The translations under genes were made by a program, and so were the position numbers. DNA of 63,401 bases, the filler included, from Globobulimina sp. (taxonomy: Eukaryota), in assembly GCA_003354225.1 (NCBI GenBank). It is 39 parts of 39 records of this genome, joined end to end, with 100 filler letters (N's around TTAATTAATTAA, not from the genome) between each part and the next. Parts side by side here need not be neighbours in the genome. Positions count along the whole stretch, not along the records: positions 1,631 to 3,159 come from PIVH01015249.1; 38 more parts are not named here. One strand, 5' to 3'. Each line of letters begins with the position of its first letter. The stretch's first letter is position 1. Below are positions 1 to 63,401 of the stretch, one piece after another. The notes under the pieces were generated by a model. It worked only from the letters and a program-made list of their open reading frames with translations, was not told where the DNA came from and searched no databases.

Positions 1-204
1 AATTGAATTCGATATCACCAGCGGTATCCGGCGCGCGGTCAACCTGGTGAACGAGGAACCGCGGGGGTTCATTCTCAGTGGTATTGATGACCCATCGGTA
101 TTCCCCATCCTCAGTCGGCCGCCTGACGTGACAACGCCGGATTTTTATTATCGCCAGATGAACTTTTTTGGTGTTATGACGACGATTTGAATAATGTATA
201 TGTT

Positions 205-1029
205 ATGGGCTATAAATGTGTTTATTGTCTGACTGATGAAGAAGAAATATGTAAGGATTGTGGTGAATGGGTATGCGATGGTCATAAATGTATTTGTGAT
301 GAATTTAGACATAATTGCTGCTGTAATGTTTTTGGTCTTTGCAGCCAATGCAATGAGGAATTTTGTAGTGGATGTAATGGCGGTGCATTGTGTAGAAGCT
401 GTAATAATGCCTTTTGTGGATATTGTGTCGCTTATTTTACGTGTGATATTTGTTATTTTTCGATGTGTTTAGATTGTGCTGAGAATGGGGGAATGGATGA
501 AATGATATTTTGCGAGAATTGCTGTGAGTATTTCTGTGGTGATTGTATTGATAAAGGAAAGTTAGGAGCGGTGTTTTGTGATAAATGTGGTAATTTTGTA
601 TGTGATCGCAGTAATAAGTGGAGGAATTGTAAGGTAATTGGAAATTGTAGCAAATGCGATAAAGCTGATGTTTGTTGTATTTGTGAGGATGATGGAGTAG
701 TTTGTGAGAAATGTCGTCAAATATTTTGTTCGCTATGCAATAAAAACAAACCAGGAGAAATATGTGAGAAATGTGCGAAATTTACATGTGTTGATTGTGA
801 TGGATCGTTATTTAAAGGTTGTTGTAGTTATTGTACACGGCCATATTGGTCGGGTTTAAGTGTTGGTGAATTGGTAAAATTGTTAAAAGAATGGAATGGT
901 GAAAATTGTGAAATTATTGAAAGATTAATCCGAGAGAAATTGATACAAAAATATGATGGATTATCGCATAGATTTCTTGAAAATGACAAAAAATTGAAAG
1001 AAGCAATGAATATTATTCAATCAGGTTAA
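205..1029 (+). CDS. Cysteine-rich CxxC-repeat hypothetical protein (intronless; possibly giant-virus or protist origin)
   Basis: Long open frame with more than 20 CxxC pairs. First ATG is at 205 (the track starts at TTG 187). Confidence 0.6.
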   Translation: MGYKCVYCLTDEEEICKDCGEWVCDGHKCICDEFRHNCCCNVFGLCSQCNEEFCSGCNGGALCRSCNNAFCGYCVAYFTCDICYFSMCLDCAENGGMDEMIFCENCCEYFCGDCIDKGKLGAVFCDKCGNFVCDRSNKWRNCKVIGNCSKCDKADVCCICEDDGVVCEKCRQIFCSLCNKNKPGEICEKCAKFTCVDCDGSLFKGCCSYCTRPYWSGLSVGELVKLLKEWNGENCEIIERLIREKLIQKYDGLSHRFLENDKKLKEAMNIIQSG

Positions 1030-1530
1030 AATGAAATGATTTATCTTAATTATTACAATTTAAATAAACTTTTTTCTCCAATAAATTAAAGGTGTTGTAT
1101 GGAATTAACAATATGAATTTGGCTGCTATTTTTTGAGAAAGATAACAGCCATTCAATTTTGAGGTTTTTGAGTTAGTACTTACTTCCAGTTTTTTATTCC
1201 CAAGGGTTTGGGTTTCAGGGTCTTGTACCGGCCCACTAGGTTACAATTAATTACTTGGATATTTTGGATTTTTTAAAGATATACATTTTCTGATTCGATG
1301 TGGTCAATATAAAGTATTTGTGTGTTAGATTGATTCTTGATTCTTGATTTTGATTTTGATTTTTGATTTCGAAAACTTTGATTCTTGATTTACTAAGAGT
1401 TGATTTTTTATTCTTGTCTACGAAAGTTGATTCTGTCGAGGAAAGTTGATTCTCCACGGAATTTAAATAACTTTAAGCTTTGGTTATTGTCATTTGATTT
1501 TAATCTTTGACCCATTTCCAATATCGTATC

Positions 1531-1630
1531 NNNNNNNNNNNNNNNNNNNNNNNNNNNNNNNNNNNNNNNNNNNNTTAATTAATTAANNNNNNNNNNNNNN
1601 NNNNNNNNNNNNNNNNNNNNNNNNNNNNNN
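1531..1630. other. Artificial contig-joining spacer N44-TTAATTAATTAA-N44 (first of 38 copies, recurring about every 1,628 nt up to 61775-61874)
   Basis: Identical 100-nt spacer with stops in all six frames. Flanking contigs shrink from 1530 to about 1527 bp, as expected for a size-sorted concatenation. Confidence 0.99.
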
Positions 1631-2473
1631 CTGTTTCGCCAATCTTGGTGATTTTAGCAGGAAGAAGTAGGCAGTATTGGCCGAAATGATTCGACTGCTA
1701 GGCCATGGTCCAAAGATAAAGTGCAATAGCAGCACAATACTGCAGTTCTTGAGTCGGGCAATCGTAAACACTTGTGCCATATCTTTATTACTAGCTGCCG
1801 ATATGGAGTTGTCATCGATTATTATCAATGTTTGACCTCCGTTTGGATCGGCCATATCGTCCAAATCGGCTTCGGTGACGATAGATCCCTTGATGAAGTC
1901 ACATTTTATACCCTGAGCAGCCAGATTTTGTTGTAATTTGCCATATGAATCTTGCCAACCTAAAGTCAATTGCGTTTTTATACTGTTAAACCGGTACTGA
2001 ATTACTTACAGCTGTATATAAAATATACTCGAGTTGGTACTGGATTGTAGATTGTACTTGCATTTTCCAATGTTTTCATGAGCAAATGGGTTTTTCCCTG
2101 CAAAATAGATCATATTCAACATATTGGGATCAGTTATTACTAAACTTACACTCTGACTTGCTCCAGCATAGATAAAATTATGTGGCAATTGGAGCCTTTT
2201 ATCAAACTTGTCCGATTGTGGTATATCACTTGGTTGCACTATAGCATTGGAAATTGGCTGTTGAATGGTTTTGAAAGCATCTGGGGCGCCAATGTCAGTT
2301 TTTACTGGGTGATATCTGGCTATATGACGCTTCATGCTGTCCTTTCTTGTACTTACAAAGTCGCAGTTTTGACAAGGAATGAATGAATCTGGGTTGTGAC
2401 CCAATTCATGTCGATTGCAGTCAGACTGTCTAGCGAAAGGTGTATCGCAAAACCCACAAGTAACAGGAGACAT
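1631..2473 (-). CDS. C2H2 zinc-finger + Polinton/Maverick-type (A32-like) DNA packaging ATPase; introns 2098-2149 and 1960-2009; 3' truncated by contig end
   Basis: Splicing two GT..AG introns gives one frame: CGFC..H..H and CQNC..H..H fingers, Walker A AGASQS|GKT, YFIYSCWQDSY, Walker B LIIIDD, VFTIARLKNCSIVLLLHFIF, RIISANTAYFFLLKSPR. Confidence 0.85.
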
Positions 2474-2834
2474 GATGAGAACCAACCGCACACGACCAGT
2501 ACAATTGTATGAATGATGCTATTTTCAAGTTAATACTTATTATATCTAATGCAACATCATGGATTTGATGTGAAAAGGAACTTGTTTCTCCATCAGACAA
2601 CAGTTAAATTTGATTTTTTAATCAGTTTGAGTCATTACAAAGTCACAAACTATCGATCTCTTAACCCCCGAACGAGGTTGTCTATACCAAACTGCACATG
2701 CTCAAATGATTTAGCGTTATTTGTAGGACAGTCTATATGCTTCAGACTACCTTTGCGAGATTCTTGACACTATCTTACAGTTAAGGACTATCAGGTGACA
2801 CTGTTTTTATACCCATGACACCAAAATGATATGA

Positions 2835-2987
2835 AAACGACAGCCAAAAACTCACAAAATATGTAAACGATGGTCAAAAACTGACAAAATGTAAAAAATG
2901 ACAACCACAACTCACAAAATGTGTACAAACAATGACCAAAACTAACAAAATGTGTAAAAAACAACAACTAAAACATCATGAAATGTG
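2835..2987. repeat. Degenerate ~30-bp tandem repeat (core ACTCACAAAATGTGTAAA)
   Basis: About five imperfect copies, read directly. Confidence 0.6.
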
Positions 2988-3012
2988 GTAATTACAGGTG
3001 CAACATTATAAA

Positions 3013-3159
3013 TATGCGGCACTGCACCTCAATGTTACTGTTAGTGCCTCAGGTGTGTGGCACGTGCCACAGATCTGAGGCACTGAGCCGCATATATGCG
3101 GCACTGAGCCTCAGATGTGTGGCACGTGTCACACATCTGTGGCATATGCCACACATCTG
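3013..3159. repeat. Cluster of adjacent palindromes/hairpins
   Basis: 3043-3084 (21-bp arms, 2 mismatches); 3087-3102 (perfect 16 bp); 3112-3139 (14-bp arms, 1 mismatch); 3138-3153 (perfect 16 bp). Confidence 0.85.
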
Positions 3160-3259
3160 NNNNNNNNNNNNNNNNNNNNNNNNNNNNNNNNNNNNNNNNN
3201 NNNTTAATTAATTAANNNNNNNNNNNNNNNNNNNNNNNNNNNNNNNNNNNNNNNNNNNN

Positions 3260-3496
3260 CAATGCGTAGCTCACCAAACAAGCTGCAATGCAGTATCCAT
3301 ATCAACAGACAACAAACTATGTCTTTCATCATCGCTCAATGGTCAAATCGTTGTAAACCAGTGTAGCACCGGTCAATTATTAAGTACTTTACGTCAAACA
3401 CACGGAAACGTTACAATCGAATGGAATCCAACACAAGCAATGCTTGCCAGTGCCACACACAAAGGAGTTGTCAACTTCTGGCAGTGTACTATTTAA
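3260..3496 (+). CDS. WD40-repeat protein, C-terminal fragment (not in ORF track)
   Basis: Open from the contig edge: AHQTSCNAVSISTDNKLCLSSSLNGQIVV...IEWNPTQAMLASATHKGVVNFW, then TAA. Confidence 0.75.
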   Translation, partial: QCVAHQTSCNAVSISTDNKLCLSSSLNGQIVVNQCSTGQLLSTLRQTHGNVTIEWNPTQAMLASATHKGVVNFWQCTI

Positions 3497-4788
3497 TATA
3501 TAAAAGTTGCAAACCTGATGAAACATCATCGAGTTCGACTGCTAGCAATAACCTTGCGTCCATCTTCCATATATTGACTAAAATGTGGTGGTATTCATCG
3601 CGGAAGCCACTAAACGAAGAGCCAGATGAATGTGGGGAATGACTGTGACTGTGATGTTGTGGTTGGGGGCTATTAATATTGCCCGATTGGTGCATCCCAA
3701 TTGGTGGCGGTAATATGGATCTATTACTCACCAGAGATAGTTTAATAATTTGTATGTCTAAATCTGCGCATTCCGGAGTCGATATGGACACTTTCACCGC
3801 ACCAAATTTAATATGTGTCTGTATCTTTGTTATCCATCGTTGCTGCGCAGTCATTTTGCAATATGGATTATTACTATTTGTCACATTATAATATGTATAG
3901 TAATTGTTAGTGTTATCCCCATTCATTTTATCAGTATTAGTACTCGCGTTGCCTGGTTTGGAGTATCGCAACGCACGGAACACGGCAGAACCTTTATACG
4001 TTGACCCTGTGTTACTGGACGATGGGTTGGAATATGAGGGCGGTATTAAATAGGATTCCGAGCCAAATCTATACATATTATTGTTATATTGCTGCTGATA
4101 GTTATTATTCATATTTTGTTTGGACAAATCAGTAAAAGCTCTGTTGAACGAAAACAATGCATCCAATGAAGCTGGCTTTGCTTGAGACGTCACGTTCTTT
4201 ATAGAAGTGGATATTGTCACTGTATAAGTGCCATGGTCCTGTGTTGAATCCTGTGGTGGACACGATTTTATTTTCAAAAAGCCATGAAACTGAGAAGCAA
4301 TGACTTCAAATGATTTTTCGTGATCTTGAATCACTTCGAATGAAGTCTTGGATATGTTCCATTTAATGGATTCTTTGTACTTCAAATGAGCTGTTTGTAT
4401 AAAATGAATATTATATTTTCTGGTTTGACAGATACGGATAGCAAATAACTGGTATTTTGTTTTGGGAAAAATATTTCCTGCAACTCCTTGGTCAATTCAA
4501 TAAAACATTGTCGAATGATCGGATGTGCGATTTTTTTAGTTTTGCCAAATTCATCCACTTTGCGCGAATAAAACTGTTCCTTTTGTGCTGCAAACAAGTA
4601 TCTCTTACCACGGATATGCTGCGCGTCCATTTTTGCATTTTGATTGGAATATCGATGATGAAAAGTAGTGTTATTCATAGTATGATGGCTATGCAGATAT
4701 TGCGGCTCCACATATTGTTGCGCCACATTCAACAATCCATCATTCAATTTCCGCTCCACTCTCGCCGCTAAATTGCCAATTAAATTGC
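3489..4788 (-). CDS. Spliced hypothetical protein, C-terminal part; weak resemblance to KA1-type kinase tail
   Basis: Two ORFs separated by a likely intron at 4391-4435 (GTATCT..AAACAG). N/Q-rich linker. Exon phase not fully resolved. Confidence 0.4.
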
Positions 4789-4888
4789 NNNNNNNNNNNN
4801 NNNNNNNNNNNNNNNNNNNNNNNNNNNNNNNNTTAATTAATTAANNNNNNNNNNNNNNNNNNNNNNNNNNNNNNNNNNNNNNNNNNNN

Positions 4889-6143
4889 AGATGCTACATT
4901 TGTACTGCCACCTCCATCCAATATATTGGCAACAATAACATCCACCACGTCACCATTGATGCTAAACCCATCACCATTCGCATTTTGTAAGTCATCACAA
5001 ATAAATTCTTCGCCATACACATTATCCTCACAACTATTAAATAACATAATTTTTTGCTTCCTTCCAATGTCTCCATTATGAAACTCTCTCATCACATCAG
5101 CTAAACCTTGGGCTAAATTAGTACCATTTATACCATTTGGACGCGCAGCACAGTCAAAATCCTTTATCTGTTGGATCATTTCGTCCCTACTTTCTATTCC
5201 ATATTGCCGTAGAACTATTCTTGTCTCTGCTCCATTTGCATCATATGCGGCATAGCCAATGGCAATGTTATCATCATCAAATTCTATACGAGCTACAAGC
5301 TCACTGATACCACGTTGCCGTTTTCTGCATTCAGTCTCATTTAAACCACATGAATTATCCACCAAGAATACTAAATCAATATCATTTAAAACACACCCTG
5401 GTTCTGTGCATTTTGAATTTGCTATATCCGCACATCTCGCATCCCAACTTTCGTAACAACAAAATATCTCTTGACTACAGACGAATTCTTCGCAGGTAGG
5501 GTCTATGGCACATCCTGCAATGCCCGATGCAGTATTATCTAAACAGCTGCAACATATTTTATATGGATTGGTTGGGTTTGGTGTTGGCATTGCAGTGGGC
5601 TCAGAAGCAGAGGTGGTTGATGATGTAGTCGCAGTTGGATTGGTTGTTGGTGTTTGTGTGGATATCTCCGTTGGATCGAATGTTGGATTTGTTGTTGGTG
5701 TTTGTGTTGGATCGGATGTTGGATTTGCTGTTGGTGTTTGAGTGGGATCAGCAGTGCTTGTTGGTGTTTGTGTTGACATCTCTGTTGGATCGGATGTTGG
5801 CCCTCCAGTGCTTATTGCAGATGGCTCATTTGTAGTAGTTGCTGATACTGATACATAGCGTTGATTTTGTTTTTGTATTTTGTGCTCAGAAACGCAAATT
5901 GAAATGAAATACGTTTTTAACTTGTTGGGTTTTGACACCAAATAAAAACAACTGGAAACGAGTTTGCAAGCATCCTGAGCACCTATGTACATAATATAAT
6001 TTGTGGTTGCTTTAAATATAATAAAATGAACAAAATTATGGATCAGATTAACATTGAGTGCAGCTTGTATCACAATCTTGAGCCCATGATACGGAATATA
6101 TGGTTAAGATGAAAACAATGATTGACATGGTGATAACATTCAT
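4889..6143 (-). CDS. Secreted protein: signal peptide, PT-repeat stalk, Cys-rich module, von Willebrand factor A domain (spliced, 3' truncated)
   Basis: ATG 6143 MNVITMSIIVFILTIYSVSWAQ, then a GT-AG intron. PTxxPT repeats. VWA motifs DLVFLVDNSCG and GTNLAQGL. Confidence 0.8.
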
Positions 6144-6517
6144 ACTTTATTTAAAAATGAAGACCTTTGTTCATTAGACTATGGCTATTAAAATAACGAC
6201 TGAAAACTTCAACAAGAACACTGATCGGATTTATGTTTGTATGTACTGTATCCGGAGCACAATCAAATTATTTAAATGTACAAATATGAATTGAAAACAA
6301 TGCATACAATAAGTGTTATTACTGTGTTAATACGACAAGTCACATTATAAAATTTCGCAATCAACAGGTTCAATTTTAAATAATTGTTTTAATGCAATTT
6401 TGTCATAAGCATCTCCGNNNNNNNNNNNNNNNNNNNNNNNNNNNNNNNNNNNNNNNNNNNNTTAATTAATTAANNNNNNNNNNNNNNNNNNNNNNNNNNN
6501 NNNNNNNNNNNNNNNNN

Positions 6518-6691
6518 AATGAGAATAATACATGAAAATGAATGAAAATGACAATAATCCATGAAAATGACAATAATCCATGAAAATGACAATAATCCAT
6601 GAAAATGACAATAATCCATGAAAAATTAGAATAATCCATGAAAATGACAATAATCATGAAAATGACAATAATCCGTCAAAATGAGAATAAC
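6518..6691. repeat. 19-bp tandem minisatellite ATGAAAATGACAATAATCC
   Basis: Copies start at 6542, 6561, 6580 and 6599, with degenerate copies on both sides. Confidence 0.95.
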
Positions 6692-6986
6692 CGATCCCCC
6701 GTTTGGACCCATCCCGTCGACCAGGATGCGATTTCCCGTTTGGACCAACAACATATGAAAATTTTCGAAATTAAAAAATGACAATAACTAATTTTCGAAA
6801 ATAACAACAATCCATATGACGTAAACTTTGTTATTATTATTTATTATTCGAGATAAATATTCTGACTTCGTACTTTCTGTTTCAAAATCATAATTCATGA
6901 TATTGAAAAATTCTTTCTAAACCCAACGTGAACTTCGCATTCTTGTTCCTCTTGGGGATAAATTCTTTCAATTACCAGGTAAAGCA

Positions 6987-8046
6987 TTGTTGTTTCTTCG
7001 TGGATTGGACATCTTGGCGAGGATAAGGACGAAAACAAACAACTTATTACAATTGGCATTGGATGCGGATTCAAATAATAAACAATGTCATATAGTGTCC
7101 TCAAATATGGCTGACGATGTATTTTGTCGTTGTGATGAATATTTGGATCCGATGAATATTAAAATATGCGGTGGAATGTTGAGTTTGTCGTTACGATTGG
7201 GATTATCACCAAAAAAGTTAATGCAATATCTATCTGACCAAACCAAAATACCTTTAGCATTTAATATGTCATTGGTGGCGACAAAAAATAAAAATATTAA
7301 TAACGATATGATGGACGAGGATGAGGACGAAGAAGACATATTATACGATGGAATGTTATCCGATGATGAGCAATTTCAAAACGGCTCCAAAGGTTTAGTG
7401 TTTTATGAACGATTTGCACATGTTTTAGATTCATATTTTTTAAGAAATTTCACTGAATTTTCAAAGATCATTTTATTACGAATTGGTAATAAAAATATTG
7501 AAGAATCTGAAAAAAGACAGTTAATGTTAATATTAACCACTGTTTTAAAACATATCATCGATGATTCGTCAGCTGAAGAAACACAAACATTTTTATCAAA
7601 TTTGATTGAGCAATTCTCCAATAATAACATTTTAGATGGTAAAAATGAAGAGAATGTGCGATTACATTTAGCGATTATTAGTCAATATTTGCTGAAATGC
7701 GACAGTAAAAATGTATTTGGAAATAATAATAATAATAATAAGGTTGCAAGTTATATAGAAGCAATATATAGCAATGCATTGCAAAATGATTCGAATCAAA
7801 GCAGTGCTCAGTTACAGGCAATTAAGATGTTGCCTTTATTTATTACTGACAGAGATAATTTATATTCATGGTTTTTACAATCAATTCATACGATGATTGT
7901 TAATTCCTTCCCAAGTTCGTCAGAGGAAGCATTCAATAGAGGTCCATCAGCATGGAAAGATTATGTACAAAAACTACAATCTATATTAGATACCATTGTT
8001 ATATCACAGTCATTTGGTTTATTAAAAGTATCTATTCCATTATTTC
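6987..8046 (+). CDS. PRKDC: DNA-dependent protein kinase catalytic subunit, internal HEAT-region fragment
   Basis: GLVFYERFAHVLDSYFLRN and QAIKMLPLF..IVNSFPSSSEE..WKDYVQKLQSILDTIVISQSFGLL are collinear with recalled DNA-PKcs segments ([63 protein letters not shown]). Confidence 0.75.
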
Positions 8047-8558
8047 NNNNNNNNNNNNNNNNNNNNNNNNNNNNNNNNNNNNNNNNNNNNTTAATTAATT
8101 AANNNNNNNNNNNNNNNNNNNNNNNNNNNNNNNNNNNNNNNNNNNNGAGGGTGAGGCTGTAGTAATTTATAGATTGCACAATTAAATAACTTTACCTGAG
8201 TTAGGTGATGTTGGTGAAGATATATTGTTATATTTATTTGTAAGCAAAACAAGATATAATTAAGTTAGGGTCAGGGAGATTTATGGTACCAATCGATATG
8301 GGAAATATTTTGTTGACATTAATGGTGTGGATACTATAAAACAAGATTCGTTTAAATTGTGGGCGATCCGGATTATCAAATAAAAGAAAGTTTGCCAAAT
8401 AGAAAGATGGCAAAATTGTTTTTTAAAGTCTCCTCGAACATCGAACAACAAACAAATCCGAAGATTCCGATCACCAATTAAAATATTAGCAATTTAGAGA
8501 ATTGTTTACTGTCAGCTCAAGTCATCATTTTCGTATATACAAATACTAGAACTACAGT

Positions 8559-8929
8559 ATAATCCCTCGTTTCGTGGCCTTTTGTATATACCATAATTTC
8601 AAATAACATACAAAGATATCATGCAAAATATGGAATATTGTACTACGAGAGAGACAGATATATGTGATAACTATAACTTATATTATTATGACGTTATCAT
8701 ATAACTAAAAACATATAAGTAGTGCTTTCTTATATCATTGATTAATTTATGGGTATAATAGTTGCGTATCTAAACTTTGCATATGTTGATCGCAAACTGA
8801 AAGCCGTGTCTATATTTTACTAATCAGTGATGTACCAGTTTACTAAAACTTAGTGGAAATGATGGCTGTCATCTTTGTATGTTATTTGAAATTATGGTAT
8901 ACACAAAAGGCCACAAAACGAGGCATTAT
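8559..8929. mobile_element. MITE-like non-autonomous DNA transposon with ~59-bp terminal inverted repeats
   Basis: 8559-8617 is the reverse complement of 8871-8929 with 3 mismatches. Interior is non-coding and AT-rich. TA at 8560-8561 and 8927-8928 could be a target-site duplication. Confidence 0.8.
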
Positions 8930-9005
8930 TTATGGAAACACACATATAAAAACTCTTTTGACATTACGTATTATTATACAGACTACAGTACATGCAGTGT
9001 AGTCG

Positions 9006-9675
9006 TTATTTACTTTGTTTAGATTTGGATCCGGAACTAATATATGAATTATCAGTGTGACTGAACCATTTTGGTTGCTGGTTTTCTCCAGCTGGTGTAT
9101 CCGATGAATGATCATTTATCTGCACTTTTAACTTGAAATTGGTCACCTTACGAGCATGTAATGCTATATTGATACTTCCATTATTTTGTCTTGGTGTGTT
9201 ACTGTATGTAGCTGTTCTTTGTGTATTACTCTCTGCAGCTGGCAACATTGCATCATTCATAGATTCGCCTCTATGCACAGACGATGTGCTATCCACTGTT
9301 TCTGGCTCATTGTCTGTAATAACAAGACAACATAATAGGTTTTGAACCTGTTTGTTTTGCATGGTCCATACTATGGCATTACTGAGCCCATAAATTGAGA
9401 TCGAAATATGATGAATTATCTTTAACCAAAATGGGGATTTATAATCAGTTATAATCGGCATAGTTCTTGCAAACAATGCTGGCATCCATGTCACAACAAA
9501 TATAAATAAATAGATAATTTTTTTATTATTTTCTTGTTTGTAAACATAGATTTGTATATAATTTAAGAGCATAACAAATATTGACAATACCATTGCTACC
9601 GTTATCAATATATATAAGTACAACATATACTCTTTGTGATCATATGATATCCAACATTCTATTTTATATTTCGTT
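9006..9675 (-). CDS. GPCR of the cAMP-receptor/GCR1-like family, TM5-TM7 and tail (5' truncated)
   Basis: Frame open from the contig edge: ECWISY, a hydrophobic TM, YLFIFVVTWMPALFAR, YGLSNAIVW. Confidence 0.75.
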
Positions 9676-9775
9676 NNNNNNNNNNNNNNNNNNNNNNNNN
9701 NNNNNNNNNNNNNNNNNNNTTAATTAATTAANNNNNNNNNNNNNNNNNNNNNNNNNNNNNNNNNNNNNNNNNNNN

Positions 9776-11292
9776 TTCATCAAATTCTGTATCAACATCG
9801 AAGATTTAACGCTTAACGTTGTGAATCCGATACGTTGTAAATGAGTGCATGTATCACAACATTGTAGAACATATTGCAACATTGATTCATCAAATTCGTA
9901 TCCAGTGTATGATGTAATATTCTTCAATGATGGAAATATAGTCGTTAATATATCAAAGTTTGGTAAACCACTATCAAATGCAAAAAACATTGAAAACAAT
10001 TTTAATGATCTCGAGAAATATATAATTTCTTTCAAAGTTTGACAGTAATTATGTAATAATGTTTCAATGTATGGAGGAATTGAATTTAATTTAGGATATT
10101 CTGTGGGATTATAACGATTCATTTCATGGGACAACAATCTAAATGCCATTTGATTTGCTAATCTGCTGTGCTTGTCTTTTTTTCTCAAAATGGTATTCAA
10201 CTGTTCAAATCTAAGAGAAGTAGCAAGAGATAGCATTCCATTCATATAAAATTCATAATTCACAGCGCCTCCGATTTCCAAAATATTTTGCACTTTAAAG
10301 ATACCGCGACCACCAATAAAAAACTTTTCCTGTTCATGTGGATACGCACTCAGCCAATGAGCATCAAAAAATGCGTGAAATTGTGAGTACCATTCTCGTG
10401 TTATATCCAAAGATAACACAATCCCTTCTGGGCCAGCAAAACGCAGTGCGACTGGAAATTCAGTCGTTGTACTAAATGGTCCATAAACGCATGGCAATAT
10501 TGTGGAGAGCATCATTTTCGTAGATATTCCATGATAAAACAATGCTCCCTTATGATAATACGTAGACCAATACGACAATTTCCAGTTTGCATCATACGAA
10601 CCAAAACATTCTAGCTCTCGCAAAAATTTACCGACATGAGCAAAATTGCTATGTCTTTGTTTTATTTCATTATCCACTGCAATTGCTTCCTTTGCTTGTT
10701 CAATGCTAATATTCCAGTCTCTATGGTATGCATTTGACTGTTTTCTGTACGTTGAGCTGAATATACGTTGAAACTCATCAAAGTTACAATAAACAATCAT
10801 TGCGACCAAATGATTCAACTTAATTGTATCACCAAATGTATATCCATAAATTTTGGCAAATCTTTTAAAAATGGTATTGGTTCCCCAAGGACCAAAAGTG
10901 TTAAAAGTGGAGAATGTACCAAATAATTGCTGTTTACCATAATCTGTATTCAAGAGTGCATGTCCTTTTTCGAGAAGATAATTCCATGCATAAACATTGA
11001 TTTTACATAATGCGTTATTTAATAATTCATCTTTTAAATTTCGGAACTTTGGATGTATATACCAGTGACATACTAAATATCCTAAATTTGCCGGTCCTTC
11101 TTGTTCATAATGCACTTGAGTTGGGTCCGTATGATCAGTGTTATTCTTAAAATAATCCCAATAAAAATAGCGAATTCCTAAGTCGTATATCTCGCCATTA
11201 AATCTAGTATGTGTCATATATCTGTTGCTTTGTAATCTAGATCTGACACTTGTGGGTACAAATTGTTTCTGATTCGACATTTGTTGATACAA
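9776..11292 (-). CDS. Hypothetical protein with ADP-ribosyltransferase (ARTC-like) motifs
   Basis: AMIVYC, FYHG, PFSTT, VALRFA, GIVLSL and WLSAYPHEQEKFF occur in ARTC order. Confidence 0.6.
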
Positions 11293-11404
11293 TATATATA
11301 ATTTNNNNNNNNNNNNNNNNNNNNNNNNNNNNNNNNNNNNNNNNNNNNTTAATTAATTAANNNNNNNNNNNNNNNNNNNNNNNNNNNNNNNNNNNNNNNN
11401 NNNN

Positions 11405-12704
11405 CGAATGATCCAACAATCCCAACAACCATTCCAAGCGCATGAAAGTGAGTTGAATTTAGAGGCTGTGACCAAATTCAAATTAGCACAACGCGCCGAC
11501 ATGGAGTTGGGATGGAATTTATTAAACATTGACTGTTTGAGCAGTACAGCGGCGCGAACCGCGCGGGTCTTGAAAATCGAAGTGGCGCAAAGGTTGGAGG
11601 ACTCATTCAAATTAAAACTCGCTTTCGACGATTTAATATGTCGCCAGTTATCCGACGAAGAGAACATGGTCGCTTTCACCGCCGCGCCTTTTTTGGGAGA
11701 TTGGAAAACTATGTGTAAATTAGGCAAGAAAATCGAGAAAATGCCCGGTGGCTTACAGCAATTACATATGATGTCGTTGCAATTGCCGATCCCCGATTTT
11801 CCACTCATTTATGAGTTGTGCAAAGAGTATAAATTGAATCACAAACAAGAGAACAAGACCGATCTTCAAGCGCTGGAATGGAAATTGTTCAATGTCCGCA
11901 AAATAAGAGTCAAATTCAAGGACGTTGACTGTGGCCAATTCGAACAGAAACGCAATGAATTAATGGCCGAGATCCATAAACAAGGCGATGTCGTATGTCA
12001 TTTTATTATTTTTGCTGTTTGATTGATTGATTGCTTTTTTTTGTTAGGAATGGGAAGATGTTCCAAATACTAATCATGTCCACATCAAACGAATGGGCGC
12101 CTTGTGCCAAGCAGTGAGCTTTGGGGAAATACCAATGATGTTAAATGGGCCATGGATGGCGCACAAAATTCATGTTCGGGGTCGCGCAGAAATGCCGCTG
12201 ATGAGTCCCGAGATGCAGCAGCAAGCGATGAATGGGCAAAATCCGTGGATGGGAGGGGGCGGCGGCGGCGGTCCAATGGGAATGGGTATGGGCGGTATGC
12301 CGGATCCCTCGCAAATGACCATATTGATACAAGAGGAGGAATGGAATTTGAATCAGGATAAAAAGAATACGGATTTGTATATTGGGACATATTCGTTGCG
12401 GCAACGACCGCAATTACCTAAAAATAAGCAAATAACCAGCGAGCACGCACCGGTTAATATGATCTTTGATTGCGAGGTTTTTATCGGGGATAATATGGAT
12501 AGCGATGCTACGGAGTCTAAGACTGATAATCACGATGAGAAAAACCCAAATGATCCAAATAATGGAAAGGATAATGTTGAGGAGGAGGAGGAGGAAAAAG
12601 GCAAAAAAAAAGTGGATAATGACAGTGATGAATGTGCGCAGGAAGATGAGGAAGAGGCTCAATTACCGATTGTGACTGAATTTGATGACCTTGAGTTAGA
12701 TTAA
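11405..12704 (+). CDS. Hypothetical protein with G/M-rich insert and acidic tail; intron 11993-12047
   Basis: A phase-0 GTATGT..TTAG intron joins the 11408 and 12093 ORFs in frame. Confidence 0.7.
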
Positions 12705-13081
12705 CATTTGTATTTACAACTAATAATTCTTACTTGTTTTTTTTTGTTTCTCTTGTTGATAATTCTGCCTTTTTTTTTCTCTTAAAGATCATAAATAACG
12801 TGTTCGGAAATGCACATGATTTGTGTTCGGAGACGCTTTTTTGCAGAAGGTCTATTGACCCATTTGTAAATGGACATGATTAATTTTCTTATTTTGTTGA
12901 CCTTTATACACCGAAGTTTTTTTCATTATATTTNNNNNNNNNNNNNNNNNNNNNNNNNNNNNNNNNNNNNNNNNNNNTTAATTAATTAANNNNNNNNNNN
13001 NNNNNNNNNNNNNNNNNNNNNNNNNNNNNNNNNTTTTACAAATTAACCGCCAGACAACATTGCAGCAAATTTATATTCTTT

Positions 13082-13993
13082 ATGAAAAATAACATGTTTG
13101 ATTTCCAATATTGTTTAAACAAAGGTTTTGTAAATATGGCCTTGAAAAATCTAATGAATGAAGAAGCATTTAATAAAAAAGCAGTGTGCATCAAACTTAT
13201 TTGTAAGTGGATATATCAACATTTTGAAGCAGAGAAAGACAATATTTGTAAGAAAAAAATCGCTCAAATATCAATTGCTGCCATAAACTCATATATGGCC
13301 AATATTCTATCCTCAACCCACACGATAAGAGTCATAGAACCAGACAAAGAGCAGGTGATTATTGAGCAATATCTATACCATTTAAAATCTGCATTGACGC
13401 TATGTAGCAAACAGAAAGTACCCGCAACAAAACACACTTTGAAAGCAAAGGCAAAGGCAAAGCAACAGCAAGAAAATGAGAACAAAAATGGGAATATACA
13501 TAGTTATAATATTGTACCATTGGGATTTTACTATTTCAAGGCTGGAATTGCATACAGAAAACATAATGGAACAGCTATATTTGGAAAGTTGTTGGAAAAG
13601 CATAATTTTGCATATACTCAGAATCAACTTAAACAGCAAATGAATTGGGATATGTTGGTAGATGCAATTTTTTTAAATTTGCAAGTAAATGATTATTTTA
13701 CAGTGTTTAAAGCATTGCGATTGGTGGCACAGAATCTATTGAATAAGAATGGGAAATATCGGATATTATATGCAAATAATAAAACAGTACAACAGCGTAT
13801 ATTATCACGAATTGGTGGGAACGAATTCTTATTTGGTTTAGGCTTCGAAAACGTTGCCAAACATAAGTTAGTTTGCGAGGATGCTGATTTTGACGTTGTT
13901 GCAACTGCGATTTCTGCAATAAACGCAAAATTAGTCTATATTGGAAAATTAGTGTGTTCAAATTCAAAACAGGCCACTTTACCAATTCCATAA
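13082..13993 (+). CDS. PUB (p97/Cdc48-binding) domain protein
   Basis: ALRLVAQNLL..KYRILYANNKTVQQRI...GGNEFLFGLGF matches the PUB signature. Confidence 0.8.
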   Translation: MKNNMFDFQYCLNKGFVNMALKNLMNEEAFNKKAVCIKLICKWIYQHFEAEKDNICKKKIAQISIAAINSYMANILSSTHTIRVIEPDKEQVIIEQYLYHLKSALTLCSKQKVPATKHTLKAKAKAKQQQENENKNGNIHSYNIVPLGFYYFKAGIAYRKHNGTAIFGKLLEKHNFAYTQNQLKQQMNWDMLVDAIFLNLQVNDYFTVFKALRLVAQNLLNKNGKYRILYANNKTVQQRILSRIGGNEFLFGLGFENVAKHKLVCEDADFDVVATAISAINAKLVYIGKLVCSNSKQATLPIP

Positions 13994-14663
13994 AAGAAAA
14001 GGAAGGTTAATTTGGATGATAATCGTGGTGCGCATGAGATTGAATTACATAATGGCAATGTTAAAAATAATGACAAAATGCATTGGAGCAGTATGATAAA
14101 GATCGTTCAGTAGTTTTATACATATATAAGACATCCGCAATAAATACGTTTGTGAATTTGTGTGTCTGTGCAATTTTCTACGTGTAACCCGAGTAAATGC
14201 ACAAATTAGTTTTATTTTTGTTTTGTTTGTTAATGTTAATTTAATCCTTTCAAACATGGAAAGCAAGTCACAAATTTCATAACCAGTATAGAACTGAAGA
14301 TAGTACGTATAGAACTTGTTGACTGAAAGTTTTTAAAATTCAAGTTTTCTTCTATCGATTTTAGAGTGCTACTAAAAATAGCTAAACAATATATTCCAAA
14401 AGATAAGTTGTATACATTTGATTCAATTATCTGAGAAACGCTTTGCAAATCCAGAAACGGTTTTCTATAGGTTTGTCTTGGGTTTGTTCTGTGTTTGTTA
14501 TAACTTTGTGTTGGGTTTGCAAATATATCGTTAAACGATGAGTTTTAATAGATAACCCCCACNNNNNNNNNNNNNNNNNNNNNNNNNNNNNNNNNNNNNN
14601 NNNNNNTTAATTAATTAANNNNNNNNNNNNNNNNNNNNNNNNNNNNNNNNNNNNNNNNNNNNG

Positions 14664-16191
14664 TGGTATAACATAACAGTACCATCGACCACATTAAATG
14701 GCTTATTACAAAACAATGTGTACAAAGATCCATATTATTCAGTAAATTTGCAAGACATTGATCCATCTCAATTTGAGGTGCCCTGGTTTTACAGAACACA
14801 ATTCATCACTGACAAGAATATGGACATTGTAAACAGCACAGTTTTGCTCAAATTATGTGGCATAAACTACGCAGCCAACATATGGATGAATGGCAAATTG
14901 GTTCGAGATAATACGACAATCATTGGAACTTTGGTTGAATTTAACATTGATATCACACCATTTATATCGACAACAGACATACGGAATGTCGTTGCGATGG
15001 AAATATCGAAACCTATTAACGGATGGACGTCGTCCTATAAATCTAGTATCGATCTTAGTATTTCTTACATCGATTGGAATCCAAATGTGCCAGATTCGTC
15101 AATGGGTCTTTGGAAACCTGTTTATTTGGATATTATTGATACTTTTCCAAATTTACAATTGCAATATCCATTAATTCGCAGTTTTGTGGATAAATCAGTC
15201 GAAAGCATGCAAAATGTGACAATGCCAACCAGTGCAAATCTAACAATTATGGTCGAAGTCAATAATTTTGAGGCTGTCGACATTACAGAAACGTTAACTG
15301 TTTACATCGAAACTGTTGGAAGAATCTCAAAACAAATTACATTGCCTGCAAAGTCAATGGGAAATAAAATCTTTTTACCGTTTGAAGATTATCCATTGTT
15401 ACAGTTGAAAGACACTGCATATTTATGGTGGCCATATCAGTTCTTAGCACCTGACGAAAAACCATATTTATATAACATATCATTTAGAATTGGTGAGAAT
15501 GTCGTTGATAACACAACGTTTGGAATTAGAGAGTCAACGTCTGAACTAATGACAAAATATAAGTTCTTATTATTTAGAATAAATCACAAAGCAATGTTGG
15601 TCGCAGGCGGTGGATATGCCACAAATCTGTTGTATGATTTTAATGAATCTTATGTTCGCTCAGAAATGCAATATATAAAACATTTGGGTCTCAACACAAT
15701 ACGCTTAGAAGGGAAATGGCCACGCTCTTTCTTTTATAAATTAGCAGATGAATATGGCATATTAATTCAACCAGGATTTGAATGTTGTGACTCTTGGCAG
15801 CATTGGGATTACTGGACCGATAATACATTATCCATTGCTTCAAACTCGTTGCGTTCCCAAATAAAAAAATTAAGAATCCATCCATCCGTATTCTCTTTCT
15901 TTGCTTCAAGCGATGAATTGCCACCAACCCATATCCAACAAATGTATGCTGACATATTTGAATCAGAATGTTGGCCAAATCCAATAATTGCATCCGCAGC
16001 AAATGACACTTCATCTATTTCTGGACCGACTGGTGTCAAAATGAGTGGACCCTATGGTATGTGGCCTAAATTGTCGATATGTTCCATCGATCATAAATAT
16101 TAAACAGTATGGGAGCCACCAATTTATTGGTCGCAATAGACTGTGGATGGCCCATTGCTGAATGGAAAAGGGCTTGGCGGAGCATTTGGAT
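14664..16191 (+). CDS. GH2 exo-1,4-beta-D-glucosaminidase (CsxA-like); intron 16057-16107; in-frame TAG at 16137; partial at both ends
   Basis: IDWNP..PD..MGLW, GGGY, LGLNTIRLEGK, GFECCDSW, HPSV, SSDE, GVKMSGPY|VWEPPIYW, GGAFG. Confidence 0.9.
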
Positions 16192-16291
16192 NNNNNNNNN
16201 NNNNNNNNNNNNNNNNNNNNNNNNNNNNNNNNNNNTTAATTAATTAANNNNNNNNNNNNNNNNNNNNNNNNNNNNNNNNNNNNNNNNNNNN

Positions 16292-16891
16292 TGATATTGA
16301 TTGATTTGCTGATAAATGGCAAATTTTTGTGAACGATTTAATCGCATAATTGGCAGTTTTATTATTTGTGTTTGTGTCGGTTTGTGGATTAAAAATACAA
16401 TTTGAAAAAATACGTTTTAAATCGTGGGTTAACTCGTTTTTGAACAATAAGATAATAATCGTTTTCTCAAATAATTGTGTGTCATTTTGAAAGCCAGCAA
16501 AATATAATAAACATTTGAAAGATGCATTCAATGTCGCGGTTGTGTTGGAAGAATGGAATAATTCAAGTAAAATATTCACAAATGAGAGGAATTGTTTGTT
16601 CATCCACAGTGCGGCTTTATTTTCTGTGTCGTTGTTGCTTGCTAAAAATGCGATTTTTTCATTGTAATGAATGAATATTCGTTGTAGCCATAAAATACCA
16701 TTTACTGATGTTGATGCATTTTGCTATGTTGTCGTAAAAATGATAGTATAATGTTTAGAAAACAATAGAATTCAACGATTAAATCATACCTTGAACAATT
16801 TAATTAATTGTGGTAACTTTTGCAGATTTTTGGGATCGTTTATAATTCCTTGAGAGTGGTTTTTGAAATCCTTGGTCGCAGCGTTGGCCAT
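16292..16891 (-). CDS. Helical-repeat protein N-terminus, possibly Noc4-like; intron 16724-16789
   Basis: Exon from ATG 16891 splices in frame to the 16603 ORF. WMNKQFLSFVNILLELF..ASFKCLLYF resembles the Noc4 N-terminus. Confidence 0.4.
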
Positions 16892-17206
16892 TGTCAGTAA
16901 AGTCAACTGAAGCTACAAAACTTGTCGATTTTATAAATTTGATTGAATTAAAATGCAATCGTGATTTTATTGAATTAGAAAAAAAAACGTGAATGACGTG
17001 ATGAGAATTGTTACTTTTCACCAACATCGACAACCGGCAACAATACAAGAAAAAAAAAGCAGACATACAAATAACTTATAAATGCAATACAAAAACACAA
17101 AATGCAGTGCAGTAACACGACAAAAAAGATAACAAACATTGCGTATTTTGAAAAAAAAAATATGTTAAAAAAAAATAAATCAAAAAAAAAATTATTACTA
17201 TACTTT

Positions 17207-17719
17207 TCATGCAGTAATTTCATCAAAAAAATCTAGAAATTCTTGTCTATCCGTTATTGGTTTACGCAGCGATGGATTGCCCGGATCCAAACATTTCTGA
17301 TGTAATTCATAATGTTTCCTTTGTTTTGCTTTCCTTCGTTGTTTCGGTTGAATCAATGTAACAAATCCCTCCATAATTATTGCTGCTGCCTCATATTCAT
17401 CGCTTCGTTGTGGAACTTCTGTTGTTTCAATGCTTTTCGAGTGGTTTGATTTGCGACGAATACTTATATTGTATTGATCAATTAACGTTGGTAGATATGA
17501 TATGACATTCAATGATGTTTGTATTTCACCAATAACTTCATTACTTACAGATAAAAGGTATTCAAATAAATACATCGATACGGCGGAATGCAGTTGATAC
17601 AAAAAGTTTTTTTGATGTTTTGGAAGTGTTTTAGTAACAATCAGAGTGCTGAGAAACGTTAACAAACGGAGCAGCTTTAGAGAAAATTCATGAATTTTCT
17701 TGCTTTGCTTTTGAAACAC
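17207..17719 (-). CDS. Hypothetical protein C-terminus (weak FANCI C-terminal resemblance)
   Basis: 170-aa helical ORF; segment LPTLIDQYNISI. Confidence 0.35.
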   Translation of the reverse strand: MFQKQSKKIHEFSLKLLRLLTFLSTLIVTKTLPKHQKNFLYQLHSAVSMYLFEYLLSVSNEVIGEIQTSLNVISYLPTLIDQYNISIRRKSNHSKSIETTEVPQRSDEYEAAAIIMEGFVTLIQPKQRRKAKQRKHYELHQKCLDPGNPSLRKPITDRQEFLDFFDEITA

Positions 17720-17920
17720 TGTTATGTGGATTTCTTAGCACTGAATGTGACCCATTTGTTGGTAGACTTCATATAATCTTCATATTCATGTCCAAATTTG
17801 TCAATTAACTGCTTTTCTTCNNNNNNNNNNNNNNNNNNNNNNNNNNNNNNNNNNNNNNNNNNNNTTAATTAATTAANNNNNNNNNNNNNNNNNNNNNNNN
17901 NNNNNNNNNNNNNNNNNNNN

Positions 17921-19449
17921 AATCAACAATAATTGAATTCATACTGATCAACTCCATAACATCTATAATCGCATCAATATCCTCAATTAATATGAAAATA
18001 TGTTCCAACCGCAATACAAAATTAATCAAACCCGAGTCCTGATCCACCGTAACCCCCATCTCTCCAAATACGCGCACAACAGCAACCGTCGGATACATGC
18101 TTGGATTATGTGTTGGATTCGCTGTCGGACTCAGAGTCGACAATGGATTATTTGTTGGGAAATATGATGGGTTTACAGTTGGGAAATATGATGGGTTTAC
18201 AGTTGGGAAATCCGTTGGGTTTGAGGTGGGTTTTTTACTCGGAACCACCGTGGGAGCATAGGAAGGACTCAGTGGATGATACGTGGGCATCACAGTAGGC
18301 ATATACGAGGGACTGAGTGTAGGGAACTCAGTGGGAGTATATGATGGACCAAATGTAGGTGCTATACTTGGCATAAATGAAGGACCGAATGTAGGCGTCA
18401 TTGTAGGTAGCACTGTGGGAGCAAAACTCGGGTTATTTGTAGGAAACAAACTGGGCGCAAATGTGGGTGGTATTGTAGGCTGTTTACTGGGCGATGTTGT
18501 TGGGAGAAAGCTAGGTGGCAATGTGGGATTGGATGTGCTTGGATGCATAGTGGGAGAATGTGTGGGGACTGCAGTTGTGGGAGAAGTCGAAGGCGAAGAC
18601 GTAGGACAGTTACTTTGTGATATAACCGTGATTGGCTGTGCATTGATATCGATCACATTGTAGCCAGTACCCGAGACATACAATGACTTTGCCGTTGTAG
18701 TGGCACTCAGTGAGCTTTTCAAGCCAATATAACCAGAATATCCGTCATGTTTTATGTGTGCTAAGTGCGTGTCGTCTGTGTGGGAGATAATGTGTCGATC
18801 ATTGAGATAGAGATTGAATATGTTTGTATGTGGTGTTATATGTATGCTCAATAGATTTGTATCGACAACATTAGCAACGACAGCAACAAATTCTAATAAT
18901 GTGGTAGTGGACCCGTGGTGATATAATAAACCTAAATAAAATAGGTTTGTCGACAATTTCTGTAGGAAAATATAATAATATGCACAGGTGGTGGCTTGTA
19001 AGGAGCTATAGATTGTCAAGCCAGAATAGCCAGAATTTGAGCTGATGACAAAGGAAAATGTATAGTCAATTACTAATACATCGGGACCATTATACCATAA
19101 CTTATCCGCCAACACAAAATCGCTGTTTTCACTCAAAATGCTGGTGCAGTCGTCCAAAATGTCCCAGTTCCCATTCATTTTGGTCCACGCACTGTCACCG
19201 CAGAGCTGTGAAGGCATTTGTCAGAGTGCGTAGTTTATGGAAAGAGTGCCATCGCAAAAAGTGTCCATAAAGGAATAATCATTGCTGGCGGATAAGTGAA
19301 CACAATCTTTGTCAGCATGATGAATGGTCATCGAATTGAACATAAAATCAAATGGTGTGCCATCATCATAAATGTATAGACCTTCCGAGTCGATATCATT
19401 TAAACCAATGAGGCAAACCGCACCCAACAATGCACATAAATTTCTAGCT
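17921..19449 (-). CDS. C-type lectin domain + beta-rich domain + long PTxxP stalk surface protein; in-frame TGA at 19221-19223
   Basis: [41 protein letters not shown]. The two track ORFs are in the same frame. Confidence 0.8.
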
Positions 19450-20121
19450 NNNNNNNNNNNNNNNNNNNNNNNNNNNNNNNNNNNNNNNNNNNNTTAATTA
19501 ATTAANNNNNNNNNNNNNNNNNNNNNNNNNNNNNNNNNNNNNNNNNNNNCGCCGAGGCGGTCCTCGACGGGCTAGTGGACGCCGCGGCGCTGTGGCAGCC
19601 GGACTTCCGGACTTGAAATGGTCAGACAAAAAACTGCTCAATTACATCCGTGACAAAGTGGACTACCAAATCGCCGATTACATCATCCATACACAGAATG
19701 ATTTGATTGGTTTAACTCACACCTATCTGTATGGCTCGCCGTGTACTGTTGATCAGTTGGATTTGGATCATGCAGAATGTGATCTGGTGACGCAACTCCC
19801 TCATCTCTCCCAGCCGCTTTCTGCTGAATTCTTTAGCAAGTTTCAGGCGAGTTTGGCGTCTCAGCATCTCAGTTGATTGTTATTGGGCTTTCTCTTTTGG
19901 GGGTTTCTGTTTGTTTTGATTCGATTTGGACTGTTGGGTATGTTTTGTTTTATGTTTATGATATTATACTTAGACGATTTGGAGGATTTCTGATAGTTTC
20001 ATGTTTATGAAATGTTAGGAATGGGAGTATATGTTTAATTATATAATAATAAAAATATATCTTTTTGTCCACAATCGAGATCAAAGTAAAACATGTAAAC
20101 TAAATATATACAGTCTAACAT

Positions 20122-21078
20122 TTATTCATAATATTCAAATCCGTCATCATCATCTCTTCTGACAACTTTTTGTTGCTCCTCCTCATGTTTTGTCTTTTTA
20201 GCTTTAATCATTTCATTTGTTGGATTCTTTGTGTCAGCAACATCGTATTCTTTATTACTTTTATAACGAATATAACAACAAAAACATATACCAATCAATA
20301 AACAAAATAAAACCACCGCCAATATAATCACATATTCAATCTTCAGAAAACTGACACCAAATAAACCTGCCTCGAGCTCTTCATTAGAAGCACCTGAAGT
20401 GTCTGTAATTTCTGTTGTACTCTCCGCAACAATTTGTGTTGGCACTTTTGTTGGAGCTGCTATTGGTAATTTTGTTGGTGACTGTGACGGTGACTGAGTT
20501 TGATTGGAATCTAATGGAGAAAGAGTTGGTGCTTTTGTTGGAAATGTTGTTGGGAATTTTGTTGGGAATGCGGTTGGCGATTTTGATGGGTTATGAGTTT
20601 GGTTTTGAGCTAACGGAGAACGCGTTGGTACAGGAATAGGTGCTCGCGATGGTACTTTTGTTGGTGACTGCGACGGTGATGATGTTATTGGAGAAGTCGA
20701 TGGTTGGCCTGTTGGAGTTTGTGATGGCAAATTTGTTGGAGAGACAGTTGGATTTGTTGAAGGTGGATCCGATGGCATCGCTGTTGGTGGCAATGAAACT
20801 CTGTACAGGCAATCATGAGAAATCTGAAAAACGTTCCAAAAACATATAATATATAACATACGCTCCAGAACATGTAAATTGAACAGCAACGTTTCCAGGA
20901 TCCCCGACGTATGTAACCACATCACCATTTTTGAAAGGTGTTAGAAAGCCAGGATCAGTTTGTACGAATGAGCCAGATATTGGCTGACATCCCCAATTCG
21001 ATGCAATATCAGTAACACACATCCATTTGGCGTGTTTTTCGTTATATATTAAATACGGCGAAGTGCCCGCAGTGCTAA
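20122..21078 (-). CDS. Single-pass membrane protein with PT-repeat stalk (5' truncated; intron ~20804-20860)
   Basis: PTxxP repeats; TM YVIILAVVLFCLLIGICFCCYI. A GTATGT..ACAG intron links it to the 21022 frame. Confidence 0.75.
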
Positions 21079-23233
21079 NNNNNNNNNNNNNNNNNNNNNN
21101 NNNNNNNNNNNNNNNNNNNNNNTTAATTAATTAANNNNNNNNNNNNNNNNNNNNNNNNNNNNNNNNNNNNNNNNNNNNCTGTTTTCTTGTGTGAAGATGT
21201 TTTTGTGTCCATAAATTTTTCTTAGGAATGCTTTATATGCGAAAATCTGCAATTTGGTACATTTATAAGGTAACAAATAAAAATAACTAAATAATTCTGA
21301 TAAATAACCTTTTTTGTACATTAAAACACTTGAAATAGCAAAACTACTTGCTGATAAGCCCTAGGTTCAATGCTTATTCAATGTAACAACTGTGGACGAT
21401 CTCTTCATACAAGCTATATCGTAGTATTAATATTTATTATTATAGAAATAGTAGGCCACCACAATACAGCTCGTACGGGAATAGAAGTGAGCAGCGTTAT
21501 CACAAACCAACAGCAAACACATGTATAAGATATCGATCTGTCGAGAAGCGACAGCAGAGACATGTCTAACGGGCAGGAAACAAAACAAAGAACAAAACCG
21601 GTCCTGGCATTTACCAAGCATGTCGTCTGCACGACATTCCTCCCCCCATGGAATAAGTGGAAAACCACGAATCCATGGAAGTGGAACGCAGCTTAGGCGA
21701 CAACTTGACAACTGACAGACAATATAAATACAAAATGCATCAATAATATAGATTACAAATATAAAATAGAAAGAAAATACACAAATATCCAGCATTTACA
21801 AGTTACTATATAGCATTACAAAATAGCAATTTTACAAAAAATAGTTTTTATTACATATTACAGCATTATATAATTGTTGTCTTGTCTTTACCAAAAATCC
21901 AGTGATCACAGGCAAAATCCAGGATAATGATATCTACATCCCTCCTCCCATGTGAAAAGTGAAAGTTCTAGAAAATAAAATAAAATACATACAAGAGATT
22001 TACTGAAAAATAAAAAACTTACTCTAAAAGAAAAGCACAAATTATATTATAGTGGGGAACTATTGTATACTCTAATGGGGGATGTGTACTGTGGTGTGAT
22101 GCTAAAAGAAATTATTACGTGACTGTATGGGACAACCATATTGTTAGTAAGGAGAAAAAGTAAACAAATCCTAATAATCTTGGCACGTGCTCAGACACAG
22201 ATCAATAACCAATGATCGTCCAATCCATGAAAATAGGAAAGCGTCCGAGGGTAGCAAAACAATTCCATCGGCACTGGCTGCACACATTCTGGAGCATGTC
22301 AGAATATACCAAATAGGTTCGAATGCTGACCACTTGCAATACCACACGTAGCCACGGGAAAAAAAAGAAAAGTTAGCAGGGTTTTTAGCCAGAAAATTTT
22401 GGTTAGTAGGTACGGTACCCGCGAAAAAAGAATAAAATAAAAAAAGAAGACACTTTGTATGGCAAAACTAAAAAGAAAGAAAATATAATATCACAATAAG
22501 GACACAAATAAATGATACAAAACAAACTTAAGGTTCCAGCCACAGAACTTACAACAATTCGATGTTATCTCAGCTACGATTGCATGGATTTCTTGACCAA
22601 CTTCACCCAACCAACCATCTAACGCTGGACAGAGGAAAACCACTAGACCGATTCACCAGAATGGAATTACTGCACCACCAAACTGCAAATCCGTCTGAAC
22701 ATCCGCTNNNNNNNNNNNNNNNNNNNNNNNNNNNNNNNNNNNNNNNNNNNNTTAATTAATTAANNNNNNNNNNNNNNNNNNNNNNNNNNNNNNNNNNNNN
22801 NNNNNNNTAAAGTAAAGTAGTTTTCTAAAGATGTAAGAAAAACTAGAACTCAAAAAATTTTACTTTGAAATGAGTGAAAGAATCAAAAGTATTTTCCGGA
22901 GTTATAAATTAAAAAAATGTACAAATTAATTATTGTATAGCAGAGATGTATAGATGTATAACAAAAAAAAAATGCGATCATATTTTAAACGAAAAACATG
23001 TGAATCTATATCGTTAAACAGAGCCACGTTGTCATTTAAAATGCATGCGAGGTCGAAAAGCGTTAACCATGCAATCATCGGGAAAAAAAAAGAAATATAT
23101 ATATGATGGAAAATATAAAACAGAAAAAAACAGATTGTCGAACCAAAAAAACGATATACGTACATAATTAATGCGGACGCCTTATATACAAATTAATTAC
23201 AGGTACAATGCGTAAAAAGAACAAAAGTAATAA

Positions 23234-24206
23234 TTATTGTACAACATTACGAAACCAATAATTTTTAATTGCAAAATGAAACAAATTGGTGATTGTATTT
23301 TCATTTTGAATACAAATTGAAATACATGGAATATTATAACATTTAGCCAATTCATCAATTGCTTTACAATTAGAACTTGCTTCATTTTGCACCGAATCTT
23401 TAATTTTTACGATAATGCAATTTTTCATACAATTTGTTTGGTTCCACAGCATTTTACACAAATTATTTGCTCTGATAAGTGCATCATATTCATGTAATAT
23501 AATCATATGAATTAATGGATATTTTGATGTTTTATTATTACATTTATTACCAATTATCATTAAATCTAACCTAATCTTGCATGCATCCACATGCATCGTA
23601 CGAATATATCCAGGCTTGGTTGGAGGTGCTCGCAATTGTAACGAAGGTAATGTTGCATCGCACATAACATCAAATATGGATTCACTGTCTTTGCTGTCTG
23701 TATATTACAATATGGTTCTTGCGATTTTTTATATGGACGTGTACGAAGTTATATCTTTTTTTATAAAAATTGTGCAGTTCCGATTTTCAGAAACAACCTT
23801 AGAAAAAATAGAAAGCAAAACATATATAAATTTAACTGTTAACATGAAGACCAATCGAAACAGAGTCAGTTGAGAAATTTGTTTGAGTTAAATACCAATG
23901 TTGACATAATTTTTTCTGAAATAATTGATTTTGCTCTGAATAATATTTTTCGCGTTTTATAATCGGATGTAATATCTTATATTCTTCTCTATGATGAAAT
24001 GAATGGTCTTTAATTAAATACATAATTTCTTTAGGAATTACAGCATAGAAACTGGACAAAGAGAGAATTAATGCATTGTCATGCTTATTGGACCAAATCC
24101 AATCTTTTGTTGAACAACGGACAATATCTACGGTTTTTATTCGCGTATCATTCGTAAAACAATTACATCCGCCATAGCACGCAGGTTTGGCGCCAGTTGA
24201 ACCCAT
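23234..24206 (-). CDS. Degenerate Ras-like small GTPase fold with N-terminal extension (spliced)
   Basis: GYIRTMHVDACKIRLDL, IIVKIKD and LAKCYNIPCISI..ITNLFHFAIK follow Ras topology. No GxxxxGKS or DTAG seen. Starts MGSTG. Confidence 0.55.
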
Positions 24207-24436
24207 AATGTTACGTTAAACGATTTGTAAAGAAAAGAGTGTAAAATCAAATGATTCTAGTAAGGTACCCAGCTGTTTTTAATCTTACAATTTCAGCCCC
24301 TTTTGGTATTTTACGAGTAATGCTGTCCTTCTTTACNNNNNNNNNNNNNNNNNNNNNNNNNNNNNNNNNNNNNNNNNNNNTTAATTAATTAANNNNNNNN
24401 NNNNNNNNNNNNNNNNNNNNNNNNNNNNNNNNNNNN

Positions 24437-25279
24437 CCAATAGTTTCTGCTTTCACATAGCTTCCAGTCAACGGTTCGAATGATAATGGAATATTATATC
24501 CATCCACTAACGACACATCATAATAATCATTTTGCTTTTCAGTGTTAGCTAATGTAAATTCGGCAATTGATGTCGGAGCTGCTGGACCTGCACAGTCATA
24601 GTTTCCAGTGATTTCATCCACACCACAACAGGTTCCATCTGCTCCCATCTTATTAAATGGTGCCCAGCATTGTCCTGTATCACAAGAGAATGGATTAAAT
24701 GTAGCACTATAATCCATATCATAATCACAATTTGTTCTTGCCCATATAGCACCACCTTGTAAGTTAGGGATGGTGATCACTTCTTGTTGATCAACATTCA
24801 GTTTCCATCCGCCGTTATGTGGTATCTGGTCTGCTTCAAATATACCTTTGTTTTGGATAATAAAAAATAAATAAATTATGTAGAATGTTTTTCAAAAAAA
24901 AAAACTGTAACTTACCGGTTGTCCAAGATCTACCATTAAAACCAACCCATACTGGAAATTCACATTGATTCTCAATGACAAACTGTCTCGTTGTCTTAAA
25001 TGGTTTGGATAATGGAGGAATCCCATTGTTGCCAGGCAATGGGCATCGAGCATCATCACCACAAGTTGTTAAATTAATACCTTGTGGACAGTCACTTAAT
25101 GGATTATTTGCAGTGGGGTCGTTATAATTACATTGTCGGCATACATATGTCTTCGGAGCTAAACATCCAATCCCGCCATTTTGACAGGAAACATCTTCAA
25201 TGCAAGCAACAGATCCATGTACAGTCTGAAGTACTGCTAATAACGCAATGGTTGGTATTAAAATCATCATTGATCGCAT
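24437..25279 (-). CDS. Thaumatin-like (PR-5) protein with signal peptide and Cys-rich N-terminal module; intron 24834-24915; 3' truncated
   Basis: FVIENQCEFPVWVG, GAIWARTNC, SCDTGQC, PTSIAEFTL, DYYDVSLVDGYNIPL. Confidence 0.92.
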
Positions 25280-26065
25280 TGTACGTCTAATAAATACTGG
25301 GAATTCGAAGGTTAATTAACGTTGTTATGTTTTTAATTTCTACGGAGATTGCACAGAAATAGAATTAATAATTCACAGTTATACACAAATTATAATTGGA
25401 GCCGCAGCTGCAACTCCTCAACGATTGCTTGACGACACATCGCTTGCAAATATAAGAAACATTCGTTGTTCGTATAAATGTTTAGTTTTTATAATATTGA
25501 AACAAAATTAGTTTCTGCTAATCATGCTATATGCGGTGAATTATGATCGCATTGATGCTAATTATGATCGTCGCAAAATAGAATTTGACCACCTTTAAAG
25601 TGTCTATTACAATGAACATATTGTTTGTCTTTATCCACATCATTATAATAATATGTTGTCTTAACGCAATATCTCAACATTCATTATTAACGCAAAATAA
25701 AAACCAACAACGTTTTGATGACACATTCATTATTACATTGCAAGAAATCGATATTAATTCATTTGTAAATGGAAATGGAGCAACTCGAGAAGCAATCGCC
25801 GAGATTGTAGTACGTAAGAGGCGCCTGATCGATATTGCGCTGGATCCGTTCCGCAATCTGGAAGGCTGATCAAACACCTTATTATAATTTAAACGGGCAA
25901 ATAACATCCACCGAAATATTAAATGAAGGAGTACTCGATGGGATTTATGAAGAATTCCATGAAACNNNNNNNNNNNNNNNNNNNNNNNNNNNNNNNNNNN
26001 NNNNNNNNNTTAATTAATTAANNNNNNNNNNNNNNNNNNNNNNNNNNNNNNNNNNNNNNNNNNNN

Positions 26066-26614
26066 TCGCAAGAATTATGCGGTGCTGGCAAAGTCGTGGC
26101 GTATTCACCGCAGAGGGACACCTCACTGATCACTGCGACGCAAAATAACTGGCAAGTTCTCGGCGTTGATGACTGGTCCTTGGACTCTGGCGTTATGTTA
26201 GTGCCTTGCGGTGGTACTGCGTTCACCGACGATGGCTTGGATTGTTTACTTGATGCTGGATATGAAAATTTATGCTTTTATAGCAATAATAGTCTATGGA
26301 ATGGCGAGAGAGACTTTGCAATTCATCCAGCACTGTGCAGTGATAATAAACCCGTTTATCGGTATATTATATATAATAATTCGGATGGAAATGATGATGA
26401 ATTTGGAAATCAAAATGAATATATTGGGAGAAACGATTCTAACGTTTTAGCGTTTGATTCGTTGATGGGCTGGTGGGTTAACACACGACTTGTCAAAATA
26501 CAGAATATTTTAACACGTTGGATACAGAAACTATTCACGTTTATGTTTCTTTCAATTATAATGTTTCTAGCGCCTCGTCTGATAAACAGACTTAAGAGAA
26601 GTTTTTTAAATTAA
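26066..26614 (+). CDS. Hypothetical extracellular-type protein fragment
   Basis: Open frame from the contig edge with Cys/Trp pattern. 3' structure uncertain. Confidence 0.4.
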   Translation, partial: SQELCGAGKVVAYSPQRDTSLITATQNNWQVLGVDDWSLDSGVMLVPCGGTAFTDDGLDCLLDAGYENLCFYSNNSLWNGERDFAIHPALCSDNKPVYRYIIYNNSDGNDDEFGNQNEYIGRNDSNVLAFDSLMGWWVNTRLVKIQNILTRWIQKLFTFMFLSIIMFLAPRLINRLKRSFLN

Positions 26615-26821
26615 ATGAAAGATTAAAGTTTTTTACAAAGATAAAAGAATCCAAACACAAATTGTATGGAGACATTTTTATGTTTGTAAATATTAACAAC
26701 ACACAATTAAAATCAAACACAAAAAATAGTAAAACAATATGTAAACATGAATAAATAAAATAAAAACAATTTTAAATAGAAGTTATAACATTATTAATAT
26801 TGATTGTTTGTTATGCAAATT

Positions 26822-27594
26822 TTATTTCCATTCATGATGTTCACGTAAAAATGAATTGATATTTTTACAATATGTATTAACAAATTGTATTTTAAAATGT
26901 TTTAAGTGCTCAGGAATGAAATCAAAAGCACGCCGATAACTATTTTGAATACCAGACGTGTCATAAATCCGGTCATACGGAATAATAATTCTTTTTGTGT
27001 GACTATCTTTTTCTTTTTGTTCGGTTTTTTGTTGATTGGTTAACAGATTAAAGTTTATTTTATTTTTAATATATTTATTTTTATATAAATAATATTGTTT
27101 GCTGTTCAATATATTATCGTCTTTAATTTTCTTTCTACGATAATAATTTTTGATTATTTCTATGCGATTTTCATATTTAACATGTTTTCCATTCCTAATA
27201 TCACTCTCATTCCATCCTCTTTCAATTAACTTGTTTGTGATAAAAACTTTGTTCAATCGAAAATTCCGTTTATTTGAGTTTGTTATCATTGTGTTTTGAT
27301 ACAATGACGACGTAAGGCTGCGAATTATTTTATGTTTATCACAGTTGGATGATGGCGTGGTGTATGGGAATGTACTCATTGGTTTATAATATTGTTTGTA
27401 GGCCAATTTGTTATTGTTATAATCAATGTAAATAGTAATATTTGTGATATCTATTTTATTATTTGACACAATCACTTCTTTTAATGGTATTACAACGTTT
27501 TGGGGATAGAAGGATTGGATTTGTTGTTGGTGAATGTGATTATTAGTCTCATCATCATTATCTGTCATAATTGCTGCTATGTCATCCATATAAT
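26822..27594 (-). mobile_element. Penelope-like retroelement reverse transcriptase, C-terminal half
   Basis: YMDD at the contig edge, DITNITI, YYKPMSTFPYTTPSSN, KLIERGW; this is the PLE thumb pattern. Confidence 0.75.
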
Positions 27595-27694
27595 NNNNNN
27601 NNNNNNNNNNNNNNNNNNNNNNNNNNNNNNNNNNNNNNTTAATTAATTAANNNNNNNNNNNNNNNNNNNNNNNNNNNNNNNNNNNNNNNNNNNN

Positions 27695-28261
27695 GCGTTT
27701 TATTGGGTTTCTTAAAATTATATAAAAATAAACTTTCTTTTTATACAAATTTGAGTAAAATGTTAGCAAATTGGCCGCCAGCTGGTTATGGAAGTAAATG
27801 GGTGTGGTTTCGCTTAAAATCAATGATTTATTTTTTTTATTTGTTATATTTGTTCCTTTGATCAGAAGTTCAAAGTAATCGTTGAATGTGCACACATTGC
27901 AGTTATTAAAATAATGCGTTTCACCGAGTATCATATATTCGAATTGTTGTTGATTTATTAAAGGCAAATATTGCACCGATGCATGGAGTAATTTATAAAA
28001 AAATGTAGTTCCACATTTAACTCCGCCGATACCAACGAGTAATTTAAATGGAATTTTAGAAATATTGTCCTCTTTTTTAAACTGCAAATGATAATCAATG
28101 ATTGATTGTATTTTTTTATCTGTATCATCTTTGATGAATGTCAACAATTTGTAATGTATAATATGTTTTCCTTGATACATTTCAATATATATAACAATAT
28201 ATATCATTGCAATAATCACCACGCACAAAATACAACAGCTAATTAATGATTTGTTGGACAT
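27695..28261 (-). CDS. Type II membrane sulfotransferase (heparan-sulfate 3-O-ST-like / Sulfotransfer family), 3' truncated
   Basis: N-terminal TM, 5'-PSB GIGGVKCGTT, ETHYFN, ETTPIYF, IILRNPIKR. Confidence 0.85.
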
Positions 28262-28407
28262 GATCAACAGAAGCACTCTAACTGTAGTTTTGAAAAACAT
28301 GTTAAATTTGGAAATGACAACGAAAATTTGATGAACGTGTGTACAAAAACAAAAATATAATGTACAAGGATACATATCCCGGCACCAAGATATACAAAAT
28401 ACGCTTT

Positions 28408-29033
28408 TTATTCCATTGATGCTGTTTTTTCTTGTAATTCAATTCCATGTTTTATATTTTTAGCAGTTTGATTTCCTTTTTCCTTTTCAGTTTGTTCCTG
28501 ATTAACCAAAGCAATTTCATTTAAATAATCTCTGGCATCCGATTCTGATCGCATTGAACTGGTAACTTGCGAATATAATGATTTCTTTTGATCATCCGAA
28601 GGCACTCTATTTTCTACTTTTTTTGAAGTATATTTAAGTGCAATCGTGACAATCACAAAAACAATAACTGAAATAAACGAGGTAGAAAGCGGCCAACTCG
28701 AGCTCTCAAATATAAATACGACAATGATGGAAATTAGCCAAATCACATGTGTCCTATACCACAATTCATGCCACATATACTGCTTCTTCCATTTATACCA
28801 TTTCTGATCAAACTCTTTCTCTGATCTCTTGTCATTTGCTCGATTATACACCAAATACAAGGATATTATCATTGGTAGCCACCCCAAAAGTACATATATC
28901 AAACCACTATAAATTACACATATATAAAAGCCCTCAACTCACATCGGGTAAAAAGTGTATAAGACACTAAAGGCCTGTATATAATTTATATTGAAAGCAT
29001 TACGTAATCAGCGCCAACGGACAAACCAGCCAT
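28408..29033 (-). CDS. Multi-pass membrane protein (spliced, with 29- and 36-nt introns); 5' boundary uncertain
   Basis: Several TM segments, plus upstream mini-exons bounded by GT..AG. Confidence 0.55.
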
Positions 29034-29173
29034 AAAATAAATAAAATGCTAATTCTCGTTACATTACGTTTAGAAAGAAGAGTTGCAAACCTTGTATCCA
29101 GTCCCCACTGCATTTTAACAGAACATCCATAATGTAAAATTAAAGAGGATCTGAATTAATATCTCAATCGAAT

Positions 29174-29199
29174 AAAAAAAGGAGGGATCGCTCCCTCCT
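29174..29199 (-). terminator. Intrinsic-terminator-like hairpin
   Basis: AGGAGGGA-GCGA-TCCCTCCT stem-loop followed by a T run on the minus strand. Confidence 0.5.
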
Positions 29200-29323
29200 C
29201 CAAAACTTCAAAACAACCAGCAGNNNNNNNNNNNNNNNNNNNNNNNNNNNNNNNNNNNNNNNNNNNNTTAATTAATTAANNNNNNNNNNNNNNNNNNNNN
29301 NNNNNNNNNNNNNNNNNNNNNNN

Positions 29324-30083
29324 GTTGTAAAATAGCTTTTGCTGAATGAAAATTAGTGGGTGCTTCTTGAGTCAAGGTCTCACGGACAAGAAAGCCAATC
29401 GGCCATGAACCAGTCATGCCTTTCTTTAAGTTTTTCCAAAAACCATCTCCAGTCACTCGAAAATTTACGGAAACACTGAATCCATTCTGACCGTATCTTA
29501 AACCCGTTAATATACCAACATATCCAGCCCATGATGTGGCCACACAAACTGCTTTCTCGTTTCTATAAAATTCAACCTCAATAGTCATTGGTCGGAGAAA
29601 CGCCATCTCCCAATCCATTGTTCGTATATGTATTGGTTTGCCATTCGAGTCATTGCATACAATGGAAGTACAATGAGCTGATGCCTCATATATTAATTGC
29701 ATTACAACTAATAAACCTAATGACATATTGGATTGATTAGCGATTGCTTTTAGTTCGTCTTTGTAATAAACTGCGCCACATTTTGTTAACGTAGACATTG
29801 TGGACAATACTAATGATTTCAGAAACGTTCCAGTTTTACCTAATTCTTCAGATATTAAATCGTTGATTATTTTCTCAATGCGTTTGAAATGATCTTTGTA
29901 ATCATTAATTACAGTTTGCCATCGTTTGTTTGGTGGGTCATCCAGATTCACCTTTTTTTTTAATTTCATTATATTGATGCTTTTCAAAAGATAGATATAA
30001 TATCATACACGGTATCGAGGCACAGCATTCTTGCTTTTGTTTTCTGGTTTCTTTGTCTCTTCGTCTTCAGTCGCTTGTGCCAT
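29324..30083 (-). CDS. Acid ceramidase / N-acylethanolamine acid amidase family Ntn-hydrolase; intron 29952-30008; 3' truncated
   Basis: VNLDDPPNKRW, IYE..H/CTSIV (nucleophile Cys), HIRTMDW, WAGYVGILTG, FSVSVNFR. Confidence 0.92.
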
Positions 30084-30225
30084 GTTTTACAATCTATTTA
30101 CAAGCAGTTAGATCTGTTGTCCTTGCACAAGAAACAAAAGGACGCTCCCAACACGGCTTCATAGTTCAATATGTTTTAAAGTGACGCGCTCGAAATATAT
30201 TTTAAATGAATAAATAAATAAGCTC

Positions 30226-30851
30226 CTAAAATTTGAGTACATTTGAGTTGCTGTAACCAATTTCATTCAATAATGTTCGCATTGTTCTATTAAACGAAGG
30301 AGGCCCACAATACATTACCACGACATCATCATTTGGCGGATATATATGCGTTTGAATGGTATCGCGGTCAATACGTCCAACACCACCTTTCCATTCTTCT
30401 TTATTGTCATCGGAGGCGGTTAGCTTCGAAACAGTATAATATATTTTTATATTTTTATTATTTTCACTCATTTCATGTAATTCCTCTTTTAATAATATGT
30501 CACTTTCCGTTTTATTCGAAAATATCAATGAAATTTGTGTGTGGTCCTCTGCTTTATTTTGATTTACACTTTTTAATATTTGATAAATTGGCGTTATGCC
30601 AGTTCCTCCACACAACATTCCGATTTTATTCACATTTACATCTCTAAACTTACCAATTCCTTCTGTGATTTTTAAGTGTGAGGCTCGATCATAATGAATG
30701 TTACCTAATGGCCCTTTACATTGTAAATAGTCACCAATGGCTAATCCATTTAATTGCTGTGTCATTTCCCCATCAGAGTATATTTTAATTAATAATTCAA
30801 AGTATCCGATGTCGCCATCATTTGATATTGGAGTATACGCTCTAATTAGCG
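30226..30851 (-). CDS. NADH-cytochrome b5 reductase-type FAD/NAD module (5' truncated)
   Basis: RAYTPIS, IKIY..GEMTQ, KGPLG, GGTGITP, FSNKTESDILL, CGPP, terminal F. Confidence 0.92.
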
Positions 30852-31841
30852 NNNNNNNNNNNNNNNNNNNNNNNNNNNNNNNNNNNNNNNNNNNNTTAAT
30901 TAATTAANNNNNNNNNNNNNNNNNNNNNNNNNNNNNNNNNNNNNNNNNNNNATTTTGATTCATCGCGAACGTGTATTATACCTCATATTGGATATAAAAA
31001 CGGGAATGGAAATTATCACAAACTGACAGTTACGTCATTGACATAATGTGCTGGCACTTTACTTGTTTTGTCATTTCATGTTATTTCCTGTGATGAAATT
31101 AAATGTTATTTGTATATAAATGGTACTGTCACAAGATTCTTCCCAGCTGATATTATTAATATATTACCTAAATATTTTGATCTTGGTTTTGCGAAAAATA
31201 AAGAGTTTATACAAAGTCAAGATGTACTACAAACTGTTCAGGAAATGACTCCTAAATTACGTGATTATGCTTTCGAATCTTTTTATAATCAATATAGAAT
31301 AAAATAAAATCATGGTACAGTATGTGTATGCTTGTAAAAATGTCATTGTACAACATAAAATATTCTATATATTCTTGGTAATGTCACTGGCAAACAATAG
31401 CATCTAAGTCATCCATGTATACTCAAATAACGTTCTTTATACAGTTAACTCAAATCCGTATTTTTCCACTTCAAGTTTTATGTTCGTATGATTGAACATG
31501 TCACATACATCAGATGTTTGTTCTATCTGTTTGTGATCAAAAACAGACAATCAAGAAATTTCATAAAGATTGTATTATTACTGTTAGGGTCATACTCATC
31601 AATTTTGAGTCAAATCAAATTTATTTGTACATGTTGGAATAAATACATAGAAACATCCAACGTGTCCAGAATGCAGAGAACTAACAAGTAATGAAAGAGT
31701 GGATGAAACATCGTTAAACGCTGAGTTTTGATACATAACCCCCGTGGTTAGATAACCCGTCTCCTTTGTATACAAATCGATCAATATACTGTTCAGTTTG
31801 TATTCACCAGAGGGGGTTGGGTTATTTATTAAAACTCATCG

Positions 31842-32445
31842 TTAAATTAAATCAGCACATATAAAGCAACGTGTTGTTTGATTAAAAACCATGAGTATGT
31901 TGTTCCGATCAGTTACGTCCAAAACAAATGTATAAATACACCTATCAACATTTTTATTTCTTGCACAAAACATTTCTTTCATATATTCTGCTGATTCATC
32001 GAATGAATGTATATCTCCGACATAATCCGCAAAAACAGGACAAACTGTAATTGGAATTGATTGTATTTTTTCATAAAATATATCCTTTTTAGTCAAATAT
32101 AACACAATTGGGTTATATCTAAACGCATAATGATTCACAACCTCTTCAAACAATTGTACTTGTTTCATCATCTCATTTTCACCTTTTTCCCACAGTATTT
32201 CATGATTAAATCCATTAACTCTTCTGGTACATCATTCAAATTATATGAATTATTCACAAATCCAAAAACTAATGCATCCAAATCTTGCATTTTGAATGAA
32301 TCATAACATGCCAAAGATGCTACGAATACCATACAACTGACATTATCAAAATGATGGATCCATTTCTTCCAATTTAACTGCTGATTTGTTTCAATAGCAT
32401 AAATGTCACGGCCGCGGACTTGTATCTTTAGTTCTGATACAGAGG
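31842..32445 (-). CDS. Divergent heterotrimeric G-protein alpha subunit, C-terminal half, with a frame change at ~32185
   Basis: WKKWIHHFDNVSCMVFVASLACYD, NEMMKQVQLFEEVVNH..F, IVLYLTKKDIFYEKI, IYTFVLDVTD. Confidence 0.85.
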
Positions 32446-32679
32446 CTGTTTATTGGTATAATATAATATATTTACAGTGNNNNNNNNNNNNNNNNNNNNN
32501 NNNNNNNNNNNNNNNNNNNNNNNTTAATTAATTAANNNNNNNNNNNNNNNNNNNNNNNNNNNNNNNNNNNNNNNNNNNNAGTAATCCTTTATTTCTATAA
32601 TTTCTATTATGTAGCATATAGTGTTTGTATAACAACTTTGTCTGTAATGTGGTGTTCACTACTTTGACTCAGTATAATA

Positions 32680-33995
32680 TTTATATATATATTTAATATT
32701 TATTCGCATTGGGATATGCACTGATAAAAGTATAGTTAGTAAACATCAAGCACATAAGATACAGAAGAAGAAAAAAGGTTAGTAAGCCACATTAAATCAC
32801 ATAGTATCTTCTGTTGAGATGACAGCAAGAATATCTTTTATTTCTTTTGTGGTCAAGCCACATTCTATTTCTCCATCAAGGCAGCAATTCAATTCTTTAA
32901 TTTGCGCAGCAATTCTGTTGTTTTCTTCATTCTGCATGGGAGCAATGATGTCACATAATATGCGCTTGTTCGCCGAAATAGTTGATATTGGACATCTATC
33001 AGCAACAAGTGCAATTTTTGAAACGATTTCGTTCTCTGACAATTCCATCATATGAATAAATTTTCTGGTCCTACTAAACACCTGTTGAAGCAAGTTGATA
33101 TTTTGAGCAACAACTGGAAGTACAGCAGAATGTGCTCGCCATGGAAGGCGCCATATTTTCCGCTGTATAATATTCCAAGCCGTTCTCACTCTATCAAGTG
33201 CTTGACAATCAAGGCGCCATGCTTGGCTGCCATATAATGCAGTGGCATATGTTTGGATTAACTTGCTTTTCAGACTAGCAGGGACAACACCAAAAGCATG
33301 GTTTACATAATTAGCCTGTCTTACAAAGTGATTTCGTTTCTGTTCAATGTCTATTGTGTCCTGAAGATCATAGGTGATATTGGCGCCTAGATGGCGGAAG
33401 TTGTCAACCCATTCGATCTCCCGACCTGCAACAGAAATAGTAGGAGTGACTCGATTTTTAATCCGTTTTGAACAGAATAACACACACTTTGTTTTAGTAG
33501 GATTAAATTTCATTTTATATTCAGTACCATAGTTTTCAATGGTTTTTATCATTGACTTCAGACCATCAGCAGTTGGACACAGCAATGTGATGTCATCAGC
33601 ATAGGCCAGCGCGCCAACATACAAGCCATCAATTTGACAGCCAATTTGTTGACACTTCAGCCTTAGCAGTAGTTCATCAACATACACTGTAAACAATACG
33701 GCTGACAGTATTGCACCTTGCCTGACACCATTCTTCACCATGAAGTGGTTGGATTTCATCGAATTCCATGTGACAGATACTCTCTGTCTCTTGTAGCTAT
33801 CAAGCAAAACCCTTAAAAAGGGGACTGGCAAACCCCTGTCAACTAAGAGACAAAATAGTTTTGGAAATGATACCAAATCAAATGCCTTTGTCGCATCAAC
33901 AAAACAAGCATACACATTGTTGCCTCCATGCCAATAGTGCTGTACAACTTCTTTTAGCACAGTGGTACACATAGTGGTCGAGTGATGTTGCTTGT
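32680..33995 (-). mobile_element. 5'-truncated non-LTR (LINE) retrotransposon; RT ORF 32797-33972
   Basis: HSTTMC, FVDATKAFD, NGVRQGAILS, LAYADD, FNPTKT, HLG. AATAAA plus a (TA)n-like tail downstream. Homology stops at ~33995 with no endonuclease. Possibly from a different (animal) genome. Confidence 0.93.
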
Positions 33996-34207
33996 ATCAG
34001 TTGTTTGCCTAAGTTGACACCCCGCTTTTTAAAATGACACCCGACATTTTTTAGAGATTGCAAAAAGCAAATTTTTGCTAAAAATTCCTGAAAATGAAAA
34101 ATTGCACNNNNNNNNNNNNNNNNNNNNNNNNNNNNNNNNNNNNNNNNNNNNTTAATTAATTAANNNNNNNNNNNNNNNNNNNNNNNNNNNNNNNNNNNNN
34201 NNNNNNN

Positions 34208-35735
34208 TTATTTTTCGGTGACAACGGACCTGTTTTGTGTTTGTACATATTTCCAAACGGTATACAAATGTGCACTGTTCACACCTTTCTGTGTCTGTTT
34301 TTTCTTTTTTTTCCCAACATTTGGCGTAGATTTCCTAGTTCCCCGTCCTTTATTGCTCGGTGCCACTTTGCTGGGTTTTGTCGGCGGGCTTTTACTTGAT
34401 TTTGATTTGGGCGCAACCGGTGCGTTTTTGCATGGTTTTCGTGGTGTTTTCTTTGCTTTGTTTCGAATTCTGCTTTTTTTATTAATATTTTTCACTCCAT
34501 TTGGCGCTGCAGCCACTTTGATTGCTTTCGCTGTATACGTCACAGTCTCGATTTGGTCCATATTTATAACAATACTCTTCGAGGAATTCGCGTCGGTCAA
34601 TGGATTATAACCGCTCTTCTTAAGCTTACCTTTCTTTTTCTTCATCGACGCTTTGGATGACTGCGAATGCGATATCGATGGAGGTGCTTTGGACGGCAAT
34701 TTCTTGCTCGTTTTCTTCTTTTTTTTTGCTTTCTTCCTTGCTTTTTTAGCATGAATATCATCATCTTGCTCTTCTGCTTTATGCTCACTATGAATCTCCA
34801 TTTTATCCGCAATCTGATGCTGTTGCATAGTGTCCGATGCCTTTCGTAAATGTTTAATGGTATTCTCTGGCAAATTGACGGCATATTCGATATCGTCCTG
34901 GGTGACAGAGACACGTTTCTCGAATTTCTGTTTCTGATACGTTTGGGGATGATGCAATGGCTCCTTTCCATGATTGGTGATCCAATCATGAACCATGGCC
35001 TGTTGCAGCGTGATTCGTTTGGATGGGTCTTTCAACAATATCTTCGCTAAAAAATCGCGCAGATTGTCGTCAATATGCAAGTCGTCCATCGGCGGCTCAT
35101 AGGACTGGATCTTGTCGTACGTATCGTAGATGCCGTCGCCAGCAAAGGGGCAGATCCCTGTTATCATCATATACAAAGTGACGCCCATCGCCCAGACATC
35201 GGTGGGGTACGCACTGAACGATTTGCTGCCAGCCTCTGGCGCAGTAAATGCCGGCGTGCCTTGGGAGCGCGAGATCTTGCCGTCGGCATTGGGGCAATTC
35301 TCCTCATCCAAAATGAAGCTGACGCCGAAATCTGCGATTTTTAACTGGTCCTCGCTGGATAATAAGAGGTTTTCGGGCCTAAAGGATAAGGGATAAACAT
35401 ATAGACGTTGCGGAGTGCGATGTATTTGGGATTAATTAACTTGATGTCGCCGTGAATTATGTCATTCGAATGTAGATAGTCCAGACCTAATATCATATCG
35501 CGGATATATTTACGTATTAAGTTATGGTCCTTCATCGGCTCACATTTGGCTTCTGCTCCCTTTTCGCCTTAGAAATGCAAACAAATTATATTTTTATAGG
35601 TATTTTTGGGCATAGTTACCTAACACAGAGCCATTGCCCATGTAATCGATGACCATGTATAATTTGTCATTGTTGGGATCGTCGATGACTTCAAATATTT
35701 TGATTAGATTTGGATGGTTTAATTTCTTCATAATA
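34208..35735 (-). CDS. CaMKK/GRIK(SnAK)-like Ser/Thr kinase with Lys-rich tail; introns ~35568-35618 and 35379-35440; 5' truncated
   Basis: IMKKLNHPNL..EVIDDP..DKLYMV, HGDIK|PEN, DFG, GTPAFTAPE, DVWAMGVTLY. Confidence 0.9.
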
Positions 35736-36777
35736 NNNNNNNNNNNNNNNNNNNNNNNNNNNNNNNNNNNNNNNNNNNNTTAATTAATTAANNNNNNNNN
35801 NNNNNNNNNNNNNNNNNNNNNNNNNNNNNNNNNNNAGAAAGCTAGTAAAAAAGAGTGGCATTATTGAGTGGCATTATTTGTGGCGGCAGTCTTCACACTA
35901 GCTATCATGCCGGAGAAATTTATAGCCACAGTTGTCATTGTCGCAATTGGATCATACACTTTAGCGACTATTATAAGTCCACAAAAAAAAGAAACAAGAC
36001 ACAAAGCATCAAAATCAATGATTGGTATTTACACCGAGCGGTTTAGCTGTGAAGACAAATCCGAGTATGATTTAATTGGCCAAGCATTAATTAAAGAAGA
36101 TTTTACAACATTTGCATTGGACGATGATTAGCAAAATACGTACTAAAAATATCCAGATTTAAACTTTTAAAAAATTAAAAGTTAAAATATGTACAGGTAC
36201 ATTTTTCTTGTCGATAAATCTTCTGACATCGATCAACTCCGTCTGTTTACCAACAGTTAAAAACCACATAATTGAACAACATTCGATTGCATTTTTTGAC
36301 TGTGCGTAAACAGACAGAGTTTTGATTTCCGTTTTCTGACAGCATATATCTGGAGCCATCAATCCCTCATTCAAAATTTGTGAAACTGTCGAAACTATTT
36401 TGTTGTGTTGTGTTGTATGAAAGTAAATTTAGAGCTTGTTTATATAAAATGTCACTGTATTTTTATCATTTTTTTCAATTTATAATATATATACTACGTA
36501 TGCCTATATTAAAACCATTAAATGAATATCAAATGTTGGTGTACATGTTCTAATGATATGTTGTTATTACGGCATGTACACAGTACACAAGCTAGAAAAA
36601 TCTACCCGGCCACTTAAATTAAAACATATACACAAGTTGATTGTCTTCATTCTATGATAACAATATTTTTCTTCAAAACTCTAAAAAGATGCTAAAAATG
36701 CAAGTGGAAGGACTCGCAGCACAAGACTTATTGCGCTATTTTAGGACAGTTCTTTAAGCAAAGTTTTCTATTTTTTT

Positions 36778-37363
36778 CTATCCTCGCGCATAAAGGGAAA
36801 TTGTGCACTGAGTGCGAGATATCATGAAACGTGTTGACCAAAACCTAACGCAACATAAATATGTGTACGTAGAGTTAAGGCAAGTTTCTCCGCAATAGTT
36901 GTGTATATAGTATAGACGTATAGTTTCTTGATTTTTATTTATAAAATCAACCCGGATTTTACTGTAATCATGGTAGGCATCAAAGGATTTGAAATTTGCC
37001 TTATAGTATAACTTCTCATTTTTATATATTTCATCTTTAACGCGTCGTTTCGCTTTATTTCCAGAGGCTTCCAGTTCCATTATTTGAAGTTCATCCAGTT
37101 CCTTTTTTATGGATTTACTTTGTTTCTGCTGACTCCAATCTTCATACAAAAAACCTTCACCAGAATTATAATAAGCACAAGCCTCTTTAGTAAAAACAGC
37201 ATTACAGTCAACCATCTGATTTATATTCTCAATAGACTTATTTGAGTTTTTCTGTGAGGATATATTCTCCATATTTCGCTGTTCTATTTCGCGAACTTTT
37301 ATATAATTTTCATCGGCTTTTTGCTGAAATCCGAAACTTTCCTTTTCCAAACTTACAATCTCA
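36778..37363 (-). CDS. Hypothetical protein (5' truncated)
   Basis: About 190-aa open frame; no family recognised. Confidence 0.35.
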
Positions 37364-37814
37364 NNNNNNNNNNNNNNNNNNNNNNNNNNNNNNNNNNNNN
37401 NNNNNNNTTAATTAATTAANNNNNNNNNNNNNNNNNNNNNNNNNNNNNNNNNNNNNNNNNNNNATACGAAATTCCCTCGTAAAAATCATATTTAGGATCG
37501 CCAATCTAAAAGACAAGTGTAGACATTGGAGACATGAAATGTAACGGTCTCGAAAATCACTTAGTTGGCCAAAGTCAATTGAAATAATTGATTGCAGCTA
37601 CAAAATCTACAACACTAGATTAACTAAGTATATAAATACAATTTAGTTAATTACATACAAACTCAATGTACAAAACAACTTAACTCTCATGTTTAACAGT
37701 TTAATGATTTGAATTTGCAATGCACGCGTGGTTTAACAGTTATTCACGATAGTAAGGATGATTATAGTGAAAACTTTTTAAGCTTTTGACTAGCTTTTTT
37801 TAAATACGGGAATC

Positions 37815-38991
37815 ATGTCTACGTTACAACCTACAATACTCTTAGTATTGTCAAACATTCTGTTGATGCATGCTAACAACATAACATCTGTCACATCGAC
37901 CTTTCCATCTTCCATCATGCCAACCATATCGCCAACGATATATTTCTCCACTGATCAGTTAAAAACATGTTTAAAATTGTTTGCATTATCTGTACATACT
38001 TACTGTTACAGACCCACAGCGGCATTGTCCCCCACCGTCGACCCAATGTTATCTCTGGGATCCATTTTTGGAGTGCATATAATATATATCTTCATTGCTG
38101 CCTTAACCGTAATAATCTGTTGCATAGCGTGTTGTTTATTATATTTTGTGCGTCAATCGGCGCAGATTCGTGAGTTGTTACATAAGCAGACGATCGAGTT
38201 ACAATCAGTGCGCAATCTGTCATACCATGTACAGTCTCCAGCACATACATCAAATGCATCTATTCTGAAGTATAAAGATAACGAATCATGCTCTCAAATA
38301 ACTGCATTCAGTTCGCCACCATCTATTCCGTCCAATGGTGCCTCGAATAACAGTCACCAGAACACCAATAACCAGAACACGAATAACAAGAATACGAATA
38401 ACCATAAAATGTATAAGCAACGCAGTGTACATGCAAACACTGTACATGTGCCACATAACAATAACATGCCGCCTCCATTTAACAAAGATAGATCACGTTC
38501 AAAATCGACACAAAGTAAATATACTAAACCATTCCCACATGCTCAACAAACACAATTTAATCCATATGCATTTAATCAGAATATTGCACCAAGACCACAC
38601 GGTTCGAGTTTAGACAGTAATCAATATTACAATTCACAGAAATCGATATATTCGCAATCAAATCACCATCAATCTCCAAGACAACCACCGCCGCAAAGAC
38701 CACATCCAATGCGAAATAGACCAAACCCTCCGCCACAAATCCAAATACAACACCGATATCATTCACATCAGAATGCAAAACAAAGACCAATGCAATATCC
38801 ACCACATCCATCGCGATCGCCAACATCACCGCCATATTCTGCCTCAACACAGCAATATTCACCGGGACAAGTACCTGGACACCACACACAATTACAGCCG
38901 CGGCCCAGATCAGTGCCTGTACCAAATCAAAGGAGACCTATTCAAATTATCCCTCCTCACCCAAACAACAACAAAATGCAGCAGAACAATA
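37815..38991 (+). CDS. Type I membrane protein with P/Q/N-rich cytoplasmic tail (3' truncated)
   Basis: Signal peptide, short PT stalk, TM IIYIFIAALTVIICCIACCLLYFV, low-complexity tail. Confidence 0.7.
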
Positions 38992-39478
38992 NNNNNNNNN
39001 NNNNNNNNNNNNNNNNNNNNNNNNNNNNNNNNNNNTTAATTAATTAANNNNNNNNNNNNNNNNNNNNNNNNNNNNNNNNNNNNNNNNNNNNTTAAAATTA
39101 AAGCTTTTAATTTGGACACAATTACCATCATTTAAACATAATTGGCATTGTGTTTTTTTTTGCCATTTTTTTGCTTTTGTTATTGTAAAATCGAAAGAAA
39201 TGTTTGGGGAATTTTGTTGTTTTGCATTTTTTTTTCTGTTTTTTTTTTTTATATTTTATTTCTAAAACGTAAAGAAATTTACGTAACCTCAACATTTTAA
39301 ATGTAATGATAATAAAAAGTTCCAGGGCATTTTATTATTCTCTTTGTGTTATATTTTATTATTTAACATTCATTCCATTTGTCCTGAAGAAATATGCTCG
39401 TGTTTGTGTTTACAGTGCAAGGAGATGCGAGAAAGCAACAAAAAAACTTAAACACAAGTCATATTTAGTATACTTAGT

Positions 39479-40087
39479 ATGGGTTGCTTTCCCTCTGCAG
39501 AAGAATTGTTGTCAATATCTGTTATATTTTTGGATGTTGACGGTGTTTTGAATTCAGCGCAAACCCAAATGTGTGGAATTGATAAAGTTCATGTGGATAG
39601 TTTGGAATATATTATGGAAAATACTGAATATCGCTGCAAAATTGTTTTATCCACTTCATGGAGAAACAATGCAAATACAAAACAACAATTATTAAATACA
39701 TTGGAAAGAGAGTTGGAGAATATTGAGAATATCGATGATTTAGTGATTGGTTCAACTCCATCATTGCACAATGAACAAAGAGCAAACGAAATTGATAAAT
39801 ATTTTAAAGTCAATAAAAAGTTTATCAATAAAACATATAACATCATATCATGGGTAGCATTGGATGATATGAACCTAAATTATCCAAATGACAAATGTAA
39901 ACAAATAATGGATGGGCATTTTGTTAAAATAAACTGTGAGCATGGATTGACTTTATATAATGCGAAAATGGCTGTCAATATTTTAAATTGTAATGAAGCT
40001 GCAAATGCTCAATATAAGCAAGAGATAAATGAGAAAGAAGCTGAAATTGAGGCTAAATATCTATCGCTATGTGCAAAATATTCTTAA
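39479..40087 (+). CDS. HAD-superfamily phosphatase of the Swiss-Army-Knife RNA-repair type (HAD_SAK_2-like)
   Basis: IFLDVDGVLN, KIVLSTSWR, IGSTP, RANEI, WVALDD, GLT. Confidence 0.88.
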   Translation: MGCFPSAEELLSISVIFLDVDGVLNSAQTQMCGIDKVHVDSLEYIMENTEYRCKIVLSTSWRNNANTKQQLLNTLERELENIENIDDLVIGSTPSLHNEQRANEIDKYFKVNKKFINKTYNIISWVALDDMNLNYPNDKCKQIMDGHFVKINCEHGLTLYNAKMAVNILNCNEAANAQYKQEINEKEAEIEAKYLSLCAKYS

Positions 40088-41278
40088 CTTTCAACAGCAA
40101 TTTCTTCTCTTTGTTTTGCACATCGTTTCTTAATCTGACTCTATTTTAGGGGTTCTCATATTGTGCATTATCCTTAACTCAAAAACCATTATTAGACTAC
40201 TGCCAATTAAGTTCGGAGCCTTAAAAGTTAGAAACTATTCTTTGTTTAGTAACGAAGGGCTTTAGCTGCAAGCGATCTAAAAAGTGATTCACGTCCCTTC
40301 GAAACATCTATCAAGATATACATATCCAAAAATTCATTTCAAAATTAGCTCTTACAATAAATTATTATACTCATAAACAGACATAAAAAGCATGGGGATT
40401 CCATAATACAGCATAATATATAGCCTTGCATGTTATATATAAAGCTTTTCATAAAAATATAATCCATTAAAACAATATGATATACAGTTTCTTGAGCAAA
40501 AATAAGATAGGGTTTCATGAATAATTTCTGCCATAGCACCAATACTTCCCTTTGTTTTTCGTTGTTTATTGTTTACACAAACGGACAAGGGTTTAACTGA
40601 ATAACCGGATGGATTTGGCNNNNNNNNNNNNNNNNNNNNNNNNNNNNNNNNNNNNNNNNNNNNTTAATTAATTAANNNNNNNNNNNNNNNNNNNNNNNNN
40701 NNNNNNNNNNNNNNNNNNNACTACATTGCGAATGTTTGATGAAACATTTATGGCACTCAAAACAAGAAAAGAGATGAAAGTACAGGTTGTCTCAGGTTTG
40801 ATTCTCATCTTAGTCTCTACAGAAATTATAAAGAAGTTAACGAATTAATTAGTTTGAAAGAGAACAATATTGATGGTGGTTTTATTCATTTAATGCAGGT
40901 AATAAATTTTTCGTTACAATTGAATTCAAAGTTATAATATTAAAGAATGGAAAACAAGGTTATAATTCTCACGAATTCATCAAACTTAAACATGTCAAAT
41001 ATGATGCATATATATAATATTGACAACAAAATTAATCCGCAATAGTCCAAAGACTGACATTACGTTTTTCAAAAGTGGTTAGATTAAATCCGATCGAACC
41101 TGTTAACACTTCACAGGAATACACTATTTTGTATCGAAAAAAAAGAATTAGAATAAAATAACATAATAACATAACATAACCACTAACTAATTAGTAGTTA
41201 TGTAATCAGACTAAAAAAAAAGCAATGAAAATATAAATATATATAGATAAACACAATAAATCACACATATTCGCTAAG

Positions 41279-41770
41279 TTAACTTTTAGTGATCTCATTT
41301 GCAACATTCATTGTTACGGTAACCGCATCAGTGTACGTTTCATGAGTTTCATCACTTGCCATACTCGACAATTTATCCAATTCTATATCTGTTTGTTTAT
41401 CCAATGTTTCTTCCAAAGTTTCTTCAAAATCAGACAAAACATTTTTAAATCCCTCCAAAGTTTTTTGTGATGGCAAATCTGGCAAATGAGGCAAATCTGC
41501 AAAATCTAAGACTGAATCTTGTTGATTATGATGTACTTTACGATGCACTTTACGATGTTCACTCTTCGCAGTCTCTATGTTCTTTCTTTTGTTTTGTAAA
41601 TAGGCACATATACCAATACCAATCCAGATACCAACAATCAAAGAAACTAAAAAACCACTTACAACAATGATTGTGATTACATCCATAGTGAATGTATACT
41701 CCCTATCATTTTGACCTGTCAATATTGTTACAACATTTGTTGAATTGCTTGTTGGATAATCAGTTGACAT
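41279..41770 (-). CDS. Small single-pass membrane protein (start may lie upstream, ~41817)
   Basis: TM VITIIVVSGFLVSLIVGIWIGIGICAYL followed by basic residues. Confidence 0.6.
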   Translation of the reverse strand: MSTDYPTSNSTNVVTILTGQNDREYTFTMDVITIIVVSGFLVSLIVGIWIGIGICAYLQNKRKNIETAKSEHRKVHRKVHHNQQDSVLDFADLPHLPDLPSQKTLEGFKNVLSDFEETLEETLDKQTDIELDKLSSMASDETHETYTDAVTVTMNVANEITKS

Positions 41771-41909
41771 TGTACATTCAAATGAAGTAGTAAAAAATAA
41801 GAACGATGACTAGCTCATAAATAATATACAATATAGTTCCAGCTTCAGGCTTCTGCTTTCTTGACAGATAAACTAAACAGTTTTGAAGAGTTCCTACAAC
41901 CTATTAATA

Positions 41910-42247
41910 ATGGTAGCTGTGTGTTATTTGATGTCATTACAAGCAATTTATTTGCTACTAACTATTACAGCATCAGAAACTATCACCTGTATAGGTACGA
42001 CGTGTCAATCACAAACAATTAGTTGTTCTGCAGGGCAAGATTGTACTGTAGATTGCCAAGGTGATGATACATGTTATCCAGCCACAATTAACTGTCCCTC
42101 TGACAGCTACAACTGCCATATCAATTGTAATGGTTCTAATGCCTGCAAGAATGCTATAATAAGTTACGGAGCATTATCTAAACATATGTATCTACAAAAC
42201 ACATATAATTATTTGAAAAGACGGAGGTGGCGGCGATATGGTGGTTT
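41910..42247 (+). CDS. Secreted Cys-rich repeat protein, N-terminal fragment
   Basis: Signal peptide, then repeats of the type C.G...C....I.C. Confidence 0.65.
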
Positions 42248-42879
42248 NNNNNNNNNNNNNNNNNNNNNNNNNNNNNNNNNNNNNNNNNNNNTTAATTAAT
42301 TAANNNNNNNNNNNNNNNNNNNNNNNNNNNNNNNNNNNNNNNNNNNNAGTTTTATTCATATTATTTTCTTTTGCAATTTTATTGAAAGTGTTAATTTCTT
42401 GTTTCGTAAATTTTTTTTTAAATTTCCGTTTGAAATCCATACTGATATCTATATATTTTCACAATTAAAATATAATTTCTTTCGGTTTGAAACTCAGTGA
42501 AGGATATATTTTTTAATTTTTGCACTCATTTCATACGACACAATGCTGTTTTTGCAGCATTAGAAAGCACAATTGTGTCCAGTAGTAGTTTTTGTGATGT
42601 TTTATTCGAAAAATGCATTTTTTACATCTTTTTAGTCAGTTGTTAATGGCAATGTTAATTGTGATAATTAGTTAAATACCTGTCTATACAATGTTCAGTA
42701 CAGTTTGTTGATGGTGTAGGTAACTAACTGCCTGTAAGATCAAAGAGTGAGTTGAGATGTTGCAATGGTAATGATTGGGCTTGAAGTGACGAAAGGATGG
42801 TGATTGAATGATTGTTGGAAAAGTTTCTTTTTTTTTTGAGTGAAAAGCAGTTTTAAGAGATTAACAAGTGGTGATTTGA

Positions 42880-43875
42880 GCTGAACCAAATTATCATATT
42901 TTTTTTGTTGGTTTTTTTATGCGAATATGCGTAGTTTTTTTTTTAATTTTTATCCTTGCACTGAAAATATTTTTGGTGGTTTGAAATGAACCAAGTTATC
43001 ATATTTTTTTGTCATGAAATTATTTTGCTGACTAATCAAAATATTTTTTATTTTCCGGGGAAAAAAAAAATCAGAATTTTCCGGAAATTTCTTGAAAATT
43101 TTCAATAATTCATAATCATTAAGTAAATTCCTTTAGGAAAAGAAAAAATTTTGTAAAAACAAAATGTCAGAATTTTCCAGAATTTTCCTGAATTTTCTAA
43201 AATTCATGTACAAAAATCGTTTCTGAAATTTATCGGATTTATTTCATCAGAAAATGTTCTAAAAACGTTTCTGAAAATATTCCTTAAAAATGTTTCTGAA
43301 AATGTTACTGAAAAACGTTTCTGAAAATGTTCTAAAAATGTTCCTGAAACGTTACCAAGTTAACACATTTTTTTTGTCATGAATTTTTTTGCTGACTAAT
43401 CAAAATATTTTTTAATTTCTGGAATTTTCTTACAAAATCATGTACAAAATTTATGTCTGAATTTTTTGGACCTAGAGGTTTTTGAGTAACTCAGAAGTTT
43501 TTGAATGAACCAAGTTATCATATTTTTTGTCATGAAATTATTTTGCTGACTAATCAAAATATTTTTTCTTTTCCGGAATTTTCTTAAAAATTTTCAATAA
43601 CTCCTATACACATTCTTAAGTAAATTCCTTTAGGAAAATATTATAACTTTCCAGAATTTTCCTGAAAAACTTTTCTGAAAATGTTCTTGAAAAACGTTTC
43701 TGAAAATGTCCTAAAAACGTTTCTGAAAATATTCCTGAAAAAAGTTTCTGAAAATATCCTAAAAACGTTTCTGAAAATGTGTCAGAAAACGTTTCTATAA
43801 TTCTCGGATTTATTTTGTCAGAAAACGTTTCTATAATTCTCGGATTTATTTTGTCTGGAAACGTTTCTATAATTC
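42880..43875. repeat. Compound satellite/duplicated non-coding region
   Basis: ~60-bp module TGAACCAAGTTATCATATTTTTTTGTCATGAAATTATTTTGCTGACTAATCAAAAT at ~42987, ~43354 and ~43506; ~22-bp AAAACGTTTCTGAAAATGTTCCT arrays; 36-bp tandem at 43781/43817/43853. Confidence 0.9.
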
Positions 43876-43975
43876 NNNNNNNNNNNNNNNNNNNNNNNNN
43901 NNNNNNNNNNNNNNNNNNNTTAATTAATTAANNNNNNNNNNNNNNNNNNNNNNNNNNNNNNNNNNNNNNNNNNNN

Positions 43976-45503
43976 AGGCGCGATTCCATATTGATATTCA
44001 TATTCATTCCATTTGGCGTTATTGCATTATTCGGGGCAGTTTCTTCTTTATTTTCAACAATTTCCACCGAGTCATCCTCCTCACATTCAAAGTCGGCGTC
44101 ATTTAACCCGTTTCTATCTAAAATGGCATCGGATATAAACAATTGTTCCATATTCGGCGCCTCGTCAATTTGTGGCCGTTCATTGTTGAGTATGGCGAAG
44201 TTATCATTGTCTGCCGCGTCTGAATAAGAATTATTATTATTGTTATTATTATTATTTGATTTGTTGGCATTTAATTCAATTCTTTGATTGGCTGCATCTG
44301 ATTTAATGATTTTATAAATGTCGGTCAATATCAATGATTGATTCATTGTGCAATTAATTAGTTTATAATGCGCGATATTATTCAATTCCACATCTTTAAA
44401 ATTGGTAACCAAATCAAATAAATTCTTAAATAACTCTCGCAGATTACGGGTATCGGCGCATATAATGGGGCTCAATGAACGCATATGTCTCGATCTATAG
44501 CAGCAGACACATCTCATCTTCCCGCATTTACACATATTCGCGAAATGGCCCCAGAATCCACATTTAATGCATTTAATTGATACTATTTTCTTCAATCTCT
44601 CATCCATTTGCTTTTTCGTGCATTTTCCATTGCGATATTTCTGTCTTATTGAATTAATACATTTTGCCAAATAGTTGGCCTGTTCAGGGCATTTACTGTG
44701 GTCAGGGAACTTTTTACCGCAGGCACAGCTTCCCGCAGTCGCAATATATTCAGTATAGAAATCGGCTCTTAATAGCAACACATATTTGGTCACTGTTCCC
44801 ATTCGGAATCGCATCATCGGGAAACCCAATGACTCATCGCCTACAATTAATTTTGGGTTAATACCGGTGACCGTAATCGGTGTGATGTATACCGGTTTAT
44901 CTTCAAATAATAAGTCCGTTCGCTGCGATCTGGATACACTTTGTATACAATTCTCCGCCGCAATCAATCTGACCATTTTGAACCATCCTTCAGATGCCAA
45001 CCAGGTAGGAATTGGGAGATCGCTTCCCGTCTCATTTGATAAATGGAATAGAGTGGCTCTGCAATATCGTCGTACAGTGATTTTATTGAAGTCAATTATA
45101 TCCTCGTTCGTCACCATCGATTTATTTATTAATTGTACCATTGCCGCAAATTTTAATTCAACGTCATTCACTTTGTTATCGTACCATATATCTTCATCAA
45201 ACTCACTGTCCACACTTTCAATACTTGGGCTGTTATGGCGGTCTTCATCCATTGGTGCTGCGTTTGATTTTAATTCATTTAATTCCGCCCGAATCGCTCT
45301 CATTCGCTCCAATTTAATTTCATACGGTTTGATTAATTGCACCATTAATAATTTAAAATTAATTCGTCGGACATCATAGTCGTTTTTCATTGCATTAATT
45401 ACCACATATAGCAAACACGTGGTATTTATCTTTGTTAATATTTGATTATTCACAATTCTTTTCAATGAGCCGTTATGTAAAATGCTTAATGGTACGTTAA
45501 ACA
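43976..45503 (-). CDS. Gag/ORF1-like zinc-knuckle protein, probably from a retroelement (partial)
   Basis: CX2CX4HX4C knuckle CIKCGFWGHFANMC, plus variants CACGKKFPDHSKC and CVCCYRSRH. Intronless, more than 500 codons. Confidence 0.6.
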
Positions 45504-45603
45504 NNNNNNNNNNNNNNNNNNNNNNNNNNNNNNNNNNNNNNNNNNNNTTAATTAATTAANNNNNNNNNNNNNNNNNNNNNNNNNNNNNNNNNNNNNNNNN
45601 NNN

Positions 45604-46002
45604 TTGTTGTTTTTTACAATGATGTTACAAAAGCGCAGCGATATTACAAAATTGGTGATGGTATTGAGCACAATCACATTTATAATGGCATGTGATGCTA
45701 CATTCAGTATCGTAATGTTGGATTCATTCCTGTCAAATTATGTATTACTAATCGCATTTTGCTCGAATTGTATCTGTGGGATGGTTTATCGAAGCGTGTT
45801 ATATCGGATGTATTGCAAACATTTGCATGTAGCACACTATGTATTTTGTGTAATAATGTATTTAGCCGGATATTGTGCAGCTGCCGTGTATATATCTATA
45901 GCTAACGATAGAAATCAGGACATCTATGTTTTCAGCATATTGTTGGCTTTTACTGGAGTTCTCAATATTGTTTTTGACACCGCTTCTCAATGTTGGTGCT
46001 GA
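45604..46002 (+). CDS. Multi-pass membrane protein fragment
   Basis: About four hydrophobic segments. Confidence 0.45.
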   Translation: MLFFTMMLQKRSDITKLVMVLSTITFIMACDATFSIVMLDSFLSNYVLLIAFCSNCICGMVYRSVLYRMYCKHLHVAHYVFCVIMYLAGYCAAAVYISIANDRNQDIYVFSILLAFTGVLNIVFDTASQCWC

Positions 46003-46235
46003 TTGTCTTAACTCTGTAATATTTATTTCCTGACAAAACATTTCCCTCAAACGCAAATTAGAAATTAAATATCCTACGTCCGATATATCATGGTCGATGT
46101 GCAGTGTTCTATGATATGGAAAACAATAAATATTTGTAGATGAATATTATTATTTCGAGCAATTGTAAAATGACAGTAAATAGATAATTATACTAATTAT
46201 AACAATCAATGTAATACAAAGTATAGGCTATTTTC

Positions 46236-46706
46236 TCAAGATTTATGAACAGCGCACAAGCAATCCGTATCAGAATCAGATTCATACAAACTATGTCTAC
46301 ATCGCAACATTGCCAAATGTCTCCGATACGTTCGTACCCCAAAATTCGTTGATTCTCCAAAGGTAGTCAACTTATCGTTTTTTCTAAGAAATTCATTAAA
46401 TCCACCTACATTTTCTTGAAATGATTCACTCCATTTACGGTCATCATTTTTGCTTTGCAATTGCACCAATAACTGATATCTCCCCATTGAGCCACACTTC
46501 TCTTCATTTAATATTGCAATGATTATATTTGTGGCTGTCTCAAAGTCATATTGCGTGTTCTCATCACATTTCCTTTTTTGAGTTGCTTGCTCACGATCTG
46601 AATCTGAAAGCATCATTATCTCTTTAATCGGAATATCTGGGTTCTCTACTACAGCCTCGATTATGGTCAACATATGCCGATGGATGGTATTAATTGTTTC
46701 AATCAC
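46236..46706 (-). CDS. Hypothetical protein fragment (possible winged-helix/LOTUS-like segment)
   Basis: IIIAILNE..LLVQL..F....GGFNEFLR pattern. Confidence 0.35.
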   Translation of the reverse strand: MIETINTIHRHMLTIIEAVVENPDIPIKEIMMLSDSDREQATQKRKCDENTQYDFETATNIIIAILNEEKCGSMGRYQLLVQLQSKNDDRKWSESFQENVGGFNEFLRKNDKLTTFGESTNFGVRTYRRHLAMLRCRHSLYESDSDTDCLCAVHKS

Positions 46707-46709
46707 CTT

Positions 46710-47030
46710 TTAAACTGTATAATTAGCAAATAAATCTTTTTTAGCGATTCTTGGGTTAGTTGCAGCAAGTCCAGCAATACTGCCGTCATATGTCGCTAGA
46801 GCCATATCTTTCAAGCGAACAATGTATGTGTATTGCCCAGCTGCTAGGTTCTCTTCAGCGATAAACTTTTTGTTATATTTGTTTGTAGCTACCTTTGAAC
46901 CCGCAACTGGCTTAATATTATTTTGGGCTTCAAATGCAAGTGATTGACGTACGTCATTGACACTTGCCACTGAACTAAGGGTTACAGACATTAATGCTGT
47001 CGATACAGCTAATGCGACTTTATTTCTCAC
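46710..47030 (-). CDS. Bacterial S8 (subtilisin-like) protease N-terminus: signal peptide + start of I9 propeptide; truncated at probable chimeric junction
   Basis: AAAGGAGA ribosome-binding site upstream of GTG; MRNKVALAVSTAL signal; YIVRLKD..LATYDG.IAGLAAT, typical of gammaproteobacterial S8 proteases. Confidence 0.8.
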   Translation of the reverse strand: MRNKVALAVSTALMSVTLSSVASVNDVRQSLAFEAQNNIKPVAGSKVATNKYNKKFIAEENLAAGQYTYIVRLKDMALATYDGSIAGLAATNPRIAKKDLFANYTV

Positions 47031-47231
47031 GAATAATCTCCTTTGCGCTATGGGGGCGCACTTTATTATTTTTTTGCTGATTTATAATTGTAATATCATG
47101 ATATCAGCTAGTATTTATTGATTCTTAAATCNNNNNNNNNNNNNNNNNNNNNNNNNNNNNNNNNNNNNNNNNNNNTTAATTAATTAANNNNNNNNNNNNN
47201 NNNNNNNNNNNNNNNNNNNNNNNNNNNNNNN

Positions 47232-47839
47232 TAGACACCAATGAGGATAAATATGGTAATTGGCAGCGGATTCGATCTGGAGATTTTTTGTTGTTAATTT
47301 CCGATCGTTTGAATGAATCATTGCTAGTTTTCAAATATGCGTATAACTTAACATGGGATGATTTATTCCTTAATTCTATGAAAGTTGCACAACGAACATA
47401 TTCATTAACATCCAGAGACGAAATGTTGTTAAAAAAATTAAATTATTGTGATTGGAAATTGTACAAACTTGCAAATGAAATGTTAGATTATCGATTGTAT
47501 CAATTGTACCAAGGAAATAACACAAAATTAAAAAATGATATAGTTCTCATGTCTAAAGCACAATATTTGCAGCAATCGCAATGTGATGAATACTTAAGTA
47601 ATATAACAGCATCAACACGCAATTTAACAGACACTCAAAAGTTGATTTGTCAGTCGCATGTATTAGATAACACGCAATGGAATAAATGGGCTACAAAAGT
47701 GCGCAGACACACAGCTTCATACTTGGATAGTGACAAAAACAACTTTGATCTCATGAAACATCAAATGCAAATGAAAAGAAAAAAAGAAAAAATCAACAAT
47801 TCAATTCAGAAATATTCAGAAATGTGGAATCCAGAATAA
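47232..47839 (+). CDS. Galactose-3-O-sulfotransferase-like protein, C-terminal part
   Basis: LLISDRLNESLLVFK...WDDL, LN..DWKLY..AN..L. Confidence 0.75.
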
Positions 47840-47841
47840 AT

Positions 47842-48758
47842 TCAAAATAATGATGGTAACCACACATCAGATTTTTCTATCCTAACACTTGTGCCTTGCA
47901 TAGAAATTGCAGATATAACAACAATCATAACTTGAAAACATAATTTCTGCGTTTTTTTGTTAAATATCTCCGAAGGCATCTTAATAATCAATCGATTATT
48001 TGCAATATAACCCATATTCTTTCTTTTGTCATTACAAATAATAAAGCGTACACAATCTGAATAACAAACAATTTTGCAATTAATTTGTATTTGTTCGATC
48101 CCAAACGGTAACCGTAATAAACGCAGTTCAATCATAGTTTTCTTTCCTTTAAAATTGGGCATAAATGACATACACCAATTTCCATTCACATCCGCACCAA
48201 AATTATCCGAAAAAAAGGTTGATTTATTGCTGCATTTTTACATTTATCAAATAAAAAATCATCTAAAATCCATGAATAGTCTGTACTGAGTTTCATCAAA
48301 TGTCCCTTTAATTTGATGCTATTACCGCTTGAATACTTATATTCCACCATTAATATTTCAATATAACAATAAAAATCCAACCGTCGATCTGCTACAGATA
48401 TGTTTTCAAGATCTATAACTTCTTTAAACTGGAACTATACCACGATGCAGCATCACCTTTGCATGAAAATTGCCGCACATTCTTCCAATTTGTTTTTGTC
48501 TGTTTACAATATAATTGATTGAATATGACCACTGATTGAAAATTGATTGGGAGATTAATTAATTCCAAATAGAATTGTACTTGGCCCACTTGTTTATGTG
48601 ACCATCCATCCGGACACAAACTACATTTAAATTCTATGTTATGAATCGCAAACTTATTGCTATAATAAGCACTATGATTTGGTGTTGCAAATAACTCGTT
48701 CCAATGGTCGCCAGCAATGCTCCACACAAATATTTCATTAAAAAATGCTAATAATATT
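47842..48758 (-). CDS. Tandem MATH/TRAF-like beta-sandwich protein with two frame changes (~48425 and ~48213); 5' truncated
   Basis: Two repeats of W.I....F......S..F....W/F...L.P.G.......L.L..LP spread across three ORFs. Confidence 0.6.
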
Positions 48759-48858
48759 NNNNNNNNNNNNNNNNNNNNNNNNNNNNNNNNNNNNNNNNNN
48801 NNTTAATTAATTAANNNNNNNNNNNNNNNNNNNNNNNNNNNNNNNNNNNNNNNNNNNN

Positions 48859-49396
48859 AAACAATAAATAACAATCAATGTACTGTATGTACGTCAAAGA
48901 ATCCATCATTCGATCCACATTCATCGGAGAAACAGACAATTTATCAACAGAAACGCAAAATATGAGACATCAAATGAGAAACGTTAACAGATATGACGCG
49001 AGACATGATTATGGAGCAGGAATCGGAAATATTTTGATGCATATATTGGGTGTTCCAGTGCCTGTAAATAATTATATTATAGCAAATAATAACAATTATA
49101 TGGAAGAAAAGGAAATAAATGGCATGGAATGCGAATGGAAGAGATTGCCAATACGTTCATTAACGAGAAATGATGTTTCATTGCTACAGAAAGTGGATGG
49201 CGAAGGAAATAAATCATGTCCAATATGTATGTTGGATTTTAAAAATGGAGATGAAAGCCGGCAATTGCCGTGTTTCCATTTATTCCATAGACAGTGTATT
49301 GATATATGGTTTCAGCAACAGAATGATAAAGGAAATGCTGCTTCGTGTCCATTGGATAGGAAGAAGATAATAGACGCTGTACAACAGACATTTTGA
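48859..49396 (+). CDS. RING-H2 E3 ubiquitin ligase, C-terminal part
   Basis: CPICMLDF..LPCFHLFHRQCIDIWF..CPLD. Confidence 0.92.
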
Positions 49397-49630
49397 GTCA
49401 GTGTGCAGATGTTAATTTGTTTGTATTGTTATGTAACAAAAGAACTTTATCCTTGCACATTGAAAAGTAGTTTGTATACAAGCAGACACACAAATATTTA
49501 TCAAAATTAATAATTAAAATAAAATTAATTATTGCTCCATATATTGTTAAGCAATAATTGTAGAAACATTTAATACTAATTCTATTTTATAATGGCAATG
49601 GCATCGCTATCGTATATTAATACATTTTTC

Positions 49631-50146
49631 TTATTTCTTTTTAAGTTTAGTGATAGTAAACGCTAAATATCTGTACTCCGCTTCAACTAATTCGCCATCA
49701 GCACCTATTCCTAATCGAACCCATTTACCTCTTGCAGTTTCATGCTTTGTTTGCATGATCTCATCATTTTTATTTTTTTCTATTTTTACAAATTCAATTT
49801 TTGCTTCACATTCAACTAAATAATACTCCTCCAATTCAAATAATATTTTACACCCTGGACATTTCCATGGTTTTGACCAACGTTCAACTAACGGCATTAT
49901 ATTATCACCATATCCTCGTTCATATACAACCGGCTGTTTATACGCTTTACATTCTTGCGTTTCGCAATGACCACCGTAATGCAAACCTCTCCCAGCGGTA
50001 TAATATAAATAAGGATTGTTTCCAAAATCACCTTTTTGCACTGCCTCAACATCTGGGCCTACCACAGCACCTTGGGGGTTGCAATCTTCCTCCGGATCGG
50101 AATCAGTTTCAGCACCATTCTTGTTTTCAAAAAGTTCTTGTGCCAT
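49631..50146 (-). CDS. Hypothetical Zn-binding protein (GL...G.C....C.AY...V....G.G....CP.C module)
   Basis: Complete ORF. The motif resembles the C-terminal module of protist ubiquitin-like-domain proteins (recalled, unverified). Confidence 0.55.
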   Translation of the reverse strand: MAQELFENKNGAETDSDPEEDCNPQGAVVGPDVEAVQKGDFGNNPYLYYTAGRGLHYGGHCETQECKAYKQPVVYERGYGDNIMPLVERWSKPWKCPGCKILFELEEYYLVECEAKIEFVKIEKNKNDEIMQTKHETARGKWVRLGIGADGELVEAEYRYLAFTITKLKKK

Positions 50147-51121
50147 TATTAACTAACAAAAATCTTAATTTAACTTTAAGGAGGCTGGGCAATCTAAATA
50201 GTTTCTAAAATAGTAACTAAATAGTTGCTAAAGCGTTGCTGAATAGGCTAGGTCATATCAAAACACTATTGGGTATAGTGTGTTTTGTTGAACAATGTCT
50301 TATATATTGTTTTGTAATATTCGTAAAACTTGGACTTTTTTCGGAGTCATTTTAAACAATGTCATAAACAGTCTGTTGCTGGGAANNNNNNNNNNNNNNN
50401 NNNNNNNNNNNNNNNNNNNNNNNNNNNNNTTAATTAATTAANNNNNNNNNNNNNNNNNNNNNNNNNNNNNNNNNNNNNNNNNNNNTACCCGAAAGAGTCA
50501 GACCAATACGTGTTGAGATGAGTGGTCCATTGAAGGAAAGTTCAATTCTTTCCCATTTCCCCATTAATATATTTATACTTTCTGTGAGTATCTATTTTTA
50601 ATATCAGTGATTATCATATCAAAACCCTTAGACAAGAGTCTTGCTTTCAGATTATTTTTCCAGTGTTTAGTTGAAATTTTCCCGCTACACGGAACCAAAA
50701 ATACGCTTTCAAATTACTAGTATATTCGAATTTGAATTATAGTAACAAGAGGCTCAAGAGCTGTTTATATAAAAATTATTTGTGTACACGAATATTCGCA
50801 CTTCCAATCAAAATACGTACACAATTATTTGGAACAATACCCAACAAAAAAATTATTTAGGTACATTGTTTTTTTGTTGGTATTATCCCTAAAAAAAACC
50901 CAAAAAACACACTCAACATTTAATTGTCATGTAAGTAATAAGTAATAAGTATATATAGAATCAAAAAGAAAGAAAATTATACAAAATATTTACTGTAAAG
51001 AATTTAATTTAAAGCTACAAAATTACAAAATATAATTTACATTTAATTTATAAAATTATTGGCAATCATCTGGAAATTCATGAAATTTATAATTTGACAA
51101 AAGTGCATTTAATGAATTTTG

Positions 51122-51773
51122 TCATGCTCTAATTTTTGAATTAATTTCACCTCTTCGCATCAACTCATTATATTCATTATTTTCGCACGCTGTGAGTTTC
51201 TGTCTTCGTTGATATTTCTCTTCACCACTCTTAATTATTTATTTTTTTATATTGTATTTTGTATAACTGATATAATTATAAAAATGTATACATGCAACAT
51301 ACAATTTGTTTTGCTTCAACCTTTGTAAGAGTAAAATCAATGGTTGTACGTTTTGAGATGTTATGTACATTTAAATGGATTCCTGTGATTTCCGCAAATA
51401 ACATGGCTAAAGTTGTAATAATATGTGATTTTTGTGTTGCGTTTACTGATTTATATCTATAATCGTACTCTGCGGGGATATTTATTGTAAACTCATGCGA
51501 TTTGGAGGAAGTAACGGATGCAACTTTGCCAATCATAATTCTACGTCTACACGATCCCAATTTATTTGGTTTAACGTTATAAATTGCTTTGTTCGTCAAT
51601 AATAACACACGTTTTTGTGCTTTGCCTTTGCGGTTTATTTTCCATAATTTAGTTGATAATATAACGATTTCTGGCAATGGATGACGGTCGCCATATTTAT
51701 GCAACATTTTCAGCACATTTTTGTCATTTCTTATATTAAGATAATCATGTTCCAGACCATCATCATACGACAT
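51122..51773 (-). CDS. Stand-alone myosin TH1 (PH-like) domain protein; probable intron near 51234-51301
   Basis: DYLNI, KINRKGKAQKRVLLLTNKAIYN, RRI, EFTINIPAEYDYRY. Downstream exon ends at TGA 51122-51124. Confidence 0.8.
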
Positions 51774-51820
51774 GATTCTGATGTTTTTATAAATTACAAA
51801 AACTTTTTTCTACACAAACC

Positions 51821-52012
51821 ATGTCAAGCTTTTCTCGTTTCTTATTTCCAAGCCCGAAATACAATTCAATCCTTGCTGGTGCTTATTGTGCAATCACTGG
51901 CATAGCAGGTTATGTTGCATGGGATCGGCGTCAAAATTTAACATCATATCAAAGAACATCACTTAATTCACTTTCGAGTGTACCCAAATCGTTTATTCAC
52001 TCGCAACCACTC
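51821..52012 (+). CDS. N-terminus of hypothetical protein (transit-peptide-like + TM), divergent from the TH1 gene
   Basis: MSSFSRFLFPSPKY..AITGIAGYVAW; frame open to the contig end. Confidence 0.5.
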
Positions 52013-52112
52013 NNNNNNNNNNNNNNNNNNNNNNNNNNNNNNNNNNNNNNNNNNNNTTAATTAATTAANNNNNNNNNNNNNNNNNNNNNNNNNNNNNNNN
52101 NNNNNNNNNNNN

Positions 52113-53639
52113 CCCCCTGCGTAATACTCGCAAGTTTCGCTGATTCTGTTTGTGTTCCAGTTGGGTTTGGAGACTTGGAATATTGTCTGATATGTATCGC
52201 TGGGTAAAAAAGTAGCCTTTTCTTGCATGATTTCAATGTCCTTATTGTCCAATATCACGCGAATGGAATCTATCTCGGATTCATTTAAATAATGTTGCAA
52301 TATTAATATCGCACGTTGTTCTTCATCCGTTTCCATCAAAGTGGTTACAGATTTTTCCTGAGTCTGTGCAGACAGTGCTTCAAACTCATCCAATTGCCGT
52401 TGTAACGGCTTTTTCTGTCGCCGGGTACTGTGACTATGCGAGGATGAGCCATTCATCATATCATTGTCTTCGATTTGCGGTTCATCGAAGAAGAAATAAC
52501 GATGCGTTTCTTCATAAATCTCTTGATTTTTCGTGAAATATAACACATTTTGTATGCGATCTTTGCCATAAATTGCACGAATACTGTCAGGTGCTTGAAT
52601 ACGTGCAATGTCACTATCTTCGGGGCCCACAATTAACATTAGATCTTTATACACATTTTCACCTTTCACCAACCACGCAACCAAGGCATGGCCCGCCCAA
52701 AATTCACATAATTGATCCATGTAATATTCATCATAATTTTCGTGGTTTAATATATCGCGCAAAGTCTTACGTGGAATATAGGTCTGCGTCTCGTCAAATA
52801 TGTGCAGCATTTCATCCACAAACATACGACGGATATCAGCGCGTTGTTCCTCATTCACATCGGGTTTAAATATAATGATCGCTCGTTCGTTATTATCATA
52901 AGATTGCGCGGTTTTATTCGTATGCACCGACGGTGCTAATTTACTGATTACAGTGCCTTGTTCATTAAAAAAATATTATAAAAATATATCCAGGCAACCA
53001 AAACAAAAGTTTTTTTTATATATATATTTAGTTTTTGATGCAACAGACCTTTATCATTGTCGTCGTCCGAGGCAACAGTGCCAGCTTCAAAGAAATGTGC
53101 ACATTTTGACTGATAATCTCGTACAGATAGAGTGATATAGGCAGCTGTGGTTAATTTATATTTCTCCAATTCCAAACGTAGCTGATCCAGTAACACGTAT
53201 CCATTCTGTCGACATACATGCAACGCCAATATCTCACCATTATCGAACGTAGCTAATAATTCATCAAATTGCTGCTTTGGTATCGGTGGTCCGTCACTAC
53301 CAAACGAAGAATATCCATCATTGAACATCTCCGATATGACTTTGCTCGGCAAATACGACGTTAACTCATCGACAATGATAAACTTATTCTGTGTCATGCG
53401 CGATTTGATGCGTTCTAAAATCACCGCATTCGATATCACCACAGAGGACAACAACACCAATGCATATTCATCATCGCGTGTCGGTGTCGCACTTTGTTGA
53501 GTTTGTTGAGTCTGTTGCTGTGTGGCCAATGCGCTTAATTTTGCATTGAGATAATCAAATTGTGTCAATGTATTGACATTTGCAGCCACTTTGGCCTCTG
53601 CTGGATGGTCATGGTCAGGCACCAATGGGATATCCGTAT
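52113..53639 (-). CDS. Tandem nucleoside-diphosphate-kinase-like domain protein (apparently non-catalytic); intron 52936-53048
   Basis: AIIIFKPD, VGPEDS..AR..APDSIRAIYGKDRIQN, ending in FF. At least three repeats. Confidence 0.8.
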
Positions 53640-53906
53640 NNNNNNNNNNNNNNNNNNNNNNNNNNNNNNNNNNNNNNNNNNNNTTAATTAATTAANNNNN
53701 NNNNNNNNNNNNNNNNNNNNNNNNNNNNNNNNNNNNNNNAAAAATCCGATATTATAATATTAGAGCTGTAATATTCGATCGAAATATTACGGAGAGTAAT
53801 ATTATGCATATAATATTACAAAAACTGGAAAACAAATATTAATTCCATTTCTACTACGTCATCAACCCCCCCGTGTAAATGCAAGTTACGGACTAACTAA
53901 CTTGAA

Positions 53907-54793
53907 ATGAATGAAGACGTAATCAAAGAATTATGGAGAACTGATCAAAAATGTGAGATATATTCCGTTTCAAAGAGAATGTGGTTTGCAGGGGAAATCA
54001 CGGATATATTTTTTGATGACGAAGGTGAATGGATTGAAGTTAAATATAATCGAACATGCACAAAGCAGGTACAACGATGCAGTGAAAACATCAGACCACA
54101 TCCAGACGATTTTGACGATGGAAAGTCCACTATGGTATAAGACAAATATATATGAACAAAAATACAATTAATACCAAAATATAAAAAATGATGCAGATAT
54201 TAATCAGTGGTTATCTTCGGAACATACAACATCAAATATTGAATTCAACCGTCATCCCAAAGGAGCTCAATGTTGTTTTTTTCTCGTTTTACTTTGTTGG
54301 CAATGCCTCATTGCTCGATGGAAATTCATTGAATGATACACATGAATATACGCATAATAATAATCCATTGTCTCTGTCCTCAAAATGTAGAAACGAATCA
54401 GTTCTAGCTTCAGCTTCACAAACCACTCAGAAAACGAATTTGCAGAATGCATTAATATGCACCTCCAGCTACAGTTAAATAAATAAATACATTTCTATCT
54501 ATCTATTTTGTAGTAATACTTTGATCCAATCAGCAACTATTTGGACACTGAAACACGACCAAATTATGTGTACAATGAGCGAATTATTATTTGAAATAAC
54601 TGAAATGTTTAAAACAGAGCATATCAGAAAGTTGGCAAAACAATTACAAAAACAATTGTTTTATGTAATACAAAATATGAATAAGAAAAAGAAGTTGCTG
54701 GTATTGGGATACATTCGCTCTGTTCAAATATCATTAATAGATAGAATTATTCCAATGGATGTTAAAGAATTATGTTTGTTGTATTATATATAG
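53907..54793 (+). CDS. Tudor/SH3-like small beta domain + two copies of the LxxGYxR..IP motif; intron 54135-54196; second junction unresolved
   Basis: W....KCEIYS.S...WF.GEI...EW..V.Y....KQVQR....IRP; the phase-0 intron joins it to ILISGYLR. Confidence 0.65.
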
Positions 54794-55366
54794 AAATGCC
54801 TCTTTTTAGAATCTAAATTATCATATTTTCTTCACTCAAATTGCACATCATTGACAGCAAACTTTCAAAACATTGTAATGAACAATATTTTTAAGAGTAG
54901 AAAACTTAATCGGGTTAATTATGGAATACTGGCTGTTTGTGATTAGAATTTAATTTTGATCCCACAAACTTTAAATTGTCTGATTTATTCATTGGACAAA
55001 GATTTATTTAATCTGAGTTTTTGTTCTGGATAAATCCGACAAATTAAAGGATTCTCTATAATTTCTGCAACAATTGAGTCAGTTCAAACAAATCTAGTCA
55101 TTGACCTTACAGAGAGTTGTGACCTGATCTTATAGATAATGCTGTGGATTTCTATCCCTTTCTAAGACTACTTTGCCATTGACTATATGTGTGAGACTAA
55201 GAGTGTTTTGTTAACTAAGTTTTTGCTTACTACACTTTCATACTGCTTTCTAAACTTATATTACTTNNNNNNNNNNNNNNNNNNNNNNNNNNNNNNNNNN
55301 NNNNNNNNNNTTAATTAATTAANNNNNNNNNNNNNNNNNNNNNNNNNNNNNNNNNNNNNNNNNNNN

Positions 55367-55543
55367 TGTACGTACAGCATTTCCAATAAATAACGGAAAT
55401 TGTGGCAATGGGTGTGGTGTGTTTGCAAATTCTTGCTCGTTCTCTTCAGCATAAAAATATATTGTGTCTAGAATTAATCGTTTAAAGCTATCATTCTGTC
55501 CACCTTCTGCACCTTCTGCATCAGATTTCAGCTCCTGTGCCAT
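55367..55543 (-). CDS. N-terminus of hypothetical protein
   Basis: MAQELKSDAEG.., open to the contig edge, divergent from Nse3. Confidence 0.45.
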
Positions 55544-55630
55544 TGACGACGGGTATTTTTTGTGGGTTACATCGGAGTGACCAAACTCCAAAATTTATGT
55601 TATAATCTTTTACTGCAAGAATTATTTATA

Positions 55631-56508
55631 ATGGCAAATCAAAGAGACATCCAACGTAAAACAGTCGGGTTTGTTGATTTCATGCAAATAATACAATTAG
55701 GACTTTGACATTGTAATGCGATACAGCGATGTAGTGCGTTTTATTCTATTTTCAACACAAACGAAAAAACCAATAAAAAAAAGTGATCTCTCTGCAATAG
55801 TTAGAAAAGGTATTTTCTTTTCCAGTTAAATTTAATGAAAGACAAATAAAACCAAATTAAATTGCAAAACAAACAGCAAACATTGCAAAACCACAAGAGA
55901 TCATTGATGAGGCAAAACAGAAATTATCGCAAGGATTTGGTTTTGATTTAGTAGAAAGTAATAAATCATCATATTTTGTTGTGGTACAAAGCAATGACAA
56001 CGAAGAAGAGAGCATATTACGAGGTAAAATGTTAAATTATGATGAAAATCTAAAAGAACATCGTGGATTAATATCGGTGGTATTACAATTACTTATTTTA
56101 TCTGGAAATAGATGCGAAAAAACAATATTTTCGCATCGGTTATTTGGTAAATTGGATACATCAAAGTTTGGTTCACCAAAACAAATTATTCAAGATCTAA
56201 AACAACAAAAATGGATCGCAGAAGAAAAAGAAACAACGAATGGTGATGAAAGAACTTATTATAAAATTGGACCACGCGCAAATATTGAAACATTATCTGA
56301 ATGGCAATATAATGCCGCATTCAAATTAGTGAACGGCATTGAACCCCCCGATGATGACCGGGCATTGCAACGAATTATTCAAGAAAAAAGAAATGCAAAT
56401 AATAATAATAGAAACAGAAATAATAATCTATCACAAAGACGAGGGAGAGGCAGAGGAAGAGGAAGAGGGCGAGGAAGAGGCAGAGGAAGTGTTAGACGAA
56501 GAAGATAA
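55631..56508 (+). CDS. NSE3: Nse3/MAGE-family subunit of SMC5/6 with RG-repeat tail; introns 55669-55726 and 55810-55876
   Basis: Spliced frame DVVRFILF..KKPIKKSDL..IIDEAKQKLSQGFGFDLVE..GLISVVLQLLILSGN..YYKIGPRANIE is the MAGE homology domain. Both intron phases check. Confidence 0.88.
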
Positions 56509-56993
56509 TTTCACAGACAATATTGAATTGTTTTAGTTATATTTAAATGTCTAATCTAAGTATTTTTTGCATTTTTGAATGTTTTTGCAGTCGCAACCAC
56601 GGTAAACATTGGCTTAGTGCAAAGATAAGGCGAATATATCAGATAAAAAATTTAGTAGCAATCAATTAAAAAAAAAAAACAGAAAAAAAAATTCGTGACT
56701 AAAAAAAAAAAACGTGTATATGCAATAAAAAAACGACAACAACCGATTTTGATAAAAACAAAAAAAAACAGAAATTATATCATTTAATTTTTAGATTTAC
56801 TTTTTTCAATATCCATGAATAGTAATTTGCGATTTTTCAACAATACCAAGTTTAACCACAAAATCCGGTATTTCCCGTCGAAAATCACCTTGANNNNNNN
56901 NNNNNNNNNNNNNNNNNNNNNNNNNNNNNNNNNNNNNTTAATTAATTAANNNNNNNNNNNNNNNNNNNNNNNNNNNNNNNNNNNNNNNNNNNN

Positions 56994-58446
56994 CTTCACT
57001 GATCAATTCTGACTTATTTGCATATCCATTCTTATAGGAAATAACATGCGGTTTACTAAAATGATGTTGCAATGCTGATGACACTGTTTTTATTTTATTC
57101 TCATTAATATCCAGCGACACACTGAAAAATGGTTGATACCCCACGGAAGGTCGCATTTTTTTGCTTTTTCGCTGCGATCGTATAATTTGATAATATTCCC
57201 CACCAAATAACATTGATATTAATGATTCATTCATTTTTAGTTTATGTGCAACTGATGTCTTACGGTGAATATTTTTTGTCACTAACTTCCATCCGTGATC
57301 CATATTTCTCTCTTTCTTTTCCTCTCTCCTTTGCAGCTCCGCAGTGTTATCATTTTTATTTTGCTGCTGTTGCTCTCTGAGCGCCTTCCTCTGCTTACGA
57401 GATTTAGAGTGTTTGCCAGGAGCAGAATTGTTGTCATTTTTAGAGTTTTCAGTCTGTTTCGAAGTTTTATTTGAGAGTGACAGTGATTGCGTTGATTCAT
57501 TTATATCCTTTTTGTTCCATACCATTTCATCATGAAGATTTGCAACAATCCATCCCAGAAATTCATGTGCATCTTGTTGTCCATGACCCATTCTACCGAT
57601 TGAATGTCTAAATTTATCTAAAATGGATATCAACGATTTTGGATGATTTATCTTTGAGTAATTGGTATGATTATAATTGATGGAATCCAGCTGTTTTTTG
57701 TGATTACTGCTCTTTTTATTTTTATGTCTACTTTTATGACTATGCTGTGATGAGATATTAAATAAATGCATGATATCATGTAACGTTTTGGTAAATGGTC
57801 CAATATTTGCTGCAGTTTTGGGGTTTTTTATACTTGAAAATATAGTGATTACCAATGGTAAGGATAAGATAGTTTGAATAATCGCATTTGTGTAACAATC
57901 AACATTTCTATTACATATTCCACGATTTCGAACTCCATAAATATTGTTTGAACAAAATATGTCTTTTTCATTATCAATGTATTGTTTTTTGAGTGTATTT
58001 AATGCGGATTGCCTTTGCTGTTCTATTTTGATTGTTTGCTGTTCTAATTTAATGCGGATTGCCTTTTGCCTGTCCAGTTCTTGTTTGCTTATTTGATTGT
58101 TATGAGTGTTATTTGCATGATATGATGGAGCTGATGACATTGACAGTGTGTCATAACGATTTGATGTTGGCGCAAATTTTCTGGATTTCGATGTTAACGC
58201 AGCAAATGACACTGATCCGTTTGTGTTATTGTTACTTTGCGATTGATTTTTATTATTATTGTTACCATTTAATGTTGGCCATTGTTGTTTGCCTTGTTTT
58301 TGCCTTTTTTTCCTATTTTTCCTATTTTTTGTTGAGCGCGATTGTGTTTGGGATGGTGATGGTGGCTTTGTCGAACGTGACTGTTGCTGTTTAGGTGGTG
58401 CAGCAATCTGAGACCAATTAATTCCAGTACTAGAGGGTGTTGCCAT
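56994..58446 (-). CDS. Ubiquitin-specific protease (C19), USP10/Ubp3-like; 3' truncated
   Basis: Cys box RGICNRNVDCYTNAIIQ, GQQDAHEFL, SLISMLFGG, QPFFSVSLDI. Confidence 0.88.
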
Positions 58447-58620
58447 TATGTGACAAACTGGTTAGTCATTTTACTGGTGTGATAATGTCAGCAGCAAAAA
58501 AATTAATTGAAACCGATCCGNNNNNNNNNNNNNNNNNNNNNNNNNNNNNNNNNNNNNNNNNNNNTTAATTAATTAANNNNNNNNNNNNNNNNNNNNNNNN
58601 NNNNNNNNNNNNNNNNNNNN

Positions 58621-58729
58621 GCCTGATATCTAACTCGGCCGCATAACCCGCCTCGAACTTAGAATCATATTTATAGCCGTTGTATTCGGTTCTAACGGCT
58701 GATGTAAATTTCTTTTTGGTGGTATACAT
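58621..58729 (-). CDS. Phage DUF1064-like protein N-terminus (not in ORF track)
   Basis: MYTTKKKFTSAVRTEYNGYKYDSKFEAGYAAELDIR matches the K.....T..DG..FDSK.EA..Y..L pattern. Confidence 0.7.
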
Positions 58730-58980
58730 ATTTGATAACACAATTAATTGATATTAGAGCCAAGACTCAGCATTCCGCTTGAGTGGATATTCCGCATGTA
58801 ACTACCATGGCTACCGCATCCGATAGAGGTTAAATCTTGGCACTGATACAAACTAATTAATATAAGTTGGTGAATCCAGGTTTATCAAGCCCATGAAAAA
58901 TTCATGTATTGAGTGTGAAACAATATAAATTCACCACCTATATCAACTAGCTGGTAGTATACCTTTCTCGATAGCATAGT

Positions 58981-59424
58981 CTAGTCAAAATGTACTACCC
59001 GCATAAATTCCTCTTCGGTCATCCCTTTGCCGTATCGTTTTAGAAATCCACCGATGCAATCTTTGAACAGTTCTCTAAATTCCAGTTCTTCCATTTCATC
59101 GAAGGCGATCGACTTGGGCCAGTACTGTGTTGCTGGCTGTACGTGGTTGCACTTCTCGCACTTCACCCGCCCTAATACAACCTCTTCAAAATGCCCGCCA
59201 ATCATCTGCAGGACTTTGCGCCACACGTTTTTATTGTCGTGATCATCCTGCATATCCATGGTCACACCGACCAGCTTGAAGAACCGCCGATGATTGCCAG
59301 GACAGCGGGTTTTTTTAATCTCGACCATGACGAGCTCGCCGTATGATAATTTTTCTAACGCTTCCTGTGTTTCACTGCAGGCCGGTGCTAATGAGCCAGC
59401 CATTTTTTTCATTACGCCTTTCAT
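58981..59424 (-). CDS. Phage DUF1367-family protein
   Basis: L.P......L.KL..GE.V.VE.KK.R....HRRFF.L, GHFE, PKSIAF..M.E.EF..L. Confidence 0.8.
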   Translation of the reverse strand: MKGVMKKMAGSLAPACSETQEALEKLSYGELVMVEIKKTRCPGNHRRFFKLVGVTMDMQDDHDNKNVWRKVLQMIGGHFEEVVLGRVKCEKCNHVQPATQYWPKSIAFDEMEELEFRELFKDCIGGFLKRYGKGMTEEEFMRVVHFD

Positions 59425-59426
59425 AT

Positions 59427-59633
59427 TTAGTCTTTTAACCCTATCTCGGTATAGCCTTTGATTATCGATGGTACTGATTCCACAACGCTTGTTGATGAAC
59501 GATGATATCCAGTAAGGAGATTAACTCTGCAATCATACCGGCAGATCACACCGTCGCTTCGTTTATAAAATTCTTTGTTGTATTCCATAGCCAGGAAGTG
59601 TTTTCTGAACTTCGCTAAATATTGTTTAGTCAT
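59427..59633 (-). CDS. Phage hypothetical protein
   Basis: Tightly packed, co-directional ORF overlapping its neighbour. Confidence 0.6.
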   Translation of the reverse strand: MTKQYLAKFRKHFLAMEYNKEFYKRSDGVICRYDCRVNLLTGYHRSSTSVVESVPSIIKGYTEIGLKD

Positions 59634-59835
59634 TTTTAACTCTAAGCCTGCAGTTTGATAAATTAATTAAATGATCAATCGAGAAAATGAATTTAAAACC
59701 CGGCACATCGGGGCTTTCACCGAAAATTCGCTTATGCACTAGATGGGCGTAACGAGTAGCGACGGCGAGTTGCTGTTCTGTCTCACACCCTAAGACAACT
59801 CTGGTCATTTTTTTTGTAAGCTGCATGTTTGTCAT
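59626..59835 (-). CDS. Phage hypothetical protein
   Basis: ATGA stop/start overlap with the upstream ORF; AGGAG upstream. Confidence 0.65.
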   Translation of the reverse strand: MTNMQLTKKMTRVVLGCETEQQLAVATRYAHLVHKRIFGESPDVPGFKFIFSIDHLINLSNCRLRVKND

Positions 59836-60147
59836 ATTGACTCCTGTTTAGCTGCTTTTTTTTGTGCGTATTCTTCTTTTAGCTCTTGCATGGTTTGCTC
59901 GAGTGATTTCTTTGGCCCTTTGGGTTTCGGTGCGAACATTGATTTTAAGTCGTCAAGCGCCTGCTTTGCGTGACTGTTCGTTGATGATTCTTTGGCTGCG
60001 CTTTCAAGTAGGTTTGTTAATTGCGGTGTGTCGTCGCGAAGGTCTGGCAATAGCTGCTCGGCTTTGCGCTGGCTAATTCTACCGCTTGCCGCTGCCTGCT
60101 CTATCGCTGCCCGCCTGCCATCCTTGTCGCTACCCAGTGACATAAAC
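59832..60147 (-). CDS. Phage hypothetical protein C-terminus (replication-region type)
   Basis: SLG.D...R..AI..A...GRI motif; in an operon with DUF1367. Confidence 0.6.
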
Positions 60148-60247
60148 NNNNNNNNNNNNNNNNNNNNNNNNNNNNNNNNNNNNNNNNNNNNTTAATTAAT
60201 TAANNNNNNNNNNNNNNNNNNNNNNNNNNNNNNNNNNNNNNNNNNNN

Positions 60248-60588
60248 GTGTTCCAAAAAGTCAGATTTAGAATGTCTGTTCGTAGCGTTTGGTTATTAAT
60301 CAGATAAATTGCATTTTTTAGTGAACCAAATTGTTTCAATCTGCCATATTGCCTAACAACTGAAATATAAAATTGATTCATGAGAATTGTCGCGTTTTCA
60401 TTATTGATGAATGTAGCATTTGGAATTGCAGACAAAAGTTCATTGTCATCTTGGACTAATTCCAGGGATCCTGTGAGATCAATGATTTTTTGCTTTATTT
60501 GATTGATGGGTGGATCCGGACTTGCTACTCCATCAATTATTTGCATTAAACACATTAAAACCCACAATAAACACATTACTGCTGCCAT
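60248..60588 (-). CDS. Secreted protein N-terminus
   Basis: Signal peptide MAAVMCLLWVLMCLMQIIDG; frame open to the contig edge. Confidence 0.55.
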
Positions 60589-60750
60589 TAGTTACTGTAC
60601 AGTGAACTGTTTGATTATTTATTTTTATGTTGTTTGCGAGGAGAAAAAGAGACCACTCTTTGATAATTTATAAAATATCGCAATTTATAAGTAATTTTGT
60701 TTATAAATGGAAACAAAAGTCATTTATTATAGCTGTTTTAAATTCTTATT

Positions 60751-61587
60751 TTATATGTTTTCTATATCAGATAATTGTTTCCCCATAACCTCTTTGACCA
60801 CCATTTCAGTGATATCCGTCACAGCGCTAACCGTTTTCGTTAAATTCGCTAAAAACTGATTTGCATCGTGATGGGCAACTAAATCAGTAACACCTTTTAA
60901 TGCAATTAATTTACACCCCCAATTTGCGCACATTTCAGCAATAGCCGCACATTCCATATCTTTACAAACTACACCCTCTTTTTTATATATTTGCTGATCA
61001 TGCACGGTATAATCAAATGCATTGCTGCTGGCAAAACATTTGGCAATTTTTAATGATTTAATTTGTTTGTTTAGATATTGCGAACCAAATAATTCATAAT
61101 GCCCACTATCCCATGGTTGAAATTGCGGAATCGGCACTCTACGATCTGAATAAATTGCTTTTTGTCCAATAAACACATCTGCAATGTTTACAACTTCATT
61201 TTCTTGCTTATCATTATCGTCATTGTTTTTTGCATCATCGAAACAATATTTTGGTACAATGCCACCGCATGTTCCTGCATTAATTATTAAATCCGGAGAT
61301 ATTTTATCAATGGTTAAGTAAGCACATAATGCCGCCCATTGAGTGCCAACACGATCACATTTATGTCTTAAATCTTTACCATTCACAACACAAAATATTG
61401 TCTCATCATCGTTTGTATAAACTGGAAATGGTCCCAATTGTTGTGAATATTGCTTTGATTCTTTTAATTTTAATCTATCAATCAAAGGGTTTGCTTCTTT
61501 CATCATTGCGTATAATATGGCAATTTTATTTATTTTTTTATCTTTCACGTTTGAATCTGTGTCTATCTTTTGTTCTGGCTTTGACAT
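60751..61587 (-). CDS. MTN: 5'-methylthioadenosine/S-adenosylhomocysteine nucleosidase (plant-type MTN)
   Basis: AM..EA.P, GKD.....D.VGT, PDLIINAGTCGG, DRRVPIP.F, KDMECAAIA, KGVTDLV. Confidence 0.92.
   Translation of the reverse strand: MSKPEQKIDTDSNVKDKKINKIAILYAMMKEANPLIDRLKLKESKQYSQQLGPFPVYTNDDETIFCVVNGKDLRHKCDRVGTQWAALCAYLTIDKISPDLIINAGTCGGIVPKYCFDDAKNNDDNDKQENEVVNIADVFIGQKAIYSDRRVPIPQFQPWDSGHYELFGSQYLNKQIKSLKIAKCFASSNAFDYTVHDQQIYKKEGVVCKDMECAAIAEMCANWGCKLIALKGVTDLVAHHDANQFLANLTKTVSAVTDITEMVVKEVMGKQLSDIENI

Positions 61588-63401: not shown

Follow-up and report, generated by a model that had tools for sequence, protein, structure and literature searches.

Two zinc fingers, two conserved introns and co-varying upstream repeats in a multicopy gene family for an A32-like packaging-type ATPase

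The window analysed here is a stretch of 63,401 nucleotides from a Globobulimina sp. assembly, in which 39 contigs of about 1.53 kb each are joined via N..TTAATTAATTAA..N linkers, and the window sequence adjoining the contig of interest is unlinked to the gene. On the minus strand of this contig there is a gene with three exons, which encodes two N-terminal C2H2 zinc fingers followed by a P-loop ATPase that runs off the contig end. The contig end at 1631 cuts the gene, and about 90 conserved C-terminal residues and the tail are absent from the window copy. The ATPase domain has about 220 residues, and full-length copies end in a charged tail. The features are as follows.

1631-3159: gene-bearing contig, 1,529 bases, gene on the minus strand
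3043-3159, unstranded: palindromic sites arrayed every 20-21 nt (TGTGGCAYRTGCCACA in three instances, and GCCGCATATATGCGGC), reaching the contig end; proposed sites of the protein's own fingers
2835-2973, unstranded: four direct repeats with a 30-31-nt period
2474-2674, minus strand: region just upstream of the gene with 94% identity to locus L011, probably promoter and 5' UTR
2150-2473, minus strand: exon 1 (108 codons) with the ATG start, two C2H2 fingers, a variable linker and the first half of Walker A (GASQS)
2396-2458, minus strand: zinc finger 1, residues 6-26, CGFCDTPFARQSDCNRHELGH; helix positions -1, 2, 3 and 6 are R, S, D and R
2309-2374, minus strand: zinc finger 2, residues 34-55, CQNCDFVSTRKDSMKRHIARYH; helix positions -1, 2, 3 and 6 are R, D, S and R
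2098-2149, minus strand: intron 1, 52 nt, GTAAGT...TTTTGCAG with a GCAG end, phase 0, within Walker A
2010-2097, minus strand: exon 2, GKTHLLMKTLENASTIYNPVPTRVYFIYS plus one base, encoding the Walker A GKT, 26 further residues and the first base of a Cys codon
1960-2009, minus strand: intron 2, 50 nt, GTAAGT...CTTTAG, phase 1, splitting the Cys codon T|GT
1631-1959, minus strand: exon 3, cut by the contig end, with Walker B, the ARL motif and the sensor His
1811-1828, minus strand: Walker B LIIIDD, in exon 3
1751-1753, minus strand: Leu of the ARL motif; the motif is ARH, with the His invariant, in relatives
1721-1723, minus strand: clade-specific sensor His, in exon 3

The comparison set consists of the window copy and 10 related loci, i.e. 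11 copies carrying the intron region, and covers 12 contigs of 1.2-3.0 kb, the size range of all contigs from the one metagenome scan. The 5' flank is present in nine copies, which represent about six lineages, and the start ATG-(G/T/A)CTC is found in all the loci with 5' sequence (9 of 9). According to the original prediction, a 52-nt intron at 2098-2149 splits GASQS|GKT and a 50-nt intron at 1960-2009 splits YS-C-WQ. It turned out that both hold: exon 1 ends in ...GCA AGT CAG AGT, the removal of intron 1 gives a G-x4-GKT Walker A, and the removal of intron 2 rejoins the T|GT codon. Both introns lie at the identical codon and phase in every copy (11 of 11), all of them start with GT and end with AG (22 of 22), and the codon split by intron 2 is always Cys. 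Intron 1 measures 49-61 nt and intron 2 48-56 nt; GT..AG ends, a restored frame and a fixed position with drifting sequence and length, as in U2-type introns, are seen in 22 of 22 cases. Besides, the exon translations tile onto the uninterrupted relatives P0037, P0038 and P0041 without gap or overlap, while in P0007, P0011 and P0018 intron 2 is read through in frame as an insert of 17-18 residues. This conservation and tiling, which are evidence of sequence comparison, support both introns as real, and they are presumably spliced in vivo. Contigs of four sequencing runs contain no joint at either intron, and one contig of 244 nt is colinear across both; these contigs are uninformative on expression.

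The predicted fusion of two N-terminal C2H2 fingers to the ATPase was also confirmed, with Pfam scores in exon 1 above the cut-offs (zf-H2C2_5, 28.3 bits vs 27; zf-C2H2, 27.6 vs 25.2). The pattern C-x2-C-x12-H-x3-4-H occurs in all nine loci with a complete exon 1, with the exception that finger 1 of L006 and L008 has no second His. The identity among copies is 35-73% in the finger exon and 73-95% in the ATPase exon, indicating that the finger exon evolves faster. The original prediction described such ATPase genes as normally devoid of zinc fingers, but the fusion is not unique to this gene: P0041/P0160, KAK3727741.1 and P0095 also combine fingers with the ATPase. P0041/P0160 contains two homologous-looking fingers and lacks these introns. 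Like the gene, P0041 places two C2H2 fingers before an A32-like ATPase, and its helix 2 (RKDVLDRHI) resembles that of the gene (RKDSMKRHI), but the two proteins share 33% identity and P0041 is uninterrupted at both intron sites. The sea-anemone protein KAK3727741.1 (P0083) has a single N-terminal C2H2-like finger and retains a Gln at the sensor position, whereas the gene has two fingers and His; in P0095 the fingers are C-terminal to the ATPase, in contrast to the N-terminal ones of the gene. In text searches for zinc-finger or C2H2 packaging ATPases in polintons, no such fusion was described; supplements may contain catalogues of polinton ATPase variants.

To which family the ATPase belongs is indicated by motifs, profiles and fold. 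The Walker A pattern G-x4-GK[ST] is present as GASQS|GKT across intron 1 and aligns to G-x-S-x-SGKT of Pfam-passing relatives, and the Walker B pattern hhhhDD is present as LIIIDD. The DD of the Walker B, noted before as DDN, is thus there, but nothing in it is unusual: DD is the family norm and invariant in alignments A5 and A6. With exon 3 alone, phmmer found 71 proteins at E<=0.001 among 1.84 billion, and proteins that pass Pfam were matched directly (P0038, 8.2e-15; P0039, 2.4e-13; P0052, 3.7e-8). We ran Pfam on 36 of the 71 matches: Pox_A32 exceeds its cut-off (22.8 bits) in 14 and is listed below it in another 11. When the alignment of the gene's own family (A3) was compared by hhalign with that of 12 Pfam-passing proteins (A5), the probability was 100% with E 9.6e-45 over 175 columns. 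For the close homologues, Pox_A32 is the top Pfam match in 8 of 8, at 13.7-17.5 bits against the cut-off of 22.8, and the Pfam scan of the window exon 3 alone gave no Pox_A32 match at E<=1, the gathering score of 22.8 bits not being reached. The A32-like membership rests on transitive and profile evidence. The profile matches are A32-like packaging ATPases and not an unrelated ATPase family, in agreement with the Polinton/adintovirus consensus that had been read from the motifs. In the ESM Atlas, Pox_A32 is carried by 27 of 30 clusters for P0037 and 24 of 30 for P0005, and the neighbour clusters come from Nematoda, Arthropoda, Mollusca, Cnidaria and Preplasmiviricota.

The fold was assessed on the AlphaFold model of P0041, a relative 33% identical to the window protein, in which the ATPase domain has pLDDT 86-98. 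Its best PDB matches are the B204 packaging ATPases of STIV/STIV2 (8 of the top 10 rows, E 1.1e-5, target TM 0.63), and its best viral matches include adenovirus IVa2, A32-like ATPases of giant viruses, the mavirus ATPase and an adintovirus ATPase. The A32-clade fold is a property of the model of this relative. A search of the PDB by sequence profile gave no meaningful match, the best being a designed Rossmann protein with E 0.012. At the usual sensor Gln position the gene reads His (LLLHFIF), as noted originally; the residue is correct, but it is not a lesion, for His is invariant in the clade and nearest relatives (H138 in A2, H258 in A6). More distant Pfam-passing relatives (P0083, P0095, P0072) keep the Gln, and the His, being polar, may fill the same role. 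Taken together, the sequence and the modelled fold of the relative support an ATPase of the A32-like packaging type (FtsK-HerA superfamily; Pfam PF04665, Pox_A32), and we consider the gene structure described above and the A32-like family almost certain.

Generally, the gene is not a single copy. There are 25 database clusters at 49-93% identity, at least 8 contigs of the family in one assembly series, and 108 contigs of run X1 that align to the stretch at 85-100% identity. No stop or frameshift occurs within the parts present of the 11 loci. The dN/dS ratio is 0.045-0.137 in the unsaturated pairs (20 of 66), while synonymous sites are saturated in the remaining 46 pairs, whose dN is 0.11-0.24. 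Copy number and dN/dS, which the original prediction had put forward as checks, describe a multicopy family under strong purifying selection (dN/dS 0.05-0.14). The window copy may be impaired, as Leu replaces an otherwise invariant His; the run-X1 contigs over position 1752 have a His codon in 2 of 2. The feature is best explained as one copy of a selectively maintained, multicopy gene family in an AT-rich eukaryote with short introns. As to the host, a cytochrome-b5-reductase fragment on a different contig shares 64% identity with a EukProt entry and no more than 39% with any named species (a red alga, plants, rotifers, fungi and a slime mould); a bdelloid rotifer or a nematode, considered early on, is not supported.

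Upstream of the ATG, repeat arrays were found in all the copies with a 5' flank (9 of 9). Most of the array sites are palindromes with a period of 20-21, 31 or 48 nt, located 200-700 bp upstream of the gene. In the window, the array at 3043-3159 is itself a 50+50-nt inverted repeat, and its site has 3 matches in the window against 0.04 expected, with 0 on the other 38 contigs. We scored co-variation between the commonest G.GG.. hexamer of each flank and helix position 3 of fingers 2/1. Copies with Ser/Asp at these positions (n=3) have GTGGCA or GTGGCG, those with Ser/Asn (n=2) have GTGGAT/GTGGAC, and GAGGAT is found in 2 of 3 copies with Asn/Asn. In the canonical C2H2 code, Asn at position 3 reads A, Asp reads C, Ser reads T, and Arg reads G. 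This code matches both variable bases in 7 of 9 copies, with the register set from the invariant Gs after the repeats had been seen; L003 is off register and L006 matches one of the two variable bases. The fingers predict a six-base site whose exact sequence is present in 3 of 9 flanks only (L011, 9 times; L004, 5 times; L002, 29 times). Finger residues at base-contacting positions change together with the half-sites of the repeats (GTGGC-, GTGGA-, GAGGA-), a relation newly found here, and the fingers probably bind the upstream repeats.

Besides the arrays, L006 and L010 contain a GC-rich, near-perfect hairpin with arms of 72-89 nt, 430-570 bp upstream. The two hairpins are 91% alike and in opposite orientation, and both reach the first base of their contigs, so they could be assembly fold-backs. 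Rfam returned for the window contig only hairpin-like microRNA matches far below the gathering scores, which the palindromes cause, and these were discarded.

We also searched the surroundings of the gene. No polymerase, integrase, capsid or protease gene is present on the 12 contigs of 1.2-3.0 kb, none of which exceeds 3 kb, and by eye no nameable ORF was found in the flanks, which span 0.6-0.75 kb on the upstream side and at most 1.08 kb on the downstream side. Pfam on 50 ORFs of the window gave no capsid, penton or protease, the remaining window contigs being unlinked to the gene. Among IMG/VR viral contigs no relative was found with P0005, P0037, P0035, P0039 or alignment A3 as queries, nor among GTDB genome contigs with A3. 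The relatives P0035 and P0040 sit on contigs of 22.6 kb and 8.5 kb. All the contigs break in or near repeats, as expected of repeated elements. A downstream non-coding block is 90.6% identical over 427 nt without 3-base periodicity, above the synonymous sites of the gene (dS 0.62). As a coding segment this block of L008/L010 was rejected: the three codon positions have 17/15/8 mismatches, and its indels measure 1, 2 and 4 nt. Polinton and polinton-like genes are stated to be intronless in passages of PMC8097293, PMC10120064 and PMC9356565, and the description covers both vertebrate Mavericks and protist polinton-like elements (PMC10120064, PMC9356565). In contrast to these compact, intronless genes, the family carries two introns at conserved positions, and its long non-coding flanks make a looser arrangement than that of a compact polinton genome.

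A32-like packaging ATPases are carried by Polintons/Mavericks, adintoviruses, virophages, adenoviruses and giant viruses. The ATPases of Polintons/Mavericks, adintoviruses and polinton-like viruses share with the gene, in order, the motifs G-x4-GKT, Y/F-x-C-x-Q-x-x-Y and hhhhDD, and with the gene family also FT-x-x-RH-x-N-x-S, R-x-IS-x-N-x-x-Y-x-x-L-x-x-SPR and YGY-x-L-x-D. An ATPase domain of about 220 residues is common to them as well. To this common plan the gene adds two N-terminal C2H2 fingers, two conserved introns, the sensor His and a long charged tail. The B204 NTPase of STIV/STIV2 (PDB 4r2h, 4kfr-4kfu) has the same A32-like core fold as the P0041 model, but it is archaeal, lacks a DNA-reading domain and is 11-14% identical, with no sequence-level match found. 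The best BFVD fold match of the P0041 model is IVa2 (ranks 1-2, E 4.8e-10 and 1.1e-8), with about 14% identity in the structural alignment. The mRNA of IVa2 is spliced. As described in PMC4404914, packaging requires the binding of IVa2 to the A repeats of the packaging domain, and promoter elements are bound by IVa2 as well. The likeness lies in an A32-like packaging ATPase on repeated cis sites near one genome end with nuclear expression, where the binding by our gene product is proposed. Unlike the gene product, IVa2 has no zinc fingers and requires L4-22K for full site recognition, and sites, spacing and host differ. Rotifer Terminon retroelements were considered and dropped, as the accessible text of PMC6431247 mentions no such ATPase.

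Our overall reading is the packaging motor of a polinton-like element with a built-in DNA reader, for and against which we see the balance as about level. The host spliceosome would remove the two U2-type GT-AG introns in the P-loop region, which would imply nuclear transcription. The two fingers would read a 6-bp half-site, 5'-G-N-G-G-N-N-3', repeated in the upstream arrays, and their binding would bring ATPase subunits together close to one end of the element's own DNA. There the ATPase could assemble and act as a packaging motor, as adenovirus IVa2 loaded on the A repeats does; through this binding the protein could also regulate its own promoter. By analogy with IVa2, finger binding may serve packaging, although we hold this step only tentatively. 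More speculative, and rather doubtful, is an undescribed nuclear, intron-bearing lineage of polinton-like elements in an unsampled group of protists, whose ends would have a GC-rich hairpin and then iteron arrays, and whose packaging ATPase would have gained a sequence reader of its own, the two C2H2 fingers, co-evolving with a private packaging signal.

The family is multicopy, is under purifying selection and has cognate repeat arrays, and on these grounds we lean somewhat towards a mobile or viral element and away from a single host gene; the gene may reside in a polinton-like element. A domesticated host gene family, in which an A32-like ATPase captured long ago from a polinton-like virus gained fingers and introns and now serves the host, is unlikely but the strongest rival; for instance, it could act in chromatin, repair or antiviral defence as an ATPase that binds DNA sequence-specifically, with the upstream repeats as auto-regulatory promoter elements. 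The intron positions kept across copies saturated at synonymous sites and the strong purifying selection would fit such a gene, as would the lack of viral genes on any contig (all of 3 kb or less), the long non-coding flanks and the lack of a relative in IMG/VR. IVa2 also demonstrates that A32-like ATPases can work as transcription factors (PMC4404914). However, the copies are many and diverged (at least 8 contigs in one assembly series, 108 run-X1 contigs, 25 clusters), each has a private repeat variant with matching finger residues, more like lineages of selfish elements with private cis sites, all the contigs break in or near repeats, and no spliced, annotated orthologue of any named genome is among the protein-search matches.

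The arrays are laid out like iterons, spaced at about two or three helical turns and placed immediately before a DNA-binding NTPase gene, and would also suit a replication or maintenance module in some other small element, whose initiator- or partition-like protein binds iterons beside a GC-rich hairpin origin or terminus. The hairpins in L006 and L010 and the downstream non-coding block, conserved beyond the synonymous sites of the gene, point the same way, yet we judge this improbable: the ATPase belongs firmly to the A32-like packaging clade by sequence and fold, DnaB-type helicases are far worse fold matches (target TM 0.24-0.28 vs 0.58-0.63 for B204), and hairpins at contig starts could be assembly fold-backs. 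We know of no A32-like ATPase that acts as an initiator. Finally, the window copy would be a dead fragment of an old insertion, with pseudogene insertions as apparent introns, if its Leu at the invariant His (a His codon in 2 of 2 run-X1 contigs) and its incomplete gene were signs of decay. The truncation is merely the contig end, though, and open frames in 11 of 11 copies, dN/dS of 0.05-0.14 and 22 of 22 inserts with GT..AG ends at fixed positions and of varying lengths make decay very improbable, and for the family as a whole close to refuted.

To our knowledge, how polinton-like viruses and Mavericks select DNA for the capsid has not been established, and no packaging signal has been defined for them. 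A zinc-finger ATPase beside matching repeats may show how virus-like elements pick their own DNA. A motor protein with a readable recognition domain and co-varying arrays turns this question into a simple binding experiment with predicted sites. If the more speculative reading of an intron-bearing lineage is true, each sub-lineage would package, and perhaps regulate, its own DNA only, which would be a built-in incompatibility or self-recognition system in a eukaryotic virus-like transposon. Surveys of endogenous viruses, as described in PMC10120064 and PMC9356565, use prokaryotic gene finders on the stated premise that these genes are intronless. Such intron-blind surveys would split or miss the zinc-finger ATPase family, and the database entries of the family found here are split in just this fashion.

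The window (1-63401) comprises 39 separate contigs of 1,527-1,530 bases each, ordered by size and joined via N-runs flanking a TTAATTAATTAA linker, and features on separate pieces are unlinked. The zinc-finger ATPase gene lies on the second of the 39 (1631-3159), with no linkage to anything beyond, and it is incomplete, since it runs past the contig edge at 1631. We re-read the minus strand and found the coordinates and splice junctions of the original prediction to be correct.

Structure of the zinc-finger ATPase gene in the window
2473-2150, minus: exon 1, 108 codons, opened by the ATG at 2473 and closing with residues GASQS
residues 6-26 and 34-55 of exon 1, minus: two C2H2 fingers, above Pfam cut-offs
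2149-2098, minus: intron 1, 52 nt, GTAAGT...GCAG
2097-2010, minus: exon 2, first residues GKT
2009-1960, minus: intron 2, 50 nt, GTAAGT...TTTAG, interrupting a TGT codon
1959-1631, minus: exon 3, from intron 2 to the contig edge

Exon 1 scores 28.3 for zf-H2C2_5 (cut-off 27) and 27.6 for zf-C2H2 (cut-off 25.2), and the context of the ATG (ATG-GCT-CC and variants) is kept in all 9 loci having 5' sequence.

The proposal that the ATPase gene has two introns is supported by its relatives. A homologue search with exon 3 as query gave 25 database clusters (49-93% identity), every one on short contigs, and in three of these proteins (P0007, P0011 and P0018), which are prokaryote-style gene calls, the frame runs through intron 2 as an insert of 17-18 residues. 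We fetched 11 related loci (numbered up to L011 below), and all 10 which include the region have the identical three-exon layout. Both predicted introns occur at the same codon and phase in 11 of 11 copies (the 10 loci and the window), all 22 start with GT and end with AG, and the split codon is Cys every time, while the lengths are 49-61 nt (intron 1) and 48-56 nt (intron 2) and the sequences are unalignable between copies. The three exon translations also tile exactly, with no gap or overlap, on the uninterrupted relatives P0037, P0038 and P0041. Contigs from sequencing runs that match the stretch are colinear with the DNA, which speaks neither for nor against splicing. Taken as sequence comparison, the relatives give strong evidence for both introns.

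Direct Pfam evidence for membership of the Pox_A32 family is weak: exon 3 of the window by itself has no Pox_A32 match in the Pfam scan, and Pox_A32 is the top Pfam match in 8 of 8 close relatives at 13.7-17.5 bits, under the cut-off of 22.8. The indirect evidence is decisive, and the identification as an A32-like packaging ATPase is borne out. With phmmer, exon 3 had 71 matches at E<=0.001 among 1.84 billion representatives; 36 of these were scanned with Pfam, of which 14 exceed the Pox_A32 cut-off and 11 further list Pox_A32. An alignment of the gene's own family matched an alignment of 12 Pfam-passing Pox_A32 proteins in hhalign with a probability of 100% (E 9.6e-45, 175 columns). In the ESM Atlas, Pox_A32 clusters make up 27 of 30 matches for P0037 and 24 of 30 for another relative, P0005, and the few taxa recorded for these neighbours are nematodes, arthropods, molluscs, cnidarians, Preplasmiviricota and Nucleocytoviricota. 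For P0041, a 33% identical relative which also has two fingers, the AlphaFold model gives the ATPase domain a pLDDT of 86-98 and the fingers low confidence; its best PDB match is the STIV/STIV2 B204 packaging NTPase (E 1.1e-5, TM 0.63 by target, 8 of the top 10 rows), and its best viral-model matches are adenovirus IVa2, giant-virus A32-like ATPases, the mavirus ATPase and an adintovirus ATPase.

Two supposed oddities of the motifs turned out to be normal for these proteins: the DD of Walker B is invariant in the family, and the His of LLLHFIF is invariant across the clade and its nearest relatives, with Gln retained in more distant members. A real oddity of the window copy is Leu (CTC on the gene strand, 1751-1753) in place of the ARH-motif His, which is invariant in all relatives; at base 1752, both contigs of run X1 (a sequencing run matching the stretch) covering the position encode His.

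Orthologue copy number and dN/dS were named as a check in the original prediction, and the gene is multicopy. Eight of the 11 loci share one assembly prefix and 3 share another, and 108 run-X1 contigs match the stretch at 85-100% identity (identity classes 21/33/33/21). All copies are free of stops and frameshifts in the parts that are present. When the first 109 codons of exon 3 are compared, dN/dS is 0.045-0.137 in the 20 of 66 pairs unsaturated at synonymous sites, and the other 46 pairs are synonymous-saturated with dN of 0.11-0.24. The gene thus forms a family that is old and diversified and that strong purifying selection maintains, with copies from one genome or several related organisms.

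About 200 nt ahead of the ATG are conserved between close pairs only (window and L011, 94% identical); beyond this stretch, all copies carry repeat arrays. For each copy, the residues at helix positions -1, 3 and 6 were taken from both fingers. Under the canonical C2H2 code, Arg specifies G, and at position 3 Asn specifies A, Asp C and Ser T; the predicted site is 5'-[finger 2][finger 1]-3' of the form G-x-G-G-x-x. As an objective count, the commonest G.GG.. hexamer was taken for each flank.

Upstream repeats, position 3 residues of fingers 2/1, and commonest hexamer in each copy
window: TGTGGCAYRTGCCACA three times and GCCGCATATATGCGGC, 20-21-nt period, plus four 30-31-nt direct repeats; Ser/Asp; GTGGCA
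L011: 21-nt repeats; Ser/Asp; GTGGCG
L004: CGCCACAAATTTGTGGCG; Ser/Asp; GTGGCG
L009: TCCACATATATGTGGA, 31-nt period; Ser/Asn; GTGGAT, GTGGAC
L010: TCCACATATATGTGGA, 31-nt period; Ser/Asn; GTGGAT, tied with a hexamer of a GC hairpin
L002: ATCCTCATATATGAGGAT at least 8 times, 31-nt period; Asn/Asn; GAGGAT
L008: Asn/Asn; GAGGAT
L006: GCCCTCATATATGAGGGC; Asn/Asn; GAGGGC among iterons, one of two bases fitting
L003: thirteen 31-nt units with GTCCCAAATTTTGGGAC; Val/Asn; register not matched by repeats

Both variable bases agree with the code in 7 of 9 copies, which represent about six lineages, the register of the match having been chosen after the repeats were seen. The match weakens under a strict test, in which all six predicted bases must be present: just 3 of 9 flanks contain them (9 times in L011, 5 in L004 and 29 in L002), a count reached by 0 of 1000 shuffles in each. 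Identity between copies is 35-73% in the finger exon vs 73-95% in the ATPase exon, and co-evolution with private sites would produce such a faster finger exon.

Beyond the arrays, 430-570 bp upstream of the ATG, L006:1-184 and L010:1-231 contain a GC-rich near-perfect hairpin, with arms of 72 and 89 nt and loops of 40 and 53 nt carrying small palindromes (e.g. GGCCTCCATAGGAGGCC, AGATCT). Aligned in opposite orientation the two hairpins are 91% alike, against 75% in the same orientation, and each extends to the first base of its contig; they may represent the terminus or origin of an element, with flip/flop forms, or else a fold-back made during assembly. Downstream of the ATPase gene, no convincing gene was found within up to 1.08 kb. 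A non-coding block is common to L008:1637-2051 and L010:1910-2349 (90.6% identity, 427 aligned bases), where it is partly duplicated in L010; its mismatches have no codon periodicity, and it is better conserved than synonymous sites of the adjoining ATPase gene (dS 0.62).

The evidence best supports a packaging-type motor equipped with its own sequence reader, which would load through its fingers on the repeat arrays next to its own gene. A known analogue is the A32-like ATPase IVa2 of adenovirus, which has to bind the A repeats of the packaging domain for packaging to occur and also binds promoter elements (PMC4404914). The repeat-finger match gives a testable hypothesis on packaging-signal recognition. 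As to the carrier, all gene-bearing contigs are at most 3 kb, and no relatives were found in IMG/VR and GTDB contigs. The original prediction offered a host-domesticated viral motor or an intron-bearing Polinton-like lineage; its observation was confirmed and this interpretation supported in part. The multicopy state with private cis sites argues against a simple host gene, and the loose flanks and introns against a typical compact Polinton. Maverick or polinton-like genes are stated or assumed to be intronless in PMC8097293, PMC10120064 and PMC9356565, and introner transposons within dinoflagellate polinton-like elements are reported in PMC12166617. Text searches of the literature for a zinc-finger or C2H2 packaging ATPase of polintons yielded unrelated virophage Zn-ribbon or C2H2 genes only (PMC3671162); the fusion may already be catalogued in supplements or Repbase.

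Other contigs of the window carry eukaryotic-type domains (DNA-PKcs, G-alpha, MAGE, myosin TH1 and others), and the source is a eukaryote. Further features on these contigs are as follows.

30229-30849, minus: cytochrome-b5-reductase fragment, 64% identical to a EukProt entry and at most 39% to any named species, which places the source organism far from sequenced, annotated genomes
32800-33996, minus: reverse transcriptase RVT_1 (E 3e-22) on another contig, indicating a retroelement fragment
39452-40084, plus: HAD_SAK_2 of RNA-repair proteins (E 2.7e-21), typical of bacteria or phages
58984-59520, minus: DUF1367 (E 2.4e-12), likewise typical
127-1029, plus: 300-residue open frame with dense CxxC/CxxxC pairs (B-box- or RING-like cysteine repeats), with no Pfam match at E<=1e-5
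4889-6103, minus, and 17922-19220, minus: proteins with long Pro/Thr-rich repeats (PT repeat)

The HAD_SAK_2 and DUF1367 domains suggest that the assembly includes transferred genes or contigs of non-eukaryotic origin. In one of the two PT-repeat proteins, a von Willebrand A domain occurs together with a Cys-rich module.
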